From IMG/VR virus record IMGVR_UViG_3300033049_000041, positions 21,232-85,231 of that record: a stretch of 64,000 nucleotides of DNA; one strand, written 5' to 3'. The DNA comes from a virus. Numbering within the stretch: position 1 is the first letter of the stretch; every line of letters begins with the position of its first letter. The translations under genes were made by a program, and so were the position numbers. This document shows positions 1 to 64,000 of this stretch, piece by piece. A model generated the notes under the pieces. The model was not told the origin of the DNA. It searched no databases and saw only the letters and a list, made by a program, of their open reading frames with translations.

Positions 1-346
1 ATAGCCAATATGGATTAGTGGCAATATATTTAAACTCAAACTCTTTACCTTCTTCATCTAGAAAGAAATTAAAGAGTAATATCTGTAAATCAGTATTATA
101 GGCTTCAAAGGTCTCTTCTGGTTGATTGGCAAATTCCATCAACTCTTCAGCTCCATATTCTATACCATCTTTAATATAATTGAGGTCATTGTAATCACTA
201 TCTAAGTCAAACTCATAGTCTGAACAAGCTTCTACAAATTGTATTACTTGAGCTTCAGTGAGTGTCAATACACTCTCACCTATAAAGTCTTCTAGGAAAT
301 GTTCATACTTAAACTTAAATTTAAGGTTTTTGTATTTTATTTGCAT
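1..346 (-). CDS. hypothetical acidic protein, runs off window start
   Basis: Hand-translated open frame from ATG at 346 (MQIKYKNLKFKFKYEHFLEDF...) with no stop before position 1. Confidence 0.65.
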   Translation of the reverse strand, partial: MQIKYKNLKFKFKYEHFLEDFIGESVLTLTEAQVIQFVEACSDYEFDLDSDYNDLNYIKDGIEYGAEELMEFANQPEETFEAYNTDLQILLFNFFLDEEGKEFEFKYIATNPYWL

Positions 347-734
347 CCAATACATATATGTTTTCTTTTGCTAAAGGAAATAAAAAATCTCCATTACCAA
401 AAGCTGCTTTAGTGTTATAAAACCCAAAGCAATTATTATGTCCAAATACTCTTGCAAGTGTCTGTGCATCTTCTTCCTTTATTTCTTTTATGCTAATACA
501 TCTCCAATAATCAGCTTCTGATTTAAAACTAATACTACTAGTATTATCTATTTGTATAATAAGTGTATCATTATCTTTAAAGTGCTTAGATAATACTTCT
601 TCTGTACTTGCTCTAAATGCCTTATAAGCTATGTCTTCAAAAGACTTAAATCCTTTTACTAATACAGTATGACATAAAGGATGTGTAGTGTGCCATATTA
701 TAGCATTTGCTTGCCATTTTACTAATACTCCCAT
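321..734 (-). CDS. hypothetical protein
   Basis: 137-aa co-directional ORF. Confidence 0.7.
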   Translation of the reverse strand: MGVLVKWQANAIIWHTTHPLCHTVLVKGFKSFEDIAYKAFRASTEEVLSKHFKDNDTLIIQIDNTSSISFKSEADYWRCISIKEIKEEDAQTLARVFGHNNCFGFYNTKAAFGNGDFLFPLAKENIYVLDANKIQKP

Positions 735-740
735 TTCATC

Positions 741-1079
741 TTAATTATCTTGTAAGTAAGGACTATCTTTTATTTCTAATATCCATTTCCACATTTCATC
801 ATCTTTGTAGATAATAGGATATTCACAATTAGTACCATGAGTAATTAAACTGGTATTACTATCTAGCATAGCTATTAATAACCATTCAGCTCCAGTAAAA
901 TCCCTGTCTACTCCTATTTTATAGGCATCAATACACTTATCATAAATGGATACCAAACTATTTATTATACTTTTAAGTTTTCTCTGACATCGACAAATAC
1001 CAAAATAGTCACATAATTTATTACCTATTTTATGCCATTCATCAATGTCGATTATAGTTTCTCCTGTTTTTCCTCCCAT
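741..1079 (-). CDS. hypothetical protein
   Basis: 112-aa ORF tightly packed after the ligase. Confidence 0.7.
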   Translation of the reverse strand: MGGKTGETIIDIDEWHKIGNKLCDYFGICRCQRKLKSIINSLVSIYDKCIDAYKIGVDRDFTGAEWLLIAMLDSNTSLITHGTNCEYPIIYKDDEMWKWILEIKDSPYLQDN

Positions 1080-1081
1080 TG

Positions 1082-2212
1082 CTAATCATTTCTAAATCCA
1101 TGACACACTCCATGTCTAGGTATTCCTTCATCAGTCCAATCAAAGAATCTAATCTCTGAAGCTAATCCAATGTAATTATCTTTATTTCTCAATAGTTCTC
1201 CTCTATACTCATGCGTTCCTTTGAACTGAGCTTCGAATTGTACTACTTTATTTTCGTCATTAGTTATTTCGAAGACACCTTTACCCATAGTAGGTCTGCG
1301 TTCTTCAGGTACAACATCTATTAATGTAGCTACACGGTCAATGAAATCTTTGACTTTAAGTACACTATCACATCGACCATCTATCTTATATGGTTTATCT
1401 CCCCATCTAAGTATAGTACCTTCAAATCCTTGTTCTAAGAACATCTTATGATACTTTAATACGTCTGCATAAGAATTTACTTTATAAGTCGGTACAAGCT
1501 TTAAATTATGGTCTATATCCAACTTATCTAACCCATCTACTATTACCGTTAATTTCTCATAACGTCTATAGAATGGCTCATCACTAATTAAATCATATAC
1601 CCACCAATCAACCTTCTCAGATAATCCTGGTCTATATTTCTTAATCATTTTCATATTCTCTTGGAATGTATATCCATGAGCATACAATTCACCATCTAAT
1701 TGCTCTGTAATGCCTTTTAAATGCTTAGTGATGTGTGACATCGTTAAGATAGGCTTATTACCTCTAGAGGTCAATTTATAAGACGATGCAGGTACTTCAA
1801 AATCCAAGCAAGCAAATACTGCTCCTACATAAGGTACTTCTTCACCTATAGAGCGTTGACCATCCATCTTTGGTTGAACATAAGCATTAAGATACTTTAC
1901 TTTCTTCTTATGCTTCTCATACTCATGCGCCAACATTACTCCTTTCTTCTTAATAACTTCAAGCTCTTCAATACTTTCAAAGTATCCAGTATCTTTCTTC
2001 TTATTAAGTTTACTTCGAAGTTCTTTAAGCGCTTGTTGAGCACCTGTAGTTGCATTTCTTTTACCAGCATTCTTACCAGTACAGGTACTTCTATTGATAA
2101 CTAATTTACCGTTTAGAAGTCCTGTTTCTTGGATTAGGATATTATCTTCAGTATACATATTTAGTACACGAAGCTTACCTCTAGAGTCCTTTTTGTATAA
2201 AGTATAAACCAT
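1082..2212 (-). CDS. lig: ATP-dependent DNA ligase
   Basis: Motif I QPKMDG, motif III LDGELY, YDL, motif IV EGTILR, LKVK and a C-terminal OB-like region; ATG at 2212 preferred over the ORF-track start. Confidence 0.93.
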   Translation of the reverse strand: MVYTLYKKDSRGKLRVLNMYTEDNILIQETGLLNGKLVINRSTCTGKNAGKRNATTGAQQALKELRSKLNKKKDTGYFESIEELEVIKKKGVMLAHEYEKHKKKVKYLNAYVQPKMDGQRSIGEEVPYVGAVFACLDFEVPASSYKLTSRGNKPILTMSHITKHLKGITEQLDGELYAHGYTFQENMKMIKKYRPGLSEKVDWWVYDLISDEPFYRRYEKLTVIVDGLDKLDIDHNLKLVPTYKVNSYADVLKYHKMFLEQGFEGTILRWGDKPYKIDGRCDSVLKVKDFIDRVATLIDVVPEERRPTMGKGVFEITNDENKVVQFEAQFKGTHEYRGELLRNKDNYIGLASEIRFFDWTDEGIPRHGVCHGFRND

Positions 2213-2270
2213 TCTTATGATTTTTATCTTCAACAAAGCAAGCTTATAACCTGCGTCTTTATTTTATTAC

Positions 2271-2732
2271 TTAAAGTAATAGCATAGTTAATGCATATAT
2301 AGCATATATACCCCATGCTATAGCACTAATCGTAGATATTAGCCATAGTATTATCTTGTCCTTAGATATACTATTACTGCAACTAGATAGACATATCAAA
2401 ATCATTATAAAGGCACACCAAAATTCAATAGCTGTATATTTACTATACATATAAGGTGGCAAATCTCTATTACCCACACTACTAGTAGCATTATAGGTAA
2501 TAGAGTCTTGTTCTATAATATTATAGATAATTGAATCTTTCTTGATAATATTATATTGAGTACTATCTAATGTACTGGTACTATCAGGTTTGAATTTATC
2601 TCTAATCTTAGTATCTATAACTTTATAGTGTTCCTTTAAATTAGGTTCTACTGCTAGGTATGAACTGTAAGTCTCTAAACTTAGCCATATTAGCCCTACT
2701 ACAACAAAAATGAATGTTACTACCTTCTCCAC
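2271..2732 (-). CDS. membrane protein
   Basis: Hydrophobic N-terminal segment and two C-terminal hydrophobic segments. Confidence 0.65.
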   Translation of the reverse strand: MEKVVTFIFVVVGLIWLSLETYSSYLAVEPNLKEHYKVIDTKIRDKFKPDSTSTLDSTQYNIIKKDSIIYNIIEQDSITYNATSSVGNRDLPPYMYSKYTAIEFWCAFIMILICLSSCSNSISKDKIILWLISTISAIAWGIYAIYALTMLLL

Positions 2733-2744
2733 TATTTAAGCTTT

Positions 2745-3494
2745 TTAAATGTCAATAAAATGTGGCATAAAACCACCTTGATAAGTTCCTGGAATTGGTA
2801 ACATACAGTCAGCTCCTTCTACTTGGTCAACACCATCTACATCAGTGTAAACTTCTAAGGCTTTCTTCGACAATAAAATATCTCTATCAGCACCTTCTAA
2901 GTTAGCTATATCAATGTACCATTTTCTAGATTGGTCTTTAATCAACTTAGTCTTAATGAGTGCATGAAATCCACCTCTAGTCTTAATGAAAGTTAAGGCA
3001 TCTTTACCCACAATATCAATAATCTTAGGTATAGCTTCTAAGTTGTCTTCTACATCGAAATCAAAGTCTACAACATAGTTATAACTCTTAGTTCGTTGTA
3101 TACATGACATAGTTTCAGCATGAGGACACCAACCTTGATTATTGGTTTGAATCATACTCAACATCTTCTCAATAGAAGCAAAGGCTGCCTTAGTTCTATG
3201 TCTAGGATTGGGAGCTATATATGCTACTAATGCCTCTTGAGGTACTTGCTGTCTTCCTCTAAGGAAGTAGTTACCTTCTTTTACTTCTAATTCATATAGT
3301 CTTTGCAGAATACGTTCTTTAGAAGTAGTCCAACGTCTAAGTTGAGTTTTATCATTGGACTTTATCAATCGGTCACAATACTTCTTCCTAGCAAATAAAG
3401 AGCCATAGAAAGTTTCATGTGGTTTTAACTTAGGTAGCCAATCTATAAATCTCTGTACTTCCTTTTCATCTTGTACTATTTTATAAGTTGTCAT
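2745..3494 (-). CDS. hypothetical protein, possible AEP primase-polymerase-like fold
   Basis: VVDFDFD (DxD) followed by TRGGFH, resembling AEP motifs I and II. Confidence 0.5.
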   Translation of the reverse strand: MTTYKIVQDEKEVQRFIDWLPKLKPHETFYGSLFARKKYCDRLIKSNDKTQLRRWTTSKERILQRLYELEVKEGNYFLRGRQQVPQEALVAYIAPNPRHRTKAAFASIEKMLSMIQTNNQGWCPHAETMSCIQRTKSYNYVVDFDFDVEDNLEAIPKIIDIVGKDALTFIKTRGGFHALIKTKLIKDQSRKWYIDIANLEGADRDILLSKKALEVYTDVDGVDQVEGADCMLPIPGTYQGGFMPHFIDI

Positions 3495-3637
3495 CTTCTA
3501 TTAGATTAAGGGTGATTTTATTCTCTTTCTCTTTCTTTTGTACAGTAACGACTTTGTTTTCTAGAGACTTGAATAGTATTGATACTATAATATCTCTATC
3601 CTCTTTGTTCGTAATTCCTTTTATTTCAATCGAATAC

Positions 3638-3853
3638 TTATCGGTCTTCTTCATCTATAGGTGATGTAATTAGTATAGATTCCTCGTATTTCGGAGGATT
3701 AGGTACTGTCTTCATAATATATTCAGATAATGGGTCACCTTTCTCCATTATTACTTCTATATACAAATTCTTTATAGTAGTTGGATCTGGTATCTCATCA
3801 TTATCTAACCCATCTTCTCCCATTTTAAACATTCTCCTCGTAATAATTTTCAT
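3638..3853 (-). CDS. hypothetical protein
   Basis: 71-aa ORF. Confidence 0.55.
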   Translation of the reverse strand: MKIITRRMFKMGEDGLDNDEIPDPTTIKNLYIEVIMEKGDPLSEYIMKTVPNPPKYEESILITSPIDEEDR

Positions 3854-3894
3854 TCTCCTCTGTTTTAAAATGCCTTACTTCTATTTTATTTAAA

Positions 3895-4310
3895 ATCAAC
3901 CTGGTGTGTTGTTACACCAAAAGCTCTAAGGGACGTTCATATAGCATCAGGGACTATTAAGATAATACTAACATGTCGTTATCCCTTTGATTCCCTATTC
4001 CGTTGTGTACTACGGAAACTTACTATATTTTCTCAGACCGTCATTAGACCACAATACATCTGCTAAGTTTGGAATGACTTAATATTTCAATTAAGCCAAT
4101 AATTCTAGCTGGATAATACCATCTTCTTCAAAATCTTTTCCCTAAGTTTCGAGACACCCTATCAGCATTATCTCCTTTAACATGCCGCCTACTTCTCTAC
4201 TCATATCTAAAATAGATATTCTGTGGTGATACGCAAGTTGCAACTTACTCCCACAAACTTTCGCTACTCTTTAAATGATGACTACTTCCAAGCCTACATC
4301 CCTGATTGAT
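3895..4310 (-). ncRNA. large ncRNA whose ends mimic 23S rRNA helices 42-44 (L11-binding GTPase centre)
   Basis: 5' end CAGGGATGTAGGCTTGGAAGTAGTCATCATTTAAAGAGT and 3' end GGTGTAACAACACACCAG match the two halves of the H43/H44 sequence; termini ATCAATCAGG and CCAGGTTGAT pair; no long ORF. Confidence 0.75.
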
Positions 4311-4318
4311 ATTTTTAT

Positions 4319-4715
4319 TTAAAATGCCATATAAATACAAAACGAATTGATAAGTATGTGCCAAATATTATCAATCTTAATCTTTAACATAATTGCTACA
4401 CTAGTATCCATTCTTACTCCAAATCCATAGTTAGCTTGTCCCCCAACTCCAATTCCTGAACATAATCCAATAAGTAGCCATGTCATAATGGTCAATTATA
4501 ATATGCGTAAACGCAAGTACACTTAACCAAAACATAGCTAATGGATTACTGGAACAACAGAATAATATAAGAAATCCAATACTGTAACTAAGTCCATGGA
4601 CTATTGCTACATGAATATATTTTCCTTTATTTTGAGCCATCCAATTATCTTGAATAAGATAATCTCCAATTAAATGACATAAGAATCCAACTATTAACGC
4701 TAATTCTAAACTCAT
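4319..4715 (-). pseudogene. DUF3307-like membrane protein with one frameshift
   Basis: HLIGDYLIQ, HG, THIIIDH motifs; frame stops at 4431 but NYGFG...IDNIWHILIN continues in a shifted frame after a G5 run. Confidence 0.65.
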
Positions 4716-4775
4716 AATTTGGGTTTTATGTAAACAAAAAAAGACACCCGTAATGGATGTCTTATCTAATTTTAG

Positions 4776-4848
4776 CTGCCCTACCAAGATTCGAACTTGG
4801 AATACTGCTGTCAAAGAGCAGCGTAGTTACCAATTACACCATAGGGCA
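4776..4848 (-). tRNA. tRNA-Gln(UUG)
   Basis: Cloverleaf; anticodon arm CTGCT-CTTTGAC-AGCAG. Confidence 0.92.
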
Positions 4849-4854
4849 AAAATA

Positions 4855-4986
4855 AAGCAGGGAATAAATCTATAAAGAGTTGTGAGCTAATGCTCGGCAA
4901 GAGTTGAACTTGCGACCCTTTGAATTAAAATCAAATGTTCTACCAACTGAACTACGAAGTAACTCTTTAAATTAATATCCCTGCTT
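4855..4986 (-). ncRNA. Y-like module RNA 1 (tRNA D/AC/T arms inside the module, anticodon position UUA)
   Basis: Outer stem AAGCAGGGA/TCCCTGCTT, TATTAATT, inner stem TAAAGAGTT/AACTCTTTA, TTACTTCG, then D, anticodon and T arms. Confidence 0.8.
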
Positions 4987-4990
4987 ATAT

Positions 4991-5063
4991 TGGTGTGCCT
5001 GCTAAGGTTATCACCCTTAACATTAATTTACTTTTGTAAATCAATGACGATTGCAGCTGCACA
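4991..5063 (-). ncRNA. small ACCA-ended tRNA-like RNA
   Basis: GTGC/GCAC end pairing, two hairpins, encoded ACCA 3' end. Confidence 0.4.
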
Positions 5064-5069
5064 TATATT

Positions 5070-5864
5070 TTATATTATTTGTATTGTTTGTAATGCCATC
5101 ATTACTAGTGACTGAGCGCCAGTTCCTAGACTGTCTAAAGTACCTGATGTTTTTTCTGTTGTATAAAATGTACTGAAATCAGGATTAATACCTATTGTTT
5201 TAAAACTAGGTACCATTAGTACATCATTATGAGTAGTAAATACTTTTAACTGCTCATTTAGTTTAATTATTAACTCAGGAGTTATACTTCGCAATAATCC
5301 AATTATTGCCTCAAATGCTAGTATATCATACAATCTATAAGATTCTTTTAATGTCTTATATACTTCACCATCTAGTAAAGCAGACTTACATTTAAGCACT
5401 TTTAATATTGTTGTATACGGAGTTAATTGTGTAAACAATCTAGTGTTTGTGGACAAATAAGGAAAACTTATTGGTATTTGTTGTTTCTTAGGCATCTTAA
5501 CCTCAAATTCTACAACCGTACCATGAGCAATAGTTACATCCATACTACAATCTTCATTCTTAAAACCTAAGATTCCATTTGTATTATGGTCTCTAAAAGT
5601 ATCACCTAAGAGCGTCGTCAAACGTTCATTATTGGTCATTCCTAATTGAGCATTTACATCCACATTCATAGCTTGTTCTTGTAATAGGCTAGACATGAAT
5701 ATATTATGTATCCAAAATAGTTTATTAATGTAAGACTTACCAACATCATTATAACCAGTTATCACCGTAAGTTTATTTATCTCTAAGTTAACGATAATCT
5801 TAATTGGTACATCTATCTCAAAATCACAATTATCAAATCCTGGAAACTTCTTCAGCTTTTCCAT
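5070..5864 (-). CDS. ABC/AAA_15-like P-loop ATPase (no clear Walker B)
   Basis: LTVITGYNDVGKS Walker A; C-terminal SLGTG signature-like motif. Confidence 0.65.
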   Translation of the reverse strand: MEKLKKFPGFDNCDFEIDVPIKIIVNLEINKLTVITGYNDVGKSYINKLFWIHNIFMSSLLQEQAMNVDVNAQLGMTNNERLTTLLGDTFRDHNTNGILGFKNEDCSMDVTIAHGTVVEFEVKMPKKQQIPISFPYLSTNTRLFTQLTPYTTILKVLKCKSALLDGEVYKTLKESYRLYDILAFEAIIGLLRSITPELIIKLNEQLKVFTTHNDVLMVPSFKTIGINPDFSTFYTTEKTSGTLDSLGTGAQSLVMMALQTIQII

Positions 5865-5903
5865 TGTAGTTAGTTAGTTTAGGAAACATTAATAATAAAT
5901 TAG

Positions 5904-5975
5904 CCGAGATGACGGGACTCGAACCCGCAGCCCCCTGCGTGACAGGCAGGTATACAGCCTTTGTACTTCATCTCG
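5904..5975 (-). tRNA. tRNA-Asp(GUC)
   Basis: Cloverleaf; CCTGC-CTGTCAC-GCAGG. Confidence 0.88.
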
Positions 5976-5984
5976 GTATAATAG

Positions 5985-6056
5985 TTGCAGGGGAGGGACT
6001 CGAACCCTCGACCTATAGGTTATGAGCCTACCGAGCTACCACTGCTCTACCCTGCA
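5985..6056 (-). tRNA. tRNA-Met(CAU), initiator-like
   Basis: Cloverleaf; GTAGG-CTCATAA-CCTAT; D arm GAGCAGTGGTAGCTC typical of fMet. Confidence 0.9.
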
Positions 6057-6060
6057 ATCA

Positions 6061-6303
6061 TTAATCAAAAATAAACTTTTCTCTAACCACATGACTTGGT
6101 TTATGTTTACCTCTAATTGTTTGTAATAATTCAATCTTCCCATCTTCTGTTGCTGAATAAACTAGTTTCCATATTTTATCAGGTGCAGTTTTTGGTGGAT
6201 TAGTTAATAATAAATCGTTTGATGGTTTTCTTACTACTATTTCTATTTGACCATCAATTAATTCAATACTTATTACTTGTTCTCCTCTCTTCAATAAATT
6301 CAT
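6061..6303 (-). CDS. hypothetical protein
   Basis: 80-aa ORF. Confidence 0.65.
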   Translation of the reverse strand: MNLLKRGEQVISIELIDGQIEIVVRKPSNDLLLTNPPKTAPDKIWKLVYSATEDGKIELLQTIRGKHKPSHVVREKFIFD

Positions 6304-6377
6304 CTTCCACTATTTCTTAAACAAAAGTAGAAATAAAAACCCATAAATAACTTACTATATTACTTATGGGTTTCTGT

Positions 6378-6989
6378 CTATATTTTTCTTATCCGTGATA
6401 TTGGTAAGCTTGGTTTTGAATCTTTTTGCTTATTAAGTTTTTTAAACTCTTTAAGCTTTTTAAGTTCATCTCTTTCTTGGATAAACTTATTAACATTATT
6501 AAGTAATGATTGCTTATCTTGTTTTGCTACGTGTGATAATAAAATAGCTGTATTTAATTCTGGGTCAAATACCATCCAAATTACTTTTGTTCTTTTAATT
6601 TTAAGCTTCCCATTTTCTATAGGAGCTTCAAAGTAGAACATTGCCGATTTACCTTCAACCAAAGCACTATAAGTAGTAGAGTATAATATTAAGGATTTAC
6701 CACTTTCGGTATTTAGCGTATCTTTACGAGTTCTATAAGCGGTTACTTTATATTTTACACCATCTACTTCAATATGTTGGTCTAATATAATAAATTTATT
6801 TCGTACATTGTAAACAAACTCTTTCTTCTTATAATCATACGGTAATATACTTGCTAGTTCGCTTGAATGCTCTACTAAGTCATTTACGACTGTATAAGCA
6901 TGATTAGTTATTACGGTTTTACCTGTAAATAGTGTCTGTGCATTTGTAGTTAGTGTTACGAATAATAGTAACAAAATTAATAATTTCAT
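6378..6989 (-). CDS. secreted protein, paralog of 21732..22277
   Basis: Signal peptide ending NAQ; N-terminus and PYD motif shared with the paralog. Confidence 0.7.
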   Translation of the reverse strand: MKLLILLLLFVTLTTNAQTLFTGKTVITNHAYTVVNDLVEHSSELASILPYDYKKKEFVYNVRNKFIILDQHIEVDGVKYKVTAYRTRKDTLNTESGKSLILYSTTYSALVEGKSAMFYFEAPIENGKLKIKRTKVIWMVFDPELNTAILLSHVAKQDKQSLLNNVNKFIQERDELKKLKEFKKLNKQKDSKPSLPISRIRKI

Positions 6990-7023
6990 AGTTTTTTAAA
7001 TATTTAAATAGTTAAGTAAATAG

Positions 7024-7097
7024 TACCCCTAGTAAGACTCGAACTTACAACATTATGATCCTAAATCATACGCCTCTACCAGTTGGGCTATAAGGGC
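7024..7097 (-). tRNA. tRNA-Leu(UAG), short variable loop
   Basis: Cloverleaf; TATGA-TTTAGGA-TCATA; no long variable arm. Confidence 0.88.
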
Positions 7098-7161
7098 AAA
7101 AAGCAACTCCAATTAAGGAGTTACTAAAAGAAGAAAATTGTATTTTAAAGAATTGACAGGA

Positions 7162-7512
7162 TTAGAGTCCCATCTCATTCATCATTTTATCTTGAACATC
7201 TCGTCCACGCTTAGAAATAGTAATACTTCTAGACGTTACTTTTCCGTTATCATCACTAATTTCAACTACAACGGCTCCAGGGACAAATTGCAGTGCTTCT
7301 GCTACATTATCACCTTGTTGTGTTGTTACTTGGATTAGACAACCTAACATTGGTACTTCCATTACCTTTGTTGATTTCATCCATCCTTCATTCTTAGACC
7401 ATGCTTTAGAAATTAACTTAAAGCTATCTTTATTTCCCCAGAATTGTACATCAGAGACATTGTTTTGTGTGTCTTGACCTGATGAATTCTTTAATGTTTT
7501 TAACTCAGTCAT
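7162..7512 (-). CDS. phage hypothetical protein
   Basis: 116-aa ORF followed by a terminator-like hairpin. Confidence 0.75.
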   Translation of the reverse strand: MTELKTLKNSSGQDTQNNVSDVQFWGNKDSFKLISKAWSKNEGWMKSTKVMEVPMLGCLIQVTTQQGDNVAEALQFVPGAVVVEISDDNGKVTSRSITISKRGRDVQDKMMNEMGL

Positions 7513-7546
7513 CCTAATAATTTAACTGATTACTGCTACTCTCTTT

Positions 7547-7852
7547 TTATGTAATATTAGACATTCTAAATTGTTTGGCAATGCTTACTCTATAGTCAAT
7601 AATAATATTATTAGTTTCTATTGTAAAACTACCATTCTCTTCATTTGTAATATTATTCTTCTTAATATTACTATTACCCTTGGTCATTAACGTTCGTTGA
7701 ATTCCTAAAAGGTCTTTAATAGTAGTTACATCTTTACGATACCATCTGCCTACAATCTCAGCTACTCCTGTATAAGGATTAGTAGGTGTAACAAACTTCT
7801 CAATTATATATAACTCATTATCTAAAATCTTAGTAACTTCTTCTTCGGTCAT
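7547..7852 (-). CDS. hypothetical protein
   Basis: 101-aa ORF. Confidence 0.65.
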   Translation of the reverse strand: MTEEEVTKILDNELYIIEKFVTPTNPYTGVAEIVGRWYRKDVTTIKDLLGIQRTLMTKGNSNIKKNNITNEENGSFTIETNNIIIDYRVSIAKQFRMSNIT

Positions 7853-7886
7853 GCCATTCTTTGTTTAGGTAATATAATATTATTAG

Positions 7887-8048
7887 TGGGCGCACAAGGA
7901 ATCGAACCCCGTATTTATTTCTTAGTGGACAACCTACATTTGCGCTAAACATAAGCTTTTGTTATGCCTACATAAAATTACTCAGTACTCCTTACCTAGT
8001 ATTATAATACCTTCCTTTCTATGTACCATCACCGACGGCACATCGCCC
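7887..8048 (-). ncRNA. tRNA-scaffold RNA with about 100 nt replacing the anticodon arm
   Basis: GGGCG/CGCCC-A acceptor, D-like hairpin, T arm CGGGGTTCGATTCCTTG. Confidence 0.6.
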
Positions 8049-8054
8049 TAATAG

Positions 8055-8205
8055 TGAAGAACATGGGATTCGAACCCACAACCCTTCGAAGCAGGTGTCT
8101 AGCCATCAGAATATCCCAATTTGGAATGTTCTAGTGGAATATATGAGAGTTGAACTCACGTTACCCGACTAATACCGAATGCTCTACCATTGAAGCTACT
8201 TCCTC
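8055..8205 (-). ncRNA. fused pair of degenerate tRNA-like units
   Basis: Two T arms and two D-like arms; acceptor strands pair better crosswise than within each unit. Confidence 0.5.
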
Positions 8206-8210
8206 AGTTG

Positions 8211-8283
8211 TGGAGAAGATGAGACTCGAACTCATATCCTTTTCGTTGCAAACGAAATGCTCAACCAATTGAGCTACTTCCCC
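8211..8283 (-). tRNA. tRNA-Ala(UGC)
   Basis: Cloverleaf with G3:U70; TTTCG-TTTGCAA-CGAAA. Confidence 0.93.
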
Positions 8284-8466
8284 ATAAAATCATCATCCAT
8301 TTCCAAGTGGAATACTTAGTAAGGCATCAAACATCCTTACACCCTATTTAATAAGTAACTTGATTATCTTTATCAATTACTATGTTTTAAGTAGCTTACA
8401 ATAATTAAATGTTCCTTGGCAAACCCTACCTTGGTCGTAGTAATCATCTTCAGTAATGACTATCTC

Positions 8467-9060
8467 TTAACTTATAAGTTCTTTATAAGTCATCATTTTT
8501 CTTTCATCAAAGTTAAAACTTTTCCTCTTGGACAATAATAGGTAATTGTGTGTACTATAGATAATATGCCCGTATCCTGCAAAATTAATAATTATATTTT
8601 TCAGTTTTAATTGCATTTTATAATCCAATGTTCTATCTATTTCATCTAGTAGAATGATGTTATTCTTTGTATTTGATTCTTTGAGTTTCGTTAATAATCT
8701 CATTAATTGAATTAGAGTAGATTCTCCTTGAGATTTATTACTTCGTTCCATACCACCTAACTTTAGAAATGAAGACATATCCATCATAGCAGCTCCATGT
8801 GAATCATCTTCAGCAGCAAAGAAACTGTAGAAATTATAATCACCATCTATTTCAAGACAACCTTTAAGTTCAGTTCTACTAATTAAAAAGTTATTATTTT
8901 CTTCCTTATCAAGCATTCTAATTGCAGTTAATAATGTAGTCTTTCCACTACCATTAGTACCACTAATCAAATTAATCAAGCTATTAAATTCGAATACTTC
9001 ATCCTTCTTTAGTATTAATTTATCATCGTAAATAACATCTTTAAGAATTGTAATCTTCAT
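8467..9060 (-). CDS. stand-alone ABC-type ATPase
   Basis: Walker A GTNGSGKT, signature SQGE, Walker B ILLDE, STH loop. Confidence 0.85.
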   Translation of the reverse strand: MKITILKDVIYDDKLILKKDEVFEFNSLINLISGTNGSGKTTLLTAIRMLDKEENNNFLISRTELKGCLEIDGDYNFYSFFAAEDDSHGAAMMDMSSFLKLGGMERSNKSQGESTLIQLMRLLTKLKESNTKNNIILLDEIDRTLDYKMQLKLKNIIINFAGYGHIIYSTHNYLLLSKRKSFNFDERKMMTYKELIS

Positions 9061-9246
9061 TTAATCTTTATTTAGTTTGTTTAGTAATTAGTTTAACTGC
9101 TTTATCATCCTGTAAATCCAATAGTGCTTCCTTAATGTCAGGATGTGTTAAATCATTCTTAGCTAATATTCTAGCAAGATAGATTATAGAATCTATAAAT
9201 CCTATCAACATTCCTTCATCACTTTTACAATCTATTGGTTTATTCA

Positions 9247-9498
9247 TTATGCTATCCTTACGGTACTCTCTTTCAAGGATTTAATATAAAATCTTTTAAG
9301 CATTGTTGCGTATTCCTCATCTTTAAATTCACCACCATTAGCATCTGCTATAGGTATTGGAAATTCATACTTTACTTCATTGACTTTAAATGAGTAGAAA
9401 AGATTTTCATCTTTAAATCTCATAAACTTAGCCATTCTCTTAGTTCTATCTGCTTCATAAGCAAATTCTTTTACACTTGGAAATTCTACATTTTCCAT
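9247..9498 (-). CDS. hypothetical protein
   Basis: 83-aa ORF. Confidence 0.65.
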   Translation of the reverse strand: MENVEFPSVKEFAYEADRTKRMAKFMRFKDENLFYSFKVNEVKYEFPIPIADANGGEFKDEEYATMLKRFYIKSLKESTVRIA

Positions 9499-9543
9499 TA
9501 CTCTACTCTTTAATAATTCCTTACTTATCTTTCTTTTGTATTG

Positions 9544-9616
9544 TGCGAGTGACAGGTCTCGAACCTGCAGCCTTCAGATTGGAAATCTATTGCGCTACCA
9601 ATTGCGCCACACTCGC
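9544..9616 (-). tRNA. tRNA-Gly(UCC)
   Basis: Cloverleaf; loop TTTCCAA. Confidence 0.92.
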
Positions 9617-9694
9617 TTAATAAGGAGGAGAAAGTAACTTAATCATTATATAGACACGTATTGCATCCTCCTCCGTTAACTTGAACTATAGTAG

Positions 9695-9779
9695 TACTCC
9701 CAGTGGGAGTTGAACCCACACGAACCAATCGGTCCACTGGATTTTAAGTCCAGCATGTCTACCATTCCATCATGAGAGC
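9695..9779 (-). tRNA. tRNA-Leu(UAA)
   Basis: Type II cloverleaf; CTGGA-CTTAAAA-TCCAG. Confidence 0.93.
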
Positions 9780-9786
9780 ATTTGTA

Positions 9787-10239
9787 TTACATTCTATTGT
9801 AATAATCTAACCAAAATTCTATATCTTCAAAATCTATAACTGTCAATCTATCTGATTTATTTCCCATTTTAAAACCAATCTTAAACTGTTCATTTTCAAA
9901 GATAACAAATGTAAATCCTTTTAACCAACTATATAAATCTTGTTGTACGAATCCTTTTCTTTTAAAGAATGATTCTGCTTTATTTAAGCGAGAAGTTATG
10001 TTATGTTGAGGAGAAATTTCCTTAATATTAGGTAAACCACCAACTACTACGTAATGCTCACAACCTTTAATCTTCTTTAGTTTAGCAAATCCTTTATCAG
10101 GATATGGATGAAACTTATTGTAAATATAGCCATTAGGACTAAGTGATATAGGACCTATTATACTAGCACTACCAGCACTTTGTACTATGTAATTGCCCGC
10201 TTTATCTAAATCATCATTATCAGTTTTAATTCTACGCAT
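9787..10239 (-). CDS. hypothetical protein
   Basis: 150-aa ORF, start overlaps the upstream stop. Confidence 0.7.
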   Translation of the reverse strand: MRRIKTDNDDLDKAGNYIVQSAGSASIIGPISLSPNGYIYNKFHPYPDKGFAKLKKIKGCEHYVVVGGLPNIKEISPQHNITSRLNKAESFFKRKGFVQQDLYSWLKGFTFVIFENEQFKIGFKMGNKSDRLTVIDFEDIEFWLDYYNRM

Positions 10240-10589
10240 TATTTCATTTGATTATTATTACCACCCAATATACTATTATTATTTCCTATTAGTATGTTAT
10301 TATTACCATGTACAGTACAGCTATAACCAGTAACTTTATTGTTATTTCCACTAACATCAATATCATTACCTGATACCTTATTATTATTGCCAATAACATG
10401 AACATTATTACCTGAGAATGTAGAATTATTCATCTTAACAGTCCTCTTAGACCATTTTCCTAGTTTAACGACAGATAACTCCACTTTCTTCTTTAAAGGC
10501 TTCTTAGCGTAATTTGTACCACAATAATCACACGTAGTAGCATCTTCTAAGATAGGTGCTGTACAAGCTAAACATTTTAATATTTCCAT
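10239..10589 (-). CDS. zinc ribbon plus Asn/Gly-rich beta-solenoid-like protein
   Basis: CxxC...CxxC followed by 7-residue V-x-GNNN repeats; ATG at 10589. Confidence 0.75.
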   Translation of the reverse strand: MEILKCLACTAPILEDATTCDYCGTNYAKKPLKKKVELSVVKLGKWSKRTVKMNNSTFSGNNVHVIGNNNKVSGNDIDVSGNNNKVTGYSCTVHGNNNILIGNNNSILGGNNNQMK

Positions 10590-10604
10590 GATTATTATTT
10601 TTAG

Positions 10605-10701
10605 TACCAAAAGAAGGACTCGAACCCCCAGTCACTTTACAATCAATTACTAGCACATTGAGTGTTTCATAAAGCCGCTTTGCCAATTAGCGTATTTCGG
10701 T
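10605..10701 (-). ncRNA. tRNA-like RNA with extended anticodon arm
   Basis: Acceptor ACCGAAA/TTTTGGT-A, D arm, T arm; GCTTTAT/GTAAAGT encloses about 28 extra nt. Confidence 0.65.
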
Positions 10702-10744
10702 ATGAATTAGAAGGAATCGTATATCCTAGATTCCCTCTAATTTT

Positions 10745-11000
10745 TGTAACTACTAGTATTCAATAGATCTTTAGCTAAGAGACTCTTGTTCTACCACTGA
10801 ACTACACGTCCATAGCAAGTAATGAGATGCTTCTAGGCAGTCATTACTCGATTGGTTTCACCCATTTGGAGCAATCCAATTGAGGACGTGGTGGGAATCG
10901 AACCCACGACGTAGAGATTAAGGTATCTATTGACGTTCATAAATGCTTCAATCTAAAGCTTGACTCACAAAACTAAATCTAAAAGGCTAGTGTTGCTACA
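10745..11000 (-). ncRNA. YrlA-topology Y RNA-like ncRNA
   Basis: Long terminal stems, then T arm GTGGGTTCGATTCCCAC, closed acceptor CACGTCC...GGACGTG, then D arm GTTCAGTGGTAGAAC (order T-acceptor-D). Confidence 0.75.
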
Positions 11001-11029
11001 TCTAATGCTAAAGCTTAAAAGTCATATTT

Positions 11030-11827
11030 TTAAAGACCAGCATGAAGGTAATCAAATACCTTCAAACCTAAGTCTGATTTTTTAATTTCTACTGAGTTAG
11101 CTGATTCTAATGCCTCTATTACAGCAGTATATAGAGTATTAAAATTCGTAATAACTCTGGCTCTCAATTGAATTGAAATCTCACCTGAGAACTTCTGTTC
11201 AGTATAAGTACCTGTTTGAACAAGTTCCTTACGAGCAGACTTCACTGGTGTTCTATTTTGCCCAGGATTGTTATCTTCTAGAATATACTCTGTTGTATTA
11301 GTAGTTCTAGTTACACCTTCGTACAACTCATTCTCATAAACACCAGTACGTGCAAAATCCTCATTTTCTGAAACTTTCCACATTTCATTTTGTTCTCTAA
11401 CAGGTAAAACCGCATAGATGTCTCTCAACTTAGATTTCTCTAAAGTTGATTTCAATCTCAATAATTCCAAAGAACTGTATTCACCCCAAGACTTTCCTTC
11501 AACTATCAATTCTGCTTTTACAACTCCAGAAGCATTAGTTTTCTCAATAGAGAAAACAATTTCCATGTAATTTTCAGCAGATTTAGCCATGTAATCTAGT
11601 TGCTCCTTTACAGTAGCTGATACATATTTAGTAGCAATTCTATTCTCTTCAGGTAAATATGGCTCAATCGCCTTATGAGTTTTCTTTACTCCTAGGTACA
11701 ATCCTTGCTTATTCTTTAAATTAGATAAAGCATTACTTGTGTTGTTTTTAAATTCACCTTCTCCTCGCTCTCTAAGTCCAATATATGTACCTAGAGTTTG
11801 TTTTCTAATTGGGTTATTATCTGACAT
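11030..11827 (-). CDS. coiled-coil-rich protein preceding the YrlA-like RNA (DUF7873-like by recollection)
   Basis: 265-aa ORF; EKTNA...ELLRLK pattern recalls a family I associate with TROVE/Y-RNA loci, not verified. Confidence 0.65.
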   Translation of the reverse strand: MSDNNPIRKQTLGTYIGLRERGEGEFKNNTSNALSNLKNKQGLYLGVKKTHKAIEPYLPEENRIATKYVSATVKEQLDYMAKSAENYMEIVFSIEKTNASGVVKAELIVEGKSWGEYSSLELLRLKSTLEKSKLRDIYAVLPVREQNEMWKVSENEDFARTGVYENELYEGVTRTTNTTEYILEDNNPGQNRTPVKSARKELVQTGTYTEQKFSGEISIQLRARVITNFNTLYTAVIEALESANSVEIKKSDLGLKVFDYLHAGL

Positions 11828-11870
11828 GTTTTTTTACTTTTCCTTTTTACTAAATCTAATTCTAAAATTG

Positions 11871-12017
11871 GGTGGGTGATCGGACTCGAACCGACGACCT
11901 TTCATTTAACAGATGATAATGCGAAGTAACTTATGAAAATCAGTACTACCGTAGTAAACAAATGTATTCTAAGTATAAAAATGCATAAATGCTCTAACCA
12001 ACTGAGCTACACCCACC
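11871..12017 (-). ncRNA. tRNA (His-like body, GUU anticodon) carrying the Y-like module as an insertion
   Basis: GGTGGGTG/CACCCACC acceptor, D arm, insert containing GTACTGATT...GTTACTTCG, TCAT-CTGTTAA-ATGA arm, T arm. Confidence 0.8.
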
Positions 12018-12022
12018 GTTTG

Positions 12023-12490
12023 TTATTTTAAATATCCAAAATCAATTAACCATTCATCAATCTTCTTATATAAATCTCTAGGTATTTTAATCCTATTATA
12101 TCTCCATTCTATGTTATTATGAAATGATACAGTATTATCATCAGTGTGAAATGATAAGTAAGGTCTATATTCACCATCCAATGCAACATAAGAACGAAAT
12201 CTAATAATACTACCATTAAAACCAACGTAAGTTTGATTATTACTACCTGACTTAACTTCCGTTACAGTTCTATTCATACATACTAATTGGGCATGACCAA
12301 AACTAGTTAAAGGTTTTCTCTGGTCTGAACAGCAACATAATAATAGTATATAATCCTTTAAGTACATTGCAGGTATAAAATGCTTAACATGTACAGGTAT
12401 CTGATACTTATTAAACAATTCTGCACGTTTCTTTATAGAGAAATCTTGATAATTAACAACCGCTATTAATTCTGATACTATCTTATTCAT
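12023..12490 (-). CDS. hypothetical protein
   Basis: 155-aa ORF. Confidence 0.7.
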   Translation of the reverse strand: MNKIVSELIAVVNYQDFSIKKRAELFNKYQIPVHVKHFIPAMYLKDYILLLCCCSDQRKPLTSFGHAQLVCMNRTVTEVKSGSNNQTYVGFNGSIIRFRSYVALDGEYRPYLSFHTDDNTVSFHNNIEWRYNRIKIPRDLYKKIDEWLIDFGYLK

Positions 12491-12503
12491 TTGATGTATT
12501 TAG

Positions 12504-12649
12504 CGGAACTATCGGGATTTGAACCCGATAATCTCTGAGTAGACAACCCAGAAAAATTACGAAGTAACATAATTAATTAATATTCCGTTGAAAGGAAATG
12601 AAGGCAAACTATGACTATACGTAACGCTCAACCATTGAGCATTAGTTCC
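12504..12649 (-). ncRNA. tRNA-Asp(GUC)-like RNA carrying the Y-like module between D and anticodon arms
   Basis: GGAACTA/TAGTTCC-G acceptor; insert closed by TTACG/CGTAA contains ATATTAATT...GTTACTTCG; CTGGG-TTGTCTA-CTCAG arm. Confidence 0.8.
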
Positions 12650-12656
12650 ATATTAG

Positions 12657-12729
12657 TGATCCCGCAAGGACTTGAACCTTGAACCTCCGTGTTAAAAGCA
12701 CGATGCTCTACCAGTTGAGCTACGAAATC
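12657..12729 (-). tRNA. tRNA-Lys(UUU)
   Basis: Cloverleaf; TCGTG-CTTTTAA-CACGG. Confidence 0.93.
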
Positions 12730-12830
12730 ATTTAGTCCTTTGTTAATATATTATAGTTTTTACCTGCTATGTACACTACAGGCTTTAATATACTCACTTA
12801 ACTCCACAAGGACTAGATGGATGCTTTTAA

Positions 12831-12916
12831 TGGGTCACATAACGAGATTCGAACTCGCTAATCTTTCGATACTGGTACCACAAACCAGCCCAACTCTCCA
12901 ACTTTGGCGTATGTGA
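12831..12916 (-). tRNA. tRNA-His(GUG), atypical long variable arm
   Basis: CTGGT-TTGTGGT-ACCAG; C73 plus CCA; extra ATC-GAAA-GAT arm. Confidence 0.8.
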
Positions 12917-12941
12917 AATCTTAAATATCTTGATAATTGTA

Positions 12942-13151
12942 TTAATCTTCTTCTTCTTCTTCGTAGTAGTCAGTAATAACATCAGTTATACTTAACGACT
13001 CTTTTACTAATGGCGCTCCTCCAACACTTAAATGGTAGAAATCATCTAATTTCTCTAAAGCTCTCTTCTCAGCTTCTTCCTCACTAAGTCCAGTAGTATC
13101 AATGCTAAAATTGAAGGTAATTGTTCCTTCAGTATAGTATTCCTTTTTCAT
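12942..13151 (-). CDS. small acidic protein
   Basis: 69-aa ORF. Confidence 0.65.
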   Translation of the reverse strand: MKKEYYTEGTITFNFSIDTTGLSEEEAEKRALEKLDDFYHLSVGGAPLVKESLSITDVITDYYEEEEED

Positions 13152-13261
13152 AATTCTTCTTTAAAAGGAGGATAGACTAACTACTTCCTATCCTCCATAC
13201 TTTCCTAAACATATACTTCCTATGAAAAAGTATAAAAACATCATAATAATAACAATGCTTG

Positions 13262-13333
13262 CGTCCCAGGAGGGATTTGAACCCACGACCATTCGGTTAA
13301 CAGCCGAGCGCTCTACCACTGAGCTACTAAGAC
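13262..13333 (-). tRNA. tRNA-Asn(GUU)
   Basis: Cloverleaf; loop CTGTTAA. Confidence 0.92.
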
Positions 13334-13457
13334 GTAAATGAGAGTACCCTAACAATACTCCCGTTGGTGTACACCTTGATACTAAACCCTATGTCATCTG
13401 CTAATTAGGATAGCATAGTCTTCGTTTTGTATACCCAATTCCGAAGAATTTTTTATA

Positions 13458-14084
13458 CTATTCGGAAGACAATATGGCTTGCATCAGTTTCTTTTCGTTA
13501 TCACTAAAGTACTCAGGAAATTTCTTAAGTATCATACTATATGACTTCTTAAAATCTCCAGCAATAACTATACTTATTTTATTATACAACTTTAAAGTGA
13601 TGTAATGATATACATCCTCTTTCAATAAGTGTTTGTAGTTATGTTCCTTAATTCTAAATGTTCTTTCGAACTTTCTTCTCTTATTCTTACTCCATGCAGA
13701 AAGTAATTCATCTGCTAAATCTTTTCTTCCTCTGAAATAAAAGGTAAATAAGTTTAACATTTCATCTGTAATATTGTTTACTCTTAGGCTTACCATATTA
13801 TAATTTTCAAAGAAGTTAACAATTTTAGTTTTACCATGAAATCCAGCTAACATAATTAATTCAAATAATTCAGCTTGCTCTAGTATATCACTTTTTAATG
13901 CTTTTACTAAATCTATTACAAAACTCTTATCTGTATAATCATAGTATCCTAGATGAAATCGTTCTTCATCTTTTCTAAAGGTAACATATCCTGCAAACAT
14001 AAATCCAAAACCACCAATTCTATGATGAGGATAGTAAATAGTACCCCTTTTAATATAGGGATATAATATGGAGTCTGGTTGCAT
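13458..14084 (-). CDS. hypothetical protein
   Basis: 208-aa ORF. Confidence 0.7.
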   Translation of the reverse strand: MQPDSILYPYIKRGTIYYPHHRIGGFGFMFAGYVTFRKDEERFHLGYYDYTDKSFVIDLVKALKSDILEQAELFELIMLAGFHGKTKIVNFFENYNMVSLRVNNITDEMLNLFTFYFRGRKDLADELLSAWSKNKRRKFERTFRIKEHNYKHLLKEDVYHYITLKLYNKISIVIAGDFKKSYSMILKKFPEYFSDNEKKLMQAILSSE

Positions 14085-14142
14085 GATATGGATTTGAATT
14101 GTGTAATAAATTGAGTGGTCGGGGTAGCAAGATTCGAACTTG

Positions 14143-14529
14143 CTATAAAGAATTTATAAATTCAGCATGATAAGAAGTAACTTCATCTTCAATAAGATGT
14201 TTAAATCTACTATGCCAGTATTTATGATGAGTAGGACATAAGGGTATTAAATTTTCTATAGAATTATTAGTGTGATTTCCATCAAAATGATGTACTTCTA
14301 CAATATTAGATTCTTTACAAATTACACATGATTTTTCATGTTGTAGAAAACAAGTACTACGATAGCGAGATTCTTTCCAATTAGGATTATTCTTACCACT
14401 TCTAAAATATGTATTTGAACATGAATGTGAACAAGTAGTTTTCTCTCTTGGAGACCCTTGTTTAGTTTCAAATTCGTTATCGCATACAGGACAACTTTTA
14501 ATTATCCTGTTATATACCTTTCTACTCAC
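14143..14529 (-). CDS. HNH endonuclease
   Basis: CPVC, CSHSC, CVIC, VHHFDGNHTNNSIENLIPLCPTHH; GTG start inferred because the ORF-track start lies inside the tRNA. Confidence 0.88.
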   Translation of the reverse strand: MSRKVYNRIIKSCPVCDNEFETKQGSPREKTTCSHSCSNTYFRSGKNNPNWKESRYRSTCFLQHEKSCVICKESNIVEVHHFDGNHTNNSIENLIPLCPTHHKYWHSRFKHLIEDEVTSYHAEFINSL

Positions 14530-14543
14530 AACTTGTAATTGAG

Positions 14544-14618
14544 TATGGGTGTCCAGATTCGAACTGGAAATCTCTTGCTCCCAAAGCAAGTGCCTTAACC
14601 TGATTAGGCTACACCCAT
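14544..14618 (-). tRNA. tRNA-Pro(UGG)
   Basis: Cloverleaf; CTTGC-TTTGGGA-GCAAG. Confidence 0.92.
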
Positions 14619-14706
14619 ATATCCCTTATGTCTTATTCTTTCTTTTACTAACTCATTAACTGAGCTATACCCCGAAATGTCGAATTTAATCGACTATATT
14701 GTAAAT

Positions 14707-15258
14707 TTATGCTATACTTATATCTATCTCTAGATTATAAGCATCAACATGAAAGTGATACTTTTCTATGATGAATTGTAACATTGATTTGTATATTCTT
14801 TTATTATCCATTAAAATGTATGAATTATCATCAAAGTAAGCATACAGATTTTCTAATGTACTAATATAGAATGTCTTACATCCTATACTTAAAAGTTTCT
14901 CTTCTACACTAACAACCCAATCATTTCCTAATGTATACGGTGAACATAAAGCAGCACTGTGTATATGTGCATAAGCTTTATCTAGCCGTTTCTCAGTATG
15001 AATATTTCTTAGTGTTGCAGAATCACTAGGTCTCCAATTACTACCAAAACAAATAAGATATTCATACTTATAGCTAACTGAAGATACTACTGCAGTTTTA
15101 GATTGCTCTGTTCTTATAGCATAATCCAAATAGCATTTTCTATGGAACTCTTTAATCTCTGTAGTACTACCTTTATAATAGTAATAGAACTTCTTATGTG
15201 CTCTACTAATGTGTTTCTTAATCTCCTTCTTCCTCGCTCTCTCCTCCTCCTTTGTCAT
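14707..15258 (-). CDS. hypothetical protein
   Basis: 183-aa ORF. Confidence 0.7.
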   Translation of the reverse strand: MTKEEERARKKEIKKHISRAHKKFYYYYKGSTTEIKEFHRKCYLDYAIRTEQSKTAVVSSVSYKYEYLICFGSNWRPSDSATLRNIHTEKRLDKAYAHIHSAALCSPYTLGNDWVVSVEEKLLSIGCKTFYISTLENLYAYFDDNSYILMDNKRIYKSMLQFIIEKYHFHVDAYNLEIDISIA

Positions 15259-15260
15259 TC

Positions 15261-15404
15261 TTAATCTTTTTTATCACATACAGTACAGGTAAACTTTGGT
15301 GAACCTGTTTTTACATTAGTAGCCGTAGCGTATCTTTTTCCTTTACCGTAATTCTTATCTTGGAACTCATGTTCACAATCACACTTAATAATCTTTCCTG
15401 CCAT
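15261..15404 (-). CDS. small putative zinc-binding protein (47 aa, not in ORF track)
   Basis: Hand translation MAGKIIKCDCEHEFQDKNYGKGKRY...FTCTVCDKKD fills the gap between flanking genes. Confidence 0.7.
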   Translation of the reverse strand: MAGKIIKCDCEHEFQDKNYGKGKRYATATNVKTGSPKFTCTVCDKKD

Positions 15405-15415
15405 TTTATTTTGTT

Positions 15416-15700
15416 TTAAGCGGGTTTATAGGCTGAACCATATACTTGTCTAGTCCAACCATTTACATGACCTTTATTGTTACCTATTTGATACTTATCA
15501 TCCTTTATAGCTAAAACCTTATGTACCATGAAAGTACCTTTAACTTTACAAAGAACAACATCATCAACTAAATAACCAGGTCTTTTAACAAACAATAAAC
15601 GTTCGCCACTCTTGATTCTAGGTAACATTGAGTTACCCTTTGGTTTCCCAAAAGCATAACCTTGTTCTTTTAGAAAAATAATAGCTAATTGGTAATTCAT
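15416..15700 (-). CDS. S24/S26 peptidase-like protein
   Basis: GNSMLP...VHKV...GNN pattern. Confidence 0.75.
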   Translation of the reverse strand: MNYQLAIIFLKEQGYAFGKPKGNSMLPRIKSGERLLFVKRPGYLVDDVVLCKVKGTFMVHKVLAIKDDKYQIGNNKGHVNGWTRQVYGSAYKPA

Positions 15701-15880
15701 TCTTTAAACATTTCTGACCAATATTTCCCATTTACTTTAATTTTCTCATAAGGTAAAATAGATTTTATGGCATTTAGACGTTTTTTTATCTTGTCAATAC
15801 TTAAACTACAAGGTTTTGATGTAACTAAAGCTGTATGGTCTAACACTCTAATTTTAAATGTACTCTCCATAATTATTATT

Positions 15881-15956
15881 TGGTGGTCCCACCTGGACTC
15901 GAACCAGGGACCAGCGGGTTATGAGTCCGCTACTCTAACCACTGAGCTATAGGACC
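15881..15956 (-). tRNA. tRNA(CAU), probably Ile2 (lysidine type)
   Basis: Cloverleaf with encoded ACCA; Ile-like body GGTCCTATAGCTCAGTGGTTAGAG. Confidence 0.88.
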
Positions 15957-16055
15957 GAATAAGACCAAGCCAAGCCTTGTATATCTTGGAGTACGACTTT
16001 ATAAGTTAAACTAACCGTCGGTGTCCGTATCTTGGTCTATATCTTAAAATTATTT

Positions 16056-16388
16056 TTATAAATTGTCTAACCAATTATGAGGTGTCATATTATTGCCACC
16101 AAACTCATTAAAATTGGTATGGGTTGGTAATACTTTATGTTGTTTTATCATATCATTAGCAACTTGTTCAGCAAAAGCTGAATGTATATCTATTTGTGCT
16201 TTACTAGCTAGTTCTGCTTCTACCGCATCAGCCACACTAGCTTTAGGCATCGGTTTACTAGAATCTACAACTAACGTCCATGCCTCCCAATCAGGAAACA
16301 TATTTTGAATCTGAAATACAAAAGCTCCTAACATAGAATTACTATTTAGTGTAATAGTCTTCTTATCAAAATCTAATTCTACTTTCAT
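16056..16388 (-). CDS. hypothetical protein
   Basis: 110-aa ORF. Confidence 0.65.
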   Translation of the reverse strand: MKVELDFDKKTITLNSNSMLGAFVFQIQNMFPDWEAWTLVVDSSKPMPKASVADAVEAELASKAQIDIHSAFAEQVANDMIKQHKVLPTHTNFNEFGGNNMTPHNWLDNL

Positions 16389-16400
16389 TATATATTAGGT

Positions 16401-16736
16401 TTAAAGATGAAATACCATGGGTTCTTTGAACTTAAATTCTTTAACTTCACCCTTCTCTTTTTCCCTAAGAATAACTAAGTGTACTTCAATATCTCCATTC
16501 GAATCTACTTTTAAGTCAATGATATTAACTTTATCAGTATCTTCATATTGATAGCTACTTCCTTCAGTTTGCTCTTTAAAGTTTTCTGACTTTAAATGAA
16601 TATCAACCCTTTCTGTGAAAGTTGCATATAATTCTTCTTTTAAACTTGAGAAGATTTGCACTGCATTTCTAATCACTTCTACTTTCTGCATCTCTGGTTG
16701 AGCTTGCTCCCCGTTCTTTACTTCTAAATTATCCAT
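16401..16736 (-). CDS. hypothetical protein
   Basis: 111-aa ORF. Confidence 0.7.
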   Translation of the reverse strand: MDNLEVKNGEQAQPEMQKVEVIRNAVQIFSSLKEELYATFTERVDIHLKSENFKEQTEGSSYQYEDTDKVNIIDLKVDSNGDIEVHLVILREKEKGEVKEFKFKEPMVFHL

Positions 16737-16806
16737 TGACTGATTTTAGTCATTACTCTCAAATACATAGTATGTATTTTCTTTCTTTCTTTTTTTCCCT
16801 ACTTAG

Positions 16807-16880
16807 CACAGGACATAGGACTTGAACCTACAACCGTCTGGTCTGGAATCAGATGCTCTGCCAAATTGAGCTAATCCTGT
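16807..16880 (-). tRNA. tRNA-Trp(CCA)
   Basis: Cloverleaf; loop TTCCAGA. Confidence 0.88.
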
Positions 16881-16888
16881 GTGTATTC

Positions 16889-17290
16889 TTAAATTCTATC
16901 CTCTAAGAGTTCTATTTTCTCTTGTATGTGTGTAAACTTCCTTGGGTCTGTACGTTCTACATACTTAACACGTTCGTCCTTTAGAGCAAGTATTTGTAGT
17001 CTTATACGGTCTTTTATTGCTTGGTCTTTTAAATAGTTCTGTAACTTGTACAAGAATGGTATTCTTATCTTTATACTGAATTCTATATCACCATTAATTA
17101 ATGGTACTGCACCATTCCAAAAATTAAGAAATGCAGTAATAACTAGTATACCCAGTGAAACAACTTCAAAGATAGTGTTTGGTCCAATTGTTACATCTTC
17201 AAACCAAAAACAACTACAGAATACTAAACTATAAACATTAATCAAACCTAATAACCACCATCCAATGTTCTTATCATTAATCTCTATCAT
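16889..17290 (-). CDS. membrane protein
   Basis: Two N-terminal hydrophobic segments. Confidence 0.7.
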   Translation of the reverse strand: MIEINDKNIGWWLLGLINVYSLVFCSCFWFEDVTIGPNTIFEVVSLGILVITAFLNFWNGAVPLINGDIEFSIKIRIPFLYKLQNYLKDQAIKDRIRLQILALKDERVKYVERTDPRKFTHIQEKIELLEDRI

Positions 17291-17323
17291 CTCTTACACT
17301 TTACCTCACTTAATGAATAATAG

Positions 17324-17397
17324 TAATCTGCACGGGGATCGAACCCGTAACCTCTAGGATGAAAACCTAGCGTCCTAACCAATTAGACCAGCAGATC
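17324..17397 (-). tRNA. tRNA-Glu(UUC)
   Basis: Cloverleaf; CTAGG-TTTTCAT-CCTAG. Confidence 0.92.
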
Positions 17398-17475
17398 GTA
17401 AATAAATAAATAAATAGGTGGCTGCGTGTATACCCAGCTCTTTTCTCTCACACTTACTTAGAGACCTATTTAAAA

Positions 17476-17591
17476 TAAGGGGAACTAAAGTAAAGATAGT
17501 AATATGGCGGCATCGAAACCGCAACTCTTGAATAAAAATCAAACGCTAAACCAATTAGCACGAAGTAACTATCTTAATCAGTATCCCCTTA
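17476..17591 (-). ncRNA. Y-like module RNA (acceptor stem replaced by the module, UUU anticodon position)
   Basis: AAGGGGA/TCCCCTT, TACTGATT, AAGATAGT/ACTATCTT, TACTTCG, then D, anticodon and T arms. Confidence 0.8.
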
Positions 17592-17604
17592 AATCTTAAA
17601 TATC

Positions 17605-17937
17605 TTATAAGTCTTGGATAGTTAGTTTATAATTATCCAATTCTTTTCTTCTCTTATTAATAGCTGGTGGCATACCTAATCCTACAGCTTCAACCGTTTT
17701 CTTTGTATTGTAGTACATATCCGCTATCACACGTTCTTTGTACTTATCATCTAACTTTGAGTAAACTTCTTTACTTGGGAAATCCCATGTTGCTTTACCA
17801 CTTTTAGGTGTAGTAACTGTAACTCCTGCTTCTGTAGCAGCCTGTGTAATTTCTTTTACTAATTCAGGACTATTACCTTTAAAAGATAACAATCGACGTA
17901 TTGCACTCGAAAATCCAAATCCTACAATTATTTTCAT
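17605..17937 (-). CDS. hypothetical protein
   Basis: 110-aa ORF, ATGA overlap with the upstream gene. Confidence 0.7.
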   Translation of the reverse strand: MKIIVGFGFSSAIRRLLSFKGNSPELVKEITQAATEAGVTVTTPKSGKATWDFPSKEVYSKLDDKYKERVIADMYYNTKKTVEAVGLGMPPAINKRRKELDNYKLTIQDL

Positions 17938-18347
17938 CTTTTTCTTCCTTTTATTTGAGGGTTATTTCCTTCAGCCTTAGCTAGTTGCTGTGCTAAATAA
18001 ACACTCTCATTGTTCTTTATTAATCCTGCAATCTTTTTAGTAGTCTCTTTATCCATAGAGGATTGTTTCGTAAATGATTCAGCAAGTTCGTCTGAAACTC
18101 TTCCATATCCAGGTGGATTCCAAGAGTCCCATCTAATAGCTTTGCTACCAGCAAATCTAAGTAGGTAATATCCTTTTGTCATAAAGTTAAGAGAAAGTGT
18201 GCCTAAGTAGCTTAATATAAACCATCCAGCCTTTATCTCTTCGTCGGTAAGCTTAGTATCATCCAATTCTAGTAGTTCATCTTCTTCAAGAATTTTTCTA
18301 ATTAAATCCTTGCGTCCATTTCGGGTAGTATCATTTTTATAGTCCAT
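17934..18347 (-). CDS. hypothetical protein
   Basis: 137-aa ORF. Confidence 0.7.
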   Translation of the reverse strand: MDYKNDTTRNGRKDLIRKILEEDELLELDDTKLTDEEIKAGWFILSYLGTLSLNFMTKGYYLLRFAGSKAIRWDSWNPPGYGRVSDELAESFTKQSSMDKETTKKIAGLIKNNESVYLAQQLAKAEGNNPQIKGRKR

Positions 18348-18369
18348 GATAAGTATAGATATTGGTTAG

Positions 18370-18427
18370 TTGCGAGAAAAGGAGTCGAACCTCTACAAAA
18401 CTGCTCTACCAGTTAAGCTACCTCGCA
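18370..18427 (-). ncRNA. anticodon-less mini-tRNA
   Basis: TGCGAGG/TCTCGCA-A acceptor, D arm, 8-nt linker, T arm. Confidence 0.75.
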
Positions 18428-18431
18428 ATCA

Positions 18432-18704
18432 TTAACAATCGCCATTACAAGGATACTGACAAGTACCCATATAACTGCAGTTTTGTGTCATACCTGTGGG
18501 AGAATCTGAATCATCCCAAGGTTCATTTATTAAGTAATTAGGATTATCAATTCGTTTCATTGCAATTCCTAATCTTATATTACCATTACTATTACGCATA
18601 ATAACTATGCCTTCTCTATATCTAGCATTACGTTTATCTTTACGTATTTTATTCTTTTTTGCTTTGTATTTCTTCTTTCTCTCCTTATCCTGTTCACTTG
18701 CCAT
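18432..18704 (-). CDS. basic protein with Cys-rich C-terminus
   Basis: 90-aa ORF ending CSYMGTCQYPCNGDC. Confidence 0.7.
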   Translation of the reverse strand: MASEQDKERKKKYKAKKNKIRKDKRNARYREGIVIMRNSNGNIRLGIAMKRIDNPNYLINEPWDDSDSPTGMTQNCSYMGTCQYPCNGDC

Positions 18705-18717
18705 TATATAGTTTTAG

Positions 18718-18864
18718 CCGCAAAGATGGGAATCGAACCCATAATCTCCTACTGCGATAGGTATCGTTGCCTTCTGAATACGTAACTTCTAAGTGAGTAG
18801 ATGCATCTACTTATATATATAAACGTACTGTAAATAAAGACTTTCCTATTTCGACGACTTTGCT
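18718..18864 (-). ncRNA. tRNA-scaffold RNA with a large insertion
   Basis: GCAAAG/CTTTGC acceptor, T arm ATGGGTTCGATTCCCAT, about 100-nt interior. Confidence 0.55.
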
Positions 18865-18880
18865 AGAAGTTATCTTTATC

Positions 18881-19138
18881 TTAAACTAATCTTTCTAAAT
18901 GTGGAAAGATTTCTAAAAAAGTATCATTATCAATAGTACTTCCATATTCTTCTAAATTACGCCATTGTCGTAAAGTGAACGCATATTCGGGTTCAAAACC
19001 AGTAGTTTCTTCGCTAATATTACAATTTCTTACAGAAAGTAATGCGCCAACTTGTTCTTTAGTAATATCTGCGTCTTCTAACTTAGAGTTGCTGTCAAAT
19101 ACTTTTTGTAGTTTAGCTACTAGTTCAATTACCTTCAT
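18881..19138 (-). CDS. hypothetical protein
   Basis: 85-aa ORF. Confidence 0.65.
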   Translation of the reverse strand: MKVIELVAKLQKVFDSNSKLEDADITKEQVGALLSVRNCNISEETTGFEPEYAFTLRQWRNLEEYGSTIDNDTFLEIFPHLERLV

Positions 19139-19166
19139 TTTGTGTTATAGTTTAAATAATATAAAA

Positions 19167-19239
19167 AGACTACGACAGGAATCCAACCTGCGTTCTCAGG
19201 TTTTGCAGACCTGTGCCTAAAGCATTCAGCCACGTAGTC
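19167..19239 (-). tRNA. tRNA-Cys(GCA)
   Basis: Cloverleaf; CAGGT-CTGCAAA-ACCTG; U73. Confidence 0.9.
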
Positions 19240-19267
19240 ATATTAACTTATCTTGAGCTAACAGATA

Positions 19268-19597
19268 TTAACATCTCATTAACTCATCTGATCTATTTTT
19301 CTTACTATGAAGATGAACAACTGACTCAGCGAATACCTTATTCTGCTTTTCAAGCATATGCTCTATCTTATCCTTATAACTCTCATGGATAGTATCTAAT
19401 GCAGTTACTTCTACTTCACTCAATCCCTTATTAATCTGTGGGTCAATATCATGTTTAAAAGCTAAATTTAAATGAGCTTGAATACAATCAATTTGACCTG
19501 AATTAATTACTCTTGTACTTTCGTTCCATACTCCTCCCTGTGCTTCGGCTATCTCAAAGAATCCTTGTAGCCAGAAGCAAAAATCTCTTGCATCCAC
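19268..19597 (-). CDS. phage hypothetical protein
   Basis: FCFWLQGFFE N-terminal motif familiar from phage hypotheticals. Confidence 0.75.
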   Translation of the reverse strand: MDARDFCFWLQGFFEIAEAQGGVWNESTRVINSGQIDCIQAHLNLAFKHDIDPQINKGLSEVEVTALDTIHESYKDKIEHMLEKQNKVFAESVVHLHSKKNRSDELMRC

Positions 19598-19603
19598 TTT
19601 GTT

Positions 19604-19795
19604 CTAATTTAAAGGTATATTACACGTTAGGTAATAATATAGTTTCGTTACTAACAAATCCCCTGATATTAAGAATGTAGCTAAAGCTATTACTAATACC
19701 ATTATTCCTAAGCTATTTTTTACTTTAACTACACGTAGTATTAATAGTATTATGCCACTAATACATACTGTAACTATCAAAATTGTTGTTATCAT
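19604..19795 (-). CDS. small membrane protein
   Basis: Two hydrophobic segments. Confidence 0.6.
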   Translation of the reverse strand: MITTILIVTVCISGIILLILRVVKVKNSLGIMVLVIALATFLISGDLLVTKLYYYLTCNIPLN

Positions 19796-19810
19796 TTTAT
19801 CTCTTTTTAG

Positions 19811-19883
19811 TGGTACTATTAGGAATTGAACCTAAGACCTTCGGTTTTTCAGACCAACGCTCTACCAACTGAGCTATAGTACC
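19811..19883 (-). tRNA. tRNA-Phe(GAA)
   Basis: Cloverleaf; loop CTGAAAA. Confidence 0.93.
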
Positions 19884-19947
19884 TTGCACCATAATGAAGT
19901 GTACACTTCCGCAGAGCTTATGGTAAACTATTAGTCTGCTATTATCT

Positions 19948-20208
19948 TTACTTTGTATAATCTTCTTCATTAAGTAACACACATCCTGCTTCTTCTAGTA
20001 CCTTCTCATCTTGAGTCCAAAATGAACCATATGGAAATTGTATGGGGTAATAAGTTTCATACCATATTCCACCTTTCCATTTACGATACCATTTATAAAC
20101 ATTTGGAGTATAATTATAACCCAAAGTAATTATAAGTAAAAACTTGAATATTAAGTATATTACTACCTTATCTAAAAACCAATTTATTTTAGCTTTAAAC
20201 TGTATCAT
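19948..20208 (-). CDS. hypothetical membrane-anchored protein
   Basis: 86-aa ORF. Confidence 0.6.
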   Translation of the reverse strand: MIQFKAKINWFLDKVVIYLIFKFLLIITLGYNYTPNVYKWYRKWKGGIWYETYYPIQFPYGSFWTQDEKVLEEAGCVLLNEEDYTK

Positions 20209-21022
20209 AAGTCTTCTTGAATATACCAGGCTTACATGGATATAATTCTCCTTCTAAACCTTTGATTATATAATCACCCTTATTAGCTCGCATATCTCCT
20301 TCTAAGGTGCGAATTATAGGGTCTGGATTAGGAGGATACAAATTACGAGTACCTTCACTAGATAGCTCTTTAATTGCTTCCCATGCTTCATTAGTACCAT
20401 CCCACAATACTGCTTGAATAACTACTGGTTTCTTACGATAGTTTTTAGTCAAACTAAGACTATCTGCAAAGTCTACTATCTCTTGCTTATCTGCATCAGA
20501 CGTAGCATCGTAGTGTTTCTTAATAGCTTCTTTGACTAGCTTAATATCCGCTTCAGACCATTCTTTAGGTAAAATACCCATAGCAGGAACTTCACTTAAA
20601 CTAGCATAGGGAATATCATCTTTATGGAATATCAAAAAGTGACTAGTTATACTATCTACTATAACAAATAATTTTACTACATCTTTAACGTTAGTTTCAA
20701 ATGACCATCCAGTATATTCAGAACTGGCACCATAAGTACCTTGTATCCAAATTGTTTCTAGTCCAACATCATCGAAATTAGGACATGCTGCTTCATTATC
20801 GCAATAATTCTTAACTACTCCTTCAGTATTGATGTAGTATTTCTCTTCTCCGTAGACTTCATCATAAATAGCTCCATCTAATTCTATACAGTCATCTGAA
20901 TGACCATACACAATAATTAGACCTTGTTCTTTAGCTAACTCTGTATGTCTATTAAATACTTCTCCAGCTAACATAATATCCTCAGCTAATGCTACTGCTT
21001 CTACTTTACTTTCTGCTTTCAT
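20195..21022 (-). CDS. two-domain phage protein with C-terminal PGDYG-like domain
   Basis: YRKKPVVIQAV...TLEGDM...GDYIIKG..GELYPCKP.IF..TY. Confidence 0.8.
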   Translation of the reverse strand: MKAESKVEAVALAEDIMLAGEVFNRHTELAKEQGLIIVYGHSDDCIELDGAIYDEVYGEEKYYINTEGVVKNYCDNEAACPNFDDVGLETIWIQGTYGASSEYTGWSFETNVKDVVKLFVIVDSITSHFLIFHKDDIPYASLSEVPAMGILPKEWSEADIKLVKEAIKKHYDATSDADKQEIVDFADSLSLTKNYRKKPVVIQAVLWDGTNEAWEAIKELSSEGTRNLYPPNPDPIIRTLEGDMRANKGDYIIKGLEGELYPCKPGIFKKTYDTV

Positions 21023-21033
21023 TCACTTACTAA

Positions 21034-21396
21034 TTAACTAGTTAGTTGCAATCTAAATCTACATTGTAAACTTAGAGTATGCGATAACTCTTTCTTTCCT
21101 GCTATCTTATCTAAACCAGATTCAATGAAAATAATATCAATTAGATTTATCTTCTTAGACTTAAATAATTTCCTATAACCTCTCTTAGTATAATTAAGAG
21201 CTGTTCTAAGTTCCTTATTCGAGATATTATTCTCTTTCATGTAATCTTTAATTACACCTAGAAGAATATCATAAATACCTACTGTAACTAACCAAGCATT
21301 ACTATCAGTATCACTCATAGCAGTAGTTGCTTGTACAAATAAGTCCTTTATATCATCCTTATTAATTGGCTTATTATTCTTAAATTTCTTACTCAT
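21034..21396 (-). CDS. possible HTH DNA-binding protein
   Basis: YMKENNISNKELRTAL resembles an XRE-type HTH. Confidence 0.55.
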   Translation of the reverse strand: MSKKFKNNKPINKDDIKDLFVQATTAMSDTDSNAWLVTVGIYDILLGVIKDYMKENNISNKELRTALNYTKRGYRKLFKSKKINLIDIIFIESGLDKIAGKKELSHTLSLQCRFRLQLTS

Positions 21397-21423
21397 AGAT
21401 AGTTTATTATTGTTTAGAAATAG

Positions 21424-21509
21424 TGGGAATGGTAGGACTCGAACCTACACCTTTACCGCTAGGGACTAGATTTACAGTCTAGCTGCTTGACCAATTTGCA
21501 TACACGCCC
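21424..21509 (-). tRNA. tRNA-Tyr(GUA)
   Basis: Type II cloverleaf; CTAGA-CTGTAAA-TCTAG. Confidence 0.92.
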
Positions 21510-21516
21510 ATTTTAT

Positions 21517-21714
21517 TTAATATTCCATTTCTATGGAATCAGGTAGTATACCATAATTAAGATAATTATCGTATTCTTTTAAAGTCTTTTGTAACTGCTC
21601 CTCATCTTTAATATCTCTATCAAAGTTTGTAACAGTCACTATAATAAAACATAACTGAATAGCTATAAGCATACTCCATGCCGTAGCAATGAATTGCTTA
21701 TAGCTAAAATTCAT
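21517..21714 (-). CDS. small membrane protein
   Basis: 65-aa ORF, one hydrophobic segment. Confidence 0.6.
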   Translation of the reverse strand: MNFSYKQFIATAWSMLIAIQLCFIIVTVTNFDRDIKDEEQLQKTLKEYDNYLNYGILPDSIEMEY

Positions 21715-21731
21715 GGGTTTTAGGATTTAGT

Positions 21732-22277
21732 TTAATTAGATTTATTTATTGCTCTGCTCCGAATTAATTTCTCTACGAAATTATTAGCATGGGATAAAGA
21801 CCCATTACCATGTAGTATATAACATTGTGCCTCAACTACATTATCAATTTTTCTTTCCCATTTAATAGATATAGGCTCTACTATATTTCCATGAATGTCT
21901 ACTACATCTACTATCCAAAAAGACATTGTGTTAAGTAGTAAATCATTTTTATAGTATTTATCTCTAATGTATATCTCTTTCTTACTGTCTAGTAATTTAG
22001 TATTTATGGTAATTTGATTATCTCTGTAGTAGTACATATCATAAGGCGTACCATCTATGATAATACCAATACCATTCTTTTCCACCTTAAATGATGTATG
22101 GCTTCGAAATAACTTTTTAGTTGCAGAAGTGTCATAAGGATATATAGTCATATCTGCTACATCACTGCCTACAATGCATTCTGTAGTAAAAAAATAATTA
22201 GGATGTACTTCTCTTACAGTTTGAGCATAAAGAGTAAACGTAAGACTCACTAATAGGAGTATTAATAAATGTTTCAT
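21732..22277 (-). CDS. secreted protein, paralog of 6378..6989
   Basis: Signal peptide ending YAQ. Confidence 0.7.
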   Translation of the reverse strand: MKHLLILLLVSLTFTLYAQTVREVHPNYFFTTECIVGSDVADMTIYPYDTSATKKLFRSHTSFKVEKNGIGIIIDGTPYDMYYYRDNQITINTKLLDSKKEIYIRDKYYKNDLLLNTMSFWIVDVVDIHGNIVEPISIKWERKIDNVVEAQCYILHGNGSLSHANNFVEKLIRSRAINKSN

Positions 22278-22311
22278 AATTTTTTAGTTAATGTTTAGAA
22301 AATAATTATAG

Positions 22312-22384
22312 AGCTGGAAACAGGACTTGAACCCGCAACATCCTGATTACAACACAGGTGTTCTACCAATTGAACTACTCCAGC
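22312..22384 (-). tRNA. tRNA-Thr(UGU)
   Basis: Cloverleaf; loop GTTGTAA. Confidence 0.88.
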
Positions 22385-22392
22385 TTTTTTTG

Positions 22393-22466
22393 TACCGTCA
22401 ATAGGATTCGAACCTATAATCTTTTGATCCGTAATCAAATGCCTTATCCAGTTAGGCTATGTCGGC
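22393..22466 (-). tRNA. tRNA-Arg(ACG)
   Basis: Cloverleaf; TTTGA-TTACGGA-TCAAA. Confidence 0.92.
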
Positions 22467-22474
22467 ATAATTCT

Positions 22475-22780
22475 TTATACCGTTGGGTATAAGGAATCAA
22501 TTTTTTGAATTGCTGTATAAGGTGAACCTTTTGATGTTGAAATGTTCGTAAAACCATTTTCTTCATTAATTATAGATTCAGCTTCTATAATTGCACCATT
22601 ATTTTTTACTCCATAACTACCTGTAGTTTTATTAGTAGCAGGGTCTATATCTCCCCATACTGCTCTATAAGTTACGTTTGGCTTAATAGGTTCAACTAAA
22701 TATAGTTTACCTGTTCTTGTTGAATATACAGTATGTCTACCGTCTTTTCCCATTTTCTCTCTCCACTTTTCTCCAGACAT
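22475..22780 (-). CDS. phage hypothetical protein
   Basis: 101-aa ORF. Confidence 0.75.
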   Translation of the reverse strand: MSGEKWREKMGKDGRHTVYSTRTGKLYLVEPIKPNVTYRAVWGDIDPATNKTTGSYGVKNNGAIIEAESIINEENGFTNISTSKGSPYTAIQKIDSLYPTV

Positions 22781-22802
22781 AATATTAATTTTTAATAATT
22801 AG

Positions 22803-22876
22803 TAGCGATGGTAAGATTCGAACTTACGACCCCTTCCGTGTAAAAGAAGTGCTCTAAACCCCTGAGCTACACCGCT
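22803..22876 (-). tRNA. tRNA-Val(UAC)
   Basis: Cloverleaf; CTTCT-TTTACAC-GGAAG. Confidence 0.92.
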
Positions 22877-22967
22877 ATATTGTCCACTATGTCAAAAAAC
22901 TTTATGTTAAATACTTTCCAGTAAAACCACATAAATCAATGAAATATTAAATACTTTCCATTAATCG

Positions 22968-23049
22968 AGGCGAGCAGAAGATTCGAACTCCGAAGTTTAA
23001 CCTACCCATGGCGTTCAAAACCAATTTACTACCGTTAGCGGTACTCGCC
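22968..23049 (-). tRNA. tRNA-Ser(UGA), apparent 8/4 fold
   Basis: 8-bp acceptor GGCGAGTA/TGCTCGCC, 4-bp T stem GGAG/CTTC, loop TTTGAAC, variable arm. Confidence 0.7.
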
Positions 23050-23063
23050 TATCACTTGAATCG

Positions 23064-23148
23064 AGGAAGATACAGGACTCGAACCTGTGCAGGTGTTACC
23101 CTGACCATTCCTTAGCAGGGAAGTGCGTTACCACTCAGCCAATCTTCC
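23064..23148 (-). tRNA. tRNA-Ser(GCU)
   Basis: Type II cloverleaf; loop CTGCTAA. Confidence 0.9.
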
Positions 23149-23155
23149 TTTAAAA

Positions 23156-23300
23156 ATAACATATCCCTCGCTTTTACGGGTTCGATTCCGTCCGATGCAT
23201 TGCTTGATTGTTACAACTAAGTCTCGTCAAAGACAAAGTTTTTTTCACAATCCGAGGAGAAAGCGCCCACTGTCATACTACCTTTTATTCGATATGTTAT
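23156..23300. ncRNA. candidate structured ncRNA
   Basis: 10-bp terminal inverted repeat ATAACATATC/GATATGTTAT between tRNAs, with internal hairpins. Confidence 0.45.
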
Positions 23301-23342
23301 GCTAATCAAAATCAATCAAAATCAAAATCTATGAAAATTTCG

Positions 23343-23416
23343 TGATTCTAGAAGGAGTCGAACCTTCAACCCCCGCCTTAGAAGGGCGGTGCTCTATCCA
23401 GTTGAGCTATAGAACC
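23343..23416 (-). tRNA. tRNA-Arg(UCU)
   Basis: Cloverleaf; CCGCC-CTTCTAA-GGCGG. Confidence 0.93.
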
Positions 23417-23420
23417 AAAA

Positions 23421-23569
23421 TAACAAGCAAACGAAAATACATAGACTGAAAATTAATGTGCCAGATTTACTATCTAGTGCCTTAACCATTTGGCTAATTC
23501 GGCATGAAGCCAAATACAGGACTCGAACCTATAATACGAAGTAAGTCTATGTTTTAGTATTGCTTGTTA
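23421..23569 (-). ncRNA. Y-like module RNA with circularly permuted tRNA (GUA anticodon position)
   Basis: AACAAGCAA/TTGCTTGTT, TACTAAAA, CATAGACT/AGTCTATG, TACTTCG, then T arm, closed acceptor TTTGGC-TTCAT-GCCGAA, D arm, anticodon arm. Confidence 0.82.
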
Positions 23570-23574
23570 ACTCT

Positions 23575-24591
23575 TTAAACTACATACAAATCTTTTGCAG
23601 TTAGTTTTATTTTGTGTTGTTTTACCACATCTTCCCAATCCTTGTAATTGGATGGTGGTAAATATTTATTCTCTTTTCTATTATACTCTCCTCTAACTCC
23701 AGTGATTTGCCACATAGAATCTGTTGCTGCAGATTTAACTCCATCATCAGTTCCTCTAGTTAATGAAAAGAAATCATTTCCTGGAAAAGATACATGATCC
23801 CATGCAACTAAACTAAAGAAACTAATACCTTCATCAGGTCTAAATAACTGAGGTCTAGGTTGTTTACTATTCAAATAAGGTCTAGATGCAAATAATGTTT
23901 TACCTCCAATTACCCAACTCTGGTCAACACCAACAGAATACGGATCGTACCATATCCCGAGTATGTTAGTCCACTTAGTTTTATAGTCTTCTAGTAACTC
24001 TAGTAACGTTGCTAACAGCAAGGTATGAACTTCTGCTTTATGTTTCCCTGCAAACTGACCACATCCAATTCCAGGAATAGTCACCATTGCAGGAACTCCT
24101 TGCTTATTAGCCTTTTCACTAATGTAAGTAAATACTGGAATAAGCTTTTCTCTAACCAATTCTTTATACAACTCAGGTACTACTTTACCGTTCTTAACTA
24201 TATCATAATCTACTGGAGTAATTGTACCAGCAGCTCTAAGAAGTGGTCCAGGAACGTAAACTAATGTACCATGAAAAGGTGTTCCGTGTAATGCTGGATT
24301 CTGATGTTTACCATCATCATAAATAGTCACTGGAACAGCAACACTTATATTACCAAGCACTTTTAGTTCCGCATTAGTCCAATCAGAGCCATCACCTTTA
24401 ATTTCAGATTCAGCAAACATTTCTGGTTGCTTTGTCTCAAGTAGAAAATCTAACTTAGATTCCTTAGATAACGGTATTCTTGCCATGCAGGGAAATAACG
24501 TAGTATTAGAAAAATTAGTTCCAGCATCACAAAGACTAAAATTCTCTAATCTTTGCATATTCTTCTTAGAGGTAATTATTGTATAATTCAT
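23575..24591 (-). CDS. MavL/Larg1-like macrodomain ADP-ribosylhydrolase
   Basis: PGIGCGQFAG loop and VAWDHVSFPGNDFF...RGTDDGVK, matching my recollection of the Legionella MavL catalytic loop. Confidence 0.72.
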   Translation of the reverse strand: MNYTIITSKKNMQRLENFSLCDAGTNFSNTTLFPCMARIPLSKESKLDFLLETKQPEMFAESEIKGDGSDWTNAELKVLGNISVAVPVTIYDDGKHQNPALHGTPFHGTLVYVPGPLLRAAGTITPVDYDIVKNGKVVPELYKELVREKLIPVFTYISEKANKQGVPAMVTIPGIGCGQFAGKHKAEVHTLLLATLLELLEDYKTKWTNILGIWYDPYSVGVDQSWVIGGKTLFASRPYLNSKQPRPQLFRPDEGISFFSLVAWDHVSFPGNDFFSLTRGTDDGVKSAATDSMWQITGVRGEYNRKENKYLPPSNYKDWEDVVKQHKIKLTAKDLYVV

Positions 24592-24791
24592 AATGTTTGA
24601 AAGTCTTTAATTTCTTCTAAAAATACAACTCCTTCCATCGAAATTTCTTCATCTTCTTGCAGTAACTTATCATTACCTTTAGTCAATAGAAAGTTGTTTA
24701 TTTCATCATTAGTAGGAAAAGTAGGATGTTTTATAAAATACATATAATCATCATTGCTTTCACTGCTAGTAGTTAATACGAATTTACGCAC
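24588..24791 (-). CDS. hypothetical protein
   Basis: 67-aa ORF with overlapping start/stop. Confidence 0.65.
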   Translation of the reverse strand: MRKFVLTTSSESNDDYMYFIKHPTFPTNDEINNFLLTKGNDKLLQEDEEISMEGVVFLEEIKDFQTL

Positions 24792-25306
24792 TAAAATAAT
24801 CTTTTATGAGTTAAGAATGCTCCTTCCTTTTCCATATCAGCAATGACATCATGTCTTTCAATGCAAATGTGTACGTAATCGTCCGTATAATTCTCTCTAC
24901 AAGTCTCGCATTCATAAGCTAGCCATTTGCCATACTCAGAAATTAAAGTCTCTAAGAATGGCTTTACATAAAGTACTCTATGTCTAGGTGCAGATAGTTC
25001 ACAAGTAACAATTCCTTTCTTTGTATTAAACTCATTAAATAGAGTTTCTAAAGTTTCTTTAAGGACATTAGCTATCTCCCATTCCTTATGTAGAGCTTCT
25101 AATGCTTTGTTGCGATTTCTTAATTGTGACCTTTCAGTTTTAGATTCAAATGTAAAGTCAAGAACCTTACATGTTAAAGTCACATTCTCACTTATTCTAG
25201 CAGGTATGGAGGTCATTGAACTCATACGTATATCACCTATATGCCACTCTACTTCATTCTTAGTGAACTCCTTGAACTTAGGGTCATCTATTTCTTCCAT
25301 TCCCAT
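24791..25306 (-). CDS. protein with RF-1/ArfB-like N-terminal domain lacking GGQ
   Basis: ENVTLTCKVLDFTFESKTERSQLRNRNKALEAL resembles release-factor domain 3. Confidence 0.55.
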   Translation of the reverse strand: MGMEEIDDPKFKEFTKNEVEWHIGDIRMSSMTSIPARISENVTLTCKVLDFTFESKTERSQLRNRNKALEALHKEWEIANVLKETLETLFNEFNTKKGIVTCELSAPRHRVLYVKPFLETLISEYGKWLAYECETCRENYTDDYVHICIERHDVIADMEKEGAFLTHKRLF

Positions 25307-25423
25307 TCTTTTTTTACTTCATTATAAAAAGGATATTCTACATCCGTACCGTATCTAGATGACTTAGTAAACTTATCCCAAGCTTTTCGTTTCTCGGTGT
25401 TTTCTAAACCGATATGTTTATCC

Positions 25424-25912
25424 TTAATTTGCTCGAATGTGTAAACTTTCATTTCTTTCACTTATCTCTTTGTTTAGTTTAGTCCAAGGTTTGTTTTTGT
25501 AATGACTATTTATTGCATGTTTCATCATAAAAAAGAAAGTATCATAACCAGTTTCAAGTCCTAATTCTAAACAATTCTTAAAATTATTAACAGCATTAGG
25601 ATTTAAAGGTACTTTCTGCGTAAGCCTAAACAATTTCTTACCACTAATTACATAAGATAAACTAACTCGTAAGAATTTACGGAAGTTAGCTATATTATAA
25701 CTAATACTTATATCTCCTATAATCCATTCATTATTGAAATGTGCTAAATAATCATGTGGTATAAATCCCCAAGTCTTATTACGAATTAAAGCTTCTATAA
25801 CGTCATCTAATGGAATATCTCCACTTTTTGCTAATGCAACTATTACATCTATATTTCCTTGTTCTTGACTATCTTCTACAACCCATTGAATCTTTTCTAC
25901 ATTAGTTAACAT
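25424..25912 (-). CDS. hypothetical protein
   Basis: 162-aa ORF. Confidence 0.7.
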   Translation of the reverse strand: MLTNVEKIQWVVEDSQEQGNIDVIVALAKSGDIPLDDVIEALIRNKTWGFIPHDYLAHFNNEWIIGDISISYNIANFRKFLRVSLSYVISGKKLFRLTQKVPLNPNAVNNFKNCLELGLETGYDTFFFMMKHAINSHYKNKPWTKLNKEISERNESLHIRAN

Positions 25913-26252
25913 AAGCTTTCATACATTGCTCTAATGCATCAAGTATTTGCTGCTTAGACTTTTCTATAATATCTTCTACTTGTGGGGAAATTTCAGAAAT
26001 ATGTTCAAACACACCTTCTACTTTATGATTGTCTTTAATTTCACCTATTACTTTACTATTAACAGTAACAATATCTGCGTATTCAGTAGTTCTATGTAAT
26101 AGATTAGAAACCCATTCTCTTGCCCATATAATAGTAGTACTTTCAACATTCCAATGTAATGTAGGAAATCTAGTTTCTAATGGTATATTACTTATATTTT
26201 CTACTTTAGCATGTTGAAATAACAATTCTGCTAATTTTCTTGATTTATTCAT
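25902..26252 (-). CDS. hypothetical protein
   Basis: ORF; ATG at 26252 overlaps the HNH end. Confidence 0.65.
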   Translation of the reverse strand: MNKSRKLAELLFQHAKVENISNIPLETRFPTLHWNVESTTIIWAREWVSNLLHRTTEYADIVTVNSKVIGEIKDNHKVEGVFEHISEISPQVEDIIEKSKQQILDALEQCMKAYVN

Positions 26253-26514
26253 TCCCCTTCTTTTCAACATATAAACGATAATGCAATTCCCTATGACAAT
26301 TAGCACAGAGTAACAGACATTTATCTAACTCTTTCTTTAATTTAGTCCATAAAAAAGAATATCCCTTACTAATAGTAAAGGATTTATCTTCAGGATTTAA
26401 GTGATGAAACTCGAAAGCCCAGGTACATTTATCGTACCCACAATGTTGACAACTACCACCTTTATAATGGATGGCTTTCATCTTTGTTTGTTGCTTTTTA
26501 AGTTTCTTTTTCAT
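26245..26514 (-). CDS. HNH endonuclease
   Basis: CQHCGY...FEFHH...DKCLLLCANCHRELH, directly 3' of tRNA-Ile. Confidence 0.88.
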   Translation of the reverse strand: MKKKLKKQQTKMKAIHYKGGSCQHCGYDKCTWAFEFHHLNPEDKSFTISKGYSFLWTKLKKELDKCLLLCANCHRELHYRLYVEKKGNE

Positions 26515-26519
26515 TGTTG

Positions 26520-26591
26520 TAGTGATAGATAGATTCGAACTATCAACCTCCTTCGTATCAGAAAGGTGCTCTGCCGTTGAGCTATACCACT
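26520..26591 (-). tRNA. tRNA-Ile(GAU)
   Basis: Cloverleaf; CCTTT-CTGATAC-GAAGG. Confidence 0.9.
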
Positions 26592-26686
26592 TGGTGGGCT
26601 AGGATAGGATTTCAACCTACACATTCCATAATTGGACATCAATCTCACACAATTGACGCAGCTATTTCATTCTGCCATCCCGTCCC
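26592..26686 (-). ncRNA. atypical long tRNA-like RNA with ACCA end, anticodon unassignable
   Basis: D-like GCAG/CTGC, arm GTCAAT-TGTGTGAG-ATTGAT, variable arm, T arm, irregular acceptor. Confidence 0.6.
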
Positions 26687-26696
26687 AGGTAATTAG

Positions 26697-26769
26697 ACGC
26701 ACAGGACAGATTCGAACTGCCGTACTTCGGATTATGAGTCCGACGCTAAACCATCTCAGCTACCGTGCA
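26697..26769 (-). tRNA. tRNA-Met(CAU)
   Basis: Cloverleaf; TCGGA-CTCATAA-TCCGA. Confidence 0.88.
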
Positions 26770-26774
26770 TTCTG

Positions 26775-27248
26775 TTATTTTCTTTTCTTTTTTCTTAATT
26801 CAAGTATTTCTTTATACTTTAACTTCCACTCATCATTGAGTAAATCTAATTGAATTTCAATTTCTTCTAATGTAAATATACCTAATTCTAGTTGAATTAC
26901 TAAATGTAAAACTCTAGCCATTGCAATCATACATCTTTCAGGAGTCCAACAGATATACTTATACTTACTATTATCCATGTATAAGTTTATCATACACATA
27001 AATCCAGCATCATCATTATAAGCTATATTATAAAGGCTCTTAGTACTACAACTACTATTTTTAAATTGCCAATAGTATTGCATGTCATGCCAGTCATACT
27101 TAGGATTTTTAAACAAAAACTTTATTAAAGTAATTACTTCAAAATTCATTAATAATTCTTCATCTACCTTAATAGCATCTAGTAAAGTAAATGCTAACTC
27201 ATTTTTATCTTCAGAGTTAATCATTAAAGCTAACTCTGGTTCATTCAT
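26775..27248 (-). CDS. hypothetical protein
   Basis: 157-aa ORF. Confidence 0.7.
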   Translation of the reverse strand: MNEPELALMINSEDKNELAFTLLDAIKVDEELLMNFEVITLIKFLFKNPKYDWHDMQYYWQFKNSSCSTKSLYNIAYNDDAGFMCMINLYMDNSKYKYICWTPERCMIAMARVLHLVIQLELGIFTLEEIEIQLDLLNDEWKLKYKEILELRKKKRK

Positions 27249-27480
27249 TATTTGTAATTATTATGTTTCCTGATACTTCTATATACTTTTCTGTAACTTT
27301 ATCTTTAAAGTAGTAACCATTGTTAGATCTGTAAACTACTCCAGCACTATTCCAAGAGTGAGTAACTACATTGTTATGGTTAAGTAACGTTATCTTAAAA
27401 GATTCATTAGATTCAGTTTCTTTTTTATAACTACATGAAATAACTAGAAGTGTAGACAATATAAATAAAAATTGTTTCAT
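27241..27480 (-). CDS. small lipoprotein
   Basis: Signal peptide with lipobox VISC. Confidence 0.7.
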   Translation of the reverse strand: MKQFLFILSTLLVISCSYKKETESNESFKITLLNHNNVVTHSWNSAGVVYRSNNGYYFKDKVTEKYIEVSGNIIITNNE

Positions 27481-27503
27481 GGTAATTTTTTAGGTTATAA
27501 ACA

Positions 27504-27667
27504 AAGGGAGCAAACAAAGCGATTCAAACTGTAATGTAATAAGCTAAATCCCAATTCTAGTGTGTCTACCAGTTCCACCACCGCCCATTTAATTGACATA
27601 CTGGTCGGGCGGGAAGGATTCGAACCTCCAAATACGAAGTAAGTTTGAAAATTAGTATTGCTCCCTT
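27504..27667 (-). ncRNA. Y-like module RNA with circularly permuted tRNA (Leu-type D arm, internal ACCA)
   Basis: AAGGGAGCAA/TTGCTCCCTT, TACTAATT, TTCAAACT/AGTTTGAA, TACTTCG, T arm, CCGCCCG-ACCA-linker-TGGGCGG, D arm, anticodon arm. Confidence 0.82.
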
Positions 27668-27678
27668 ATATTGTTATG

Positions 27679-28161
27679 TTACTCTATAATAGTAACTTTT
27701 ATATTAATTATATCTTTCTTATCAATAGACCTTTTAAGTAATGCTAATAAGCAATTAATATCAGCTTTACCTACTATTACACCACCTAATAAATTGGTTC
27801 TACCATTAGTTAAGTTAATGAATAATGATTTGAACTCACCTAATTCTTTATTAAAATCATCTGTATCAAATACCTGACGTATTTCATTACCTTTATACAT
27901 AATACTAGTATTACTCAATCTAATAGCTGATAACAAAGCTTTACCTTCTTTAATATCAGTCATAGTATAATTGGCTTTTGTAATAGCAAAATTAGATTTA
28001 TTACATTCATACTCAATTACATAAGCTGGAACCCACCAAATATAACCAAAGAATGATTTCTTCTGTTCTACATGATAAGATTTACTTGAATGATTTAAAC
28101 TATTTATAGCATTAGTTTCTACTAATCTGTATATTGGTTTTAATATACTTAAGTTAAACAT
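27679..28161 (-). CDS. hypothetical protein
   Basis: 160-aa ORF. Confidence 0.7.
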   Translation of the reverse strand: MFNLSILKPIYRLVETNAINSLNHSSKSYHVEQKKSFFGYIWWVPAYVIEYECNKSNFAITKANYTMTDIKEGKALLSAIRLSNTSIMYKGNEIRQVFDTDDFNKELGEFKSLFINLTNGRTNLLGGVIVGKADINCLLALLKRSIDKKDIINIKVTIIE

Positions 28162-29189
28162 TATTTCCTTTTAGTTAGTTGTTTCTTTCTATTCAAATTT
28201 ATCTTTATTATTAGAATTTCTAGTCCTAATCTTATAGACTGATTTTTTAGTGTACTCTCGTTTACATCATAGAGTATCTTACTTATATTATCTAACATTC
28301 CAAATATCAAAGATGGACCTAATCCTTTATATAAAAGTCTCATCTCCTTTTTAAGGGAGTCAGACATAAATATCAAAGTCTCGGTAGCAGCGGATTTAAA
28401 GTAAAATAAATCTCTTAGAAACTCTGTAAAGCCGAGGCAGAATTTATCCACCTCAATGGATCTCAACAACTTATCTAAAATAAGGAGTGATTTATCTACT
28501 TCCGCATCCTTCATGGCAGTAACTAAATTAAAGTACGCTAATTGACTTACCATATTTAGTTTATCAAACAACTCGCTCGTACTGCAATTCTCTCTACACA
28601 TTTCTAATAAACTAATGGCATCTCTAAGCGATCCGTTGGACTGCCTAGCGATTGTAATTAACGCTTCTTCCTCAAAGTTAATTCCCTCAGTTACGCATAT
28701 AAACTTCAACCTATCCACTACATCTGACCCCTCAATTTTCTTCAAGTCAAAAAGTTGACAACGAGACTGTATCGTTGCTATTATCTTATGCTTCTCAGTT
28801 GTACACAATATAAACCTACAATAACTTGGTGGCTCTTCAATGACCTTCAATAAAGCATTAAATGCCTGACTAGAGTACATATGAGCCTCATCAATGATGT
28901 AAGTCTTCACTTTACCTGTAGGATGGACTCTAGTGGTCTTAATTAGATTCCTAGCATCCTCTACACTATTATTACTAGCTGCATCAATCTCAAATATATC
29001 ACAATCTAAGCATTTAGTTTCCTTAGCTATGAGTCTAGCTAAAGTAGTTTTACCAGTACCATGCATCCCATTAATTAATATGGAGTGTGACAGTCTATCT
29101 TTTGTAATAGCTGCTCTAATAGTACTTATAGCAGTTTCTTGACCTACTACATCATCGAATGATTGTGGTCTATACGTATTATACAGCAT
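28161..29189 (-). CDS. dnaX: DNA polymerase III gamma/tau-like clamp-loader subunit
   Basis: YRPQSFDDVVGQE, GMHGTGKTT, EIDAASN, IIDEAHM, AFNALLKVIEEPP, TIQSRCQ, GSLRDA. Confidence 0.95.
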   Translation of the reverse strand: MLYNTYRPQSFDDVVGQETAISTIRAAITKDRLSHSILINGMHGTGKTTLARLIAKETKCLDCDIFEIDAASNNSVEDARNLIKTTRVHPTGKVKTYIIDEAHMYSSQAFNALLKVIEEPPSYCRFILCTTEKHKIIATIQSRCQLFDLKKIEGSDVVDRLKFICVTEGINFEEEALITIARQSNGSLRDAISLLEMCRENCSTSELFDKLNMVSQLAYFNLVTAMKDAEVDKSLLILDKLLRSIEVDKFCLGFTEFLRDLFYFKSAATETLIFMSDSLKKEMRLLYKGLGPSLIFGMLDNISKILYDVNESTLKNQSIRLGLEILIIKINLNRKKQLTKRK

Positions 29190-29198
29190 AAGCACAAA

Positions 29199-29573
29199 TT
29201 AGCTTAATAGTTTCTTAGTATTCTTTCTTTTTCTTGGATTCAATCCTTTGGTATCTAGCCTGAAATTCTCTTTACTATAAGGTTCATATTCTAAATCTAT
29301 ATAGTAAGCTTCCCAAATTTCATTAGAATTAGCAATATCACATAACTCCCTTACAGGACTTAGATGACTAAATGCACTTCTACCTAATGGATACCATAAA
29401 CCGTATCTTTGTCGTATCCATGATATAGTGTTATTTAATGAAATAGTAGGCTTTCGATTACTATTAGGATCACATGCACTGTCTAAATAACAGTAATCAA
29501 TCCAACCTTCTTTACAATGAATACGATTGAAATGAATCCAACTATCTTTGGGTGTATGTGATTCTATTTTCAT
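29199..29573 (-). CDS. hypothetical protein
   Basis: 124-aa ORF. Confidence 0.65.
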   Translation of the reverse strand: MKIESHTPKDSWIHFNRIHCKEGWIDYCYLDSACDPNSNRKPTISLNNTISWIRQRYGLWYPLGRSAFSHLSPVRELCDIANSNEIWEAYYIDLEYEPYSKENFRLDTKGLNPRKRKNTKKLLS

Positions 29574-29588
29574 AGTAGTTTTAAGTTA

Positions 29589-29813
29589 TTATATCCATTG
29601 AGTTTTTCTAGTGTGTTTCCAAGTACGATACATTCTACGTTGGTAGCTAAATAATTGCTTTTTTCTTATCTTATAAGCTTTAGTACCTCTATTCCGTGAA
29701 GGATATGACTTATAATACCAATACATATCATCATAAGGTTCTATGAATGTAACTATAGTTTTATACTCTTTGTTAGTTACTGCTAAGTCTAATTTACCTC
29801 TATTTCTTTTCAT
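29589..29813 (-). CDS. small basic protein
   Basis: 74-aa ORF ending TWKHTRKTQW. Confidence 0.65.
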   Translation of the reverse strand: MKRNRGKLDLAVTNKEYKTIVTFIEPYDDMYWYYKSYPSRNRGTKAYKIRKKQLFSYQRRMYRTWKHTRKTQWI

Positions 29814-29869
29814 TTTGCTTTGTATTTTAAATTAATAAAATTACAAAGCATCGAATTTCTTTTTCATAT

Positions 29870-30187
29870 TTAGATCTTATTTTTATTAGATACTCTAGAA
29901 ATCAATAAGTAAGCCTTATTAGAAATAGTTTGCATACTTATGGCTAATCGCTTATAAGTGTCATACTCTTTCTTTTTAACACGCTTAAAGTAGTTGATAC
30001 TATTAAACTCAATTTCTGTAGTATTAATTTTGTAGCTATGAATCCTTACTTTTTCATAATCTTTGTTGAAAGTGATAGGTACAATGGGTTTTAGTACTAT
30101 TAGTTTTTTACCTACTAATTTATGTTTTTCACATCGTATCATTACGTGCTTTCCATTATCACTAATATACAAGTAATGTTCGTTCAT
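29870..30187 (-). CDS. hypothetical protein
   Basis: 105-aa ORF. Confidence 0.65.
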   Translation of the reverse strand: MNEHYLYISDNGKHVMIRCEKHKLVGKKLIVLKPIVPITFNKDYEKVRIHSYKINTTEIEFNSINYFKRVKKKEYDTYKRLAISMQTISNKAYLLISRVSNKNKI

Positions 30188-30189
30188 AG

Positions 30190-30378
30190 TTATTTCTTTG
30201 CTATTTTCTCATTAATAGCATCAGCTATAAATTTACCTTGTTCATCCTGTAATATAGCAGCTTCAACTAATGTGTTAGTTTTCTTAACGAATTGAAGCCA
30301 ACCTGTTATCTTTGCTACAACTGTATTCTTATTATCTACTATAGTCTTCTCATCCTCACAATATCTCACTTTCCTCAT
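30190..30378 (-). CDS. hypothetical protein
   Basis: 62-aa ORF. Confidence 0.65.
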   Translation of the reverse strand: MRKVRYCEDEKTIVDNKNTVVAKITGWLQFVKKTNTLVEAAILQDEQGKFIADAINEKIAKK

Positions 30379-30402
30379 TTCTACAATAGTTTTTTTGGTT
30401 TA

Positions 30403-30523
30403 GGTCAAGGGGTAGGAATCGAACCTACAATCATTTCAATATGCTTTAGTCTAATCGTTGACTAGCCATGCTTCTAGAACACACTCCATTAAAATAGGCT
30501 TACACTAAACTGCTCTCCCTATC
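30403..30523 (-). ncRNA. degenerate tRNA-scaffold RNA
   Basis: Perfect T arm GTAGGTTCGATTCCTAC; weak acceptor pairing; 5' end uncertain. Confidence 0.4.
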
Positions 30524-30626
30524 ATTTGTATCTTAAGTTAATAAGCTTTGTTTATACCCAACTTAATGGTTCCAGGAATAATTTAGACGGGTTTCCTGAT
30601 TTCTTTACCGTACTTATTAACCATTG

Positions 30627-31010
30627 TGGAGCTGCGGGGAGTCGAACCCCGGTGTTCCCACTTTCAATTAAAATTTCTACAAGTTTAGTAGTATCTTTAG
30701 ATAGTTCTTCTCGTTGGGTGATTCTACGTACCTTCCTGAGTATAGTTACTGATATACCATACAAGCCATAACTTCTTGTAATCCTTTTCCGAGTAATCGT
30801 GTTCGTGTATAACGGAGCAGTAATATCGGAGTCAACAGGCTCTACATTATTTGACGAGTAAGGTTAGTCGAAACTAATCTTAAGCCGCCATACGAACTGG
30901 TGCATAAGCTCCATCTAAGGTTTACCTTCAATATTTATTAATCGCTTATCAAGCCTCAGCGATACTTGCTTGTTCTAACATCTAAGTGGGAGTCGAATCC
31001 AGTCAGCCCC
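30627..31010 (-). ncRNA. ssrA: tmRNA
   Basis: 5' GGGGCTGACTGGATTCGAC, 3' T arm plus CAGCTCCA with G3:U; tag frame DGAYAPVRMAA-stop. Confidence 0.95.
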
Positions 31011-31015
31011 AATCC

Positions 31016-31288
31016 TTAAAACTTATCTTGTGAATGTCGTTCTGCCATTTCATATCTATTAGTGGCATTCTTCAATTCAATTTCTAAGTCATTATACTTA
31101 TGCTCTAAGTTACCTAATTCTCTTTCCAGATCATCAGCTTTCTCTTCTAAAGCATTAATTATATTATCAGCACAGTCTTTCATATAACCAGCACCATCTT
31201 CAAATGATGTTCTCTGGTCTACGTAAATTGTTGCTCTTTGTTTAGCTCTTTGGCTAATTAGTTTATCGTTTGGTAATTGTGTGTTCAT
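31016..31288 (-). CDS. coiled-coil protein
   Basis: 90-aa ORF with heptad pattern. Confidence 0.65.
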   Translation of the reverse strand: MNTQLPNDKLISQRAKQRATIYVDQRTSFEDGAGYMKDCADNIINALEEKADDLERELGNLEHKYNDLEIELKNATNRYEMAERHSQDKF

Positions 31289-31593
31289 TACTTTAAGTCT
31301 TTAAGTCTTTTTTGCTCTGTAACGTATTCTTCCAAATGCTCGAAATTACCTTCATATATATTAATACCTGCAGATTCTAATTTCTTAAATATAGCATGCC
31401 ACATTTGAGTTGGTGACATATTCATAACTATTTCTATAGCAGATGAACTAACTAAACTGTTACTTTCCTCCTGTATGAAGTTAAATCTTAAGTTATTATC
31501 AACTGCAACCTTAGTTACATAAGTTAATTCATCCCACGTTTTACTCTCCAATCCTCTCATACTTATTTGTTCAATTATGTTAATGAAAGACAA
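31288..31593 (-). CDS. hypothetical protein
   Basis: 101-aa ORF, start uncertain. Confidence 0.6.
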   Translation of the reverse strand: MSFINIIEQISMRGLESKTWDELTYVTKVAVDNNLRFNFIQEESNSLVSSSAIEIVMNMSPTQMWHAIFKKLESAGINIYEGNFEHLEEYVTEQKRLKDLK

Positions 31594-31747
31594 TACTTGT
31601 ACAAAGATAAATTTCCTTACATTTGTATCAATTCTTCCGCTATTTCTTCTTAGTTAGTGTCAATCCCTTGATGCTAACTAATTTTTCCTTACAACTACTT
31701 TATAAGGCAATGAGCTTAATGCTTGTTGCCTTTTTCTATTTGTAGTA

Positions 31748-31779
31748 AAAACACTGGACAGACCCAAATCTGCCCAGTG
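31748..31779 (-). terminator. intrinsic terminator after the Ro60 gene
   Basis: CACTGGGCAGA/TCTGTCCAGTG hairpin followed by a T run. Confidence 0.7.
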
Positions 31780-31816
31780 AAAAAAGAATTGCCGATGAAA
31801 GCAATCATGGGTATTC

Positions 31817-33649
31817 TTACCAAGAACCAAATGGCTCTAATTTAATTTCATTAACAGTATCATACAGCGCATTCGGATTAGCTTCCATTGCAATCAATTG
31901 CTTGAGTGTCTCGTAACTATATCCTGTTGAATGAATAATATTCGGATCATTATTATCAGGCATACAAGATGTACCATACGAATTAACGTTGATTAGGTAC
32001 ACATATACTCCTGATAAATTATTCTCTTCCATCCATCTCTTATACATTATGTATGCAGCACCAGCTACTCCATTCTGCATATCTGAGATAATGAATACAC
32101 GTTCTACTGGCTTAATTTGATGAGCATCTCTATAAGAACTTTTACATTGAAATATAGAACCCATATTAGTACCATGAGAAAAACGTGATAGTCTGGCAGT
32201 ACGTACAAACGTTTGTGCAATACTAGAAACACTATTAGAAGGGTCATAAGCAATTGCACCAGTTGCCGAAGCAAACTCATACAAATCAGCATTAACACCT
32301 TTTGCTAGTGTAGCGCCAATCAAAGCACCAATTTCTAATGGAGTCTTCTTATTGTAAGTATTTGCACAATGTCTTGGATTACGCATAGATGCAGATGAAT
32401 CAATTACAACAGCACTTCTACCAAAGAAACCTAAGTCTTCAAGGTTAGCACATGCAATATCATAAGCTTTATCTAAGTGTACTACGATTCGTCTACTAGC
32501 TGCATCACCAATCTGCATCATCATATCTCTAGCTTGTTCCACTTGATGCGGAAATACTAGATTACTAGGTGATTTGATTAATTTCTCATCAATTAATAAA
32601 GCACAGGCTTTCTCAAGCAATACTTTATCCATGGTACTTGATGCAGCATCATGTATGTTCTTCAGATTTCTAAGTAAAGCAAAATAACCAATCTTTCTAC
32701 TCTCAATCAGTGTACGGAAGTTTGCGGACTTACCTTTCACTAATTCTACTTGAGCTTGAGACTTCGTAATCTTACCTTCTTTCACCTTCTTAGCCACTGT
32801 TTGACCAAGCTTGGTGTTCTTATCTTCTACTGTATCCATTTGGCGTAACCATCCGTATATAGCAGCTTGAAAAGCATCTACTCGAACATAACCATCCTTA
32901 ACTCGAAGATTAGCTTTACGTATTTTCTCGTATATAGCATTCTCATTCTTCTTAGTAATGGCTTTACGCATATCAGTCTCATAGTCCTCAATCTTAATTG
33001 AAGCCCAGGCTCTTGATTTATTTGGTACAGGTCTCGTCAAGTTGATTAAATCAACCAAACTAACCATCTTACCTTTATTTTGATATTTTGCTAACTCATA
33101 CCAATCCGCTGATTCTAAGCCTTTTCTAAAGCCTTTAAGCATACTATTAGGTAAATTAATACCTTTGAATGCATCTAGCGTATTGATGTCTCTACCCTTA
33201 GCTTTAGCTCTCGTAATGTAGTAGTATGAAGCAATTTCCATCATGTCATCGACACGGAAAATAACTCCACCCATTTCTTTCTTACGATGTCTCTTACTAA
33301 AGAACAACCTTGCACATTGCTCACCACTTAACGATTTCATCAATCGTACTGCAGCAATATGAGTTCCTGTTCTATGTCCGTCTTTCGCACGAACGTAAAC
33401 AATGAGTTTTGCAGTGAATTCTGCTCCGTATACTTTAACACTCTCGTCGACAGCATCATTTAACATCCTGATTTCCTGAGATTCAGTTAGATAGTATGTT
33501 CTACCATCATACTTCTTAGTCGTCAGAATAGATAATAAATGCATGAAGGTCTTATAGGAATACCCTACACCACCTTGTCTAGTGTTCATCCTCTTGCTGG
33601 TATTAGCAGCTCTCTCCTTAACAATCCTCTTTTGATTGAACCTCGCCAT
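31817..33649 (-). CDS. Ro60/Rsr-like TROVE plus vWA RNA-binding protein
   Basis: NTRQGGVGY, YELAKY, SLVDLINLTRP, IGYFALLRNL, vWA MIDAS VIDSSASM, GTN, IISDMQ. Confidence 0.92.
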   Translation of the reverse strand: MARFNQKRIVKERAANTSKRMNTRQGGVGYSYKTFMHLLSILTTKKYDGRTYYLTESQEIRMLNDAVDESVKVYGAEFTAKLIVYVRAKDGHRTGTHIAAVRLMKSLSGEQCARLFFSKRHRKKEMGGVIFRVDDMMEIASYYYITRAKAKGRDINTLDAFKGINLPNSMLKGFRKGLESADWYELAKYQNKGKMVSLVDLINLTRPVPNKSRAWASIKIEDYETDMRKAITKKNENAIYEKIRKANLRVKDGYVRVDAFQAAIYGWLRQMDTVEDKNTKLGQTVAKKVKEGKITKSQAQVELVKGKSANFRTLIESRKIGYFALLRNLKNIHDAASSTMDKVLLEKACALLIDEKLIKSPSNLVFPHQVEQARDMMMQIGDAASRRIVVHLDKAYDIACANLEDLGFFGRSAVVIDSSASMRNPRHCANTYNKKTPLEIGALIGATLAKGVNADLYEFASATGAIAYDPSNSVSSIAQTFVRTARLSRFSHGTNMGSIFQCKSSYRDAHQIKPVERVFIISDMQNGVAGAAYIMYKRWMEENNLSGVYVYLINVNSYGTSCMPDNNDPNIIHSTGYSYETLKQLIAMEANPNALYDTVNEIKLEPFGSW

Positions 33650-33737
33650 CTTTCAGTATTTCTTAACTCCTCTAAAAATTAAAGAAAACAAACTTTCTTT
33701 ATTCTTTTCTTTCCATCCTTCAATACTCTCGATTCCT

Positions 33738-34619
33738 CTACTGACTCCATGCAAACTTACCGCTACTAAATCTCTTATTTAGTGGGCTATTAGGATTACG
33801 CTTCAACTGCTTAATTTCATCATCATTCATCTGACTTGGGTCAGCATAGAAGTGATGATCTTTAATGGTCGATGCTACTACCACATATTTAGTGGTAACG
33901 GTACGTATCCATGACTCATCAGTATCTAACCTACTATTCAAGTAGGTATATGTACCCATAGGAATATAAGGTACATAGGAGGGTATATCCCCCTCCAGGG
34001 TATTATTCACTACTATATAGCACTTATCCCATGCTATTCTATTTATTTTCTTACCAAATGTAGGTTTATTATAGCTTTCCATACTAAATGCACCTACAAA
34101 TTTCTCAATGTAATAGTATTTATCATCACTCCTTGTACATCTTTTACTATATCTAGGGTATTTAGACTTATTATATGCCTTAGTAACAACTAATTCATTA
34201 TAATTTTTACCATCTAAACGTCTTAATGCAGTAATTGCAACTAAATATTGGTCAATTTGCTCTTCTATGCCGTTACTTCCCGTTGATTCTCTGAATAAAA
34301 TGTTAGTAAACAGTATTTTATTACTATCTGACCACATTCTTCCAGGTAAATCATATGAAAACCCTTCAAAGGGAGTCCAATGCTCTACTGACTTCCTGAA
34401 TACTACATTTACTGGTGTTATAACGGTATCCAGGGATACTACTACTTCACATACAGGTGTACAGGGGTCTAGAACTAGGGTATTACTACAGGTATCTCTA
34501 AGTCTATCTATACCTACTTCCACAGGGGGAGTACTTATTATATTAGTTGATGCCACTGTATACGGATACATAAAAAGTAGGATAGCTAAAATCTCTACTA
34601 TTAACATTATTACTTTCAT
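33738..34619 (-). CDS. exported SleB/Hydrolase_2-like cell-wall hydrolase
   Basis: N-terminal hydrophobic segment; ILFRES...LVAITALRRL and IKDHHFY motifs. Confidence 0.6.
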   Translation of the reverse strand: MKVIMLIVEILAILLFMYPYTVASTNIISTPPVEVGIDRLRDTCSNTLVLDPCTPVCEVVVSLDTVITPVNVVFRKSVEHWTPFEGFSYDLPGRMWSDSNKILFTNILFRESTGSNGIEEQIDQYLVAITALRRLDGKNYNELVVTKAYNKSKYPRYSKRCTRSDDKYYYIEKFVGAFSMESYNKPTFGKKINRIAWDKCYIVVNNTLEGDIPSYVPYIPMGTYTYLNSRLDTDESWIRTVTTKYVVVASTIKDHHFYADPSQMNDDEIKQLKRNPNSPLNKRFSSGKFAWSQ

Positions 34620-34740
34620 TACTTGCTTTTTAATCTTCGAGCATACAGCCCTTGCTTTAAATAGGTTATAATATTAGGTAAAAATAAAAAGGATGCCTAA
34701 CTAATTAGACATCCTTCCATATAGTTGAGTGATTAATTCC

Positions 34741-35175
34741 CTAATCTTCCGATAACAATTCGTCCATATCGTATGAGATTTGACTCCCAAACATAATTTT
34801 ATGAGCGTTATCGAATTTTCCTTGTGTTAGAATACCTGTTTGAAGTGCTTTCTGACAGCCTTTCAAATTAGCCTTAGCTAATGTAACAGCATCGAATGCT
34901 TCTGCTAATTTCTTAACAGTAAAGTTTTCATTACCGTACATAGATTCCAATGCTCCTTCTGCTACCGTAATAGCAGCTTTAGAGTCAGCAGTTTCATTTG
35001 CTAATTGGTCTACACGAGTCTTTTGGCGACTAACCTCATTTGACAGCGCTCTAGAGAACTGTCTATTTTTTGCAGCATTTTCTGCTGACTTACCTGTAGA
35101 AGCTTGATTAGCTTCCATTCTTTCCAAAAATGTCATTCCCTCTGTAATCTCCTTAACCTCTTTTCTCTTAGCCAT
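34741..35175 (-). CDS. coiled-coil protein
   Basis: 144-aa Ala-rich ORF followed by a hairpin terminator. Confidence 0.7.
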   Translation of the reverse strand: MAKRKEVKEITEGMTFLERMEANQASTGKSAENAAKNRQFSRALSNEVSRQKTRVDQLANETADSKAAITVAEGALESMYGNENFTVKKLAEAFDAVTLAKANLKGCQKALQTGILTQGKFDNAHKIMFGSQISYDMDELLSED

Positions 35176-35181
35176 CTTTAT

Positions 35182-36237
35182 CTAAAATATAAAATCATTC
35201 AATAAATCATCGTCATCTTCACCAATGAAGGTTGGGATTATGATTTCTTTTTCTACGTCCTTATCAGGACTCCACAAAACTATAGCTTCTTCATCTAAAA
35301 TAGATGTAATCTGACTATTAGCCTTTTTCTTCTTTATAGTTGTAGTCGTACCTGAACCTGTTGTATTCATTAGTTCTTTATACTCCTTAAAGCTAAGGAA
35401 CTTATGATTTGGTATCTCACCATCATGGTCTATACTATCCGCAACTAAAACATCTAATCTTTTCTGATTAATCTTTTTCCTCTGGCTAGGTGTTAGAGGA
35501 TTTATTCCAGTAATATTCACTAACTCATCATACTCTTCAGCACTAATGATACCAGTATTATCTTTACGGTATTTACCCTTAACTCTGTCGTCAACTAAGG
35601 CATCTATTCGTTTCTGAACAGGTGTACGAGATTTACCACTAGAGCCAAACTGACTATAGTGTGCAAGTACATCACTATTCTTAGGTACATGATTAATCTG
35701 TTCACGTAAGCTACTAGGAGTAAAAATCTTAGATTTTAATTTCTTAGAAGTATTAGCCGTAGCATCAAATAACTGGATGTCATCATATGTATGATTAATT
35801 TCCCATGCCATTACCTTAGTATTATCAGGTCTACTAGTGACTGGTCTATACTGCATACCATCAAATAACAAGTATCTGTAAGAAGGTTTATACACAGTCT
35901 CAGTATATAAAGTATAGAATCCTAAACTATCTAAATGCATAGCTAGTTTTTCCCTTGTAGCTTTCTTTACTCTATCTATACTTAAATAAAACTTCCTAGG
36001 TAAATCAATCTTATCCTTCAATTTATCTTTAGTAATATAGACAAACTGTGGATTGATTCTAGTACTCGTATAACTCCTAAAATTACTATCATCAAATGCA
36101 TGCTTAGGTCTTGATGGAACCATACCAGCGCCCTTAAGAACTTCTACTAGATAATCTTTATGACTAATCTTCTTCACCACTTCTACCGAGACTTTACCAT
36201 TATACAGGTAAAATCTATCTCTCTCCTTTATTGTCAT
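35182..36237 (-). CDS. hypothetical protein with a short internal repeat
   Basis: 351 aa; QKRIDALV..EEYDELVNITG recurs as QKRLDVLV..KEYKELMNTTG. Confidence 0.75.
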   Translation of the reverse strand: MTIKERDRFYLYNGKVSVEVVKKISHKDYLVEVLKGAGMVPSRPKHAFDDSNFRSYTSTRINPQFVYITKDKLKDKIDLPRKFYLSIDRVKKATREKLAMHLDSLGFYTLYTETVYKPSYRYLLFDGMQYRPVTSRPDNTKVMAWEINHTYDDIQLFDATANTSKKLKSKIFTPSSLREQINHVPKNSDVLAHYSQFGSSGKSRTPVQKRIDALVDDRVKGKYRKDNTGIISAEEYDELVNITGINPLTPSQRKKINQKRLDVLVADSIDHDGEIPNHKFLSFKEYKELMNTTGSGTTTTIKKKKANSQITSILDEEAIVLWSPDKDVEKEIIIPTFIGEDDDDLLNDFIF

Positions 36238-36473
36238 TATGTTTCTAATTTAAACGTACTGAACGTAGTAAGGTCAAAAATACGCTTCTTAGTATTTAGA
36301 CATTTGTAATATGCTTCCCATACTGCAATTGACGTATCTTTATCTAATCCTGTTGTATAACTATGTTCCTTAGATATTTCAAATACTAACGTTACAATGC
36401 CTTCTGTATTAGCTGCTAATCTAACTCTAGTAGGCATTAGGATGTCATACCTACTTACTTTTATTGGAATCAT
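36237..36473 (-). CDS. hypothetical protein
   Basis: 78-aa ORF. Confidence 0.6.
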   Translation of the reverse strand: MIPIKVSRYDILMPTRVRLAANTEGIVTLVFEISKEHSYTTGLDKDTSIAVWEAYYKCLNTKKRIFDLTTFSTFKLET

Positions 36474-36714
36474 TTGCTGCTTTCTTAGGTGTTTGTAACT
36501 TTTCTATTTTTTCTTCTAAACTACTAACTAAATCCTTTAAATCTAATAGTTCACGTCTAGCATTAGTAAGGTTACGCAACATCTCGTTCTTGGCTACGAA
36601 TAGGTCTACTATCTGTGCTTCTGCAGCATCCAAGGCATATATACCTTTTAATAGTACTTTGCTCTTAGAACGTCGTTCAGTTGACGGAAATAACTCTTTA
36701 CTCTTAAGTTCCAT
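36451..36714 (-). CDS. coiled-coil protein
   Basis: 87-aa ORF. Confidence 0.65.
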   Translation of the reverse strand: MELKSKELFPSTERRSKSKVLLKGIYALDAAEAQIVDLFVAKNEMLRNLTNARRELLDLKDLVSSLEEKIEKLQTPKKAANDSNKSK

Positions 36715-36757
36715 ATCAAGTATTTAACTTAGGTTATGTACTCTCTTTCTTTTATTA

Positions 36758-36808
36758 GAACTCCTGCATAGAATCGAACTATACATACCTCCAACAGGTA
36801 GAAGTTTC
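36758..36808 (-). ncRNA. mini tRNA-like element (acceptor, one hairpin, T arm)
   Basis: AACTTCT/AGGAGTT, TACCT-GTTGG-AGGTA, GTATAGTTCGATTCTATGC. Confidence 0.5.
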
Positions 36809-36823
36809 AGATGTGTAACAAAA

Positions 36824-37672
36824 TTACTCATCACTCTGCTCAAGATAATCGTTTGGGTTGATTTTTCTTGAATATATCTTTTTATCAGGAATCTCTCTCT
36901 TAGGTCTTACAGACTTATGAATAGATTTATCCTTATTGTCGTTTGCTCGTTTGTAATATTTAAGTCTAAGCTCTATACGCCTAGTAAATATTAAATAGTA
37001 GTCAGAGTACTTAGTACTCGGTATACGTTCCTTTTTAAATAGTATCTTACCTGTATCATGGTAAGTTGTACTAAGTTTAGTAATAGCAGGAAATTGCTCT
37101 ACATACTCTAAAGGTAATCTAATTAGGGGAAATGGTGGTCTGCATATAAGTTGTGATGGTATACGTCTTACTATATTTAAACATTGTCTAGTGGTTGTTA
37201 CATAGAATTCTAAGAAATGATTGATGATTTTGTATTCCTTAGCTTTAAAGTGGTCAATCCACAACATACTTCTTTCAAAGGTATTAATAAACAATGATGC
37301 TTCATCAAAAGTATCATCATATATATGCTGCTCATATGGTGCTATCGCTTTATCCCAAGTTAAATAGGATATTACTCTAGAGATAGAACCAAATAACGGC
37401 TTACTTTCTAAATGATTGTCATACTCAGTCCAATCCTCAGTCTCAATTGACTGAGTTTTTAGTACTTTCCTTAACTTATAGTATTCTTTATAACTTTGAG
37501 CATTATATTCCATAGTTCTAAAAGCTACAGTAACAATCTCATCTCTAGTTAACTTAAAATATCTCAGTAACTCTCTAGCCATAACAAAATTACGGCTATC
37601 TAAGTTAACTATCAACACAAATATATTCTCAATAGAGCTGCGCCTCTCCGTATCTACTTCCTGCATCGTCAT
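36824..37672 (-). CDS. hypothetical protein
   Basis: 282-aa ORF. Confidence 0.75.
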   Translation of the reverse strand: MTMQEVDTERRSSIENIFVLIVNLDSRNFVMARELLRYFKLTRDEIVTVAFRTMEYNAQSYKEYYKLRKVLKTQSIETEDWTEYDNHLESKPLFGSISRVISYLTWDKAIAPYEQHIYDDTFDEASLFINTFERSMLWIDHFKAKEYKIINHFLEFYVTTTRQCLNIVRRIPSQLICRPPFPLIRLPLEYVEQFPAITKLSTTYHDTGKILFKKERIPSTKYSDYYLIFTRRIELRLKYYKRANDNKDKSIHKSVRPKREIPDKKIYSRKINPNDYLEQSDE

Positions 37673-37967
37673 TGGTCTCGGATTTTAAAGTTTCATTAAA
37701 CCATCTATGCTTTACTCTTTTAAATTCTACTCTCTGTACTTGTCTACCAGTCCTATTGAAAATATCTTGTATTAGATAATTCCTTAGTAACATCATGTAA
37801 GTTAATCTCAATTCAGCTATATCATTATGTTCGAATACGATTGGTCCATCTCCAAATAAACTAATATTTGACCAGTTATTAATCGTACCATCTCTTAAAT
37901 ATAATTTAGCTTCTACTTTTAATTCTACAGTAGGCATTGCACTCCTCGGTGTCATTGTATCTTCCAC
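37629..37967 (-). CDS. hypothetical protein
   Basis: 112-aa ORF. Confidence 0.65.
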   Translation of the reverse strand: MEDTMTPRSAMPTVELKVEAKLYLRDGTINNWSNISLFGDGPIVFEHNDIAELRLTYMMLLRNYLIQDIFNRTGRQVQRVEFKRVKHRWFNETLKSETNDDAGSRYGEAQLY

Positions 37968-38064
37968 TTCTCTTTCAGTAACTTAGTTTCCTTATTAAAA
38001 AAAGAAAGTAGGTAGCTCGCTACCTACTAACTTTACTCTATTATACGCTATTCTCAATTCTTAA

Positions 38065-38703
38065 TTATTCGCTCTTCATACTTTTTAATAAATCAGCAAT
38101 GGATTCACCATGCTTACTTAAAAAGTCTTTTGTAGATTCTGTAACGGCATCTAGTACTTTTCTTTTAAAGATAAGTCTAAACAGGCTTTGCTCTAAGGTA
38201 CTAGAATCGTCATCGTCATTTGTAACCAAATTTGCGATATTAAATAACTTTTCTTCTTCTTCTCCTAATATTGTAGTAGGGTCATCTGTAATTAAGTCAT
38301 TAAACTCAGCATGTTCAGTAGCGACTATTCGCATACCTAACTCATGAACTATAACAATTACATCTGTACCAACACCTTGCATCAAAGCCAACATAGTAGT
38401 TTCACTAATCAAGTCTTCATTACCAATCATAATACAAGTGAAATTCTTATCACTTAGTTTTTTGTTGGTTCTTTCACACTTTGTTGCTTCAATTATCAAT
38501 CCTACAATATCTATCTTAAAAATAGATACAGAGTAATCAGAGTTATTAAGTACTTTTTGATGTTCTATTAGTCCTGCATAAAGTACTGATATTGGACTAT
38601 TTATCTTAGGTATTTCTTGATAGTTATCTTTTGTGAATGCAAAGTCATTTGCATTATAACCTTTTCGTGCAAATGATTTAAATGAATTTATTGTCTCTAT
38701 CAT
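38065..38703 (-). CDS. hypothetical protein, paralog of 38744..39361
   Basis: Shared GN...ISET/VPET.L..M pattern. Confidence 0.7.
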   Translation of the reverse strand: MIETINSFKSFARKGYNANDFAFTKDNYQEIPKINSPISVLYAGLIEHQKVLNNSDYSVSIFKIDIVGLIIEATKCERTNKKLSDKNFTCIMIGNEDLISETTMLALMQGVGTDVIVIVHELGMRIVATEHAEFNDLITDDPTTILGEEEEKLFNIANLVTNDDDDSSTLEQSLFRLIFKRKVLDAVTESTKDFLSKHGESIADLLKSMKSE

Positions 38704-38743
38704 GGTTCTATTTATCTAAAAGTAATGTTTTTAAAGTAATAAA

Positions 38744-39361
38744 TTAGTTAACCTCTGGATTATCCATAAACTCTGCTCTATCCTTTTTACAAGAAGCACA
38801 AGAACATGGACTGCTATCTCTAGCTTCTAATGTTTTAGTGATATAGGTTTTAGAAGCAATTACTGCTACCTTACCCTCAGAATTAAACAGTATGCATACA
38901 GAAGGCTCAAACGCATCTAACATACCTGACAGTACAGTCTCAGGTACATCTGAGATATTACCTTCAAATAATACATGCAAGGCTCTAAAGTTAACATGCT
39001 TGATTATATCCAATTGCTCAGAATTATCTGGTATACTACGATCTATAGCAGAAATTAATGAAAGTCCTTCAATGAACGCAGTTATGTTAAACCGCATTAT
39101 GAAATCTCTATTCGAATGCTCAAAATGATGTGTTAGAGCAGATAACATCATTCTTGATGCTGGATCTTTTGCAGTTCCATATAACTCTTTAGGTGTAAAG
39201 AACGATATATTGTCTTTATTAGTAAAAGCTTGTATAGGTAATGCAAAGGCAGTAGGATTAGCTTCTATTTTCTCGTGAAAAGATTTTAAGAACTCTTCAC
39301 TACTTCCTCCAACAGAAATAGTTTCTACAGAAATAGTTGTCTTAGTCTTGTCGTTAAGCAT
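38744..39361 (-). CDS. hypothetical protein
   Basis: 205-aa ORF, C-terminal CSCASC. Confidence 0.7.
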   Translation of the reverse strand: MLNDKTKTTISVETISVGGSSEEFLKSFHEKIEANPTAFALPIQAFTNKDNISFFTPKELYGTAKDPASRMMLSALTHHFEHSNRDFIMRFNITAFIEGLSLISAIDRSIPDNSEQLDIIKHVNFRALHVLFEGNISDVPETVLSGMLDAFEPSVCILFNSEGKVAVIASKTYITKTLEARDSSPCSCASCKKDRAEFMDNPEVN

Positions 39362-39372
39362 GTGTTAGTAAG

Positions 39373-40104
39373 TTATTTTTTAGTAATTACGAAAATGGTG
39401 TTATTATTATTATCAGCAGTTCTAGACCGCATAAAGTCTCCTTTGTGTCTAATGACCTTATAATCAGGGTCATTCACTATTCTAAATAATCCATGAATAG
39501 TCTCAGTACCATACAGTATGATTCTAGTCACAGTAGTTCTGTTTAGAATCTTATAGAAATCAAAGCCATACATGTTACTACCAATCTCCTCCTCCTCATC
39601 TCCTTTACGATATATCTGAGTACACCATGAACCTACTATTGTAGTTGGCTTATACTTAGCAATCGCTTGGATTACTTCTAGTGTTTGAATATCACTAGGA
39701 TACCTGATTACAGGTTGTCCAGATATTGCATACATAGCTCTCATTTCAGGTGTCTCTTGTAACCGACTATCAGTCACAGGGATACCTAATGCTCTACCCA
39801 GTGTACCTAGTCCTGAACCAACTGCAATTACATTCTGCGTACCTTCACTAAAGAACTGTACGTTTATGTAATCTATTAGCTCATCGGTAATAATGCCATA
39901 AATACCTTTCTTGTGACAGTATAGACGAATCTTGTCTTTATCTATAGCATCTACTGTTTCTACTGGCACAGGTACAACTAAGCCTTTGAACATGAAAACT
40001 TTATTAAATGAAGCCATCTCTTTATTAGAAATATCATGTACATGTACTGAATGTGGTAAATTATTAAAAGTATATGCTTGAGCTATTAGTTCTTCCAAGT
40101 CCAT
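39373..40104 (-). CDS. possible SAM-dependent methyltransferase-fold protein
   Basis: VIAVGSGLGTLGRAL..TDS resembles motif I and post-I. Confidence 0.55.
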   Translation of the reverse strand: MDLEELIAQAYTFNNLPHSVHVHDISNKEMASFNKVFMFKGLVVPVPVETVDAIDKDKIRLYCHKKGIYGIITDELIDYINVQFFSEGTQNVIAVGSGLGTLGRALGIPVTDSRLQETPEMRAMYAISGQPVIRYPSDIQTLEVIQAIAKYKPTTIVGSWCTQIYRKGDEEEEIGSNMYGFDFYKILNRTTVTRIILYGTETIHGLFRIVNDPDYKVIRHKGDFMRSRTADNNNNTIFVITKK

Positions 40105-40150
40105 TAATAGTTTTTTAGTTAGTAATTAATAATTAGTAATTTATTAAAAT

Positions 40151-40492
40151 TTATACAGCAGCCGATGTAATAGTAATCTCAACTGTAGTAGCATCTGAGC
40201 CATCAGGTTGCATCATACTAGCATATTTAAATGCAGTTGAAGTATGTGTACGTTCAGTTCCTACTACTGTAGTAACGTAAGCATCATCTGTAACAATAAG
40301 TCTAAAATCAACTAGTTCTTGAGCCATGAGTCCTTTGACCATAGCTAAGTCCATAGTAGTAATTTTAGTAATTTCTATAAGTGCGTCTGCTCTACTGATT
40401 ATTGTATAATCAATTGCAGTAGTATTAAAAGTTGAGTCTATCCAAACACCTGTAAGTTCGGCTGAATGACTTCTATAACCTAATGTATACAT
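40151..40492 (-). CDS. hypothetical protein
   Basis: 113-aa Thr-rich ORF. Confidence 0.65.
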   Translation of the reverse strand: MYTLGYRSHSAELTGVWIDSTFNTTAIDYTIISRADALIEITKITTMDLAMVKGLMAQELVDFRLIVTDDAYVTTVVGTERTHTSTAFKYASMMQPDGSDATTVEITITSAAV

Positions 40493-40624
40493 TGTAAAGT
40501 AGTTATAGTAAAGTAGTAGTAATGATTAATTACTGTCTTTATTTTTTATTTAGAGTTGGGAAATATAAAACAATGTTGTCTTATATCTCCCCTCGTTAAC
40601 CCTAAAATACATTTCAAATTAGTT

Positions 40625-40695
40625 TTCCAATTTGCGGTCAGTACCCCTACTAACCTTAAGCATCGTATAGACCTAAACCTTTCAGCCAATTGGAA
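40625..40695 (-). ncRNA. unknown structured motif, copy 1
   Basis: Shares GGCTGA, AGGTTTAGGTC-TWTAC-GAYGCTYAAGG and CCGCAAATT with 43241..43322, with covarying stems. Confidence 0.7.
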
Positions 40696-40696
40696 T

Positions 40697-40728
40697 AAAA
40701 CCACCAACAATCCGAAGACTATTGGTGG
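40697..40728 (-). terminator. intrinsic terminator
   Basis: CCACCAATAGTC-TTCG-GATTGTTGGTGG plus TTTT. Confidence 0.75.
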
Positions 40729-40754
40729 AAAGAATATATAAAAATGAAGAAGTT

Positions 40755-41309
40755 TTATCGAAATTCTAATGGTGCAGTATCCGAATGGAAATCACCATTA
40801 TAATGCAGTGCGGGTAAACCTCCTACAAAAGTAAAATTAGTAGTATCTGATATATCATTACAAGTTGGACATGTAGTAATATAGACAGTGTATAAAATTA
40901 ATGCATCTGCAGGTATATTCGGAAAATACGCTAGTTTATATAGATCTGACTGGTATCTTCCTTGACTGTTTACTGGACCAGTCCATGCCCAATCTGGATT
41001 CTTTATTACATTAATTGTGTTCCCATAATCTTCCAAATAAGATTGAGGATTAATAGATGTATCAGGATACACTTCAGCTTTAATGAAATGATGATGTCCT
41101 GGAGTATAAATATTATCCATGGTTACTTGTTCCCAATTGAATTGAAAGTATCCGCCTTCATTATCAAAAGTTGAAGAAATAGTTCCAGATACACTTGGGT
41201 TACTTGGAGTAATGTTAATACTCTCGTCCTGTTGGCAGCTCACAAACATACATATAATAACTAACAATGTTAGCATACTTAATAGTCGTGGCAAAGGTAA
41301 ATTTTTCAT
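40755..41309 (-). CDS. lipoprotein
   Basis: Signal peptide with FVSC lipobox followed by QQDE. Confidence 0.75.
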   Translation of the reverse strand: MKNLPLPRLLSMLTLLVIICMFVSCQQDESINITPSNPSVSGTISSTFDNEGGYFQFNWEQVTMDNIYTPGHHHFIKAEVYPDTSINPQSYLEDYGNTINVIKNPDWAWTGPVNSQGRYQSDLYKLAYFPNIPADALILYTVYITTCPTCNDISDTTNFTFVGGLPALHYNGDFHSDTAPLEFR

Positions 41310-41435
41310 AATAATAGATTTAAAATAATGAGAAATTAAAATGGATTTGTTTTTTAGCTTAGTTTTCTTTCTTTTTATAGTTGTCTCCTAGAGGTGATAC
41401 TATGTATACTACCCCTAATATAACAAATATAATTG

Positions 41436-41756
41436 CTAATGTTTGCATAATTTGTTAAATTCTGCAATGAACTGTCTTATTAACTTACGTAATTGAGCGA
41501 CATCGTTCATATCAGAATACAATTGAGTGTATTCTTTACGAGAACGATTAGTGCGCTTTGTATCAATTGTTCCACGTAGTTCTATTATTGCTGTATTCAG
41601 CCGTCTAGCTATTTTATTCAACCAAGCTGCTTTATTGTTATAAATCAACTTATTGATAGCTTCTTCAGGCAAATTTTCCAGATACACAATTTTTCCGTCG
41701 TGCATCATTCTTATGTTAGTATTAGGCTTAGTCTCAGTCTTAGTAATGTTGTCCAA
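41436..41756 (-). CDS. hypothetical protein
   Basis: 106-aa ORF. Confidence 0.65.
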   Translation of the reverse strand: MDNITKTETKPNTNIRMMHDGKIVYLENLPEEAINKLIYNNKAAWLNKIARRLNTAIIELRGTIDTKRTNRSRKEYTQLYSDMNDVAQLRKLIRQFIAEFNKLCKH

Positions 41757-41766
41757 AATTCAGTAT

Positions 41767-42012
41767 TTATAATGTTAGATAATTACAAGGTCTAAGCTTC
41801 TGACTTACTTCTATAGTGTCAGCGTCTTGTACTTGATACTTTATGTCTAATAATTCATCACAATCATCGAAGCGATCATCTCCGTAACTGCGAATGAATG
41901 TAGTTATTTTCTTTGTTTTACTTTTCTCTTCAGCTACGATTGTAATCATATGCATTAAGAATAGTACTAAAGCTAATATAATTGTATACTTTATTACAGT
42001 ATTGTAATTCAT
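41767..42012 (-). CDS. membrane-anchored protein
   Basis: N-terminal hydrophobic segment. Confidence 0.65.
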   Translation of the reverse strand: MNYNTVIKYTIILALVLFLMHMITIVAEEKSKTKKITTFIRSYGDDRFDDCDELLDIKYQVQDADTIEVSQKLRPCNYLTL

Positions 42013-42163
42013 TATTGATATTGAGTGTTTAAAAAGCCCATCCTCCTATCACAGAGGATGAGCCTACCTAATTAAAGTAAGTCTTCTAACCTATAAAAAA
42101 CTATGGCACTACGGGTACTAAGCGTAGTGATATAATTTTCATTTATAGTTAGTACCTAGAAGA

Positions 42164-43207
42164 CTATGCTATTGCAGTAGGTATGTAGTCAGGGTAGCAA
42201 TTTTCACAATCTGCTGGATTGAATATAATCCAGTAGTAATAGTATGCACATTCAGGGTCTAGTTCACACTCATAGCATCTGTTATTAATGCTATTAGTAC
42301 TGTTATCTATACCGCAGTTCATGTATGGGAACAATTTACTAAAGAATCCATTGCCTTTACCTCTAGTTTTAGGTAAATACACTGCTTTTCTTTTAATTTT
42401 GTTCGCTTTTTTCTTTTTTGCAACGGTTTCTTTACCAAAACCATATTTTCCATCACCATTTATATCTTTACGATGATGGCGAGCATAGTTTAAGCTACTT
42501 CTATAGCAATTCTTATGTACTTCAAACAAATCATGGTCTGTTCTTTTGTGTTTCAGCATCAATTCTTTCTGTACTTCAGCAAATTCAATGACTTCATCGT
42601 AAGTAGTTAAGCTACTACAGTCACATTGACCTATTAACTTGGTTAAAACGATTGTTTCTACTTGAGTTACAGTGTCTTTCACTACTACATTGATATAAAC
42701 AGTGTCTACAGTACTAATTACTACTGTATCTACTACAGTAATACAGTCATTTCTAGTAATCATATCATCGTAAGTATTACTAAACGTACCCGTACCATTA
42801 ACCATGTCACATGGACATAAATCAATAGACTCATCAGAACCTACAGACTCTGGTGCAAAGTTACCTAATATTGCCTCTTTAAGTCCATCTGGAAAACTTC
42901 TTGTAATAAATACATCTGACTGGTGACAGTCATAGTAACAGTAGTTAACAATTTGTTGGTTATTGAAACCATTATCCGAATAACTGTAATATTCAACAGG
43001 ATAGTTATTAGCTATACAATGTTGTACTACAAGTGAACGGAACTCTGTCATACCAATACTACCATCATTAGGTAGTTCATACTCAGACATAATCGACTCG
43101 TACAAGTATGTTGTACCATTATCTGATGATAATGTTTGACTGAATAAAACGACAGTCATTAATGCGAATGCAAAGGTTAATAAACCTTTTAATAGTAAAT
43201 GTTTCAT
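42164..43207 (-). CDS. secreted Cys-rich protein
   Basis: Signal peptide ending FSQ; many Cys; DTV repeats; DINGDG motif. Confidence 0.75.
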   Translation of the reverse strand: MKHLLLKGLLTFAFALMTVVLFSQTLSSDNGTTYLYESIMSEYELPNDGSIGMTEFRSLVVQHCIANNYPVEYYSYSDNGFNNQQIVNYCYYDCHQSDVFITRSFPDGLKEAILGNFAPESVGSDESIDLCPCDMVNGTGTFSNTYDDMITRNDCITVVDTVVISTVDTVYINVVVKDTVTQVETIVLTKLIGQCDCSSLTTYDEVIEFAEVQKELMLKHKRTDHDLFEVHKNCYRSSLNYARHHRKDINGDGKYGFGKETVAKKKKANKIKRKAVYLPKTRGKGNGFFSKLFPYMNCGIDNSTNSINNRCYECELDPECAYYYYWIIFNPADCENCYPDYIPTAIA

Positions 43208-43240
43208 AGTAATATATTATAGGTTAAAAATAAAATAATA

Positions 43241-43322
43241 AAATAATTTGCGGATTTAGTTAAAATCCTTGAGCGTCGTAAAGACCTAAACCTCAATGCA
43301 ATTGCATATCAGCCAATTATTT
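43241..43322 (-). ncRNA. unknown structured motif, copy 2
   Basis: Same core as 40625..40695; extra TGCAATTGCA insert. Confidence 0.7.
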
Positions 43323-43324
43323 AT

Positions 43325-43360
43325 AAAACGCAACGGTGGAGACAGACAAACCACCGTTGC
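43325..43360 (-). terminator. intrinsic terminator
   Basis: GCAACGGTGG/CCACCGTTGC plus GTTTT. Confidence 0.75.
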
Positions 43361-43373
43361 AACCATTAAAAAA

Positions 43374-43973
43374 CTAAAACCCATAAACAAGGGTTAAAAC
43401 CCGATAAATATGACAAGTCTTATGTTTCTTATTTAATTTCTTTTTCTTTCTCATAGTAAATACCCATTTCTTTTTCTTCCTTCTCTTCTTACTAACGGGT
43501 TGTCCTAAACTGAAATCAATACCTAGTTTCTTACGAATCGTTGATTCTAATCTAACATAGGAATTACCATCCGTACTATACTCATGTTTTGTAACTAAGT
43601 CTTTATCTTTCATAGTTCCTTTATACACAACTATACCGAATGAATTATTCATAAAAGCACTTGAAATTGCCTCAATATCATACTCTAAAGCTAATCTATC
43701 ATAAACTTCTTTAAATATACTTGCAGCAACCTTTTTAGGTACAGGTACATATAAACTACTTCCGTAAGTGCAAGATGACTCTCCTCGCTTCTTCTTACCT
43801 TTTATACTCCCTTTGGGTAAAGGGAATTGAGTTATTAAATATTCATCTTGCATGAACATTATTTCATACCCAAAACAATCTCCTTTTCTTTGTATTTGAC
43901 CTCTAATTCTATCCACCAAATAATCTACCGAAGGTATAAAGGTTGGATGTACTTCAGTAAATATTTCATTCAT
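43374..43973 (-). CDS. hypothetical protein with basic tail
   Basis: 199-aa ORF. Confidence 0.7.
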   Translation of the reverse strand: MNEIFTEVHPTFIPSVDYLVDRIRGQIQRKGDCFGYEIMFMQDEYLITQFPLPKGSIKGKKKRGESSCTYGSSLYVPVPKKVAASIFKEVYDRLALEYDIEAISSAFMNNSFGIVVYKGTMKDKDLVTKHEYSTDGNSYVRLESTIRKKLGIDFSLGQPVSKKRRKKKKWVFTMRKKKKLNKKHKTCHIYRVLTLVYGF

Positions 43974-44040
43974 GTCACATACTTTAAAAAATCAGGATAC
44001 CACCTAAGCAGTACCCTGAATTCAATTATTAATTCAATAA

Positions 44041-44409
44041 TTATGAAAAAATTCTTCCCTCAAAAAAAGAACTATTATCCGTAACATGGTGAGCAGTAGT
44101 TAATTCCATACTAATAGGAATCCATCTATCTGTCCACATAAAGAATTGTTCAGTGTTTGTATTCTGAACAATATCTCCACGCATAAAACCTCTGCATGGT
44201 TTGTCACACCAAAAGTCATAAAGATTCTGACATGTAGTCTTAATCTCTAATAAACCCAACTTGGTGGTAATCTCGCCAACTTCATCCCATTCTTCTTCCG
44301 CTACACTAATAGCTTGGAGATTAGAATTACTGTTGTGCATCATTCCGACTGGTTTACTCGGATAGAATATCTTAAAAATAATAGGTGTACCTTGATTCAT
44401 TATGTGCAT
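44041..44409 (-). CDS. hypothetical protein
   Basis: 122-aa ORF. Confidence 0.65.
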   Translation of the reverse strand: MHIMNQGTPIIFKIFYPSKPVGMMHNSNSNLQAISVAEEEWDEVGEITTKLGLLEIKTTCQNLYDFWCDKPCRGFMRGDIVQNTNTEQFFMWTDRWIPISMELTTAHHVTDNSSFFEGRIFS

Positions 44410-44530
44410 ATGTTTTGTGTCAAAAAATAAAAGGTACAGCTTTACAAAGGGTTTACTACGTCCTTAAAGCTGTACCACAAACATTACTAACTGTTACCTA
44501 TCAGGCAACAAACTAACTAAAGACTAAAAC

Positions 44531-44992
44531 TTATCGCATTAACATGGCTAATGCTCTTTTGTTTCTTGGTGTTGGTATTGGATGTACTAAATTAGCTATA
44601 TCTGCAATAGAATAGCCAATCAGTGTTTTATTGTGTGTTAATAAAGATTTTGATGAAAAATTGTCAAATGCCTTTGCTAATCCTTGACGAATAGCACTAG
44701 GCAATTTCCTTGTACCTCTGACTGTTTCTAATATGATAATCATATTCTCAAGCATATATGGTTCGTTACAAATAATCGCAATTGTCTCTTTAACAGAGTA
44801 ATTGTGATGTTTATTTGTTAGTACAACTAACCATAAAGCTGATAAATAATAATTATGTACTTTCTTACAGGTTACTGCCAGTTCTAAAATCTTTGAGGGT
44901 TCAATACTATGCACCATAGACTCTATCTCATAAATGAGATTTGGACGGTCTTTGTTGGCACTTAAAACTAAAGATTCGAATTCGGAGTACAT
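44531..44992 (-). CDS. short TROVE-like protein (N-terminal helical part only)
   Basis: KLPSAIRQGLAKAFDNF...YSIADIANLVHPIP parallels NLPNSMLKGFRKGLES...VSLVDLINLTRPVP of the Ro60 gene. Confidence 0.72.
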   Translation of the reverse strand: MYSEFESLVLSANKDRPNLIYEIESMVHSIEPSKILELAVTCKKVHNYYLSALWLVVLTNKHHNYSVKETIAIICNEPYMLENMIIILETVRGTRKLPSAIRQGLAKAFDNFSSKSLLTHNKTLIGYSIADIANLVHPIPTPRNKRALAMLMR

Positions 44993-45168
44993 TGGTTCAT
45001 TTAACTGTGTAAAGATAAAAAGCAGATGCCTGTTATCCTTATTCTTATTGATATTAAAGATTATTAAAAAATTAGTTAATACCAACTAGGCATCTGCTGT
45101 ATTTTTTAAAAGATAGTCTTATAGGCAGTCTCCTAAGAGACTACCTGAATTTAAAGACACAACTACAG

Positions 45169-45438
45169 CTATGCACACTGTAAATCTTCCAATAATTCTT
45201 TTATATCAGTTAAATTAACTCTATATACATCATTGATAAGGACATGATCCCTAACAATTTTAATATCTTTATTCTTGACTTTATAAGGTAATAAATTAGA
45301 ATTGTTGATAAGTTCAAACAATTCAGCTTTATACTTCATAATACTCTTGTCTATTGCTTTATACTTTATTGCCTTACGTTCTGTAGACATATTAGATTTA
45401 ACAATATCGACCCGCTTATTCAACCATCTCTTCAACAT
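45169..45438 (-). CDS. hypothetical protein
   Basis: 89-aa ORF. Confidence 0.65.
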   Translation of the reverse strand: MLKRWLNKRVDIVKSNMSTERKAIKYKAIDKSIMKYKAELFELINNSNLLPYKVKNKDIKIVRDHVLINDVYRVNLTDIKELLEDLQCA

Positions 45439-45475
45439 ATTGTACTGTTTTAATAATAAGTAAAAAGAATAAAAA

Positions 45476-46249
45476 CTAGAATTTGATGTCCAAACTCATA
45501 CCATCTTTTTCTTTTACTACTTCAATACTCGTTGGCTTATGTTCAAGCGTTACTCTTTCAATAAAACGAATTACTCTATTGAACATATTAGGTTCTGGCG
45601 CAATAATTACCAAATTCAATTCTTCAGTATCTATTTCAGTATCTGTTTCTGTTTCTGGTTCAACTTTCACAACCTCAGTCTCAGCAGTCTCAGTCTCAGC
45701 AACCCCACCAATTTCATCTGGTGTTTCCTCATCTCCGATAATTGGAGCTGGTGATGGTGCTATAGAAGGCGTTGTAACTGCAGGTATTGGATCTGGTGTA
45801 CTAGTTGTACTAGGTGGATTCGGTAGATTATCTTGTGCTTCAAGTAAATCCAATGCAGCCTTTTGCACCAGTTTCAATTCACGCATAGCTTCCTTGACTT
45901 TTCTCACCAATTTCTCTTCAGTAGAATCTACTGTAAATTCAATGGCTTGATAGCGGAATCTACGCATTCTAGCATGAAGAGTTGCAGCAACAGCATCTTT
46001 AAGAATCATTTTCTTCCATTGCTGATAACAAGCTACCCCACTGAATTCTCCATTAAATACTTTATCTGAGGCACTTTCACCCCATTTCTTCATTCCTACT
46101 TCAGCCTTAGCTTCATCCATTGAATATGAAGCAATATGAGCTTTTAGCATTAAATTCTTGTCTTCTGTCCACAATGTTACTCCAGGTATATATTTACCTT
46201 TTTTACTTGATTTGGTACTTGCTTGGAAACTTGATTTGGTTTTTGCCAT
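45476..46249 (-). CDS. hypothetical protein with Pro/Thr/Glu-rich linker
   Basis: 257-aa ORF. Confidence 0.75.
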   Translation of the reverse strand: MAKTKSSFQASTKSSKKGKYIPGVTLWTEDKNLMLKAHIASYSMDEAKAEVGMKKWGESASDKVFNGEFSGVACYQQWKKMILKDAVAATLHARMRRFRYQAIEFTVDSTEEKLVRKVKEAMRELKLVQKAALDLLEAQDNLPNPPSTTSTPDPIPAVTTPSIAPSPAPIIGDEETPDEIGGVAETETAETEVVKVEPETETDTEIDTEELNLVIIAPEPNMFNRVIRFIERVTLEHKPTSIEVVKEKDGMSLDIKF

Positions 46250-46303
46250 TTTTTAAATAGGTTATTTATTTTTTTTAATAAGGTTAATAGTACGTATTAT
46301 AAA

Positions 46304-46520
46304 ATCAACAGACATGTCCCAAAAAATAGTGGACAAAGGCTAAAACTATAACTAAAACAAGAACCACCGCTACTACAAGAACCAGAACAAGGACAGTTGC
46401 TTCCTATCAGGAAGACTGGTTTTTTGTATTTGTGTAGACGATGCGATTTATTATTATAGTTTTTCTGTTTAAGCGACAGTTGCCGATGGCTGTAAGTTTT
46501 TTTGGTGACAGCCTGTTGAT
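46304..46520 (-). ncRNA. rod-like structured RNA with 6-nt periodic 3' strand
   Basis: Nested inverted repeats ATCAACAG/CTGTTGAT, CCAAAAAA/TTTTTTGG, AAAACTATAA/TTATAGTTTT, AACCAG/CTGGTT. Confidence 0.6.
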
Positions 46521-46527
46521 TAGTATC

Positions 46528-47481
46528 TTAATTATTCTTCAATCTCAATGATGCAATTTCTTGCAGTAATTCAGTACGATAGTTCTCTACCGTTTCTGTA
46601 TACTTTTGAATTTCTTTATTATGCTCTAAGCAAGCTGTATTATATGTAGCCATAGTTTTTTGAAACTGTAGAGTATAACTTCTTTGCAATGAACGAGCCT
46701 TGTCTTTCATCAATTTAAACAGACCGTTACGATTCATTTGTAACTCGTTATAACTTTTCTGTAATGACTCATCAGTCTTCTGGAAGTCTTTCTCATAATC
46801 ATAAGCAAGAACATCTTTTACTAATACTATAATAGCATCATTAGATATAGTCTCACTATCTTGTTCTTTACTAGCTAGTGATAGCGAGCGTAAGAACGAA
46901 TCATTATGAATTTGACTACCATATGCAGAAGCACTAGATTCTAGTTCTAGCATAGTTTTAATGTTACTAGTACCGAATGCAGTCAACAATTCTAGTGAAC
47001 TGTTACGAAGCAACATTTCAGCCTTATTAAAGGTACAGAAACTATTGATGTCACATTTAGTAGCATTATCCTTGCTAGTCATAACAGGTGCAATAGCTGT
47101 GAACTTAGGCTTATCTAGCTCCAAGTATTCAGCTACTTCATCTACAGTCATTGAAACCAATGAGTTTCTAACGATTTCCTTATAGTTGATAGCTTGACCT
47201 AACCAAGCATTATCAGCTTTAAGTGCAGCTATAGTAGTAATAGCACTAAAGTCTGAAGCTAAGATTTTATCACTGATTGGTGTAATAATTGGTTTATTAT
47301 TACGGCTACCTAATACAATGCGATGAGTTTCATAAATCTTACCATCAAATTTAGATTCTAGTCTAGCTAGTTTATTCTTGTTCTCTTCCTTCAGACGTTG
47401 TGCCTGACTTGAAGAAATACTGTGCTCTTTTTCTAGTGTAAAGATTATGCTAGCTAATGGGAAAATAGTTGCAATTTTCAT
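46528..47481 (-). CDS. long helical/coiled-coil protein preceding the rod RNA
   Basis: 317-aa ORF. Confidence 0.75.
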   Translation of the reverse strand: MKIATIFPLASIIFTLEKEHSISSSQAQRLKEENKNKLARLESKFDGKIYETHRIVLGSRNNKPIITPISDKILASDFSAITTIAALKADNAWLGQAINYKEIVRNSLVSMTVDEVAEYLELDKPKFTAIAPVMTSKDNATKCDINSFCTFNKAEMLLRNSSLELLTAFGTSNIKTMLELESSASAYGSQIHNDSFLRSLSLASKEQDSETISNDAIIVLVKDVLAYDYEKDFQKTDESLQKSYNELQMNRNGLFKLMKDKARSLQRSYTLQFQKTMATYNTACLEHNKEIQKYTETVENYRTELLQEIASLRLKNN

Positions 47482-47646
47482 AAGGTTGTTTAGTTTTATT
47501 TAGTTTGTTAATTTAAAATGAAAACGATGTACCAATTAAGGTACATCGCTAGAAAGTGTTCAAGAACACAGAAAGATCTATAGACTCCTATAAAAATATA
47601 TGATAATAAAAATAGAAATAAATAAAAGACGAACACTTTCATAAGT

Positions 47647-47871
47647 TTAAGCTACATATTTGTGTAATGGACCAGTCTCTATGACCTTGGCTCCAGAATT
47701 GTCACACACAGCTTTTAATTTCGTTACCTTGTCGTCCGTTGGAAACCCATCTACAGCTAAGTAAACAGAATCCTCAGCCTCTACATAGTAGAATACTGCT
47801 AAGGGTATTAATTTTATTTCTTTTTTCACTTGTTCCTTCTCCTCTTCCGATAATGCAGTTAGTTTAAACAT
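47647..47871 (-). CDS. hypothetical protein
   Basis: ORF, ATG at 47871. Confidence 0.65.
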   Translation of the reverse strand: MFKLTALSEEEKEQVKKEIKLIPLAVFYYVEAEDSVYLAVDGFPTDDKVTKLKAVCDNSGAKVIETGPLHKYVA

Positions 47872-47964
47872 AGTAAAAGTTTTTAAAAGCATTCAACCCT
47901 ATCCTTGGCAGAACAGTATAACTTGAGTTAATACGGTTGAATGCAATGATTTAACATCTTAAAA

Positions 47965-48020
47965 TTAAATGACTTTCGTTTCGGCTATTATTTTAATTCG
48001 CTTGCCATCATCAGATTTAA
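47965..48020 (-). ncRNA. hammerhead ribozyme, type I
   Basis: TTAAAT-CTGATGA-T-GGC..GCC-GAAAC-GAAA-GTC-ATTTAA: full core, three stems, GUC cleavage triplet. Confidence 0.85.
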
Positions 48021-48072
48021 AGTTGCGAAATGATTCCCAGACATCGTTACTTGCCTGGGAATCGGGATATAA

Positions 48073-48303
48073 TTATGGTTGTTGGTTATCTTGTTTGTTA
48101 TCTTCTTGACTAATTAATCTTGTTAAACTTCTAATACAATATATATTTGTTAATATAGTGAGACCTAGTATGTTTATCTCATATAAAGCTGGTGAATCTA
48201 CTTTACCTGCTAAAATACATAGTGCAATAGTATAGATTATTCTAGTACTTTTTTCTATAAGTACACAAACTATAGCTATGCGTAACCATTTGCTAGCCTT
48301 CAT
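48073..48303 (-). CDS. small membrane protein
   Basis: Hydrophobic segments. Confidence 0.6.
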   Translation of the reverse strand: MKASKWLRIAIVCVLIEKSTRIIYTIALCILAGKVDSPALYEINILGLTILTNIYCIRSLTRLISQEDNKQDNQQP

Positions 48304-48305
48304 AC

Positions 48306-48539
48306 TTAATACTTAGGTTTGGTTGTACCATCGGATATACGTTCAGCTATCGTCGATTCAGCTTCTCGCCAAAAAACATCTTCTTCCGTACCTACTTCTA
48401 ATGAGGTTGCATCAGCATACATGCCTCCCATTCGATTTGTAATGTATCTAATTTGAACACCTTGATTAAAGTCATAATCATAGAAAACTTTTTTACCGTT
48501 AACTGTTGTCTTGTTTGGTTTGTCTGAGTTGCCTGCCAT
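48306..48539 (-). CDS. hypothetical protein
   Basis: 77-aa ORF. Confidence 0.65.
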   Translation of the reverse strand: MAGNSDKPNKTTVNGKKVFYDYDFNQGVQIRYITNRMGGMYADATSLEVGTEEDVFWREAESTIAERISDGTTKPKY

Positions 48540-48637
48540 AATAGTTAATTATTTAGTTAGTTAATGTTTAGAAAAATTGGGAGAACGTTATAGTCACGTC
48601 CTCCCAGTAAGTATGCAAAGACTTACTTAACCGATTC

Positions 48638-48943
48638 TTACGAATGCGTATAGTTCAATATCGTTTTCAAGTCTCTAGCCATCAATACCCAATTAAGGTA
48701 TTGTGGTTCAACTTGGGTATAACTCAAATATTTCTTTACTTGTTTACTCACTATCTCTAGAGTACTAGAGGTAGGAATATCAACAGTCAACCAATCATCT
48801 ACTTTACTTACTGTAGATACAGTAAAGTCGTGATGGATATGGATTTTAGTAGGCGCTTCTACTACTTCTGCAGATACAGGTGTATCAATTACTAGTGTAT
48901 CAGTTGTAGGAGCATCTAAAACAGCATCAAGTGCTACATTCAT
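48638..48943 (-). CDS. hypothetical protein
   Basis: 101-aa ORF. Confidence 0.65.
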   Translation of the reverse strand: MNVALDAVLDAPTTDTLVIDTPVSAEVVEAPTKIHIHHDFTVSTVSKVDDWLTVDIPTSSTLEIVSKQVKKYLSYTQVEPQYLNWVLMARDLKTILNYTHS

Positions 48944-49186
48944 ATTCTTTATTTTGATTTTAAAAGTAAAAAGTCTAACCCTTGGACTATCTTTATAACC
49001 AGCTCGATAAAAAAAGATAGAATGGGTTAGACTAAATTATATTAAAAACGTGTTCTACACATTATAGAAACTACTAAATAAGTATGATAGAACACGTCTT
49101 TATACGGTGGGTACAATCCCAAATAACCTTCCAACGAGAAATTTTGACTAAGTTATTTAAAAAATAGTCTGATTGTACCCTTATTT

Positions 49187-49798
49187 TTACTCGTCCGTAA
49201 ATACTACAAGTGGACAAGCTCTATTATATACTGCTTTAATTCCTTGTATGAAGAAATACAGTTTACTATCTTCTTTATCGTACTCTTTGTTTGAATACTC
49301 AAATAGCCAATTGATACCAAATATGATACCAATAACACCAGATGTTAGTACTAATATAAATATTATTATTGCTATAAACTTAATTAAGCCTATTACACTT
49401 GCCATAACACCTAATAATACTATAAGTAATGTAAAGCCTATGCCTACTAAACTTATTGCAAACCATTTGATTGCAAACTTTAGATTAACTTTATTATCTA
49501 AATAGTCTGCTATATAAGCTGCACCAGTACCTGCTTTTGTAGCAAGCCACATTATTGGTAAGAATATAAAAGCTAATAATGTCTTCCAAAACAATGGACA
49601 TCCTCTAGTAGTTTTAACTAAAGGTGTATCATAATCAGACATTGTGTCTAAATATTGTAACCACTTATAAATCTTCCCTGATTTCTTAATCTTCATATCC
49701 CTCTCCACTTTAATACAATAATATACAAAATTATCTTTTTTTGCTAAAGTTAAAGGATGGAGCCAATGAGAAAAAAGTCTCCATCCTTCCTTTAACAC
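49187..49798 (-). CDS. membrane protein (start may be ATG at 49696)
   Basis: Three hydrophobic segments. Confidence 0.7.
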   Translation of the reverse strand: MLKEGWRLFSHWLHPLTLAKKDNFVYYCIKVERDMKIKKSGKIYKWLQYLDTMSDYDTPLVKTTRGCPLFWKTLLAFIFLPIMWLATKAGTGAAYIADYLDNKVNLKFAIKWFAISLVGIGFTLLIVLLGVMASVIGLIKFIAIIIFILVLTSGVIGIIFGINWLFEYSNKEYDKEDSKLYFFIQGIKAVYNRACPLVVFTDE

Positions 49799-49830
49799 TT
49801 TAACTAACTCACTTTAAACTCAATCTAAAA

Positions 49831-49934
49831 TGGTGGCATATTGAGGATTCGAACCTCTACTCTCGTAAATTAACTCCATACGTACTCATTCCCCCAATTT
49901 ATGGAAGTCTTACTTACGCCGTTAATAAAATGCC
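49831..49934 (-). ncRNA. ACCA-ended tRNA-like RNA without D arm
   Basis: GGCAT/ATGCC-ACCA, T arm GAGGTTCGAATCCTC, one long arm CGTAAGT..TCCATA/TATGGA..ATTTACG. Confidence 0.62.
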
Positions 49935-49967
49935 TGATACATGGGTATAGTATCTAATTTAGAGTAT

Positions 49968-50201
49968 CTAGTTTAGATGTGCATTATTCTTGTACTCAAT
50001 ATCAGGACACATCATAATTCCCAATTGGTCACACTTATCTGAATACTGCTTGCTTGTAACATAATCTTTAGAAACTTCATAAAACCATCTTAATACAGTA
50101 TTATGTTTAACTTTTAAATCTGGAAGTTTAGTTTCTTTTACTCTTTGGTTATGAAATCGTTTTACTTTACCTTTTTGAAGCCAATCTAATGAACTTGCCA
50201 T
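49968..50201 (-). CDS. hypothetical protein
   Basis: 77-aa ORF. Confidence 0.65.
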   Translation of the reverse strand: MASSLDWLQKGKVKRFHNQRVKETKLPDLKVKHNTVLRWFYEVSKDYVTSKQYSDKCDQLGIMMCPDIEYKNNAHLN

Positions 50202-50269
50202 CTCTTTAATAGTTTTAGATAAAAAAATGGAGGTAACTGCTTAATTACCTCCTCACAGAACAAAAAAGC

Positions 50270-50515
50270 TTACTCAAACTTTCTATTTCTTAATTTTACG
50301 TTGCCTTCAAATGCAGCAGTTACTGTTCCTACTATTATGCCAATTTTCTCATTAGCTTCAACAGTAAACTCAATAGAGTTAAGTACTTCATTATCTTCAT
50401 CGTATGTGATTATTACATCTTCACTAAACTCAAAGTTTAATGAATAGATCTTATTAGTTGATTTAATAACAACTATTTCTTCATCATAAATATTCTTGAT
50501 GTGTAAGTTGTACAT
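50270..50515 (-). CDS. hypothetical protein
   Basis: 81-aa ORF. Confidence 0.65.
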   Translation of the reverse strand: MYNLHIKNIYDEEIVVIKSTNKIYSLNFEFSEDVIITYDEDNEVLNSIEFTVEANEKIGIIVGTVTAAFEGNVKLRNRKFE

Positions 50516-50531
50516 AGGTTTCAGGTATTTG

Positions 50532-50888
50532 CTACAATTTACTTAATTCAGTTTGGAATCTAACTATCTGAGATAGTTGACTTTGTAATCTATTCTTCCA
50601 GTGTTCAGAGATATGAACTGGAACAACTTTGTATTGTTTGTACTCAGTAACTTTCTCTTGCTTGAGTGCTTTCAATTTAGCTTTCTCTGCTGCAATGTTT
50701 GCTTTAATATCAGCTTTACTACGTAACATAGTTATTGTTTTAATGTGGTTAGGTAAATAATTAATTAAATGGTCAATGGGTTCATCTTTTTTAGGTTCTT
50801 TAGGTTTAAGGAATCTCTCACGAAATTCATGTACTAAAAAGCAACCTACAATGATACCTAAAGTTTTTAATATTGCTGTAAGTAACAT
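50532..50888 (-). CDS. membrane-anchored protein
   Basis: ATG at 50888 (track start lies in a tRNA-like RNA); N-terminal hydrophobic segment. Confidence 0.65.
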   Translation of the reverse strand: MLLTAILKTLGIIVGCFLVHEFRERFLKPKEPKKDEPIDHLINYLPNHIKTITMLRSKADIKANIAAEKAKLKALKQEKVTEYKQYKVVPVHISEHWKNRLQSQLSQIVRFQTELSKL

Positions 50889-50909
50889 ATTATTGATTGT
50901 AAACGTTTG

Positions 50910-51017
50910 TAACCCTAACAGGAATCGAACCTGCATTTCCTTACTAATTAAACCCACAGCGCCGATTTAACGACTGATTTAACGTTCTGATGTCCTGTCC
51001 ATTTAGACGATAGGATT
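50910..51017 (-). ncRNA. tRNA-scaffold RNA with replaced anticodon arm
   Basis: AATCCTA/TAGGGTT-A, D arm GTCTAAATGGACAGGAC, T arm GCAGGTTCGATTCCTGT. Confidence 0.65.
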
Positions 51018-51048
51018 TCTACCAAGTATTGCTGCTTGGAATATATTG

Positions 51049-51171
51049 TAACTCTAGCAGGATTCGAACCCACAATTCAGTACTAACCAAAACATAACTA
51101 TTTACCAATTGAATGGTTGCTTTCGCATAGTTTTGGTGTTCCTACGTCTTATCCAGTTAGACCATAGAGTA
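51049..51171 (-). ncRNA. tRNA-scaffold RNA with branched arm replacing the anticodon
   Basis: ACTCTA/TAGAGT, D arm GTCTAACTGGATAAGAC, ACCAAAAC/GTTTTGGT arm, T arm. Confidence 0.68.
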
Positions 51172-51278
51172 ACCCTAGAATAAACTAGTAGGCTTCTTAA
51201 AATACTTGACACGATAGACTTTAAAACTAGTCCTTGATATGATTATAATTAAGTGTCTACGCTGTGCCAAGTATTATA

Positions 51279-51653
51279 TTATTTATATCTACTAAGCATA
51301 ATGCTTTCGTTAGAATATTTCTTTCGTTTTTTATCCTCTTCCTTCTCCTCCTTGGTAATTCTTGCCTTAATCTTCTCTTTCTGCATCTGTATAGTATTGT
51401 ATCTAAGTAGCTTCTCTTTCATTTTACGTTCATCTTCCTCGTCAAATGTTTCATATTGAGCTGCATCAACTACACATAATATATGTAATATAAATGCTAC
51501 TATAAATACTGCTGGACTTATATGAGTGGTATAATAACCAATACTATACAATGTAAAGATAGTAAGCATATCACTAGCTCCTTTATACCTATTCTGTGCT
51601 AATTGTCCTAGTCCTGGGAGTATTAGGCTTAGAAATGCTGCATTGTTAATCAT
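51279..51653 (-). CDS. membrane protein
   Basis: AAFLSLILPGLGQL motif plus hydrophobic segments. Confidence 0.7.
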   Translation of the reverse strand: MINNAAFLSLILPGLGQLAQNRYKGASDMLTIFTLYSIGYYTTHISPAVFIVAFILHILCVVDAAQYETFDEEDERKMKEKLLRYNTIQMQKEKIKARITKEEKEEDKKRKKYSNESIMLSRYK

Positions 51654-51681
51654 TCTACTTAATTTTTAAGTCCAGCAAACT

Positions 51682-51957
51682 CTATCTTTTATCTTTCTTT
51701 ATTGAAATCGCAATATTCTCTAAGGTCACAGGTTTACCTCCAGTCAAATCAGTAACGATTTTTCTATCCTGTGTTGAAGGTGGAACATACTCCCAATTAG
51801 ATTTGGTATTATATAATACATCTCCGAATATAATACTACTCCTCCAAAATGGTGGATACTTACCTTCAAAGGCTTCTTTAATCTTAGCTGTATTCTCAAT
51901 CCATTCTTCCTCACTCTTAGAACTCTCTAGTAGTTCTACACATTCTTTCTTAGTCAT
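51682..51957 (-). CDS. hypothetical protein
   Basis: 91-aa ORF. Confidence 0.65.
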   Translation of the reverse strand: MTKKECVELLESSKSEEEWIENTAKIKEAFEGKYPPFWRSSIIFGDVLYNTKSNWEYVPPSTQDRKIVTDLTGGKPVTLENIAISIKKDKR

Positions 51958-51998
51958 GTTAATGATTTTGAAAGTTAATTCAACTCTTTCTTTTAGTA

Positions 51999-52349
51999 CT
52001 AGATAGTAGTACTGCCTATATGATTATCAGGAGTTACATCTTCTGGAGTTAACTCATAATATATACTATATGCAAATTGTTTAATATTCACAGGTCTACA
52101 ATAAACGATTGTATCTTTATCTGTACCAGTTTTAACATGATAGCAATTTATAATTGGATTAGTATATACTTTTGTAAGATTTACATTAGTATAGTAAAAA
52201 TCTACTTCACCACTTTTAGTATCACCCTCAACTTTAAGACGATACTCTAATTTCAAAATATCTTCTACTTTCATTGCAGTACCTAAACTATCTTCCTTCT
52301 TTTGTCTATTAAATTCCATTACTTTTACTTTATTATAGTTTTTATTCAA
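51999..52349 (-). CDS. hypothetical protein
   Basis: 116-aa ORF. Confidence 0.65.
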   Translation of the reverse strand: MNKNYNKVKVMEFNRQKKEDSLGTAMKVEDILKLEYRLKVEGDTKSGEVDFYYTNVNLTKVYTNPIINCYHVKTGTDKDTIVYCRPVNIKQFAYSIYYELTPEDVTPDNHIGSTTI

Positions 52350-52360
52350 AACTCTTTCTT

Positions 52361-52669
52361 TTAACTAGTATACTTCAAGATAATATACTCAGCTTGTCTT
52401 ACTAATTCACTCATAACGATTAAGAAATCATCTTCATCTCTAAATTTCTTTGTTATTTGTGTACTTTCTTTAACTAAACACGTTAATGTATCGTATCTAC
52501 TATCGTAAGCAACAACAAAAGATTCTCCATAAATAGTTGTATTAAGAACCATACCAAGTTTACTATAATTAAAACCAGTACAATCAACTAATTTATCTGT
52601 AAACTCTCTTGATAAGCCTCTTACTTCCTTGATTATATCAATATGTTTTTGAAAATTAAATCCGTCCAT
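52361..52669 (-). CDS. hypothetical protein
   Basis: 102-aa ORF. Confidence 0.65.
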   Translation of the reverse strand: MDGFNFQKHIDIIKEVRGLSREFTDKLVDCTGFNYSKLGMVLNTTIYGESFVVAYDSRYDTLTCLVKESTQITKKFRDEDDFLIVMSELVRQAEYIILKYTS

Positions 52670-52670
52670 T

Positions 52671-52907
52671 TTAACTTGTTATAGGTTCAGGTAAATCATC
52701 TGGTGTATCAATAGTTAGAGAATACTCTTCAGCTAACTTTATCATCTCCTCTGTCATCCATGGAATGAATGTCGTTACTATCTGTTCACCTAATGGCACT
52801 TTAGTAGACCCATTATATACTATAAATCGACCATTACGCCAGAGTATCATCTTTAGTACATTACCCTTCTTATCACAGTATATACCTCCTTCTCTATGTA
52901 CTTCCAT
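52671..52907 (-). CDS. hypothetical protein
   Basis: 78-aa ORF. Confidence 0.65.
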   Translation of the reverse strand: MEVHREGGIYCDKKGNVLKMILWRNGRFIVYNGSTKVPLGEQIVTTFIPWMTEEMIKLAEEYSLTIDTPDDLPEPITS

Positions 52908-53079
52908 AGTTATTATATTTTCTGTACATTCTCTCTTTCTCTCTCAACCTTACCACAATTTAAACTCATTTGGCGTGCAATGCACTTAACTTCAGAGTAC
53001 TCATATAATATGAGCTGTGACCAACCATTTAGGAATTTTCTTAATAACAACAGAATCTCAATGAAACTCTGTTGTTATT

Positions 53080-53418
53080 TTAATATACTAATACTCCAGA
53101 ATATCTGAAATACATATAAATAAATACTGGACACAGAAACCATATAATAAAAGTGTTTCTCATTGCATCGTCCATTTCTTTTACTCTTTTCTTTTCTTTC
53201 TGTTCATCCACCGATATAAGCGAAGAATACCTAAGCTTAAAGTCATTAAAATGATACTCTGAGTTAAATACCCAATGATTAGTGTAGACTATTACACCTT
53301 CATTAAGCGCTTCTCTAACTAAGATATTCTTTAATGCTCTAGTATTCTTCTTATTGGAGAACAATATGTTCGAATCAATTATTATGGTAAATTTAACCAT
53401 TAAACTTAACGAACACAT
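53080..53418 (-). CDS. hypothetical protein with C-terminal TM segment
   Basis: 112-aa ORF. Confidence 0.6.
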   Translation of the reverse strand: MCSLSLMVKFTIIIDSNILFSNKKNTRALKNILVREALNEGVIVYTNHWVFNSEYHFNDFKLRYSSLISVDEQKEKKRVKEMDDAMRNTFIIWFLCPVFIYMYFRYSGVLVY

Positions 53419-54166
53419 GATTAACGTCTATTAGTTCTTCATTGATGATTTGACTAATTTTGTGCCAATTACCATTAGCTAATCCAGCACCAATTGCAGG
53501 ATATGCAATAGTAAAACCAGGTTCAGAACCTTTATATTCGTTATTTAATTTCTTAAATATCTTACGCAATCCTTCATACTCAACATGGTCTACATTTCTT
53601 GGTAGAAAGTCATATTGAGTATAAGCATTAATAACTGTTAGGTTCTCGCCTAAGCGGTTTCTAACGCTCCAGTAAGTAAAACTACCAATTTTACTTTTAT
53701 CTCCTTTAGTAGTAGCTAAATCAGCTTCATATGCTTCAGGAATCTTCTCCTTAATTTCTCGTGCAATACCTGAACCCATCGTACAATGACAATTACAACC
53801 ATGTACAATCACATCATAATGACCATCCAATCCTAGTTCAACTAAGTTACCAAGAACAGTTCTCGGAGCTTTAGGTTTATCAGGGAAGTTATATGCTATA
53901 ATATCCTGAACTTCTTCAAATGATTGAGAGAGCATAAACTCTTGCTCACATATAAGGTTATCCGAACCTTGGAAGTCAATAGACAATCCACCTGGATCAC
54001 CTTTCATAACTGGTGGCATAATCACTGCTACAGTACCTTGTTCATCCATTTTCAATATTAGTTTACCTTGTACTATTAACATTGCAGTTATGAATTTTGG
54101 TAATGCTAAAACTTCAACATGATTGGGTACTTCTAGGGAATAAACCCCGAATTTAATAGTTTTCAT
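53393..54166 (-). CDS. macrodomain protein (DarG/TARG1-like C-terminal domain)
   Basis: DVIVHGCNCHCTMGSGIA...NAYTQ...YPAIGAGLANGNW. Confidence 0.88.
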   Translation of the reverse strand: MKTIKFGVYSLEVPNHVEVLALPKFITAMLIVQGKLILKMDEQGTVAVIMPPVMKGDPGGLSIDFQGSDNLICEQEFMLSQSFEEVQDIIAYNFPDKPKAPRTVLGNLVELGLDGHYDVIVHGCNCHCTMGSGIAREIKEKIPEAYEADLATTKGDKSKIGSFTYWSVRNRLGENLTVINAYTQYDFLPRNVDHVEYEGLRKIFKKLNNEYKGSEPGFTIAYPAIGAGLANGNWHKISQIINEELIDVNHVFVKFNG

Positions 54167-54369
54167 TATTCCATGTATTTTTTCTCGGTTAACATTTCAG
54201 TTGTTGCAATATCTGTAACGACTTCCATTACATCATCTCTTTCCTCTAATAAATTAGCTAAACGATACTTAAGGTCATTATCTCTATTAAGTTCAGCTTC
54301 TTTCTTCTCTGCAGTTATCTTATCATTTATATCTGATAATCTAATTGCCCACTTCTCCTTTGGTGTCAT
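54166..54369 (-). CDS. hypothetical protein, paralog of 54341..54550
   Basis: MTPKEKWAIRLSDI versus MTPKDKWKVRLTDI. Confidence 0.7.
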   Translation of the reverse strand: MTPKEKWAIRLSDINDKITAEKKEAELNRDNDLKYRLANLLEERDDVMEVVTDIATTEMLTEKKYME

Positions 54370-54550
54370 TTACTGTAGTTTGTAAGTCACATAGTACTTC
54401 TTGTATAACTTCTTTTCTTGCTATCATTATACCATACTCACAACTGTAGTCATCATATTCGCTATCTTCCTCTTGTATGATAGCTTCTATAGCAAGTATT
54501 TGTTTTTGAATGTCAGTTAGTCTGACCTTCCACTTATCTTTTGGTGTCAT
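54341..54550 (-). CDS. hypothetical protein
   Basis: 69-aa ORF, tandem paralog. Confidence 0.7.
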   Translation of the reverse strand: MTPKDKWKVRLTDIQKQILAIEAIIQEEDSEYDDYSCEYGIMIARKEVIQEVLCDLQTTVNDTKGEVGN

Positions 54551-54951
54551 TATATTAAATTATATTTTTTAAGTAATAGTTCAGCGACTTCTTCCATTGC
54601 TCCTGATTTATTGAAGTTCAATACAAGATGATTAACTAACAATTCAGGCATTATAAACTTCTCAGTTAACTTAGGGTCTGTACATGCAATTAAAGGAAAT
54701 TGACTAACTTGATCTATATCATTTAATGTATCAATTTGGATGTAACACCAGTTTAAAACATCACCTACGTTAAGTTCTACGGTATAATCACCTAATTGTA
54801 CAGCTGCATCAGATACAATAATGACATGAACTGGTGAATATCCTGGAAGTTGATCAAAAGAAACTAATAACCCTTTACCTGCTTTAAAATAGATATTAGA
54901 GGTATCACCTTCTTTTAATGTAAGTAATCCTATATAGTATGAAGCTCCCAT
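54550..54951 (-). CDS. hypothetical protein
   Basis: 133-aa ORF. Confidence 0.7.
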   Translation of the reverse strand: MGASYYIGLLTLKEGDTSNIYFKAGKGLLVSFDQLPGYSPVHVIIVSDAAVQLGDYTVELNVGDVLNWCYIQIDTLNDIDQVSQFPLIACTDPKLTEKFIMPELLVNHLVLNFNKSGAMEEVAELLLKKYNLI

Positions 54952-55346
54952 TATTTAGTATTTTTAATAACTGTATCTACGATATAGTTAAACTTCTTAC
55001 CTAATTCAAATGCTTCAGATATACTAACGCTATTACCTTTAAATAACAGGTATATATTAGTTGCATTGTTTGTAGGTAAACTAAATAGTGGTACAGCTTC
55101 AGTCATAAGACCATTTAGACATACTTCTATAGTCTCTACCTCTTTCTTAGTTAATGGTGGAGATATTGAAGTTGGAATTTCTTCTAGTTTATGAATATTT
55201 CTTACTATAAAACCTTGTATTAATTCAATATCATAAAAAGTTTCATCCTTTACAATAGAAGTATTCTTACCTTCCATATATAGTAAGAACTCGTCCCATG
55301 ATAAACCTAGTTTACCTAAGTTTATTTTTAATTTTGATTCTAACAT
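54951..55346 (-). CDS. hypothetical protein
   Basis: 131-aa ORF. Confidence 0.7.
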   Translation of the reverse strand: MLESKLKINLGKLGLSWDEFLLYMEGKNTSIVKDETFYDIELIQGFIVRNIHKLEEIPTSISPPLTKKEVETIEVCLNGLMTEAVPLFSLPTNNATNIYLLFKGNSVSISEAFELGKKFNYIVDTVIKNTK

Positions 55347-55376
55347 TTTAGTTTAGTTTTTAGTAATGTATAAGGT

Positions 55377-55643
55377 TTAACGTTCGTACCAATACCAATT
55401 ATCATCATTAGTATCGTGTTCACCTGTAAAATATTCATCAGGTGGTTGTTGTTCTTTTTTTGGCTTATTATGCTTTCGTTCTTCTACCAAGTTGATAACT
55501 ACAACGAATTTACCGTCATTCTTACCTCCTTCACAGAGACTAACAACCGCTTTAACAAATCTTTTAGCAAAATCGTTAGCAACTTTCTTATCGTAAAAAA
55601 ATACTCGTTTACGTTTTAGTGGTTTATTTTTATAATTAGCCAT
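55377..55643 (-). CDS. hypothetical protein
   Basis: 88-aa ORF. Confidence 0.65.
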   Translation of the reverse strand: MANYKNKPLKRKRVFFYDKKVANDFAKRFVKAVVSLCEGGKNDGKFVVVINLVEERKHNKPKKEQQPPDEYFTGEHDTNDDNWYWYER

Positions 55644-55645
55644 AG

Positions 55646-55837
55646 TTAATAATCTTTAGTAATAAATAAAGTCAATCGGATTAGTAAATATGCTCCGTAA
55701 GCGACTAGAATAGTAATGCCTCCTAGTTTTACATAAGGTACATTAATATACCCTAAATCAGCTAATCCTTTGATGATAATACCTAATACTACTACTATCT
55801 TAGCTCTAAATAATGCTTGTTTTGTTTTTCTGTCCAT
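55646..55837 (-). CDS. small membrane protein
   Basis: Two hydrophobic segments. Confidence 0.65.
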   Translation of the reverse strand: MDRKTKQALFRAKIVVVLGIIIKGLADLGYINVPYVKLGGITILVAYGAYLLIRLTLFITKDY

Positions 55838-55854
55838 TGTGGTGTGAATTATGT

Positions 55855-56325
55855 TTAGAAATCAATATCGTGGTCAGCTCCTCCATGTCTATATCTGCGT
55901 CTACGTATACGTCCACTACTACATTGTACGCTAACTAACTTTAGCTTACCAAAGTAGTTCTTACGATAACGAGTAATTTTACTATCAGCTATCTTATTTG
56001 GATTAGGTAAATTACCTGTTCGTTGTACAAAACTTATTCTATGATATACTATATTGTTGATAAGTTGCCTTAAATCACCAAGTAAACAATTTACTCTATA
56101 ATCTGAAGGTCTCAATATAGGATAATCATGCTGATTTCTAGGTAAATTACTAACTTCTTCTACAGTAGTCTCATTGTTGAAATCGAATATAGTCTTATAC
56201 TGTTTCAGTATAATTCTTTTAATTCTATTCTTTGAGTAACCTCTCAATTTAAATAAGCTCATTCCAAATTCTACCGTATCTATTTTTTCTGATAGGCAAA
56301 GAAAAGCTATCTGCTGGTCGTCCAT
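55855..56325 (-). CDS. hypothetical protein, paralog of 56249..56596
   Basis: Shared FK..GYSKN..KR motif. Confidence 0.7.
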   Translation of the reverse strand: MDDQQIAFLCLSEKIDTVEFGMSLFKLRGYSKNRIKRIILKQYKTIFDFNNETTVEEVSNLPRNQHDYPILRPSDYRVNCLLGDLRQLINNIVYHRISFVQRTGNLPNPNKIADSKITRYRKNYFGKLKLVSVQCSSGRIRRRRYRHGGADHDIDF

Positions 56326-56596
56326 GACTGAATTTTAATTTGTTTGAAGTAAACCAAGAAAACATCAAATAAGAATTAAGTTCTACAAATACTAACTGAA
56401 AATTAACAATTGATATGGTGTACGTGTACCTTAATGGTGCATGATACCCATGACGTTGACTAATCTTTTTAAGTGTCTGTATGACTAATCTCTTACTCTT
56501 GTTCTTTGAATATCCTAAGCGCTTAAACATCATAAAACCTATGTCAGGAGCACCATTTAGAATAACCTTACCTATTTCTAAATCTCTTTGATTCAT
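56249..56596 (-). CDS. hypothetical protein
   Basis: 115-aa ORF. Confidence 0.65.
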   Translation of the reverse strand: MNQRDLEIGKVILNGAPDIGFMMFKRLGYSKNKSKRLVIQTLKKISQRHGYHAPLRYTYTISIVNFQLVFVELNSYLMFSWFTSNKLKFSHGRPADSFSLPIRKNRYGRIWNELI

Positions 56597-56992
56597 ATTC
56601 TGTATTTGATTAAAAAATCCCTCTTTGCGAATGAATAGTCATTATAGTAGCTTACACTACAATAAAATATCTCTACTCTGCAACAAGTATCGTGAAGTCA
56701 GTCCCCCAGGATTTTAGTTTAGTTCCAAAACGTGTGTTACTAGCTGATTTCATACACATTCTACTACATCAATTACCCTTTCGGTTTAAGCCTATTTGCA
56801 GCTGCACCCTCAGATGAGAACACAGTTAGACATCATCTATTCGTAATCTAGGTAGATGTAGCTACCCGTTATAGTGAAAAATAAATACTATCAAATAAAT
56901 AGCAGCCAGACGCTCGAACTTCTGGCTGCACGCAATTTGTAGAAAACCCCACGTTTTCCCCAAGATTATTTATAAAAATAACTTGTTTACTC

Positions 56993-57052
56993 CACTCTGC
57001 ATTTACACGGACTTGTGACCGTCAAGTATTGCTACTTGGTTGCATTAAAGTA
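56993..57052 (-). ncRNA. twister ribozyme (type P1)
   Basis: TACTT-TAA-TGCA-AC-CAAGTAGCAATACTTG-ACGGTCACAAGTCCGT-GTAAA-TGCA-GAGTG follows the twister consensus layout. Confidence 0.82.
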
Positions 57053-57467
57053 ATCATTAAATAGTGACAGTAGGAGTGAAACAAAGCGTCCTGCAATGTT
57101 CCAACTCCTACATTAGTCATAAATACTCACTCATCATATAAACCGAAAGGATACTTGTATACTATATCCAAAGTCCCATAAGGACATAGTAGTATGAACC
57201 TTTCAATCTCCTCAATATGAATTCTTAAAAGCATCAGGCGTAAACACCCCTGTTCTAACTATTCACACATTAAAAATGGTTAAAAAGTGCCTGATGCTTT
57301 ATATTGTAGTAACTCCCTGTTGATTTCAAAACGACTATCCGTATTAAGGTATTTGAAAATATTATTGCTAATTATTTGGGAGTTACTAAATCTTTATAGT
57401 TTTTGCAAAACTAGGAGACCTACTACAATCTCCTAGTAAAACATGAATGCAAAAACAACTTATTATA

Positions 57468-57875
57468 TTATATGTAAAGACTCATTCGTTCTTTACTTAG
57501 AGTTTCTTTCCAGTCAATTCCTCCATGGGAATCTAATACTTCTTGGAGTTTCTTAATTGTTACTTGAAAATCTTCTTCGCCATAACCTTCAAATAATGGC
57601 TCTTCTTGGTTTGGCATACATTCTGCTGTTTCCCAAGTAATACCAAATTCTCTAAAGCCATTCTCTGACTTACATGCATTATTCTTATTGATTTGAACAC
57701 TAAATGTATTACCATCCATACATACCAATGATGGTACAAAGAAGAAGGTAGTTTTATAATCTAAAGGCTTATTTAAGTTAGCATTAAATGATGTTAATTC
57801 ACTTTGGAATATAACAGTGATAACTAATCGAAGGTATAACTCTAAGGTCATACCCTTATTGTCTTTATTTGTCAT
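57468..57875 (-). CDS. phage hypothetical protein
   Basis: VCMDGNTFSVQ...HGGID pattern. Confidence 0.72.
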   Translation of the reverse strand: MTNKDNKGMTLELYLRLVITVIFQSELTSFNANLNKPLDYKTTFFFVPSLVCMDGNTFSVQINKNNACKSENGFREFGITWETAECMPNQEEPLFEGYGEEDFQVTIKKLQEVLDSHGGIDWKETLSKERMSLYI

Positions 57876-57964
57876 TGTTTGTGGTGTTTGAATAAAATAA
57901 AAGGGATCTCGTGAATTTACTAATTTTACTATATTGCTTCAAAATACAGTGAGATCCCTAATTC

Positions 57965-58159
57965 TTAATTATTTTCGTTTAAAGATGCTTCATACATCTC
58001 TTTATTCTTTCTTATTTTATCAATTCTTTCTTGTAGCTTATCTATCTTAGCTTTATCATTAAGTGCATTTCTCTTAATAGTAAGTGTATTGATTTGTCCA
58101 GCACAGTAATTGATAGACTTCTTTAGATTGGCTTCGGTTTTGTCATTATTGTATCCCAT
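57965..58159 (-). CDS. small coiled-coil protein
   Basis: ATG at 58159. Confidence 0.6.
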   Translation of the reverse strand: MGYNNDKTEANLKKSINYCAGQINTLTIKRNALNDKAKIDKLQERIDKIRKNKEMYEASLNENN

Positions 58160-58208
58160 AATAGTATAGTATTTAAAGATTAACAAAAAGTAAATCCTAT
58201 TTAAAGAT

Positions 58209-58445
58209 TTACTTTTTAGTAACTATAAATTGAGCACCTACAGCAGGATGGTCTCCAGCCTTAATAATATTATAAGTCTTAGATATTAAACCTTCTACTT
58301 GTTTCATGTAGTCCTCTACATCCACGTTTTTACCTTTTGTGTAATGTTGTAACATACAATCAGAACTAAAATAGGTTTCACCTTCATCTAATTCTTTTAA
58401 TATCATATTTGCACCTTTACGTGCCATTTCATTGGTAAGTGACAT
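58209..58445 (-). CDS. hypothetical protein
   Basis: 78-aa ORF. Confidence 0.65.
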   Translation of the reverse strand: MSLTNEMARKGANMILKELDEGETYFSSDCMLQHYTKGKNVDVEDYMKQVEGLISKTYNIIKAGDHPAVGAQFIVTKK

Positions 58446-58448
58446 AGT

Positions 58449-58757
58449 TTATTGGGTTTTATTTTGATTTCTTTCCCGTAATTTAGCTATAAAGATTTTA
58501 ACTTGGTTATCCGAAAATCTACCTAACAGGCTACATATAACTGATGCAGCTAATAGTTCTCTCATAGGTAATTGATACATATCGGGATACATACTAGCAA
58601 CAATAGCATACACACTTAGTACTAATAATACTTCTCTACCAATTATGGTAGTTAAGACTATTACTAGCATAAATAATTGGTAAATTAATGTTAGCTTAGG
58701 TATATCTTTAAGCTCTTCGTCTGGTACTTCTGGGATATTTGGTGGTTTATTTGTCAT
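58449..58757 (-). CDS. membrane protein
   Basis: Hydrophobic segments. Confidence 0.65.
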   Translation of the reverse strand: MTNKPPNIPEVPDEELKDIPKLTLIYQLFMLVIVLTTIIGREVLLVLSVYAIVASMYPDMYQLPMRELLAASVICSLLGRFSDNQVKIFIAKLRERNQNKTQ

Positions 58758-58889
58758 CTTTAGTTAGTTAGTTTAGGAAAAAGTAACACTTCCCTTGAAT
58801 TAAATCAGCTCCACCACAAAGCAGGAAGTGTCAAAAAACAATAACACTACATGAACGCAGATTATTTTTCTTTAGTGGTGTTTTATATT

Positions 58890-59297
58890 TTATATATCTT
58901 TGGTGTAGACTCCTCTAAATCGTGCATATTTCACAATGTCTTCACGCTCTTCGGACAAGAAACCTAATGTCTTATGAGTTCTCATAATACTAATAACAAT
59001 GGCACCTAATCCAGTCACAAATGCTCTAGTAGACCATTTAGTTATTAATAGGGATTTATCCGTAACAGCATTGAATATAATGCCGTATACCTTATCTGAA
59101 TCCAAATTAATACCATCAATAACTCGTGCTTCATAAGCAATAATAACATCGTATTTATATACTTCCTCGTCAATTACTTTACGTAATTGATTTTCACTAA
59201 ATGGACCTTCACTATTAGTACTTTTAAATGGTACTAGCTCATGAATTAATGTTTTGTCTCGTAATGGTTTTACATAAACTACTGTATGATTATTCAT
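58890..59297 (-). CDS. hypothetical protein
   Basis: 135-aa ORF. Confidence 0.7.
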   Translation of the reverse strand: MNNHTVVYVKPLRDKTLIHELVPFKSTNSEGPFSENQLRKVIDEEVYKYDVIIAYEARVIDGINLDSDKVYGIIFNAVTDKSLLITKWSTRAFVTGLGAIVISIMRTHKTLGFLSEEREDIVKYARFRGVYTKDI

Positions 59298-59334
59298 TGT
59301 TATTGTTTCTTGTGGTGATTTAATGCGATTGTTT

Positions 59335-59907
59335 TTATTGTACTATTACGTGTTCTATTAATATTCTGTTTATAATTATTCTAAGCTCTTTTTGACTAAC
59401 CATGCTACTTAAATCACCTACCGCATGGTAAAGATTTTGAAGATTTACCTGTTTATCAAATATAAGAGCTAATAGAGCTATTAAACATGTACTAGTTTTA
59501 GCTACTACATAGTTAGTACCTTTGTTATAATTATGTAGTTTACGAGTAAGCCATTTGCTTTTAATTCTGTATAAGAATTTTAACTTAGGATTAGTGTGTA
59601 CTAACTTACTTACGTCGTCTATACAAGCTTGTATCAAATCTTTTTGCTCATTACTTTGGTATTTATCTTCAAGTAATGGCATTATTGCAAGTAATAGCTG
59701 CTTAACTATAATATCAGTGTCTCTTGTAGTTAATTCTGCATGATTAGATAAGTACCATACATAATCTGATAATGGTAACATTTTTATAGCTTTATGTACA
59801 GTAAATATACCATCCTCATTAAATGGAAATGGTAAGTTATTTATATCATCTTTACTATAACAACCAGGATGCTCTAATAAATATTCTCTAGTAAATCCAG
59901 TCTTCAT
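59335..59907 (-). CDS. EYLL..GCY family protein, copy 1
   Basis: N-terminus and LPL.D..W motif shared with 62638 and 63248. Confidence 0.75.
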   Translation of the reverse strand: MKTGFTREYLLEHPGCYSKDDINNLPFPFNEDGIFTVHKAIKMLPLSDYVWYLSNHAELTTRDTDIIVKQLLLAIMPLLEDKYQSNEQKDLIQACIDDVSKLVHTNPKLKFLYRIKSKWLTRKLHNYNKGTNYVVAKTSTCLIALLALIFDKQVNLQNLYHAVGDLSSMVSQKELRIIINRILIEHVIVQ

Positions 59908-60120
59908 CTTTAGTTAGTTTAGTTTAAATAAAACGCACGATTTTCACGCCCTAATCTGCAGTTAGCAGAACCTTTATTTATATCTTCTAAGGTAAGCGCT
60001 CCCAACCACTACAGTCAGGAACGCTGTCAACCCTAATGAAGATTCTTATTGTTTATTAGATTAAAAACACCCTTAACCGTTATGAGAAGTTAAGGGTGCA
60101 AATAATAATACTAATGAAAC

Positions 60121-60672
60121 TTAAGTATTTCTCTTTATTTGTTTTGTTCTATACAATTGAGTGATGTGTTCTTGAGTCTCAACTATATCTATACCTCCAA
60201 ATCCTTTAATAGCATTTATTAGGTCGATATATCTGATTCTTATAGTTTCATCATCATCATTATCTACGTATTTTCTTAAGCCTGTCCAGATATTCTCAGA
60301 TACCCAATCCTTATTAATATCAAAGTTTGAGTTCTCTATCTCAGTCAATGCATAGCCTGCATAACCAATTTCTGCTGATACACTTCTGTTATTTGCTATA
60401 AACAGTCTATCTCCATTCTTTAGATAGATTGGAAATGACATAGCTTTGAGTTCACTAGTATATATGAACTCTTCAGTAACTGGCTCAGTGTGATGTAATA
60501 ATGCAATAGCATAGAAATATCCTATCAAGAATGAAAATGCGTCTATTTTAGTAGTTTTGTTCACTTTTATTGTTTTTATTATGGTGTAAGAAAAATGGTG
60601 GGCTGAATTGAGATAGCAGCCCACCATACAGAACCCATTTGTAATGATGATTACTTTCCCCAAAATAATCAT
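60121..60672 (-). CDS. hypothetical protein (true start probably downstream)
   Basis: 183-aa ORF whose 5' part overlaps a hairpin. Confidence 0.6.
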   Translation of the reverse strand: MIILGKVIIITNGFCMVGCYLNSAHHFSYTIIKTIKVNKTTKIDAFSFLIGYFYAIALLHHTEPVTEEFIYTSELKAMSFPIYLKNGDRLFIANNRSVSAEIGYAGYALTEIENSNFDINKDWVSENIWTGLRKYVDNDDDETIRIRYIDLINAIKGFGGIDIVETQEHITQLYRTKQIKRNT

Positions 60673-60674
60673 TA

Positions 60675-61022
60675 TTACGTAACAGGATGTAAGTTTAAAT
60701 ATTTTTGTTGTTCATCAAGCGCTTTAGCATGTACTCGATTAAGAAAATCCAATACTATTTTCTCTAAAGCTAAGGGAAACCTTATGTTTATTTCTAGAAT
60801 ACTACCAATTATAATTGGTTGGTATAATTTCACATAACATAGTTGTGGATTATCTTCAATACTAGTATCTTTGATGAATAATCTCCATTCGTCATTTAGT
60901 CTATCAACTAGACGTGAAGGATGGAAAGAATTTTCAATAAAGAATAATTGATCTAAAGATATTTTACCTGCTATAATAGCAGGCTTTAGTTCGATGTTAA
61001 ATTTTTCTGGTACTGTTATCAT
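60675..61022 (-). CDS. hypothetical protein, paralog of 62202..62570
   Basis: ILEINIRFPLALEKIVLDFL versus ILAIEVILPVSMKKSVTHFL. Confidence 0.7.
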   Translation of the reverse strand: MITVPEKFNIELKPAIIAGKISLDQLFFIENSFHPSRLVDRLNDEWRLFIKDTSIEDNPQLCYVKLYQPIIIGSILEINIRFPLALEKIVLDFLNRVHAKALDEQQKYLNLHPVT

Positions 61023-61061
61023 TACTACTGATTTTTAATGGTGATTAAAATAAAAGAGAGA

Positions 61062-61424
61062 TTAAATAGATATTACTATCTCATAAGTCTCTTCAATGTT
61101 AACACCATTCTCTGTAATGACTTTGTTCATATTAGGTAAAGTCAATGTCTTTTGGTCTAAATGATAACGACCAGCTCTGTGTAACATATCCATAGTGGAT
61201 ACTTTAGCAGTAGACTTAATCTTGATTTCAACAGTCGCTCTACTACCTTTGATTGTTCCAGAAGAACTCTCTTTAATAGTCACATTAGTAAGATTCTTGT
61301 TGAACATGAACTCACTAATAACATAATCTCTATTCATCAACACAACATATGTATTTGAAGTTTGAGCATTGATAGTAGATACAAAAGAAACTAAAACGAT
61401 TGCGAATGCGATTAAATTTTTCAT
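61062..61424 (-). CDS. secreted protein
   Basis: Signal peptide ending NAQ. Confidence 0.72.
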   Translation of the reverse strand: MKNLIAFAIVLVSFVSTINAQTSNTYVVLMNRDYVISEFMFNKNLTNVTIKESSSGTIKGSRATVEIKIKSTAKVSTMDMLHRAGRYHLDQKTLTLPNMNKVITENGVNIEETYEIVISI

Positions 61425-61477
61425 AGTTATTGTTTTTAAGTATTATGGTGGTGTAAATTAAATATTAATATTATTGT

Positions 61478-61834
61478 TTATAAAAGTATTTTTTTAGTTA
61501 TGTCCTCTAAGACTTCATCAAGAACTTTATCTGAAGCTTCATCAGGAAATGTCTTAGGGTCAAGTCTATATTGTATTAACTCGTCTAATGTCATCTCTCC
61601 GCTATTTACTTTAGCAGCACAGCATATACAAGGTACAAACCCTGTATGCTTACCAGCCTTGCTTCTATCAGCCCAGAATGGACGATTAGCACCATAAGCA
61701 TCATTAATAAAAGATGCAATGCAGCAGGTTGGATAGCCGTAGATAACTCCATAAAGAATCTGATTTAAATCAGTTTCAATATCATCTGAGCTACGTATTA
61801 ATAACGTAGCTTTTGCTACTGCATGTTTGTTCAT
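61478..61834 (-). CDS. Cys-rich phage protein
   Basis: GYPTCCIASF...TGFVPCICC. Confidence 0.72.
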   Translation of the reverse strand: MNKHAVAKATLLIRSSDDIETDLNQILYGVIYGYPTCCIASFINDAYGANRPFWADRSKAGKHTGFVPCICCAAKVNSGEMTLDELIQYRLDPKTFPDEASDKVLDEVLEDITKKILL

Positions 61835-61950
61835 GTTACTTATTGTTGTGGTGATTTAATTAATTAATTCCCATCACTATTTAACAGAGGCTTTGGACTC
61901 TCATCTTTCGATGGCTAGTTTAGAATTACAGACTCCGAAGAGCCTGTTTA

Positions 61951-62199
61951 TTATTTTGGTAGTATACTATTACTTGTTACTTTGATGTCTAAGTCAGTTT
62001 GAGCATGAAATGAATGTTCTATACCACAACCACAATTAACGGTGTCTATGGCATCAAATACTGGCTCTTTGAACGTTTCGTTAACAGGACTCATACAATT
62101 GATATTTATGTACGAATCTTCTAAAACATGTTGTTCACCACATTCACAAGTAATGATTATTCTTGCAACTGTATAAACTTCGGTTATTTTGCTTGACAT
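61951..62199 (-). CDS. small putative zinc-binding protein
   Basis: CECG...CGCG. Confidence 0.65.
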   Translation of the reverse strand: MSSKITEVYTVARIIITCECGEQHVLEDSYININCMSPVNETFKEPVFDAIDTVNCGCGIEHSFHAQTDLDIKVTSNSILPK

Positions 62200-62201
62200 A
62201 A

Positions 62202-62570
62202 TTATAAGATATTTGACTCAGCTTTCATTGTTATATCCATTTCATACTGTTTTTTTAACATAGCAGCATAAAACTCTAAGAAGTGTGTAACAGATTTTTT
62301 CATACTAACTGGTAATATTACCTCAATAGCAAGTATATCCTCAACTGATTCATCTAGTTGAAATACTACTGCATCTACGTCTTTAACAGAACTAGGAAAG
62401 GTAATAGGAAACTTCTTCCAATGATTATTTAGCATCATAGTCAATGCAGCTACTAGTTCCTGACTAGGCATTATACGCATGAAATTGATTTGATTCAATT
62501 TCAGTGTTATTCTTAGTGTATGAGGTTTGAAGTCATACACTAGGTCTTCGGGTTGTTCTAATTGTTTCAT
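62202..62570 (-). CDS. hypothetical protein
   Basis: 122-aa ORF. Confidence 0.7.
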   Translation of the reverse strand: MKQLEQPEDLVYDFKPHTLRITLKLNQINFMRIMPSQELVAALTMMLNNHWKKFPITFPSSVKDVDAVVFQLDESVEDILAIEVILPVSMKKSVTHFLEFYAAMLKKQYEMDITMKAESNIL

Positions 62571-62637
62571 TTCTTAAGGTTTTTGTACGATAAATCGCTC
62601 TGTATGCTGCGAACATACAAAGCCTTATTATCGTACA

Positions 62638-63288
62638 CTATATTTTAGTGATTTTAATATCATCTGGAATAGAGTCAATACACTCTAGTAATAAGGTTCT
62701 GAATTGTTTCTCAAGTCCTTTAGGCATATTGCTGTAATGGTCTTTGTCAGACAGGTCAATTATACGTGTTAACACTAATCGTAAGTCTGCACAACTAGAT
62801 TCAATACCACTGTATAGAAATAAACCATCTGCAGAATCTCTAAGTACAGAGATAACTACTGAGTCAGAATGAGCATAGTTAGTCTTACTACCTATATAGT
62901 TTAGCTTATCTCTAAGAGATTGCCATTCCATATCACTAATACGATTAATACCTTCAGTCTTCTTGTACAATTCTTTAATCTTTGCTACTACTTCAAGTAT
63001 ATCACCATCCTCAACTATTGGTATAAGGAAGTTAATCATACTAATAAGAGTATTACTAACATCTTGCTGAGTTAAGTTAGTCTTCATTGCAAAGAACCAA
63101 CAGAAGTCTTTTAGCGGTAGATGCTTGTACAATTTACTTAATGGTATTTCTACCTCATCTGCTCCAAGCCATGCTCTAAAACACTCAAATCTACGAGTAT
63201 TGTGCTTTCTATAAAGATTGTTACTCTGATTTTCTGAGTAACAACCCCTATTGCTTAGTAGGTATTCTTTGTTGAATATCTTTTTCAT
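62638..63288 (-). CDS. EYLL..GCY family protein, copy 2
   Basis: EYLLSNRGCYS, LPLKDFCWF. Confidence 0.75.
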   Translation of the reverse strand: MKKIFNKEYLLSNRGCYSENQSNNLYRKHNTRRFECFRAWLGADEVEIPLSKLYKHLPLKDFCWFFAMKTNLTQQDVSNTLISMINFLIPIVEDGDILEVVAKIKELYKKTEGINRISDMEWQSLRDKLNYIGSKTNYAHSDSVVISVLRDSADGLFLYSGIESSCADLRLVLTRIIDLSDKDHYSNMPKGLEKQFRTLLLECIDSIPDDIKITKI

Positions 63289-63844
63289 TAGGTTTAGTTA
63301 TGTAGTTGATTAAGAATTGTTTGAATTGAGGTAGTATATGTTCTGGATAATTAGGTATGTGGTGTATATCAGCTATGTTAGACAAAGCTAAGTAAGTATT
63401 ATGTAGTGTACAATCTTCACTATTTGTCAAAGCATCTACAACATCTACAAGGGTGTATAATACTGCCCTAGTAAGCCTGTTATTATACTCGTATTGCTTT
63501 AGTATTTCACATCTAAGTTGATAATAGTCTACCTTGTTTTCCTTATCATCATTAGTAGGAATAGCAATTACTGCATTAGCTAGTGAAGACACTTTTTCTG
63601 TAGTAACTAAGTTTGTAATAAACTTAACAATTTCTACAGTTAATTCTCTAGCTTCCTCAATAGTTTCTACAGCTACACAACTCAAAAACCAACAAAAATC
63701 ATCTAATGGTAATAGCTCTAGTAATTCTTCTACTGTAACTAATTCTCCCTCTTTCTTATAAACATCATACAGTGCTACTGCATGTTTACGTGTGTAGCAT
63801 CCTGTGTTATCCAACAAGTACTCTAAATCAAATTCAGTTTTCAT
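63248..63844 (-). CDS. EYLL..GCY family protein, copy 3
   Basis: EYLLDNTGCYT, LPLDDFCWF. Confidence 0.75.
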   Translation of the reverse strand: MKTEFDLEYLLDNTGCYTRKHAVALYDVYKKEGELVTVEELLELLPLDDFCWFLSCVAVETIEEARELTVEIVKFITNLVTTEKVSSLANAVIAIPTNDDKENKVDYYQLRCEILKQYEYNNRLTRAVLYTLVDVVDALTNSEDCTLHNTYLALSNIADIHHIPNYPEHILPQFKQFLINYITKPNEKDIQQRIPTKQ

Positions 63845-64000
63845 GGTTAGTATTCTTTGATTTTAAATTTAACACCAGGATGCATATAAGAATATGTTGC
63901 AATAGCAATTCTAGCACTTCCAACTGTTTTATACTGTCTAGCAATGTCCTTATTTTTAGTAAGTATGCCCTTGATAGTATAATCTTGAGTCATTGTACCA

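Follow-up and report, generated by a model that had tools for sequence, protein, structure and literature searches.

The locus

The DNA analysed here is a stretch of 64 kb, referred to throughout as the window, which was taken from an 85-kb IMG/VR virus record with an estimated completeness of about 41% (CheckV) and has a G+C content of 32%. The only sequencing run found to hold this stretch is a seawater DNA metagenome, which is probably the sample it came from, and no RNA sequencing run was listed for it in the run search. Within the window ARAGORN detects 25 tRNA genes and a tmRNA gene, all of which are on the minus strand. On this strand, 465 nt downstream of a tRNA-Gln gene, is a 416-nt element (3895..4310, minus strand), which is read from 4310 down to 3895 and the limits of which are set by its outer closing helix and not by transcript ends. 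The tRNA-Gln gene is followed by a terminator-like hairpin, a small ORF ends 8 nt upstream of the element, and the start of another gene lies about 40 nt beyond it.

The element is a structured non-coding RNA that belongs to a widespread family found in large phages. The original prediction, which was made from the letters of the window, had its two termini exact, with the start at 4310 and the end at 3895, and had described its middle as free of ORFs; there is indeed no ORF of at least 60 aa inside the element, the only overlapping ORFs being of 31, 33 and 39 aa. A scan of the entire window against Rfam 15 at the gathering thresholds found only tRNAs and one tmRNA, away from the element. A more permissive scan (E<=10, 4227 families) of positions 3700-4500 on both strands gave no family match for the element, and LSU rRNA had no hit there by cmscan. 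This second scan also returned two chance-level hits, with E values of 6.5 and 8.9. A group I or group II intron was rejected on the same grounds, with no covariance-model hit at E<=10 on either strand of 3700-4500, and so was a ribosomal-protein leader (L10_leader and others), since Rfam gave no hit and no gene for uL10, uL11 or bL12 was found in the 85-kb record.

Likeness to 23S rRNA

What the element does resemble is a small part of 23S rRNA. Numbered on the E. coli rrlB gene, taken from an annotated record, positions 12-45 of the element match 23S positions 1055-1088 at 30 of 34 bases (88% identity), and its 5' part is identical at 32 of 36 bases to a Paenibacillus 23S copy (L055). The likeness stops at the 58-nt domain that binds uL11, and a 339-nt insert comes after position 1090. 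The rest of the 425-nt stretch that was compared has no match by blastn-short (E<=5) to the E. coli 16S, 23S and 5S rRNAs or to the Paenibacillus copy, and the 339-nt middle is therefore not decayed rRNA. A genuine 23S rRNA gene or fragment was likewise rejected, as no rRNA is found beyond the 58-nt domain and H44 is interrupted by the insert. The insert is thus unlike ordinary rRNA at E<=5, in keeping with the original prediction.

A family of large phages

When the element was compared with 50,697 phage records by blastn, short matches fell into gaps of the annotation in Cronobacter phage GAP32, Acinetobacter phage ME3 and Ralstonia phage RSP15, and in each of these gaps a 5' half like that of the GTPase-associated centre (GAC) of 23S rRNA is followed by an insert of 130-260 nt and then by a GAC-like 3' half. 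A further hit, in Paenibacillus phage Pd_22F, is genuine 23S rRNA and not a member. The family was searched for with a degenerate pattern for the 3' half, the 5' half then being located by a loose H43 filter. The 3' pattern was found at 45 loci in IMG/VR contigs, at 117 loci in metagenome stretches and on three contigs among 185,579 prokaryote species genomes, two of these three being real members on MAG contigs and one a chance match.

Of the loci on viral (45) and genome (3) contigs, 7 without a recognisable or complete 5' half were left out, five of them cut at the end of a stretch (L013, L024, L025, L046 and L050) and two naturally truncated (L019 and L040), together with L053, a chance match. 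From the 117 metagenome loci, 27 were left out that were cut or had no 5' half within 560 nt. The complete elements that could be cut out number 134, of which 109 are distinct, with lengths of 217-604 nt including a flank of 18 nt on each side, and by the similarity of their inserts they fall into 51 lineages. Both halves are kept across all 51. Every member was found via its 3' motif, and relatives with other 3' halves fall outside the sample; as the 3' motif is itself the search pattern and the 5' half was partly filtered, invariance inside those motifs is uninformative.

The family is phage-specific and is carried by large phages. Its cultured carriers include GAP32, Pectobacterium phage CBB, Serratia phage BF, ME3 and RSP15, in which the locus is without annotation; the GAP32 version is present in 14 cultured jumbo-phage records (coverage of at least 80%), and in all but one of them the annotation of the locus is 'none'. 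No description of a phage RNA copying the GAC or the sarcin-ricin loop was found in full-text literature searches, and the family therefore appears to be undescribed.

The core and its covariation

As the alignments show, the first 47 nt and the last 30 nt of the element come together as a copy of the 23S GAC that closes on itself, with a closing helix in the place of H42, an H43-like and an H44-like hairpin, and the triple between position 1072 and the pair 1092-1099. The closing helix, P1, is formed between 4301..4310 (minus strand), the equivalent of the top of H42 at about 1046-1055 of the rRNA, and 3895..3904 (minus strand), at about 1104-1113. That the termini pair had been predicted, and in the window they form a helix of ten positions with nine standard pairs and one A-A mismatch. 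Across 38 sequences 92.1% of the cells of P1 are paired and all nine of the pairs counted covary. The helix has no conserved sequence, only conserved pairing, and the domain is therefore self-contained.

Inside P1 lies the H43-like hairpin (4275..4299, minus strand; 1057-1081), the lower stem of which has 3 bp and the upper stem 4 bp, including the one G-U change that had been noted from the sequence, which is the pair G1063-U1075. The lower stem is paired in 99.1% and the upper stem in 94.7% of cells over the 38 sequences, and the loop of the window copy has G at 1067 and U at 1072. The junction (4266..4274, minus strand; 1082-1090) reads UUAAA followed by GAGU, with U:A at 1082:1086. The H44-like hairpin (3905..3917, minus strand; 1091-1103) is made of G-C and U-A pairs around the loop GUAACA, and the change predicted for it is the pair 1092-1099, which is U-A in place of C-G. 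C1102 can be drawn with either of two partners, the G1087 with which it pairs in rRNA or, in the RNAalifold structure, the G of the returning UUUGG, and all of these bases are invariant here.

Support for this fold comes from an alignment made with MAFFT of 38 distinct sequences representing 44 elements, in which 19 core pairs were counted: nine of the closing helix, three and four of the two H43 stems, 1087-1102 and two of H44. Standard pairs fill 95.0% of the 722 cells, against 74.1% in shuffled alignments and 35-53% when the partners are slid, and 15 of the 19 pairs have changed on both sides. None of 500 shuffles reached the observed value on any of five measures. The G-U pairs of the core fit only the strand of the element. 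The covariation that the original prediction had looked to in homologues is therefore present, with 15 of 19 core pairs compensated and no shuffle among 500 doing as well.

The bases that hold the GAC together in three dimensions appear to be kept as well. Among the 109 distinct sequences, position 1072 and the pair 1092-1099 occur as C with C-G in 42, as U with U-A in 38 and as U with U-G in 27, with two exceptions; the window copy has U1072 with U1092-A1099. Put in another way, 42 of the 43 distinct sequences that have C1072 also have C1092, and all 65 that have U1072 also have U1092. The two main states of 1072 are spread over 32 and 21 of the 51 lineages, and both states are found in two lineages. 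In the smaller alignment the pair 1092-1099 is U-A in 16, C-G in 11 and U-G in 11 of the 38 sequences. This covariation is that of the base triple which comparative analysis has established for the GAC of the ribosome, the structure and triple of which are reportedly described by Conn, Gutell and Draper, by Wimberly, and by Munishkin and Wool. Positions 1082 and 1086 covary too, being U:A in 78, A:U in 16, C:G in 11 and C:A in 2 of 107 anchored sequences. U1060 and A1077, which are fixed neither by the search pattern nor by the 5' filter, are each kept in 107 of 109 sequences.

Positions 1067-1070 are variable across the family, and the window copy has G and not A at 1067. A1067 is the base that is touched by translation factors and by thiostrepton.

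The accessory domain

The insert is an accessory domain of 339 nt that leaves the core right after position 1090. The original prediction had it bud from the H44 bulge through a helix of AAGAGU with GCUUUU, and this helix has to be rejected: 78.1% of its cells are paired, which is the mean of the shuffled alignments (78.1%), it has no compensated pair, and at one of its positions no more than 2 of 38 sequences can form a standard pair. The actual exit is a helix of 3 bp directly 3' of GAGU, here called Pc, formed by AGC, the three bases following GAGU (4263..4265, minus strand), with GCU, the three bases preceding UUUGG (3922..3924, minus strand). All 114 of its cells are paired, 25 of them with changes on both sides, and none of 500 shuffles is as good; the helix is also recovered by RNAalifold in 22 long forms. 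The strand returning into H44, UAGAG-CU-UUUG (3918..3928, minus strand), contains the 3' strand of Pc as G 3924 with CU at 3923-3922. Its motif UAGAG-NN-UUUGG is found in all retrieved members, although as part of the search pattern its invariance is uninformative.

What was predicted from the letters alone has therefore held for the termini, the likeness to rRNA, the changes in H43 and H44 and the view of the element as a selected, structured mimic of rRNA, but not for the helix closing the insert, that is, the way in which the insert is attached. That the element is a selected mimic of the uL11-binding domain of 23S rRNA and not a decayed fragment is supported by the non-rRNA insert, by 51 lineages with both halves and by the covariation of helices and triple.

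Across the family the length of the insert varies between about 130 nt and at least 350 nt, and apart from a few motifs its sequence is not conserved. An alignment of 22 of the 67 distinct long forms, with one per insert cluster, minus the poorly aligned L071, L116 and L136 and plus L153 and L135, gave with RNAalifold 29 predicted pairs, of which 22 have compensatory changes. Beyond the core these are two helices, Pa and the stem of a hairpin of the sarcin-ricin type. The core of Pa in the long forms is 4 bp (columns 86-89 with 222-225), with compensatory changes in three of the four. In the window AAGUUU (4255..4260, minus strand), which like its counterpart in every long form begins 5 nt after GAGU, can pair at the homologous place with AAACUU (4144..4149, minus strand), which stands immediately before AGGG. 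A further helix, Pb, would join AGGGA (4139..4143, minus strand) with UCCCU immediately before UAGAG (3929..3933, minus strand); it is paired in 81 of 81 cells in the 22 long forms, but as it is mostly invariant and is still 96.3% paired when slid by +1, it can be proposed only tentatively.

The insert of the window copy has no similarity detectable by blastn to the insert of any other member. When the element of the window is folded singly with nearest-neighbour energies, other pairings are favoured, Pa, Pb and the outer stem of the hairpin are not recovered, and the minimum free energy structure keeps P1 and H44 and not H43; the folding energies are -106.1 kcal/mol unconstrained, -90.9 kcal/mol with the core enforced and -79.0 kcal/mol with all family helices enforced. 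As the insert is unlike the others and its helices do not emerge from folding, its map in the window is one of positional homology.

The hairpin of the sarcin-ricin type reads AGUAC-GAGA-GGA in most of the long forms, on an outer stem that covaries. In L006 it is identical at 13 of 13 bases to E. coli 23S positions 2653-2665, and in L042 at 14 of 14 to positions 2652-2665, which is the sarcin-ricin loop. A hairpin of the form A[G/U]UAC-N4-5-GGA is found in 60 of the 109 distinct elements, and its presence follows their length, with 59 of 67 elements of at least 355 nt having it, one of 8 between 300 and 354 nt and none of the 34 below 300 nt. The loop of these 60 hairpins is GAGA in 41, AAGC in 6, GGGA in 5 and AAGA in 3, with five singletons. 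One of the singletons is the window copy (3991..4018, minus strand), which keeps the place, the flanking motifs and the AGUA...GAA of other long forms on an outer stem of UUUCC with GGGAA, and in which the loop is ACAAC in place of GAGA, unique among the 60. In this copy a competing plain hairpin of 6 bp, UUCCGU with ACGGAA, is also possible.

Genomic context and possible mobility

Taking one representative of each lineage, a tRNA gene lies within 2.5 kb of the RNA in 34 of 51 lineages and within 100 nt in 22 of 51, and the tRNA genes at up to 2.5 kb, 172 in number, all share the strand of the RNA. There is no comparable association with a protein, with no neighbouring protein family common to more than two of the 51 lineages and no PHROG or Pfam family for the neighbours in the window. 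No uL11, uL10, bL12, GTP_EFTU or RelA_SpoT domain was found in five carrier records, in which positive controls were detected, these being the 85-kb record of the window (about 41% complete), GAP32, ME3, RSP15 and a gut phage with a complete genome of 182 kb. It follows that any partner of the uL11, uL10, bL12, EF-Tu-type GTPase or RelA-SpoT kind must be that of the host.

A promoter scan was uninformative, as it gave 9 promoter-like sites where shuffled sequence gave 7.1 +/- 2.5, and no upstream motif common to the element and the tRNAs was seen. At its other end, the H44 hairpin with a U-rich tail is scored as terminator-like.

The element is flanked by an exact direct repeat of 13 nt, the upstream copy at 4313..4325 and the downstream copy at 3884..3896 (both minus strand), the latter overlapping the last two bases of P1, and these two are the only exact copies in the 64-kb window. 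A search with a neighbouring protein of 249 aa found one relative, at 53% identity, on a complete contig of 178 kb; this sole detectable relative of the window phage has no tRNAs nearby and no 3' motif, i.e. the RNA is absent. With the flanking repeat, a relative without the RNA and truncated copies elsewhere (L019 and L040), the element looks accessory and is possibly movable. The tRNA cluster of the window also encodes a MavL-type macrodomain, detected at 317 bits.

Comparison with known systems

The closest known structure is the bacterial 23S GAC itself (top of H42, H43 and H44; E. coli 1051-1108), which binds uL11 and thiostrepton. The element has the same helices in the same order and shares with it the type of H44 loop, the 1072/(1092-1099) triple, U1060, G1071 and A1077. 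It differs in being free-standing, with its own closing helix of arbitrary sequence, in its 339-nt domain after 1090, in an A at 1101 and an extra UUUG before 1091, in the variable positions 1067-1070 (G1067 in the window), and in being encoded by a phage beside tRNA genes, outside any rRNA operon. The sarcin-ricin loop (H95) is the second likeness, as the long forms share AGUAC-GAGA-GGA on a covarying stem, whereas in the window copy ACAAC replaces the tetraloop and the hairpin can refold to a plain 6-bp stem.

Large structured RNAs of phages and prophages that are often beside tRNA genes are known in ROOL and GOLLD, which are both in Rfam; the element matches neither model, and ROOL and GOLLD are not known to copy an rRNA domain. 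The RNA mimics known to us copy tRNAs, promoters or short sites for ribosomal proteins. The leaders of ribosomal-protein mRNAs, such as that of the L11 operon with its uL1 site and that of rplJ with its L10(L12)4 site, are a further case. They copy the protein-binding sites of rRNA outside the ribosome and compete for the protein (review PMC10931766). Such leaders are short cis-regulatory elements of cellular genomes, upstream of the ribosomal-protein genes that they regulate, whereas the element is encoded by phages, adjoins no ribosomal-protein gene, copies a whole tertiary domain and has no Rfam leader match.

Possible functions

The leading proposal is that the RNA would act away from the ribosome by imitating the site at which translation factors dock, and would be bound by the uL11 of the host and perhaps by the stalk base also. 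To this proposal we give an even chance. The RNA would be made along with the phage tRNAs and trimmed to a stable RNA, which would fold like the 58-nt uL11-binding domain. In the infected cell it might then be bound by host uL11, perhaps with the uL10-bL12 stalk base, and would work apart from the ribosome, imitating the factor-docking site. By holding uL11, or the proteins that dock there such as translational GTPases and RelA-type stringent factors, or both, it may shift the control of host translation to the favour of the phage. Free pools of uL11 are small, and the effect of titration is therefore not obviously large.

A fuller version of this idea, which we hold with less conviction, is that the RNA together with host uL11 and the uL10-bL12 stalk would make up a free 'mini factor-binding site', completed in the long forms by the sarcin-ricin loop. 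Such a site might trap RelA, a translational GTPase or an effector of host defence that is directed at ribosomes, and large phages may thus control the translation, the stringent response or the abortive infection of their hosts by means of an RNA that copies the docking platform of the ribosome itself. For the window copy the binding of factors is made less plausible by G1067 and the lost GAGA loop.

It is also conceivable, although rather unlikely, that the RNA would be a decoy substrate, a spare GAC with a sarcin-ricin loop in the long forms, which a nuclease, glycosidase or modifying enzyme of host defence, set free upon infection, would attack in place of the ribosomes. The sets of tRNA genes in phages are thought to buffer against defences that cut tRNA, and the idea is alike in kind. 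It would fit the position of the element in tRNA clusters and on the tRNA strand, the MavL-type macrodomain in the same cluster, and the accessory and patchy nature of the RNA, seen in the relative without it, in the truncated L019 and L040 and in the 13-nt flanking repeat. The GAC and the sarcin-ricin loop are both classic targets of toxins. However, a bacterial defence enzyme with the GAC as its target is not known to us, and the actual toxin target, the loop of the sarcin-ricin type, is lost in the window copy, varies in 19 of 60 distinct sequences and has no counterpart in the short forms, where the hairpin is absent (0 of 34).

Action on the ribosome is a far less probable alternative, in which the insert would be a docking domain that places the spare GAC and its stalk proteins on host ribosomes, either replacing a stalk base that is damaged or lacks uL11 or making ribosomes specialised for the phage. 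The large size and the conserved architecture (Pc and Pa) of the accessory domain speak for this, but at about 130 to at least 350 nt its sequence is unconserved beyond a few motifs and has neither complementarity nor similarity to rRNA, and no precedent is known to us. Phages do encode bL12-domain and bS21 proteins, and these are known to enter ribosomes (PMC6375957). This provides a precedent for interference with the stalk at the level of proteins only.

A role in cis is just as improbable. The element would then serve either a neighbouring gene or the tRNA transcript, whether as leader, as terminator or as a signal for processing. In the window the small ORF 8 nt upstream, the gene about 40 nt downstream and the terminator-like H44 hairpin with its U-rich tail would suit such a role, yet the neighbours there belong to no recognised family, no protein family is shared by more than two of the 51 lineages, and 416 nt with a conserved tertiary core far exceeds what a terminator needs. 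That the element is a dead remnant, a captured 23S fragment perhaps with an intron at 1090 (a known site of rDNA introns) that decays without function, has next to no probability, since even if phage records can contain real host 23S rRNA, as Pd_22F does, rRNA sequence is confined to the 58-nt domain, with no rRNA hit in the insert (E<=5), no intron or other Rfam family is found at E<=10, 15 of 19 core pairs are compensated, and there are 51 insert lineages and a closing helix of non-rRNA sequence.

Significance

A free-standing RNA that rebuilds a whole tertiary domain of the factor-binding centre, in many unrelated large phages, has no description that was found in the literature searched. 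Cultured carriers of the RNA exist, and the reading of it as an imitation of the factor-docking site, bound by host uL11, is therefore directly testable. If the RNA does bind uL11 or the proteins of the factor site, it would represent a novel form of viral interference, directed at translation or at the stringent response, or else a novel type of counter-defence. With its hundreds of sequence variants it would also offer a natural and compact means of studying the GAC fold.

Sequences flanking the RNA element and its variant copies

The RNA element, the minus-strand mimic of the 23S rRNA GTPase-associated centre at 3895-4310, is bordered on both sides by a 13-nt direct repeat, with exactly matching minus-strand copies at 4313-4325 and 3884-3896, the latter overlapping the last two bases of the outer closing helix P1. 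These two are the only exact copies of the repeat in the 64-kb window. The upstream flank of the element, GGCATTTTAAA, also occurs a second time, about 25 nt downstream of it. The repetition may be a scar left by an insertion, or else a signal common to both sites.

Relatives of the element in other contigs vary in length. Two are truncated at the 5' end, at 2497-2642 of locus L019 and at about 1701-1900 of L040 (minus strand), with the 3' part alone retained and tRNA genes immediately preceding both copies. Some family members, those of L030, L032, L042 and L136, have an additional insert, 35-60 nt or more in length, which lies between A1077 and the junction at 1082 (E. coli 23S rRNA numbering), within the lower stem region of H43. 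The record of Paenibacillus phage Pd_22F (L055, MZ092003.1) carries genuine rRNA, an unannotated and apparently full-length stretch of host-type 23S rRNA at about 82.2-85.1 kb, and a serine recombinase gene adjoins this stretch.

Features near the tRNA and tmRNA genes

A terminator-like hairpin followed by a U-run lies on the minus strand at 4741-4763, directly 3' of tRNA-Gln, between this tRNA and the RNA element. ARAGORN predicts a tRNA with a UUA anticodon at 4890-4961 (minus strand), its Rfam match being confined to model positions 5-66; such an anticodon would read the UAA stop codon.

Adjoining the tmRNA gene is a 610-aa ORF (31817-33649, minus strand), in which no Pfam family was found at E<=0.001, its match to TROVE (Ro60) being weak and under the cut-off at 14.8 bits. 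Within the tRNA cluster a 338-aa protein is encoded at 23575-24591 (minus strand), which scores 317 bits against the MavL macrodomain family and may be an enzyme that removes ADP-ribose.

What the first reader, a model, noticed from the sequence alone, without database searches (positions are those of the whole stretch)
11871..12649. Two tRNAs with free ends carry the module inside-out as an insertion
Seen: both have intact acceptor, D, anticodon and T arms plus a roughly 65-70 nt insert after the D arm. The insert is the circular permutation of the shared module, with stem1 closed as a hairpin (CTAC..GTAG and TTCC..GGAA). The first has a His-like body with potential G-1:C73 but a GUU anticodon; the second is Asp-like with GUC and G73. 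Canonical Asn and Asp tRNAs exist elsewhere (13262, 5904). Inference: these could be processed and even aminoacylated while tethered to Ro60. The inserts are too short for group I introns and show no bulge-helix-bulge motif.
Basis: partly seen in the sequence, partly recalled or inferred. Interest (0 to 1): 0.8.

Follow-up and report, generated by a model that had tools for sequence, protein, structure and literature searches.

The report
tRNA-shaped phage RNAs carrying Ro60-linked arm
Two small RNA genes in a marine phage look like complete tRNAs with normal free ends but carry an extra 68-base arm, the same conserved element found on the small RNAs that travel with the phage's Ro60 protein, so they are probably tRNA mimics and not working tRNAs.

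Summary
At 11870-12017(-) and 12503-12649(-) lie two cloverleaf tRNA bodies. Each has 73 extra nt between position 26 and the anticodon stem, of which 68 nt fold as a closed arm. That arm is the circular permutation of a module (stem1, UAYURAU loop, stem2, UUACUUCG) found in five other RNAs of this phage.

New here: the module is the signature of small RNAs encoded beside a phage clade of Ro60 genes. It occurs in 65 of 77 viral Ro60 loci, on the Ro60 strand, and in 0 of 45 distant Ro60 loci. The layout [quoted passage not shown] is itself conserved: I aligned 17 examples from 15 loci, and all 27 modelled pairs covary. Those relatives have a degenerate D arm. The two window RNAs are the only ones seen with a canonical tRNA body.

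No Rfam family or paper searched describes the layout. Published YrlA RNAs have a closed acceptor end and no anticodon loop. Other agents of this scan noted similar RNAs on other DNA.

Ro60 binding, processing and charging remain inferred. There are no expression data, and the published Ro60 motif is absent. Verdict: a real feature, a new variant of the Ro60/Y-RNA tRNA-mimic kind.

The parts
11870..12017 (-). t1: five-armed tRNA-shaped RNA gene (G-1 at 12017, C73 at 11871, C74 at 11870)
   Evidence: Rfam tRNA 45.2 bits with a long insertion. Structure checked base by base. Family model R3, built without it, scores 35.5 bits, the best hit in the 85-kb genome.
12010..12017 (-). t1 acceptor 5' strand, pairing with 11871-11878 (8 bp including G-1:C73)
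   Evidence: All 8 pairs are standard.
11991..12007 (-). t1 D arm with G18G19; A26 at 11990
11919..11986 (-). t1 extra arm, 68 nt: closing stem AUGC/GCAU, internal loop, stem2, internal loop, hairpin-closed stem1; module core 11922-11974 ends in GUUACUUCG
   Evidence: The isolated arm's minimum-energy fold gives this nesting. An alternative register of stem2 is seen.
11902..11916 (-). t1 anticodon arm, loop CUGUUAA, GUU at 11908-11910; V loop AGGUC follows
   Evidence: The loop is identical to that of the phage tRNA-Asn.
11879..11895 (-). t1 T arm (loop UUCGAGU)
12503..12649 (-). t2: five-armed tRNA-shaped RNA gene (G1 at 12649, G73 at 12504, C74 at 12503), starting 7 nt after tRNA-Lys
   Evidence: The minimum-energy fold gives all five arms, z -5.25. 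R1 scores 31.2 bits and R3 32.3 bits.
12557..12624 (-). t2 extra arm, 68 nt: closing stem UUACG/CGUAA, stem2 CAUAGU/AUUAUG, stem1 UUCC/GGAA with a 7-nt loop; module core 12560-12613
   Evidence: R3 aligns this module with high posterior.
12535..12551 (-). t2 anticodon arm, loop UUGUCUA, GUC at 12542-12544
12512..12528 (-). t2 T arm (loop UUCAAAU); acceptor 3' strand 12505-12511
31817..33649 (-). Ro60 (TROVE + vWA) homologue, the presumed protein partner
   Evidence: 464 homologues at E <= 1e-5; most of the 120 listed carry PF05731 and some are named Ro. A profile of the family hits solved Ro60 structures 9KOP at 1.4e-29, and 1YVP and 2NVO at about 7e-8. Direct Pfam scoring gives only 17.3 bits.
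4860..4982 (-). Open-ended module RNA around a tRNA-like core (ARAGORN calls it 'tRNA-Stop tta'); same UAUUAAU loop type as t2 (approximate ends)
17480..17590 (-). Open-ended module RNA; same UACUGAU loop type as t1 (approximate ends)
   Evidence: stem2 8 of 8 pairs.
23425..23570 (-). Module RNA with YrlA-like order (T arm, closed acceptor, D arm) (approximate ends)
   Evidence: stem2 8 of 8.
27505..27665 (-). Second module RNA with YrlA-like order (approximate ends)
   Evidence: stem2 8 of 8.

Best explanation
t1 and t2 are non-decoding tRNA mimics. They are lineage-specific members of a conserved family of small RNAs of phages that encode one clade of Ro60.

Proposed steps (all inferred unless marked):
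1. They are transcribed within the phage's minus-strand tRNA array.
2. Their ends are made like tRNA ends (RNase P at the 5' end, trimming and CCA addition at the 3' end), because the acceptor/T-arm half is canonical.
3. The 68-nt fifth arm, which leaves the hinge between the D stem and the anticodon stem, is the family's conserved module and serves as the docking site for the phage Ro60.
4. The tRNA body with its free acceptor end is the part shown to tRNA-binding proteins. The particle therefore couples Ro60 to some step of tRNA metabolism or quality control during infection.

Shown: the anatomy, the conservation and covariation of the layout, and the genomic link of the module to Ro60.
Inferred: transcription, processing, Ro60 binding and function.
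For: 1. Anatomy. Both RNAs keep all four tRNA arms plus a nested 68-nt arm.

2. The arm is the shared module in permuted order.
- Exact GUUACUUCG occurs 4 times in the window, all on the minus strand and all in such RNAs.
- The five open-ended copies in the genome each have an 8-of-8 stem2 partner downstream. t1 and t2 have theirs (7 of 8) upstream.

3. Link to Ro60.
- The module pattern hits 65 of 77 viral Ro60 loci: 126 hits on the Ro60 strand against 6 on the other, with 9 and 9 for the reversed-pattern control.
- It hits 15 of 22 metagenome Ro60 loci at >= 33% identity.
- It hits 0 of 45 loci with distant Ro60 and, on the gene's strand, 0 of 27 DUF7873 loci.
- Two complete relatives carry 4 modules each, 1.6-4.4 kb downstream of Ro60. 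Three genomes without Ro60 (two of them complete) show chance-level counts.

4. The free-ended layout is conserved.
- 17 RNAs from 15 loci align over their whole length.
- On the alignment of 71 R3 matches, 87.2% of cells pair against 58.6% when shuffled. All 27 pairs change on both sides. The covariation score is 0.508, against 0.145 shuffled and <= 0.111 when partners are slid.
- RNAalifold alone recovers the acceptor, stem2, stem1 and T arm.

5. The family model built without t1 and t2 ranks them first and second in the 85-kb genome: 35.5 and 32.3 bits, with the best ordinary tRNA at 19.6.

6. tRNA-gene conventions. C74 follows the discriminator in 22 of 23 tRNA genes, and also in t1 and t2. 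t2 starts 7 nt after tRNA-Lys, like the tRNA-tRNA junctions of this phage.

7. Against decoding. Canonical Asn and Asp tRNAs are present. t1 combines a His-type acceptor with an Asn anticodon. t2 has A8 and U37.
Against: - There are no expression data; no RNA run holds the stretch.
- Ro60 binding rests on co-occurrence only. The published Ro60-contact motif GNCGAAN0-1G is absent from t1, t2 and all 8 window RNAs checked.
- t1 and t2 lie about 19-20 kb from the Ro60 gene, well beyond the 4 kb used to call YrlA genes.
- Model support for membership is modest. The module-only model R2 did not reach E <= 1 on the window. R3 also gives 25-32 bits to module-less tRNA-like RNAs with inserts in 27 DUF7873 loci; three of their records were searched for Ro60 and lack it.
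- t1's fold is thermodynamically marginal and its inner pairing is ambiguous.
- No RNA with a canonical tRNA body plus the module was found in 100 other loci. These two RNAs therefore have no orthologues to test by covariation.
- The pair counts were made on an alignment fitted to the model, and many loci are near-duplicates.
Confidence: 0.58

Rival explanations
1. They are working tRNAs with an extra arm. The arm is tolerated like the long variable arm of class II tRNAs. The RNAs are charged and decode Asn and Asp codons, with the module acting as a regulatory or protective handle.
For: - t1 keeps every canonical tertiary nucleotide and a standard anticodon loop identical to that of the phage tRNA-Asn.
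- t2 has GUC and G73, which match Asp identity elements (recalled knowledge).
- The secondary-structure topology, a five-way junction, is the same as in class II tRNAs.
- Both share the 3' flank of tRNA genes.
Against: - Canonical Asn and Asp tRNAs already exist.
- t1's C73 with G-1 is a His-type acceptor on an Asn anticodon.
- t2 has A8, U37 and A38, and no tRNA finder calls it.
- The relatives have degenerate D regions and variable, non-anticodon-like loops such as UUGAAA and UCAUA.
- A 68-nt arm at the hinge, bulkier still if protein-bound, would likely clash on the ribosome (inference).
Confidence: 0.12
2. The arm is an intron-like or mobile insertion that is cut out to give ordinary 75-nt tRNAs.
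For: - Removing the 73 nt would restore a standard cloverleaf in both RNAs.
- In t1 the closing stem is 4 bp long and flanked by short single strands.
Against: - At 68-73 nt the insert is far below group I intron size.
- The same module exists as free-standing small RNAs and in other topologies beside Ro60 in dozens of phages.
- In 17 relatives, removing it would not leave a tRNA, because the D arm is degenerate.
- Module stems covary as expected for a functional RNA arm.
- I made no formal bulge-helix-bulge search.
Confidence: 0.05
3. They are decaying tRNA genes disrupted by recombination with a module RNA, and have no function of their own.
For: - The full-tRNA version is seen only in this phage: 0 of 100 other loci.
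- The t1 and t2 modules each match the loop subtype of another copy in the same genome, which fits recent intragenomic exchange.
- t1's fold is marginal.
Against: - Two independent genes keep every helix of both the tRNA and the module, with arms of identical length (68 nt) but different stem sequences.
- The order of parts equals that of a conserved family.
Confidence: 0.1
4. The RNAs are real tRNA mimics, but the module docks something other than Ro60, either another phage protein or another RNA. Ro60 is merely encoded nearby.
For: - The published Ro60-contact motif is absent.
- The conserved UUACUUCG sits on the strand opposite to where the published motif lies in YrlA.
- t1 directly precedes a DUF7873 gene, which has its own tRNA-mimic RNAs.
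Against: - The module tracks one Ro60 clade and its strand. On the gene's strand it is absent from 27 DUF7873 loci; three of their records were searched for Ro60 and lack it.
- The window protein family is clearly Ro60.
Confidence: 0.15

Closest known systems
YrlA (Y RNA-like A, Rfam RF02553; Chen et al. 2014, PMC4201824; Wang et al. 2018, bioRxiv 10.1101/312249)
   Same: It is a small RNA encoded on the Ro60 strand that joins a protein-docking stem to a tRNA-like domain with D and T arms. It occurs in bacteria and phages.
   Different: - Published YrlA has the order T arm, closed acceptor hairpin, D arm, with the RNA ends in the docking stem.
[quoted passage not shown]
- It carries GNCGAAN0-1G near its 5' end (passages).
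- t1 and t2 have free acceptor ends, an anticodon arm and a hairpin-closed docking arm. They lack that motif and get no RF02553 hit.
[quoted passage not shown] 2014, passages)
   Same: It is a Y RNA that ends up with a tRNA-like acceptor end carrying CCA, and was noted as potentially chargeable.
   Different: There the free end arises by cutting a closed 7-bp acceptor hairpin, which gives a nicked, permuted molecule. Here the acceptor ends are the gene's own ends and the RNA is one unpermuted piece.
Class II tRNAs (Leu, Ser, bacterial Tyr) with a long variable arm
   Same: They share the five-way-junction secondary structure: acceptor, D arm, two middle arms and T arm.
   Different: The extra arm of class II tRNAs is short, follows the anticodon arm (positions 44-48) and serves synthetase recognition. 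Here the extra arm is 68 nt, precedes the anticodon arm (26/27) and carries a conserved two-loop module.
tmRNA tRNA-like domain
   Same: It has a free acceptor/T-arm half with a CCA end, a degenerate D region in the relatives, and a large insertion between the two halves. A tmRNA gene lies near the Ro60 gene in this phage.
   Different: t1 and t2 have no G3:U70, no reading frame or pseudoknots, and no Rfam tmRNA match beyond short T-arm fragments.
Thermus phage phiLo Ro60 with Yrl1/Yrl2 (PMC12135203)
   Same: It is a phage Ro60 shown to bind phage-encoded Y-like RNAs. Its structure is the best solved match to this protein family.
   Different: Yrl1 and Yrl2 are stem-bulge-stem RNAs picked by a CGAA motif, with no tRNA body described (passages).

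Membership tests
tRNA (Rfam RF00005 / ARAGORN) | Scores above the curated threshold of a tRNA model | tested here: inconclusive
   t1 scores 45.2 bits against a gathering score of 29, with the arm treated as an insertion. t2 has no tRNA hit even at E <= 10. ARAGORN calls neither.
tRNA (Rfam RF00005 / ARAGORN) | Cloverleaf of about 73-90 nt with a continuous D stem / position 26 / anticodon stem | tested here: not met
   The RNAs are 147-148 nt, with 73 nt between position 26 and the anticodon stem.
tRNA (Rfam RF00005 / ARAGORN) | Conserved tertiary nucleotides (U8, A14, G18G19, U33, purine 37, T-loop UUCRA) | tested here: inconclusive
   t1 has all of them. t2 has A8 and U37.
tRNA (Rfam RF00005 / ARAGORN) | Aminoacylation and decoding | not testable with these tools
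   No data.
YrlA (RF02553) | Reaches the Rfam gathering score (69 bits) | tested here: not met
   No RF02553 match on t1 or t2 at E <= 10. The only window hit, 10757-10933, scores 42.5 bits.
YrlA (RF02553) | Permuted order with a closed acceptor stem-loop and no anticodon loop | tested here: not met
   t1 and t2 have open acceptor ends and an anticodon arm. The definition is from passages.
YrlA (RF02553) | GNCGAAN0-1G motif near the 5' end | tested here: not met
   Absent from t1 and t2; 0 of 8 window RNAs have it.
YrlA (RF02553) | Encoded within 4 kb of Ro60 on the same strand | tested here: not met
   Same strand, but about 19-20 kb away. The criterion is from the passage.
YrlA (RF02553) | Bound by Ro60/Rsr | not testable with these tools
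   Only co-occurrence is available.
Phage Ro60-linked module RNAs, free-ended class (defined here; no Rfam family) | Module: stem1, UAGUAA-type loop, 7-bp stem2, UUAC(U/A)UCG, U-rich opposite loop | tested here: met
   Exact GUUACUUCG and both stems are present. The loops are the variants UACUGAU and UAUUAAU, shared with other copies in this genome. However, the module-only model R2 gave no hit at E <= 1.
Phage Ro60-linked module RNAs, free-ended class (defined here; no Rfam family) | Order: acceptor 5' strand, D region, hairpin-closed module, small hairpin, T arm, acceptor 3' strand | tested here: met
   R3 gives full-length hits of 35.5 and 32.3 bits. In the control, module-less RNAs with inserts reach 25-32 bits.
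Phage Ro60-linked module RNAs, free-ended class (defined here; no Rfam family) | A Ro60 gene of the phage clade in the same genome | tested here: met
Group I or bulge-helix-bulge tRNA introns | Group I core of about 200 nt or more, or a bulge-helix-bulge at the junctions, with insertion usually in the anticodon loop | tested here: not met
   The insert is 73 nt at position 26/27, and no intron family matched in Rfam. Bulge-helix-bulge was judged by eye only.

The most novel reading that the evidence does not exclude
These are chargeable Y RNAs: one-piece RNAs that are matured, given CCA and aminoacylated like tRNAs while Ro60 sits on the fifth arm. A Ro60 particle could then be carried by synthetases or EF-Tu, or report on the charging or damage state of the tRNA pool during infection. 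t1, with a His-type acceptor and an Asn anticodon loop, and t2, with Asp-type features, would be the most tRNA-like examples.

The hint from relatives: the four free-ended RNAs that have lost the canonical T loop all encode ACCA, as if a CCA end had to be kept even where the CCA-adding enzyme could no longer supply it.
Probability: 0.15. Interest if true: 0.85.

Novelty: new variant of a known kind. Interest (0 to 1): 0.63.

Why it matters
Ro60 and its Y RNAs are conserved from bacteria to humans. Yet nobody knows what the tRNA-like domain of bacterial and phage Y RNAs is for, or which protein it recruits. Published examples hide the acceptor end and lack an anticodon loop.

RNAs that keep a whole tRNA, free ends included, and simply add the Ro60-linked arm are natural constructs for that question. 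They predict which tRNA enzymes should act on the particle: RNase P, the CCA-adding enzyme, synthetases and modification enzymes. They also give a short (68 nt), portable candidate docking element that can be moved onto any RNA.

For phage biology, they point to a Ro60-based system tied to the large tRNA arrays of big phages.

Tried and rejected
**Searches that found nothing or could not run**
- Megablast of 10 kb of the window against cultured phages gave no match. A protein search with Ro60 found only distant phage homologues (<= 30.5% identity).
- Single-protein searches for related loci found nothing: the ORF between t1 and t2, DUF7873 and Ro60 in metagenomes.
t1 and t2 therefore have no close orthologues to compare.
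- The first viral pattern scan, with the window's loop variant, gave 111 single, chance-like hits, mostly in coding sequence. My first regular expression on the Ro60 loci gave 0 hits because it excluded UAGUAA. The widened pattern then worked.
- No RNA holder was listed for the stretch. The only holder is one seawater DNA run that may be the source of this DNA.
- The promoter/terminator scan was uninformative: 8 promoter-like sites against 12.1 expected.

**Models**
- R2, the module-only model, did not find t1 or t2.
- R1 found no full-tRNA-plus-module RNA in 100 other loci. All 21 hits were 75-76-nt tRNAs.

**Readings rejected**
- Recent copies of the phage's own Asn, Asp or His tRNAs: no special similarity.
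- Hammerhead, twister or other small ribozymes, judged by eye and by the absence of any Rfam hit on the arm.
- A link to the four queuosine-type anticodons (GUN). I considered this and dropped it because relatives carry other loops.

**Papers**
- PMC4201824: passages.
- PMC12135203: passages.
- 10.1101/312249: passages.
- PMC7824862: passages.
- PMC10870794 is not held.
- Search listings showed no description of a free-ended tRNA carrying a Ro60 module.
- Supplements were not opened. Chen et al.'s Supplemental Tables S1/S2 and Fig. S1 list 22 phage YrlA candidates and could hold similar RNAs.
Full report
**Setting.** The window is the last 64 kb of an 85-kb IMG/VR virus record. CheckV estimates it as 41% complete. 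A seawater DNA run holds it. It has 32% G+C. On the minus strand it carries 25 ARAGORN tRNA genes and a tmRNA.

**The observation.** Read on the minus strand, 12017-11870 (t1) and 12649-12503 (t2) are tRNA cloverleaves with something extra in the middle.

t1:
- It has an 8-bp acceptor helix (G-1:C73) and a canonical D arm.
- After A26 come 73 additional nt.
- Then follow an anticodon arm with loop CUGUUAA, the standard AGGUC variable loop and a standard T arm.
- Rfam's tRNA model scores it 45.2 bits by skipping 85 nt.

t2:
- It has the same plan, with a 7-bp acceptor, loop UUGUCUA and G73.
- It also has A8 and U37. ARAGORN does not call it, and Rfam tRNA does not hit it at E <= 10.

Thermodynamics:
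- t2 is far more stable than shuffles (z -5.25, 0 of 200), and its minimum-energy fold shows all five arms.
- t1 is marginal (z -1.49, 13 of 200).
- In both, the extra arm measured from closing stem to closing stem is exactly 68 nt. Folded alone, each arm gives closing stem, internal loop, stem2, internal loop and a hairpin-closed stem1.

- The CTAC/GTAG hairpin in t1 would have a 1-nt loop. UACUA-CGG-UAGUA is feasible.
- A second register for t1's stem2 competes with mine.

**The arm is the shared module, permuted.**
- The exact 9-mer GUUACUUCG occurs four times in the window, all on the minus strand. The 8-mer occurs eight times on that strand of the genome, seven of them in intergenic tRNA-like RNAs.
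- In five copies the RNA ends lie in stem1, and a tRNA-like core sits between the module halves. Each of these has a perfect 8-bp stem2 partner downstream.
- In t1 and t2 the partner lies upstream and stem1 is closed by a loop.
- The t1 module shares its UACUGAU loop with the copy at 17561. The t2 module shares UAUUAAU with the copies at 4955 and just outside the window.

**The protein.**
- ORF 31817-33649(-) is a Ro60 homologue. Pfam alone gives TROVE only 17.3 bits.
- It has 464 homologues at E <= 1e-5. Most of the 120 listed carry PF05731, and several are named Ro by their sources.
- A profile of the family hits solved Ro60 structures: Thermus phage phiLo (9KOP, 1.4e-29), Xenopus 1YVP and Deinococcus Rsr 2NVO (about 7e-8).

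**The module tracks one Ro60 clade.** I fetched 79 viral and 67 metagenome loci around Ro60 homologues. The widened pattern (UAGUAA-type loop, 7-13 nt, UUAC-N-UCG) gave these counts:

| Locus set | Loci with a hit on the gene's strand | Hits + / - strand | Reversed-pattern control + / - |
|---|---|---|---|
| Viral Ro60 (33-39% identity to the window protein) | 65 of 77 | 126 / 6 | 9 / 9 |
| Metagenome Ro60, >= 33% identity | 15 of 22 | 23 / 0 | 0 / 1 |
| Ro60 at <= 32% identity | 0 of 45 | 0 / 0 | 1 / 2 |
| DUF7873 loci | 0 of 27 | 0 / 1 | 2 / 0 |

- Many loci are near-duplicates from different samples, so these are not independent counts.
- Two complete ~100-kb relatives have four modules each, 1.6-4.4 kb downstream of Ro60. 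Three genomes without Ro60, two of them complete, have chance-level counts.
- Many copies are free-standing ~80-nt hairpins. Others enclose tRNA-like cores.
- Rfam 15 has no family for them. Only some permuted ones get sub-threshold YrlA scores.

**The free-ended layout is a conserved class.**
- Scripts and a 50-nt module model (R2) found hairpin-closed modules, mostly capped by GNRA loops. They lie inside RNAs closed by a G+C-rich 7-bp acceptor stem.
- Seventeen such RNAs (111-145 nt) from 15 loci align end to end. The order is acceptor, an A-rich or mini-hairpin D region, module, a short linker, a small hairpin, T arm, acceptor, then R73-C.
- RNAalifold by itself recovers the acceptor, stem2, stem1 and T arm.
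- A model of this alignment (R3) found 23 matches at >= 63 bits in 100 sources.
- On its 71-match alignment, 87.2% of cells pair (58.6% shuffled). All 27 pairs change on both sides. The covariation score is 0.508, against 0.145 shuffled and at most 0.111 slid. That alignment is fitted to the model.

**Are t1 and t2 members?**
- R3 was built without them. It ranks them first and second in the whole genome at 35.5 and 32.3 bits. The next hits are 25.7 and 19.6 bits; the latter is the best ordinary tRNA.
- Against this, the module-only model gave nothing on the window at E <= 1.
- In a control set, R3 gave at most 17 bits in 73 unrelated viral loci. It gave 25-32 bits to five module-less tRNA-like RNAs with inserts in DUF7873 loci.
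- The model scores therefore mostly reflect the general layout. Membership rests on the exact motif, the two stems, the order of parts and the sibling copies in the same genome.
- No RNA combining a canonical tRNA body with the module turned up in 100 other loci. t1 and t2 are a lineage-specific, most tRNA-like form.

**Hints about the ends.**
- In this phage 22 of 23 tRNA genes have C at position 74, usually followed by A or U. t1 (C73-C-A-A) and t2 (G73-C-U-A) follow the rule.
- t2 starts 7 nt after the discriminator of tRNA-Lys, like the 8-9-nt tRNA-tRNA junctions elsewhere.
- Among 17 free-ended relatives, six encode ACCA. Only 4 of 95 tRNA genes in those six loci have CCA near their end.
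- The four relatives whose T hairpin is no longer canonical all encode ACCA, against 2 of 13 with a canonical T loop. These four may be one clade, so this may be a single event. It still suggests that the CCA end is needed.

**Comparison with what is known.**
- Published YrlA RNAs have the ends in the Ro60 stem, a closed acceptor hairpin and no anticodon loop. They carry GNCGAAN0-1G near the 5' end and lie within 4 kb of Ro60 (passages).
- t1 and t2 fail each of these tests. They share the idea of a docking stem joined to a tRNA mimic.
- The nearest functional precedent is M. smegmatis YrlA, which RNase P cuts and which receives CCA.
- Searches of the paper library found no description of a one-piece, free-ended tRNA carrying a Ro60-linked arm. 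I did not see supplements.
- Earlier notes of this scan report similar RNAs on other DNA. They are unchecked AI notes, not publications.

**Verdict.** The feature is real and conserved in kind. It is best read as a new variant of the Ro60/Y-RNA tRNA-mimic theme. Ro60 binding, processing, charging and function are inferences that await the experiments listed.

Noticed in passing
window 8054-8206 (-): A third tRNA-like gene, directly after tRNA-Ala, has an insert of about 80 nt after the D arm. The insert holds a T-arm-like hairpin and a degenerate module (GGGAUAUUCUGAU ... CUGCUUCG). R1 scores it 23.5 bits; Rfam and ARAGORN do not call it.
   Followed up: partly
window 56989-57051 (-): A match to the type-P1 twister ribozyme at 60.6 bits (gathering score 67.2), E 3.4e-11.
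   Followed up: no
window 12831-12916 (-): ARAGORN's 86-nt 'tRNA-His(GUG)' has a long variable arm capped by GAAA, a U1:A72-type acceptor and an encoded CCA. Rfam gives no tRNA hit at the gathering score. It lies two genes from t2.
   Followed up: partly
window 4890-4961 (-): ARAGORN's 'tRNA-Stop (tta)' is not a suppressor tRNA. It is the core of an open-ended module RNA whose acceptor stem is replaced by the module.
   Followed up: partly
window 10605-10701, 10757-10933, 18370-18427, 50910-51017, 51049-51171 (all -): Further odd tRNA-like hits: a tRNA with a 29-nt anticodon-loop insert, a sub-threshold YrlA match with a 73-nt insert in its acceptor hairpin, a 58-nt tRNA lacking the anticodon arm, and two tandem tRNA-like genes with inserts.
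   Followed up: no
window 14118-14216 (-): A T-arm hairpin plus GUUACUUCU (one mismatch to the module motif) overlaps the 3' end of an HNH-endonuclease ORF. R3 scores it 25.7 bits.
   Followed up: partly
window 23575-24591 (-) and 53393-54166 (-): A MavL-type macrodomain protein (Pfam E 1.3e-94) lies directly upstream of a module RNA. A second Macro-domain protein lies at 53393-54166. An ATP-dependent ligase-domain protein lies at 1082-2236.
   Followed up: no
loci L019, L234, L039, L043, L078, L023: Free-ended module RNAs of other phages encode ACCA, although neighbouring tRNA genes do not. All four that lack a canonical T loop do so.
   Followed up: partly
window copies at 4955, 11922, 12560, 17561, 23537, 27635 and genome C1:20947: The module's first internal loop comes in three subtypes within this one genome: UAUUAAU in three copies, UACUGAU in two, and UACUAA in two. 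Each subtype is shared by RNAs of different topology.
   Followed up: no
DUF7873 loci L197, L199, L215, L196, L204: tRNA-like RNAs with 40-70-nt inserts but no UUACUUCG module lie downstream of DUF7873 genes. The one record of these five that was searched for Ro60 (L196) has none.
   Followed up: no

What the first reader, a model, noticed from the sequence alone, without database searches (positions are those of the whole stretch)
14116..14674. Nested tRNA-Pro: HNH gene and a complete tRNA-Pro sit in place of another tRNA-Pro's anticodon arm
Seen: the outer halves still form a perfect CGGGGTA/TACCCCG-ACCA acceptor with D-like and T arms about 500 nt apart. Between them lie a divergent intact tRNA-Pro(UGG) and an HNH ORF whose TAG stop touches the T arm. 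Established: free-standing homing endonucleases invade phage tRNA clusters. Inference: a cassette that destroys its target tRNA but brings an immune replacement, or a tRNA-capped mRNA whose processing controls nuclease expression. No group I intron core was seen.
Basis: partly seen in the sequence, partly recalled or inferred. Interest (0 to 1): 0.7.

Follow-up and report, generated by a model that had tools for sequence, protein, structure and literature searches.

The report
Nuclease cassette splitting a phage tRNA-Pro
A selfish DNA-cutting-enzyme gene that travels with its own proline tRNA gene sits inside this marine phage's older proline tRNA gene and has replaced its middle, a cut-and-replace layout that recurs in unrelated phages.

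Summary
On the minus strand, a 24-nt 5' piece (14674-14651) and a 28-nt 3' piece (14143-16) of a tRNA-Pro gene flank a 507-nt insert. The insert holds a 32-nt linker, an intact tRNA-Pro(UGG) (14618-14543), and a complete 128-aa short-form HNH gene (14529-14143). The 23 nt that would form the anticodon arm and variable loop are gone, and no intron family matches, so splicing cannot restore the outer tRNA.

The HNH family is tied to tRNA-Pro. In 49 of 64 distinct viral loci, the nearest tRNA is Pro. Four further loci have both outer halves around HNH plus an inner tRNA-Pro, and three more have a 5' remnant only. One of these (L111) has a sister contig (L120) that is 99.5-99.9% identical and keeps the tRNA whole. 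There the 645-bp cassette replaces 2 nt of the variable loop.

No sister of this window's phage was found, so insertion here is inferred by homology. Cleavage, and immunity of the inner tRNA, are untested.

The scan noted this layout before on other DNA (e1-5361669, e1-6104762, e1-5848026). I found no published description. It is a new variant of free-standing homing endonucleases in phage tRNA clusters such as T4 SegB.

The parts
14651..14674 (-). Outer tRNA-Pro, 5' remnant: acceptor strand CGGGGTA, U8 A9, and a degenerate D arm (GCTC-AGTTAAT-GAGT)
   Evidence: Read. The first 16-17 nt are identical to an intact tRNA-Pro(UGG) in L116-L118. In the fold it pairs with 14126-14120.
14619..14650 (-). 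32-nt A-rich linker at the left end of the insert
   Evidence: No tRNA homology. No terminal repeat or target-site duplication at the insert ends.
14543..14618 (-). Inner, intact tRNA-Pro(UGG) with an A1-U72 first pair and a 5-nt variable loop. It is the only tRNA-Pro in the 85-kb record.
   Evidence: ARAGORN. Rfam RF00005 at 68.4 bits. Only 3 of 62 unique tRNA-Pro sequences start with A.
14530..14542 (-). 13-nt spacer between the inner tRNA and the HNH start codon; no Shine-Dalgarno sequence seen
14143..14529 (-). Short-form HNH endonuclease gene: 128 aa, GTG start, TAG stop at 14145-14143. It has an N-terminal CxxC...CxxxC zinc ribbon and an HNH core.
   Evidence: Pfam HNH_2 at 23.2 bits against a cut-off of 21. 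PHROG 1271 HNH endonuclease, E 8e-13. 777 homologues. The N-terminus aligns with ~130-aa homologues that begin MARKxxY..CPxC. Catalytic and zinc residues are invariant in A1. It is the only copy in the record.
14116..14143 (-). Outer tRNA-Pro, 3' remnant: T arm GCAAG-TTCGAAT-CTTGC, acceptor strand TACCCCG, discriminator A, CCA
   Evidence: Found as an orphan T arm with a matching upstream acceptor strand. nhmmer tRNA-Pro profile positions 49-76. 28-29 nt identical to the intact tRNA-Pro of L116-L118.

Best explanation
A mobile cassette made of a tRNA-Pro(UGG) gene plus a free-standing HNH homing-endonuclease gene has been copied into the phage's resident tRNA-Pro gene. The likely route is repair of a double-strand break that a nuclease of this family made between the anticodon arm and the T arm. 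In this window, 507 nt replaced 23 nt: the base after the D arm, the whole anticodon arm and the variable loop. The outer halves are therefore dead remnants, and the cassette's own tRNA-Pro now supplies the function.

Shown:
- the anatomy of the locus
- an intact nuclease gene
- the family-wide link to tRNA-Pro
- recurrence of the nested layout
- a filled/empty pair for one family member

Inferred:
- that this copy arrived the same way
- that the enzyme cuts tRNA-Pro genes near the variable loop
- that the inner tRNA resists cutting
For: (1) The outer halves are the ends of a real tRNA-Pro(UGG), and the middle 23 nt are absent.

(2) The HNH gene is full length. Its motifs are conserved, and the AF2 model (pLDDT 80) finds only HNH nucleases as its best, weak, fold matches.

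(3) Of 80 viral loci with a homologue, 64 have distinct HNH sequences. In 49 of those 64 the nearest same-strand tRNA, upstream or downstream, is Pro, whereas Pro makes up 69 of 474 tRNAs in these loci. Two or more tRNA-Pro lie near the HNH in 15 of 64 loci; the next most often duplicated isotypes reach 3 of 64.

(4) Both outer halves flank HNH plus an ARAGORN-called inner tRNA-Pro in L049/L050, L095, L105 and L111. 5' remnants alone occur in L052, L097 and L071. On the HNH tree these cases are scattered, needing at least 6 changes of the label.

(5) L111 and L120 are 99.86% identical over 2158 nt on one flank and 99.52% over 1884 nt on the other. L120 has the tRNA-Pro whole. L111 has 645 bp (leader, HNH, inner tRNA-Pro, 71 nt) in place of 2 nt of the variable loop.

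(6) The 3' junctions cluster at the start of the T stem in the window, L049, L105 and L111.

(7) tRNA-Pro genes next to the HNH have enlarged variable loops: 6 nt or more in 25 of 53, against 5 of 35 control phage tRNA-Pro and 18 of 352 other class I tRNAs (Fisher p 0.0014 and 3e-14). This is what altered target sites would look like.

(8) In cultured phages of one species, Serratia phage BF carries the HNH and Erwinia phage pEa_SNUABM_19 lacks it. The flanks are about 99% identical, and the whole tRNA-Pro set differs between them.

(9) No terminal repeats or target-site duplication, as expected for break repair and not for transposition.
Against: - No relative of this phage was found, so there is no empty site for this copy. 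Both flanking ORFs have no relatives in the viral or metagenome collections, and only the probable source sample holds the DNA.
- The order here (inner tRNA, then HNH) is the reverse of all four other two-halved cases and is unique among the 65 loci examined, so a separate history is possible.
- The inner tRNA here has a normal 5-nt variable loop, so the enlarged-loop argument does not apply to it.
- Its A1-U72 pair departs from the C1-G72 of 58 of 62 tRNA-Pro, so its charging is not assured.
- No empty site was found for L049 or L095.
- 15 of 64 loci have no ARAGORN tRNA-Pro as same-strand neighbour.
- The control set for loop length was picked by an acceptor pattern and is not a random sample.
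- Nuclease activity and target are untested.
Confidence: 0.8

Rival explanations
1. Local rearrangement rather than invasion. The phage once had tandem tRNA-Pro genes next to a resident HNH gene. Nuclease-triggered recombination at microhomologies, as in SegB-driven segmental amplification, then left two fragments of one copy around the other copy and the HNH gene.
For: - Two or more tRNA-Pro lie near the HNH in 15 of 64 loci.
- SegB-induced breaks give amplification through microhomology between a tRNA gene and segB (PMC13096335, discussion read).
- TATAGC occurs both at positions 6-11 of the outer 5' piece and at the HNH/T-arm junction.
- The window's gene order is unlike the other nested cases.
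Against: - The outer and inner tRNAs are divergent (different acceptor, D, variable and T stems), so they are not recent duplicates.
- One insertion explains both junctions, whereas this route needs at least two events.
- The L111/L120 pair shows a clean insertion for the family.
Confidence: 0.1
2. An intron. The insert is removed from the RNA, either by self-splicing or by tRNA-end-processing enzymes plus a ligase, and the outer tRNA-Pro is restored.
For: - The acceptor halves pair perfectly, and the fold brings them together.
- HNH genes do live in phage group I introns (recalled).
- Lak megaphage tRNAs have 'introns', one of which may itself encode a tRNA (PMC6784885, section 12 passages read).
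Against: - The outer gene has no anticodon arm or variable loop on either side of the insert, so no splice could give a decoding tRNA.
- No intron family matched at E <= 10 in the window or at E <= 1 in L049 and L111.
- The non-coding parts of the insert (32 + 13 nt beside a tRNA) leave no room for a ribozyme core.
Confidence: 0.02
3. The outer halves are kept as a working RNA element. A two-piece acceptor/T-arm module would bracket the cassette transcript and steer RNase P, 3' trimming or CCA handling, and so nuclease expression. Alternatively, it serves as one more anticodon-less tRNA mimic in a phage that, by earlier notes, is rich in Ro60-linked tRNA look-alikes.
For: - 7/7 acceptor pairing, a perfect T arm and an encoded ACCA are retained. 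The 3' 28-29 nt show no change against a cellular tRNA-Pro.
- The stop codon shares a base with the T stem.
- In 14 of 80 loci the HNH ORF ends in the U8-A9-G10 TAG of the next tRNA.
- Control of segB by tRNA maturation at its stop codon has been proposed (PMC2330249).
- The window encodes a Ro60-like protein (phrog_850) and odd tRNA-like RNAs (earlier notes).
Against: - A recent insertion explains the intact ends equally well; L111 is such a case.
- The inner tRNA would be cut out of the same transcript and would sever the 5' half from the rest.
- No YrlA or other family matched.
- There are no relatives in which to test conservation.
Confidence: 0.07

Closest known systems
T4/T6 SegB, a free-standing homing endonuclease in the tRNA gene cluster (PMC2330249: abstract and discussion passages read; PMC13096335: abstract and sections 10 and 12 read)
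   Same: - A free-standing nuclease gene inside a phage tRNA cluster.
- It recognises a tRNA gene; SegB's 27-bp site holds 11 bp of the T-psi-C stem-loop.
- It carries neighbouring tRNA genes with it on homing.
- Its stop codon abuts a tRNA.
- It generates tRNA gene duplications.
   Different: - SegB is GIY-YIG, not HNH.
- SegB shows no isotype preference (section 10), whereas this family is tied to tRNA-Pro.
- SegB sits between genes, whereas here the cassette lies inside the target gene, deletes its middle, and includes a replacement of the same isotype.
[quoted passage not shown] 2004; known to me only through its citation in PMC2330249; the paper itself was not read)
   Same: HNH-type site-specific nucleases encoded among phage tRNA genes.
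   Different: I have no evidence that they split a tRNA gene or carry a same-isotype replacement. I did not test their sequence relationship to this family.
Lak megaphage tRNA 'introns', one of which may itself encode a tRNA (Devoto et al. 2019, PMC6784885; abstract and section 12 passages read)
   Same: A tRNA-like gene inside a phage tRNA gene, with presence/absence between related genomes.
   Different: No nuclease gene is reported in the passages I read. Those inserts are described as introns in otherwise complete tRNAs, whereas here the host tRNA has lost its anticodon arm. Supplementary Table 6 of that paper was not visible to me.
HNH endonucleases encoded in phage group I introns (for example I-HmuI of SPO1; recalled, not looked up)
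   Same: An HNH nuclease that spreads into a conserved gene at or near its own cut site.
   Different: There the ribozyme restores the host gene at the RNA level. Here no ribozyme is present, and function is restored by a second gene copy.
Synthetic 'cleave and rescue' gene drives (ClvR; recalled, not looked up)
   Same: The same logic: destroy the resident copy of a needed gene and supply a linked, cleavage-resistant copy.
   Different: That system is engineered, Cas9-based and used in insects. For this natural element, resistance of the rescue copy is only inferred.

Membership tests
HNH (His-Me finger) endonuclease, Pfam HNH_2 PF13391 | Profile match above the curated cut-off | tested here: met
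   23.2 bits against a cut-off of 21, E 6.4e-5. PHROG 1271 'HNH endonuclease', E 8.4e-13.
HNH (His-Me finger) endonuclease, Pfam HNH_2 PF13391 | Catalytic His...Asn...His and the CxxC / CxxH zinc ligands are present | tested here: met
   C68, C71, H80, H81, N88, N89, N93, C98, H101, H102 and H106 are invariant in 19 aligned short-form homologues, including the window's protein.
HNH (His-Me finger) endonuclease, Pfam HNH_2 PF13391 | Beta-beta-alpha-metal fold | tested here: inconclusive
   AF2 model with mean pLDDT 80.3. The best Foldseek PDB matches are mostly HNH nucleases (Cap5, IscB, EcoKMcrA, ScoMcrA; Legionella DotN also appears), but at E 0.04-0.3, with none at E <= 0.001. The PDB sequence search found only IscB at E 0.13.
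Free-standing homing endonuclease gene | Not embedded in a self-splicing intron or an intein | tested here: met
   No intron family matched at E <= 10. The ORF is separate and has its own start and stop.
Free-standing homing endonuclease gene | Presence/absence between otherwise near-identical genomes, at a conserved target | tested here: inconclusive
   Met for family members: L111 against L120 and Serratia phage BF against Erwinia phage pEa_SNUABM_19. It cannot be tested for the window, because no relative of this phage was found.
Free-standing homing endonuclease gene | Site-specific cleavage of the allele without the gene, and biased inheritance in crosses | not testable with these tools
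   Needs enzyme assays and co-infections.
Group I intron in a tRNA gene | Ribozyme core (P3-P9) | tested here: not met
   No Rfam intron match in the window or in L049 and L111. Only 32 + 13 nt of the insert is neither tRNA nor ORF.
Group I intron in a tRNA gene | Exons that join into a complete tRNA | tested here: not met
   The 23 nt of anticodon arm and variable loop are absent on both sides of the insert (compared with the intact tRNA).
SegB (GIY-YIG) family | GIY-YIG nuclease domain | tested here: not met
   Pfam and PHROGs give only HNH families.
Integrase-borne island at a tRNA gene | An integrase, and a direct repeat of the tRNA's 3' end at both borders | tested here: not met
   The insert holds only a tRNA and the HNH ORF. 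No direct repeats lie at its borders.
YrlA-type tRNA mimic (Rfam RF02553) | Match to the family model | tested here: not met
   Not among the 4 matches at E <= 10 in 13300-15400.

The most novel reading that the evidence does not exclude
The two outer halves are not debris. In the transcript they would pair into an anticodon-less acceptor/T-arm module with an encoded CCA end, bracketing the cassette. Host tRNA-end enzymes would then set the ends of the nuclease message, including removal or exposure of its stop codon. That would tie the selfish nuclease's expression to tRNA processing, in a phage that also carries its own tmRNA and many tRNA look-alikes.
Probability: 0.07. Interest if true: 0.8.

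Novelty: new variant of a known kind. Interest (0 to 1): 0.6.

Why it matters
Homing endonucleases usually avoid harming their host gene in one of two ways: they hide in a self-splicing intron or intein, or they sit between genes. Here a third way appears. The element lands inside a useful gene, wrecks it, and brings a working copy of the same gene.

If the borne tRNA-Pro resists the nuclease, this would be a natural cut-and-rescue drive aimed at a tRNA gene. It would help explain three things:
- why phage tRNA clusters hold duplicated, fragmentary and odd-looking tRNA-Pro genes
- why tRNA-Pro genes next to these nucleases have enlarged variable loops
- how tRNA alleles move between unrelated phages

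Cultured HNH-plus and HNH-minus sister phages exist (Serratia phage BF and Erwinia phages pEa_SNUABM_12 and 49, against pEa_SNUABM_19, 44 and 50). The idea can therefore be tested directly.

Tried and rejected
**Searches for a sister phage (nothing found)**
- Peptide-pattern scans with the 208-aa and 183-aa flanking ORFs found no relatives in viral contigs.
- The same scan with the 208-aa ORF found none in metagenome contigs.
- An exact 26-nt search for the inner tRNA in viral contigs gave 0 hits.
- Sequencing runs: one DNA holder, the probable source sample, and no RNA holder listed. Read laying was not used, because contigs of the source sample cannot show a minority allele.

**Empty sites**
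- None found for L049 or L095.

**A reading I withdrew**
- BLAST carried the BF/pEa_SNUABM_19 alignment 39 nt into the first tRNA-Pro. I first took this as a breakpoint at tRNA position 39. Reading the sequences showed that the two tRNAs differ throughout, and that the high-identity flank ends just before the tRNA. I dropped that claim.

**No signal above chance**
- Promoter-like sites: 12 found against 11.6 expected.
- A 16-nt, 88% inverted match between the linker and the HNH coding region (I1). By my own rough estimate, about one such match is expected in 700 nt of this composition.

**Weak results**
- The PDB sequence search and the fold search were too weak to name a closest solved nuclease.

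**Rejected explanations**
- Intron, integrase island and YrlA-like mimic are rejected, as set out in the membership tests.

**Literature**
- Five full-text searches found no paper describing an HNH-plus-tRNA cassette nested in a tRNA gene. This covers only the held library.
- I did not open any supplement. Supplementary files of PMC13096335 (Supplementary Fig. 7c and Data 3) and of PMC6784885 (Supplementary Table 6) may hold relevant cases.

- The search of protein representatives, the protein-atlas search, complex prediction, read laying and build_rna_model.

Full report
**What is there.** All genes in this part of the window run on the minus strand. Read 5' to 3' on that strand, the locus contains:
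- An outer 5' piece at 14674-14651: CGGGGTA, TA, GCTC, AGTTAAT, GAGT.
- A 32-nt A-rich linker.
- A complete tRNA-Pro(UGG) at 14618-14543. ARAGORN calls it, and it scores 68.4 bits, E 2.8e-14, against Rfam tRNA.
- A 13-nt spacer.
- An ORF from GTG 14529 to TAG 14145-14143.
- An outer 3' piece at 14143-14116: GCAAG-TTCGAAT-CTTGC, TACCCCG, A, CCA. It shares the G of the stop codon.

The two acceptor strands pair 7 of 7. A fold of the whole 564 nt brings them together and forms the T arm. The supposed D arm folds as a 7-bp hairpin with a 5-nt loop and no GG, so it is not a normal D arm.

**The outer pieces are tRNA-Pro.**
- Thirty-two viral contigs hold an intact tRNA with the same first 15 nt and the same TACCCCGA end. 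By my reading, 31 of the 32 carry an NGG anticodon; L033 does not.
- Three metagenome contigs hold an intact tRNA-Pro(UGG) whose first 16-17 nt and last 28-29 nt are identical to the two pieces. Their flanks are unrelated to the window.
- The same 77-nt tRNA occurs in a Devosiaceae MAG. This is at most a faint hint about the host.
- Against that intact gene, the window's outer gene lacks 23 nt: the base after the D arm, the anticodon arm and the variable loop. In their place it has 507 nt.

**The nuclease.**
- The ORF matches Pfam HNH_2 above its cut-off and PHROG HNH families.
- The ORF listing starts it at a TTG inside the inner tRNA. The true start is GTG 14529. From there the protein (MSRKVYNRIIKSCPVC...) aligns end to end with a class of ~130-aa homologues that begin MARKxxYxxIEKxCPxC.
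- A second class of ~180 aa has an extra N-terminal domain.
- Zinc and catalytic residues are invariant in 19 aligned short forms.
- An AF2 model (pLDDT 80.3) finds mostly HNH nucleases as its best fold matches, all weak.
- The gene is single-copy in the 85-kb record.
- The gene therefore looks intact.

**Not an intron.**
- No intron family matches at E <= 10 in the window, or at E <= 1 in two related nested loci.
- Apart from the tRNA and the ORF, the insert has 45 nt. That is too little for a ribozyme core.
- Most importantly, no splice could rebuild a tRNA, because the anticodon arm is missing on both sides.

**The family is tied to tRNA-Pro.**
- The homologues in Xanthomonas phage XbC2 and Serratia phage BF lie just after one or two tRNA-Pro genes.
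- A profile scan of viral contigs found 134 relatives, of which 80 loci were kept. These hold 64 distinct HNH sequences.
- In 49 of the 64, the nearest same-strand tRNA is Pro: upstream only in 24, downstream only in 21, both in 4.
- Fifteen have none by ARAGORN. Of those, three have a Pro call on the other strand and four have degenerate Pro-like stretches.
- Pro makes up 69 of the 474 tRNAs in these loci.
- Two or more tRNA-Pro lie near the HNH in 15 of 64 loci. No other isotype is doubled in more than 3.
- In 14 of 80 loci the HNH ORF runs into the next tRNA and stops at its U8-A9-G10 TAG.

**The nested layout recurs.**
- I used a script for T arms not covered by any called tRNA, an nhmmer scan with a tRNA-Pro profile, and direct reading.
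- Both outer halves surround HNH plus an inner tRNA-Pro in L049/L050, L095, L105 and L111.
- A 5' remnant alone precedes HNH plus tRNA-Pro in L052, L097 and L071. The L071 remnant is weak by nhmmer.
- ARAGORN calls every inner tRNA.
- In those loci the order is: 5' part, HNH, inner tRNA, 3' part. The window has the inner tRNA first, and it is the only such case among the 65 loci.
- The 5' breakpoints vary: after the anticodon loop in four loci, later in two, and after the D arm in the window and L071.
- The 3' breakpoints sit at or just inside the start of the T stem.
- On an HNH tree the nested cases are scattered and need at least 6 changes of the label. The backbone is poorly resolved, and the window's branch is unplaced.

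**A filled site and an empty site.**
- L120 holds an intact tRNA-Pro whose two parts equal L111's outer halves.
- The flanks are 99.86% identical over 2158 nt and 99.52% over 1884 nt.
- L111 differs by 645 bp (leader, HNH, inner tRNA-Pro, 71 nt) in place of 2 nt of the variable loop.
- There is no target-site duplication and no terminal repeat.
- For this family member, nuclease gene and tRNA gene therefore entered together, inside a tRNA-Pro gene.
- No such pair was found for L049 or L095.
- No relative of the window's own phage was found at all. Insertion in the window is inferred from homology and anatomy.

**Further support.**
- tRNA-Pro genes next to the HNH often have enlarged variable loops. 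Loops of 6 nt or more occur in 25 of 53, against 5 of 35 control phage tRNA-Pro and 18 of 352 other class I tRNAs.
- Given the mapped insertion point in the variable loop, this is what nuclease-resistant alleles might look like.
- The window's inner tRNA has a normal 5-nt loop, however, and the control set was chosen by an acceptor pattern.
- In cultured phages of one species, BF has the HNH and pEa_SNUABM_19 does not. The flanks are about 99% identical, and the entire tRNA-Pro block differs.
- I first misread a BLAST extension as a breakpoint at tRNA position 39. I withdrew that reading after looking at the sequences.

**How it most likely works.**
- A nuclease of this family cuts tRNA-Pro genes of co-infecting or recipient phages between the anticodon arm and the T arm.
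- The break is resected to a varying extent on the 5' side. It is then repaired by copying the donor's block of nuclease gene plus tRNA-Pro gene.
- The recipient's gene is left in two dead pieces, and the imported tRNA-Pro takes over. In the window it is the only tRNA-Pro in the 85-kb record.
- Steps shown: the anatomy, the association with tRNA-Pro, the recurrence, and one filled/empty pair.
- Steps inferred: cleavage, its position, resistance of the imported tRNA, and that this copy arose the same way.

**What is known.**
- The closest described system is T4 SegB. It is a free-standing GIY-YIG nuclease in the tRNA cluster. Its site includes the T-psi-C stem-loop, and it carries neighbouring tRNA genes along on homing (PMC2330249, abstract). 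It also drives tRNA gene amplification through microhomology (PMC13096335, abstract and sections 10 and 12).
- The SegB authors proposed that tRNA maturation at the segB stop codon limits expression.
- Differences here: an HNH enzyme, a link to one isotype, a location inside the target gene, and a same-isotype replacement.
- Lak megaphages have a tRNA 'intron' that may itself encode a tRNA (PMC6784885).
- Five full-text searches found no description of this layout. Supplements were not opened.
- Earlier notes of this scan describe the same design on other DNA. I treat them as leads. My loci and tests were obtained independently before I read them.

**Verdict.** This is a new variant of a known kind, with interest 0.6.

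Noticed in passing
window 11870-12016(-), 12503-12649(-), 10604-10701(-): With its intron option, ARAGORN reads three more tRNA-like genes carrying 72-, 55- and 23-nt inserts: 'Asn(gtt)', a class-II-like 'Ile(tat)' and 'Ile(gat)'. Intact Asn(gtt) and Ile(gat) genes exist elsewhere in the cluster. Earlier notes read the first two as Ro60-linked tRNA mimics. I did not test that.
   Followed up: partly
window 30626-31010(-), 4890-4961(-), 31817-33649(-): The phage record encodes a tmRNA (tag GAYAPVRMAA), a tRNA with anticodon UUA (it would read UAA), and a 610-aa ORF matching PHROG 850 'RNA-binding protein' (Ro60-like, by the earlier notes).
   Followed up: no
L040, L041, L042, L044, L047, L053, L054, L058, L063, L097, L101, L103, L111, L115: In 14 of 80 loci the HNH ORF has no stop of its own. 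It runs into the next tRNA (Pro, Ile, Lys or Met) and ends at that tRNA's universal U8-A9-G10 = TAG. RNase P cleavage would therefore remove the stop codon from the message.
   Followed up: partly
53 unique tRNA-Pro genes next to HNH in L036-L115: Variable loops of 6-10 nt occur in 25 of the 53, against 5 of 35 control phage tRNA-Pro and 18 of 352 other class I tRNAs. These may be nuclease-resistant alleles.
   Followed up: partly
L105 2206-2237; L052 2457-2483; L097 1432-1455: Right after the 5' breakpoint, the insert begins with a stretch complementary to the anticodon loop (and, in L105, to the stem as well) of the broken tRNA. This gives a hairpin that buries the anticodon. It might be a fold-back repair scar or a regulatory or processing hairpin. 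It remains unexplained.
   Followed up: no
L111 2659-2735; L002 (Serratia phage BF), first tRNA-Pro; L020: Some tRNA-Pro genes linked to the HNH have ...GA... in place of GG in the D loop together with TTTGA in place of TTCGA in the T loop. This looks like a G19-C56 to A19-U56 covariation. It would change the DNA of the conserved T loop while keeping the tRNA elbow. I did not count how often it occurs.
   Followed up: no
L002 (KY630187) and L122 (MW879342): This is a cultured pair within one phage species. Serratia phage BF has Pro, a degenerate Pro, the HNH gene and one more ORF. Erwinia phage pEa_SNUABM_19 has three Pro genes and a Val gene, with no HNH. The flanks are about 99% identical. 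It is a ready experimental system.
   Followed up: yes
L055, L070, L075, L076, L084, L093, L101, L112: A branch of the HNH tree (support 94/94) holds most of the loci that have no same-strand tRNA-Pro neighbour. Some of these sit next to Thr(cgt) or Asn(gtt) instead, which may reflect a change of target.
   Followed up: no
L119 2707-2783 (Devosiaceae MAG): A cellular alphaproteobacterial tRNA-Pro(UGG) is identical, over the first 16-17 nt and the last 28-29 nt, to the window's outer tRNA-Pro remnants. This is only a weak hint about the host or the origin of the resident phage tRNA.
   Followed up: partly
window 14623-14638 and 14229-14244: The linker upstream of the inner tRNA is 14/16 complementary to the HNH coding stretch for the CPTHH motif (I1), and the MFE fold uses this pairing. 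By my rough estimate, about one such match is expected by chance in this region.
   Followed up: partly
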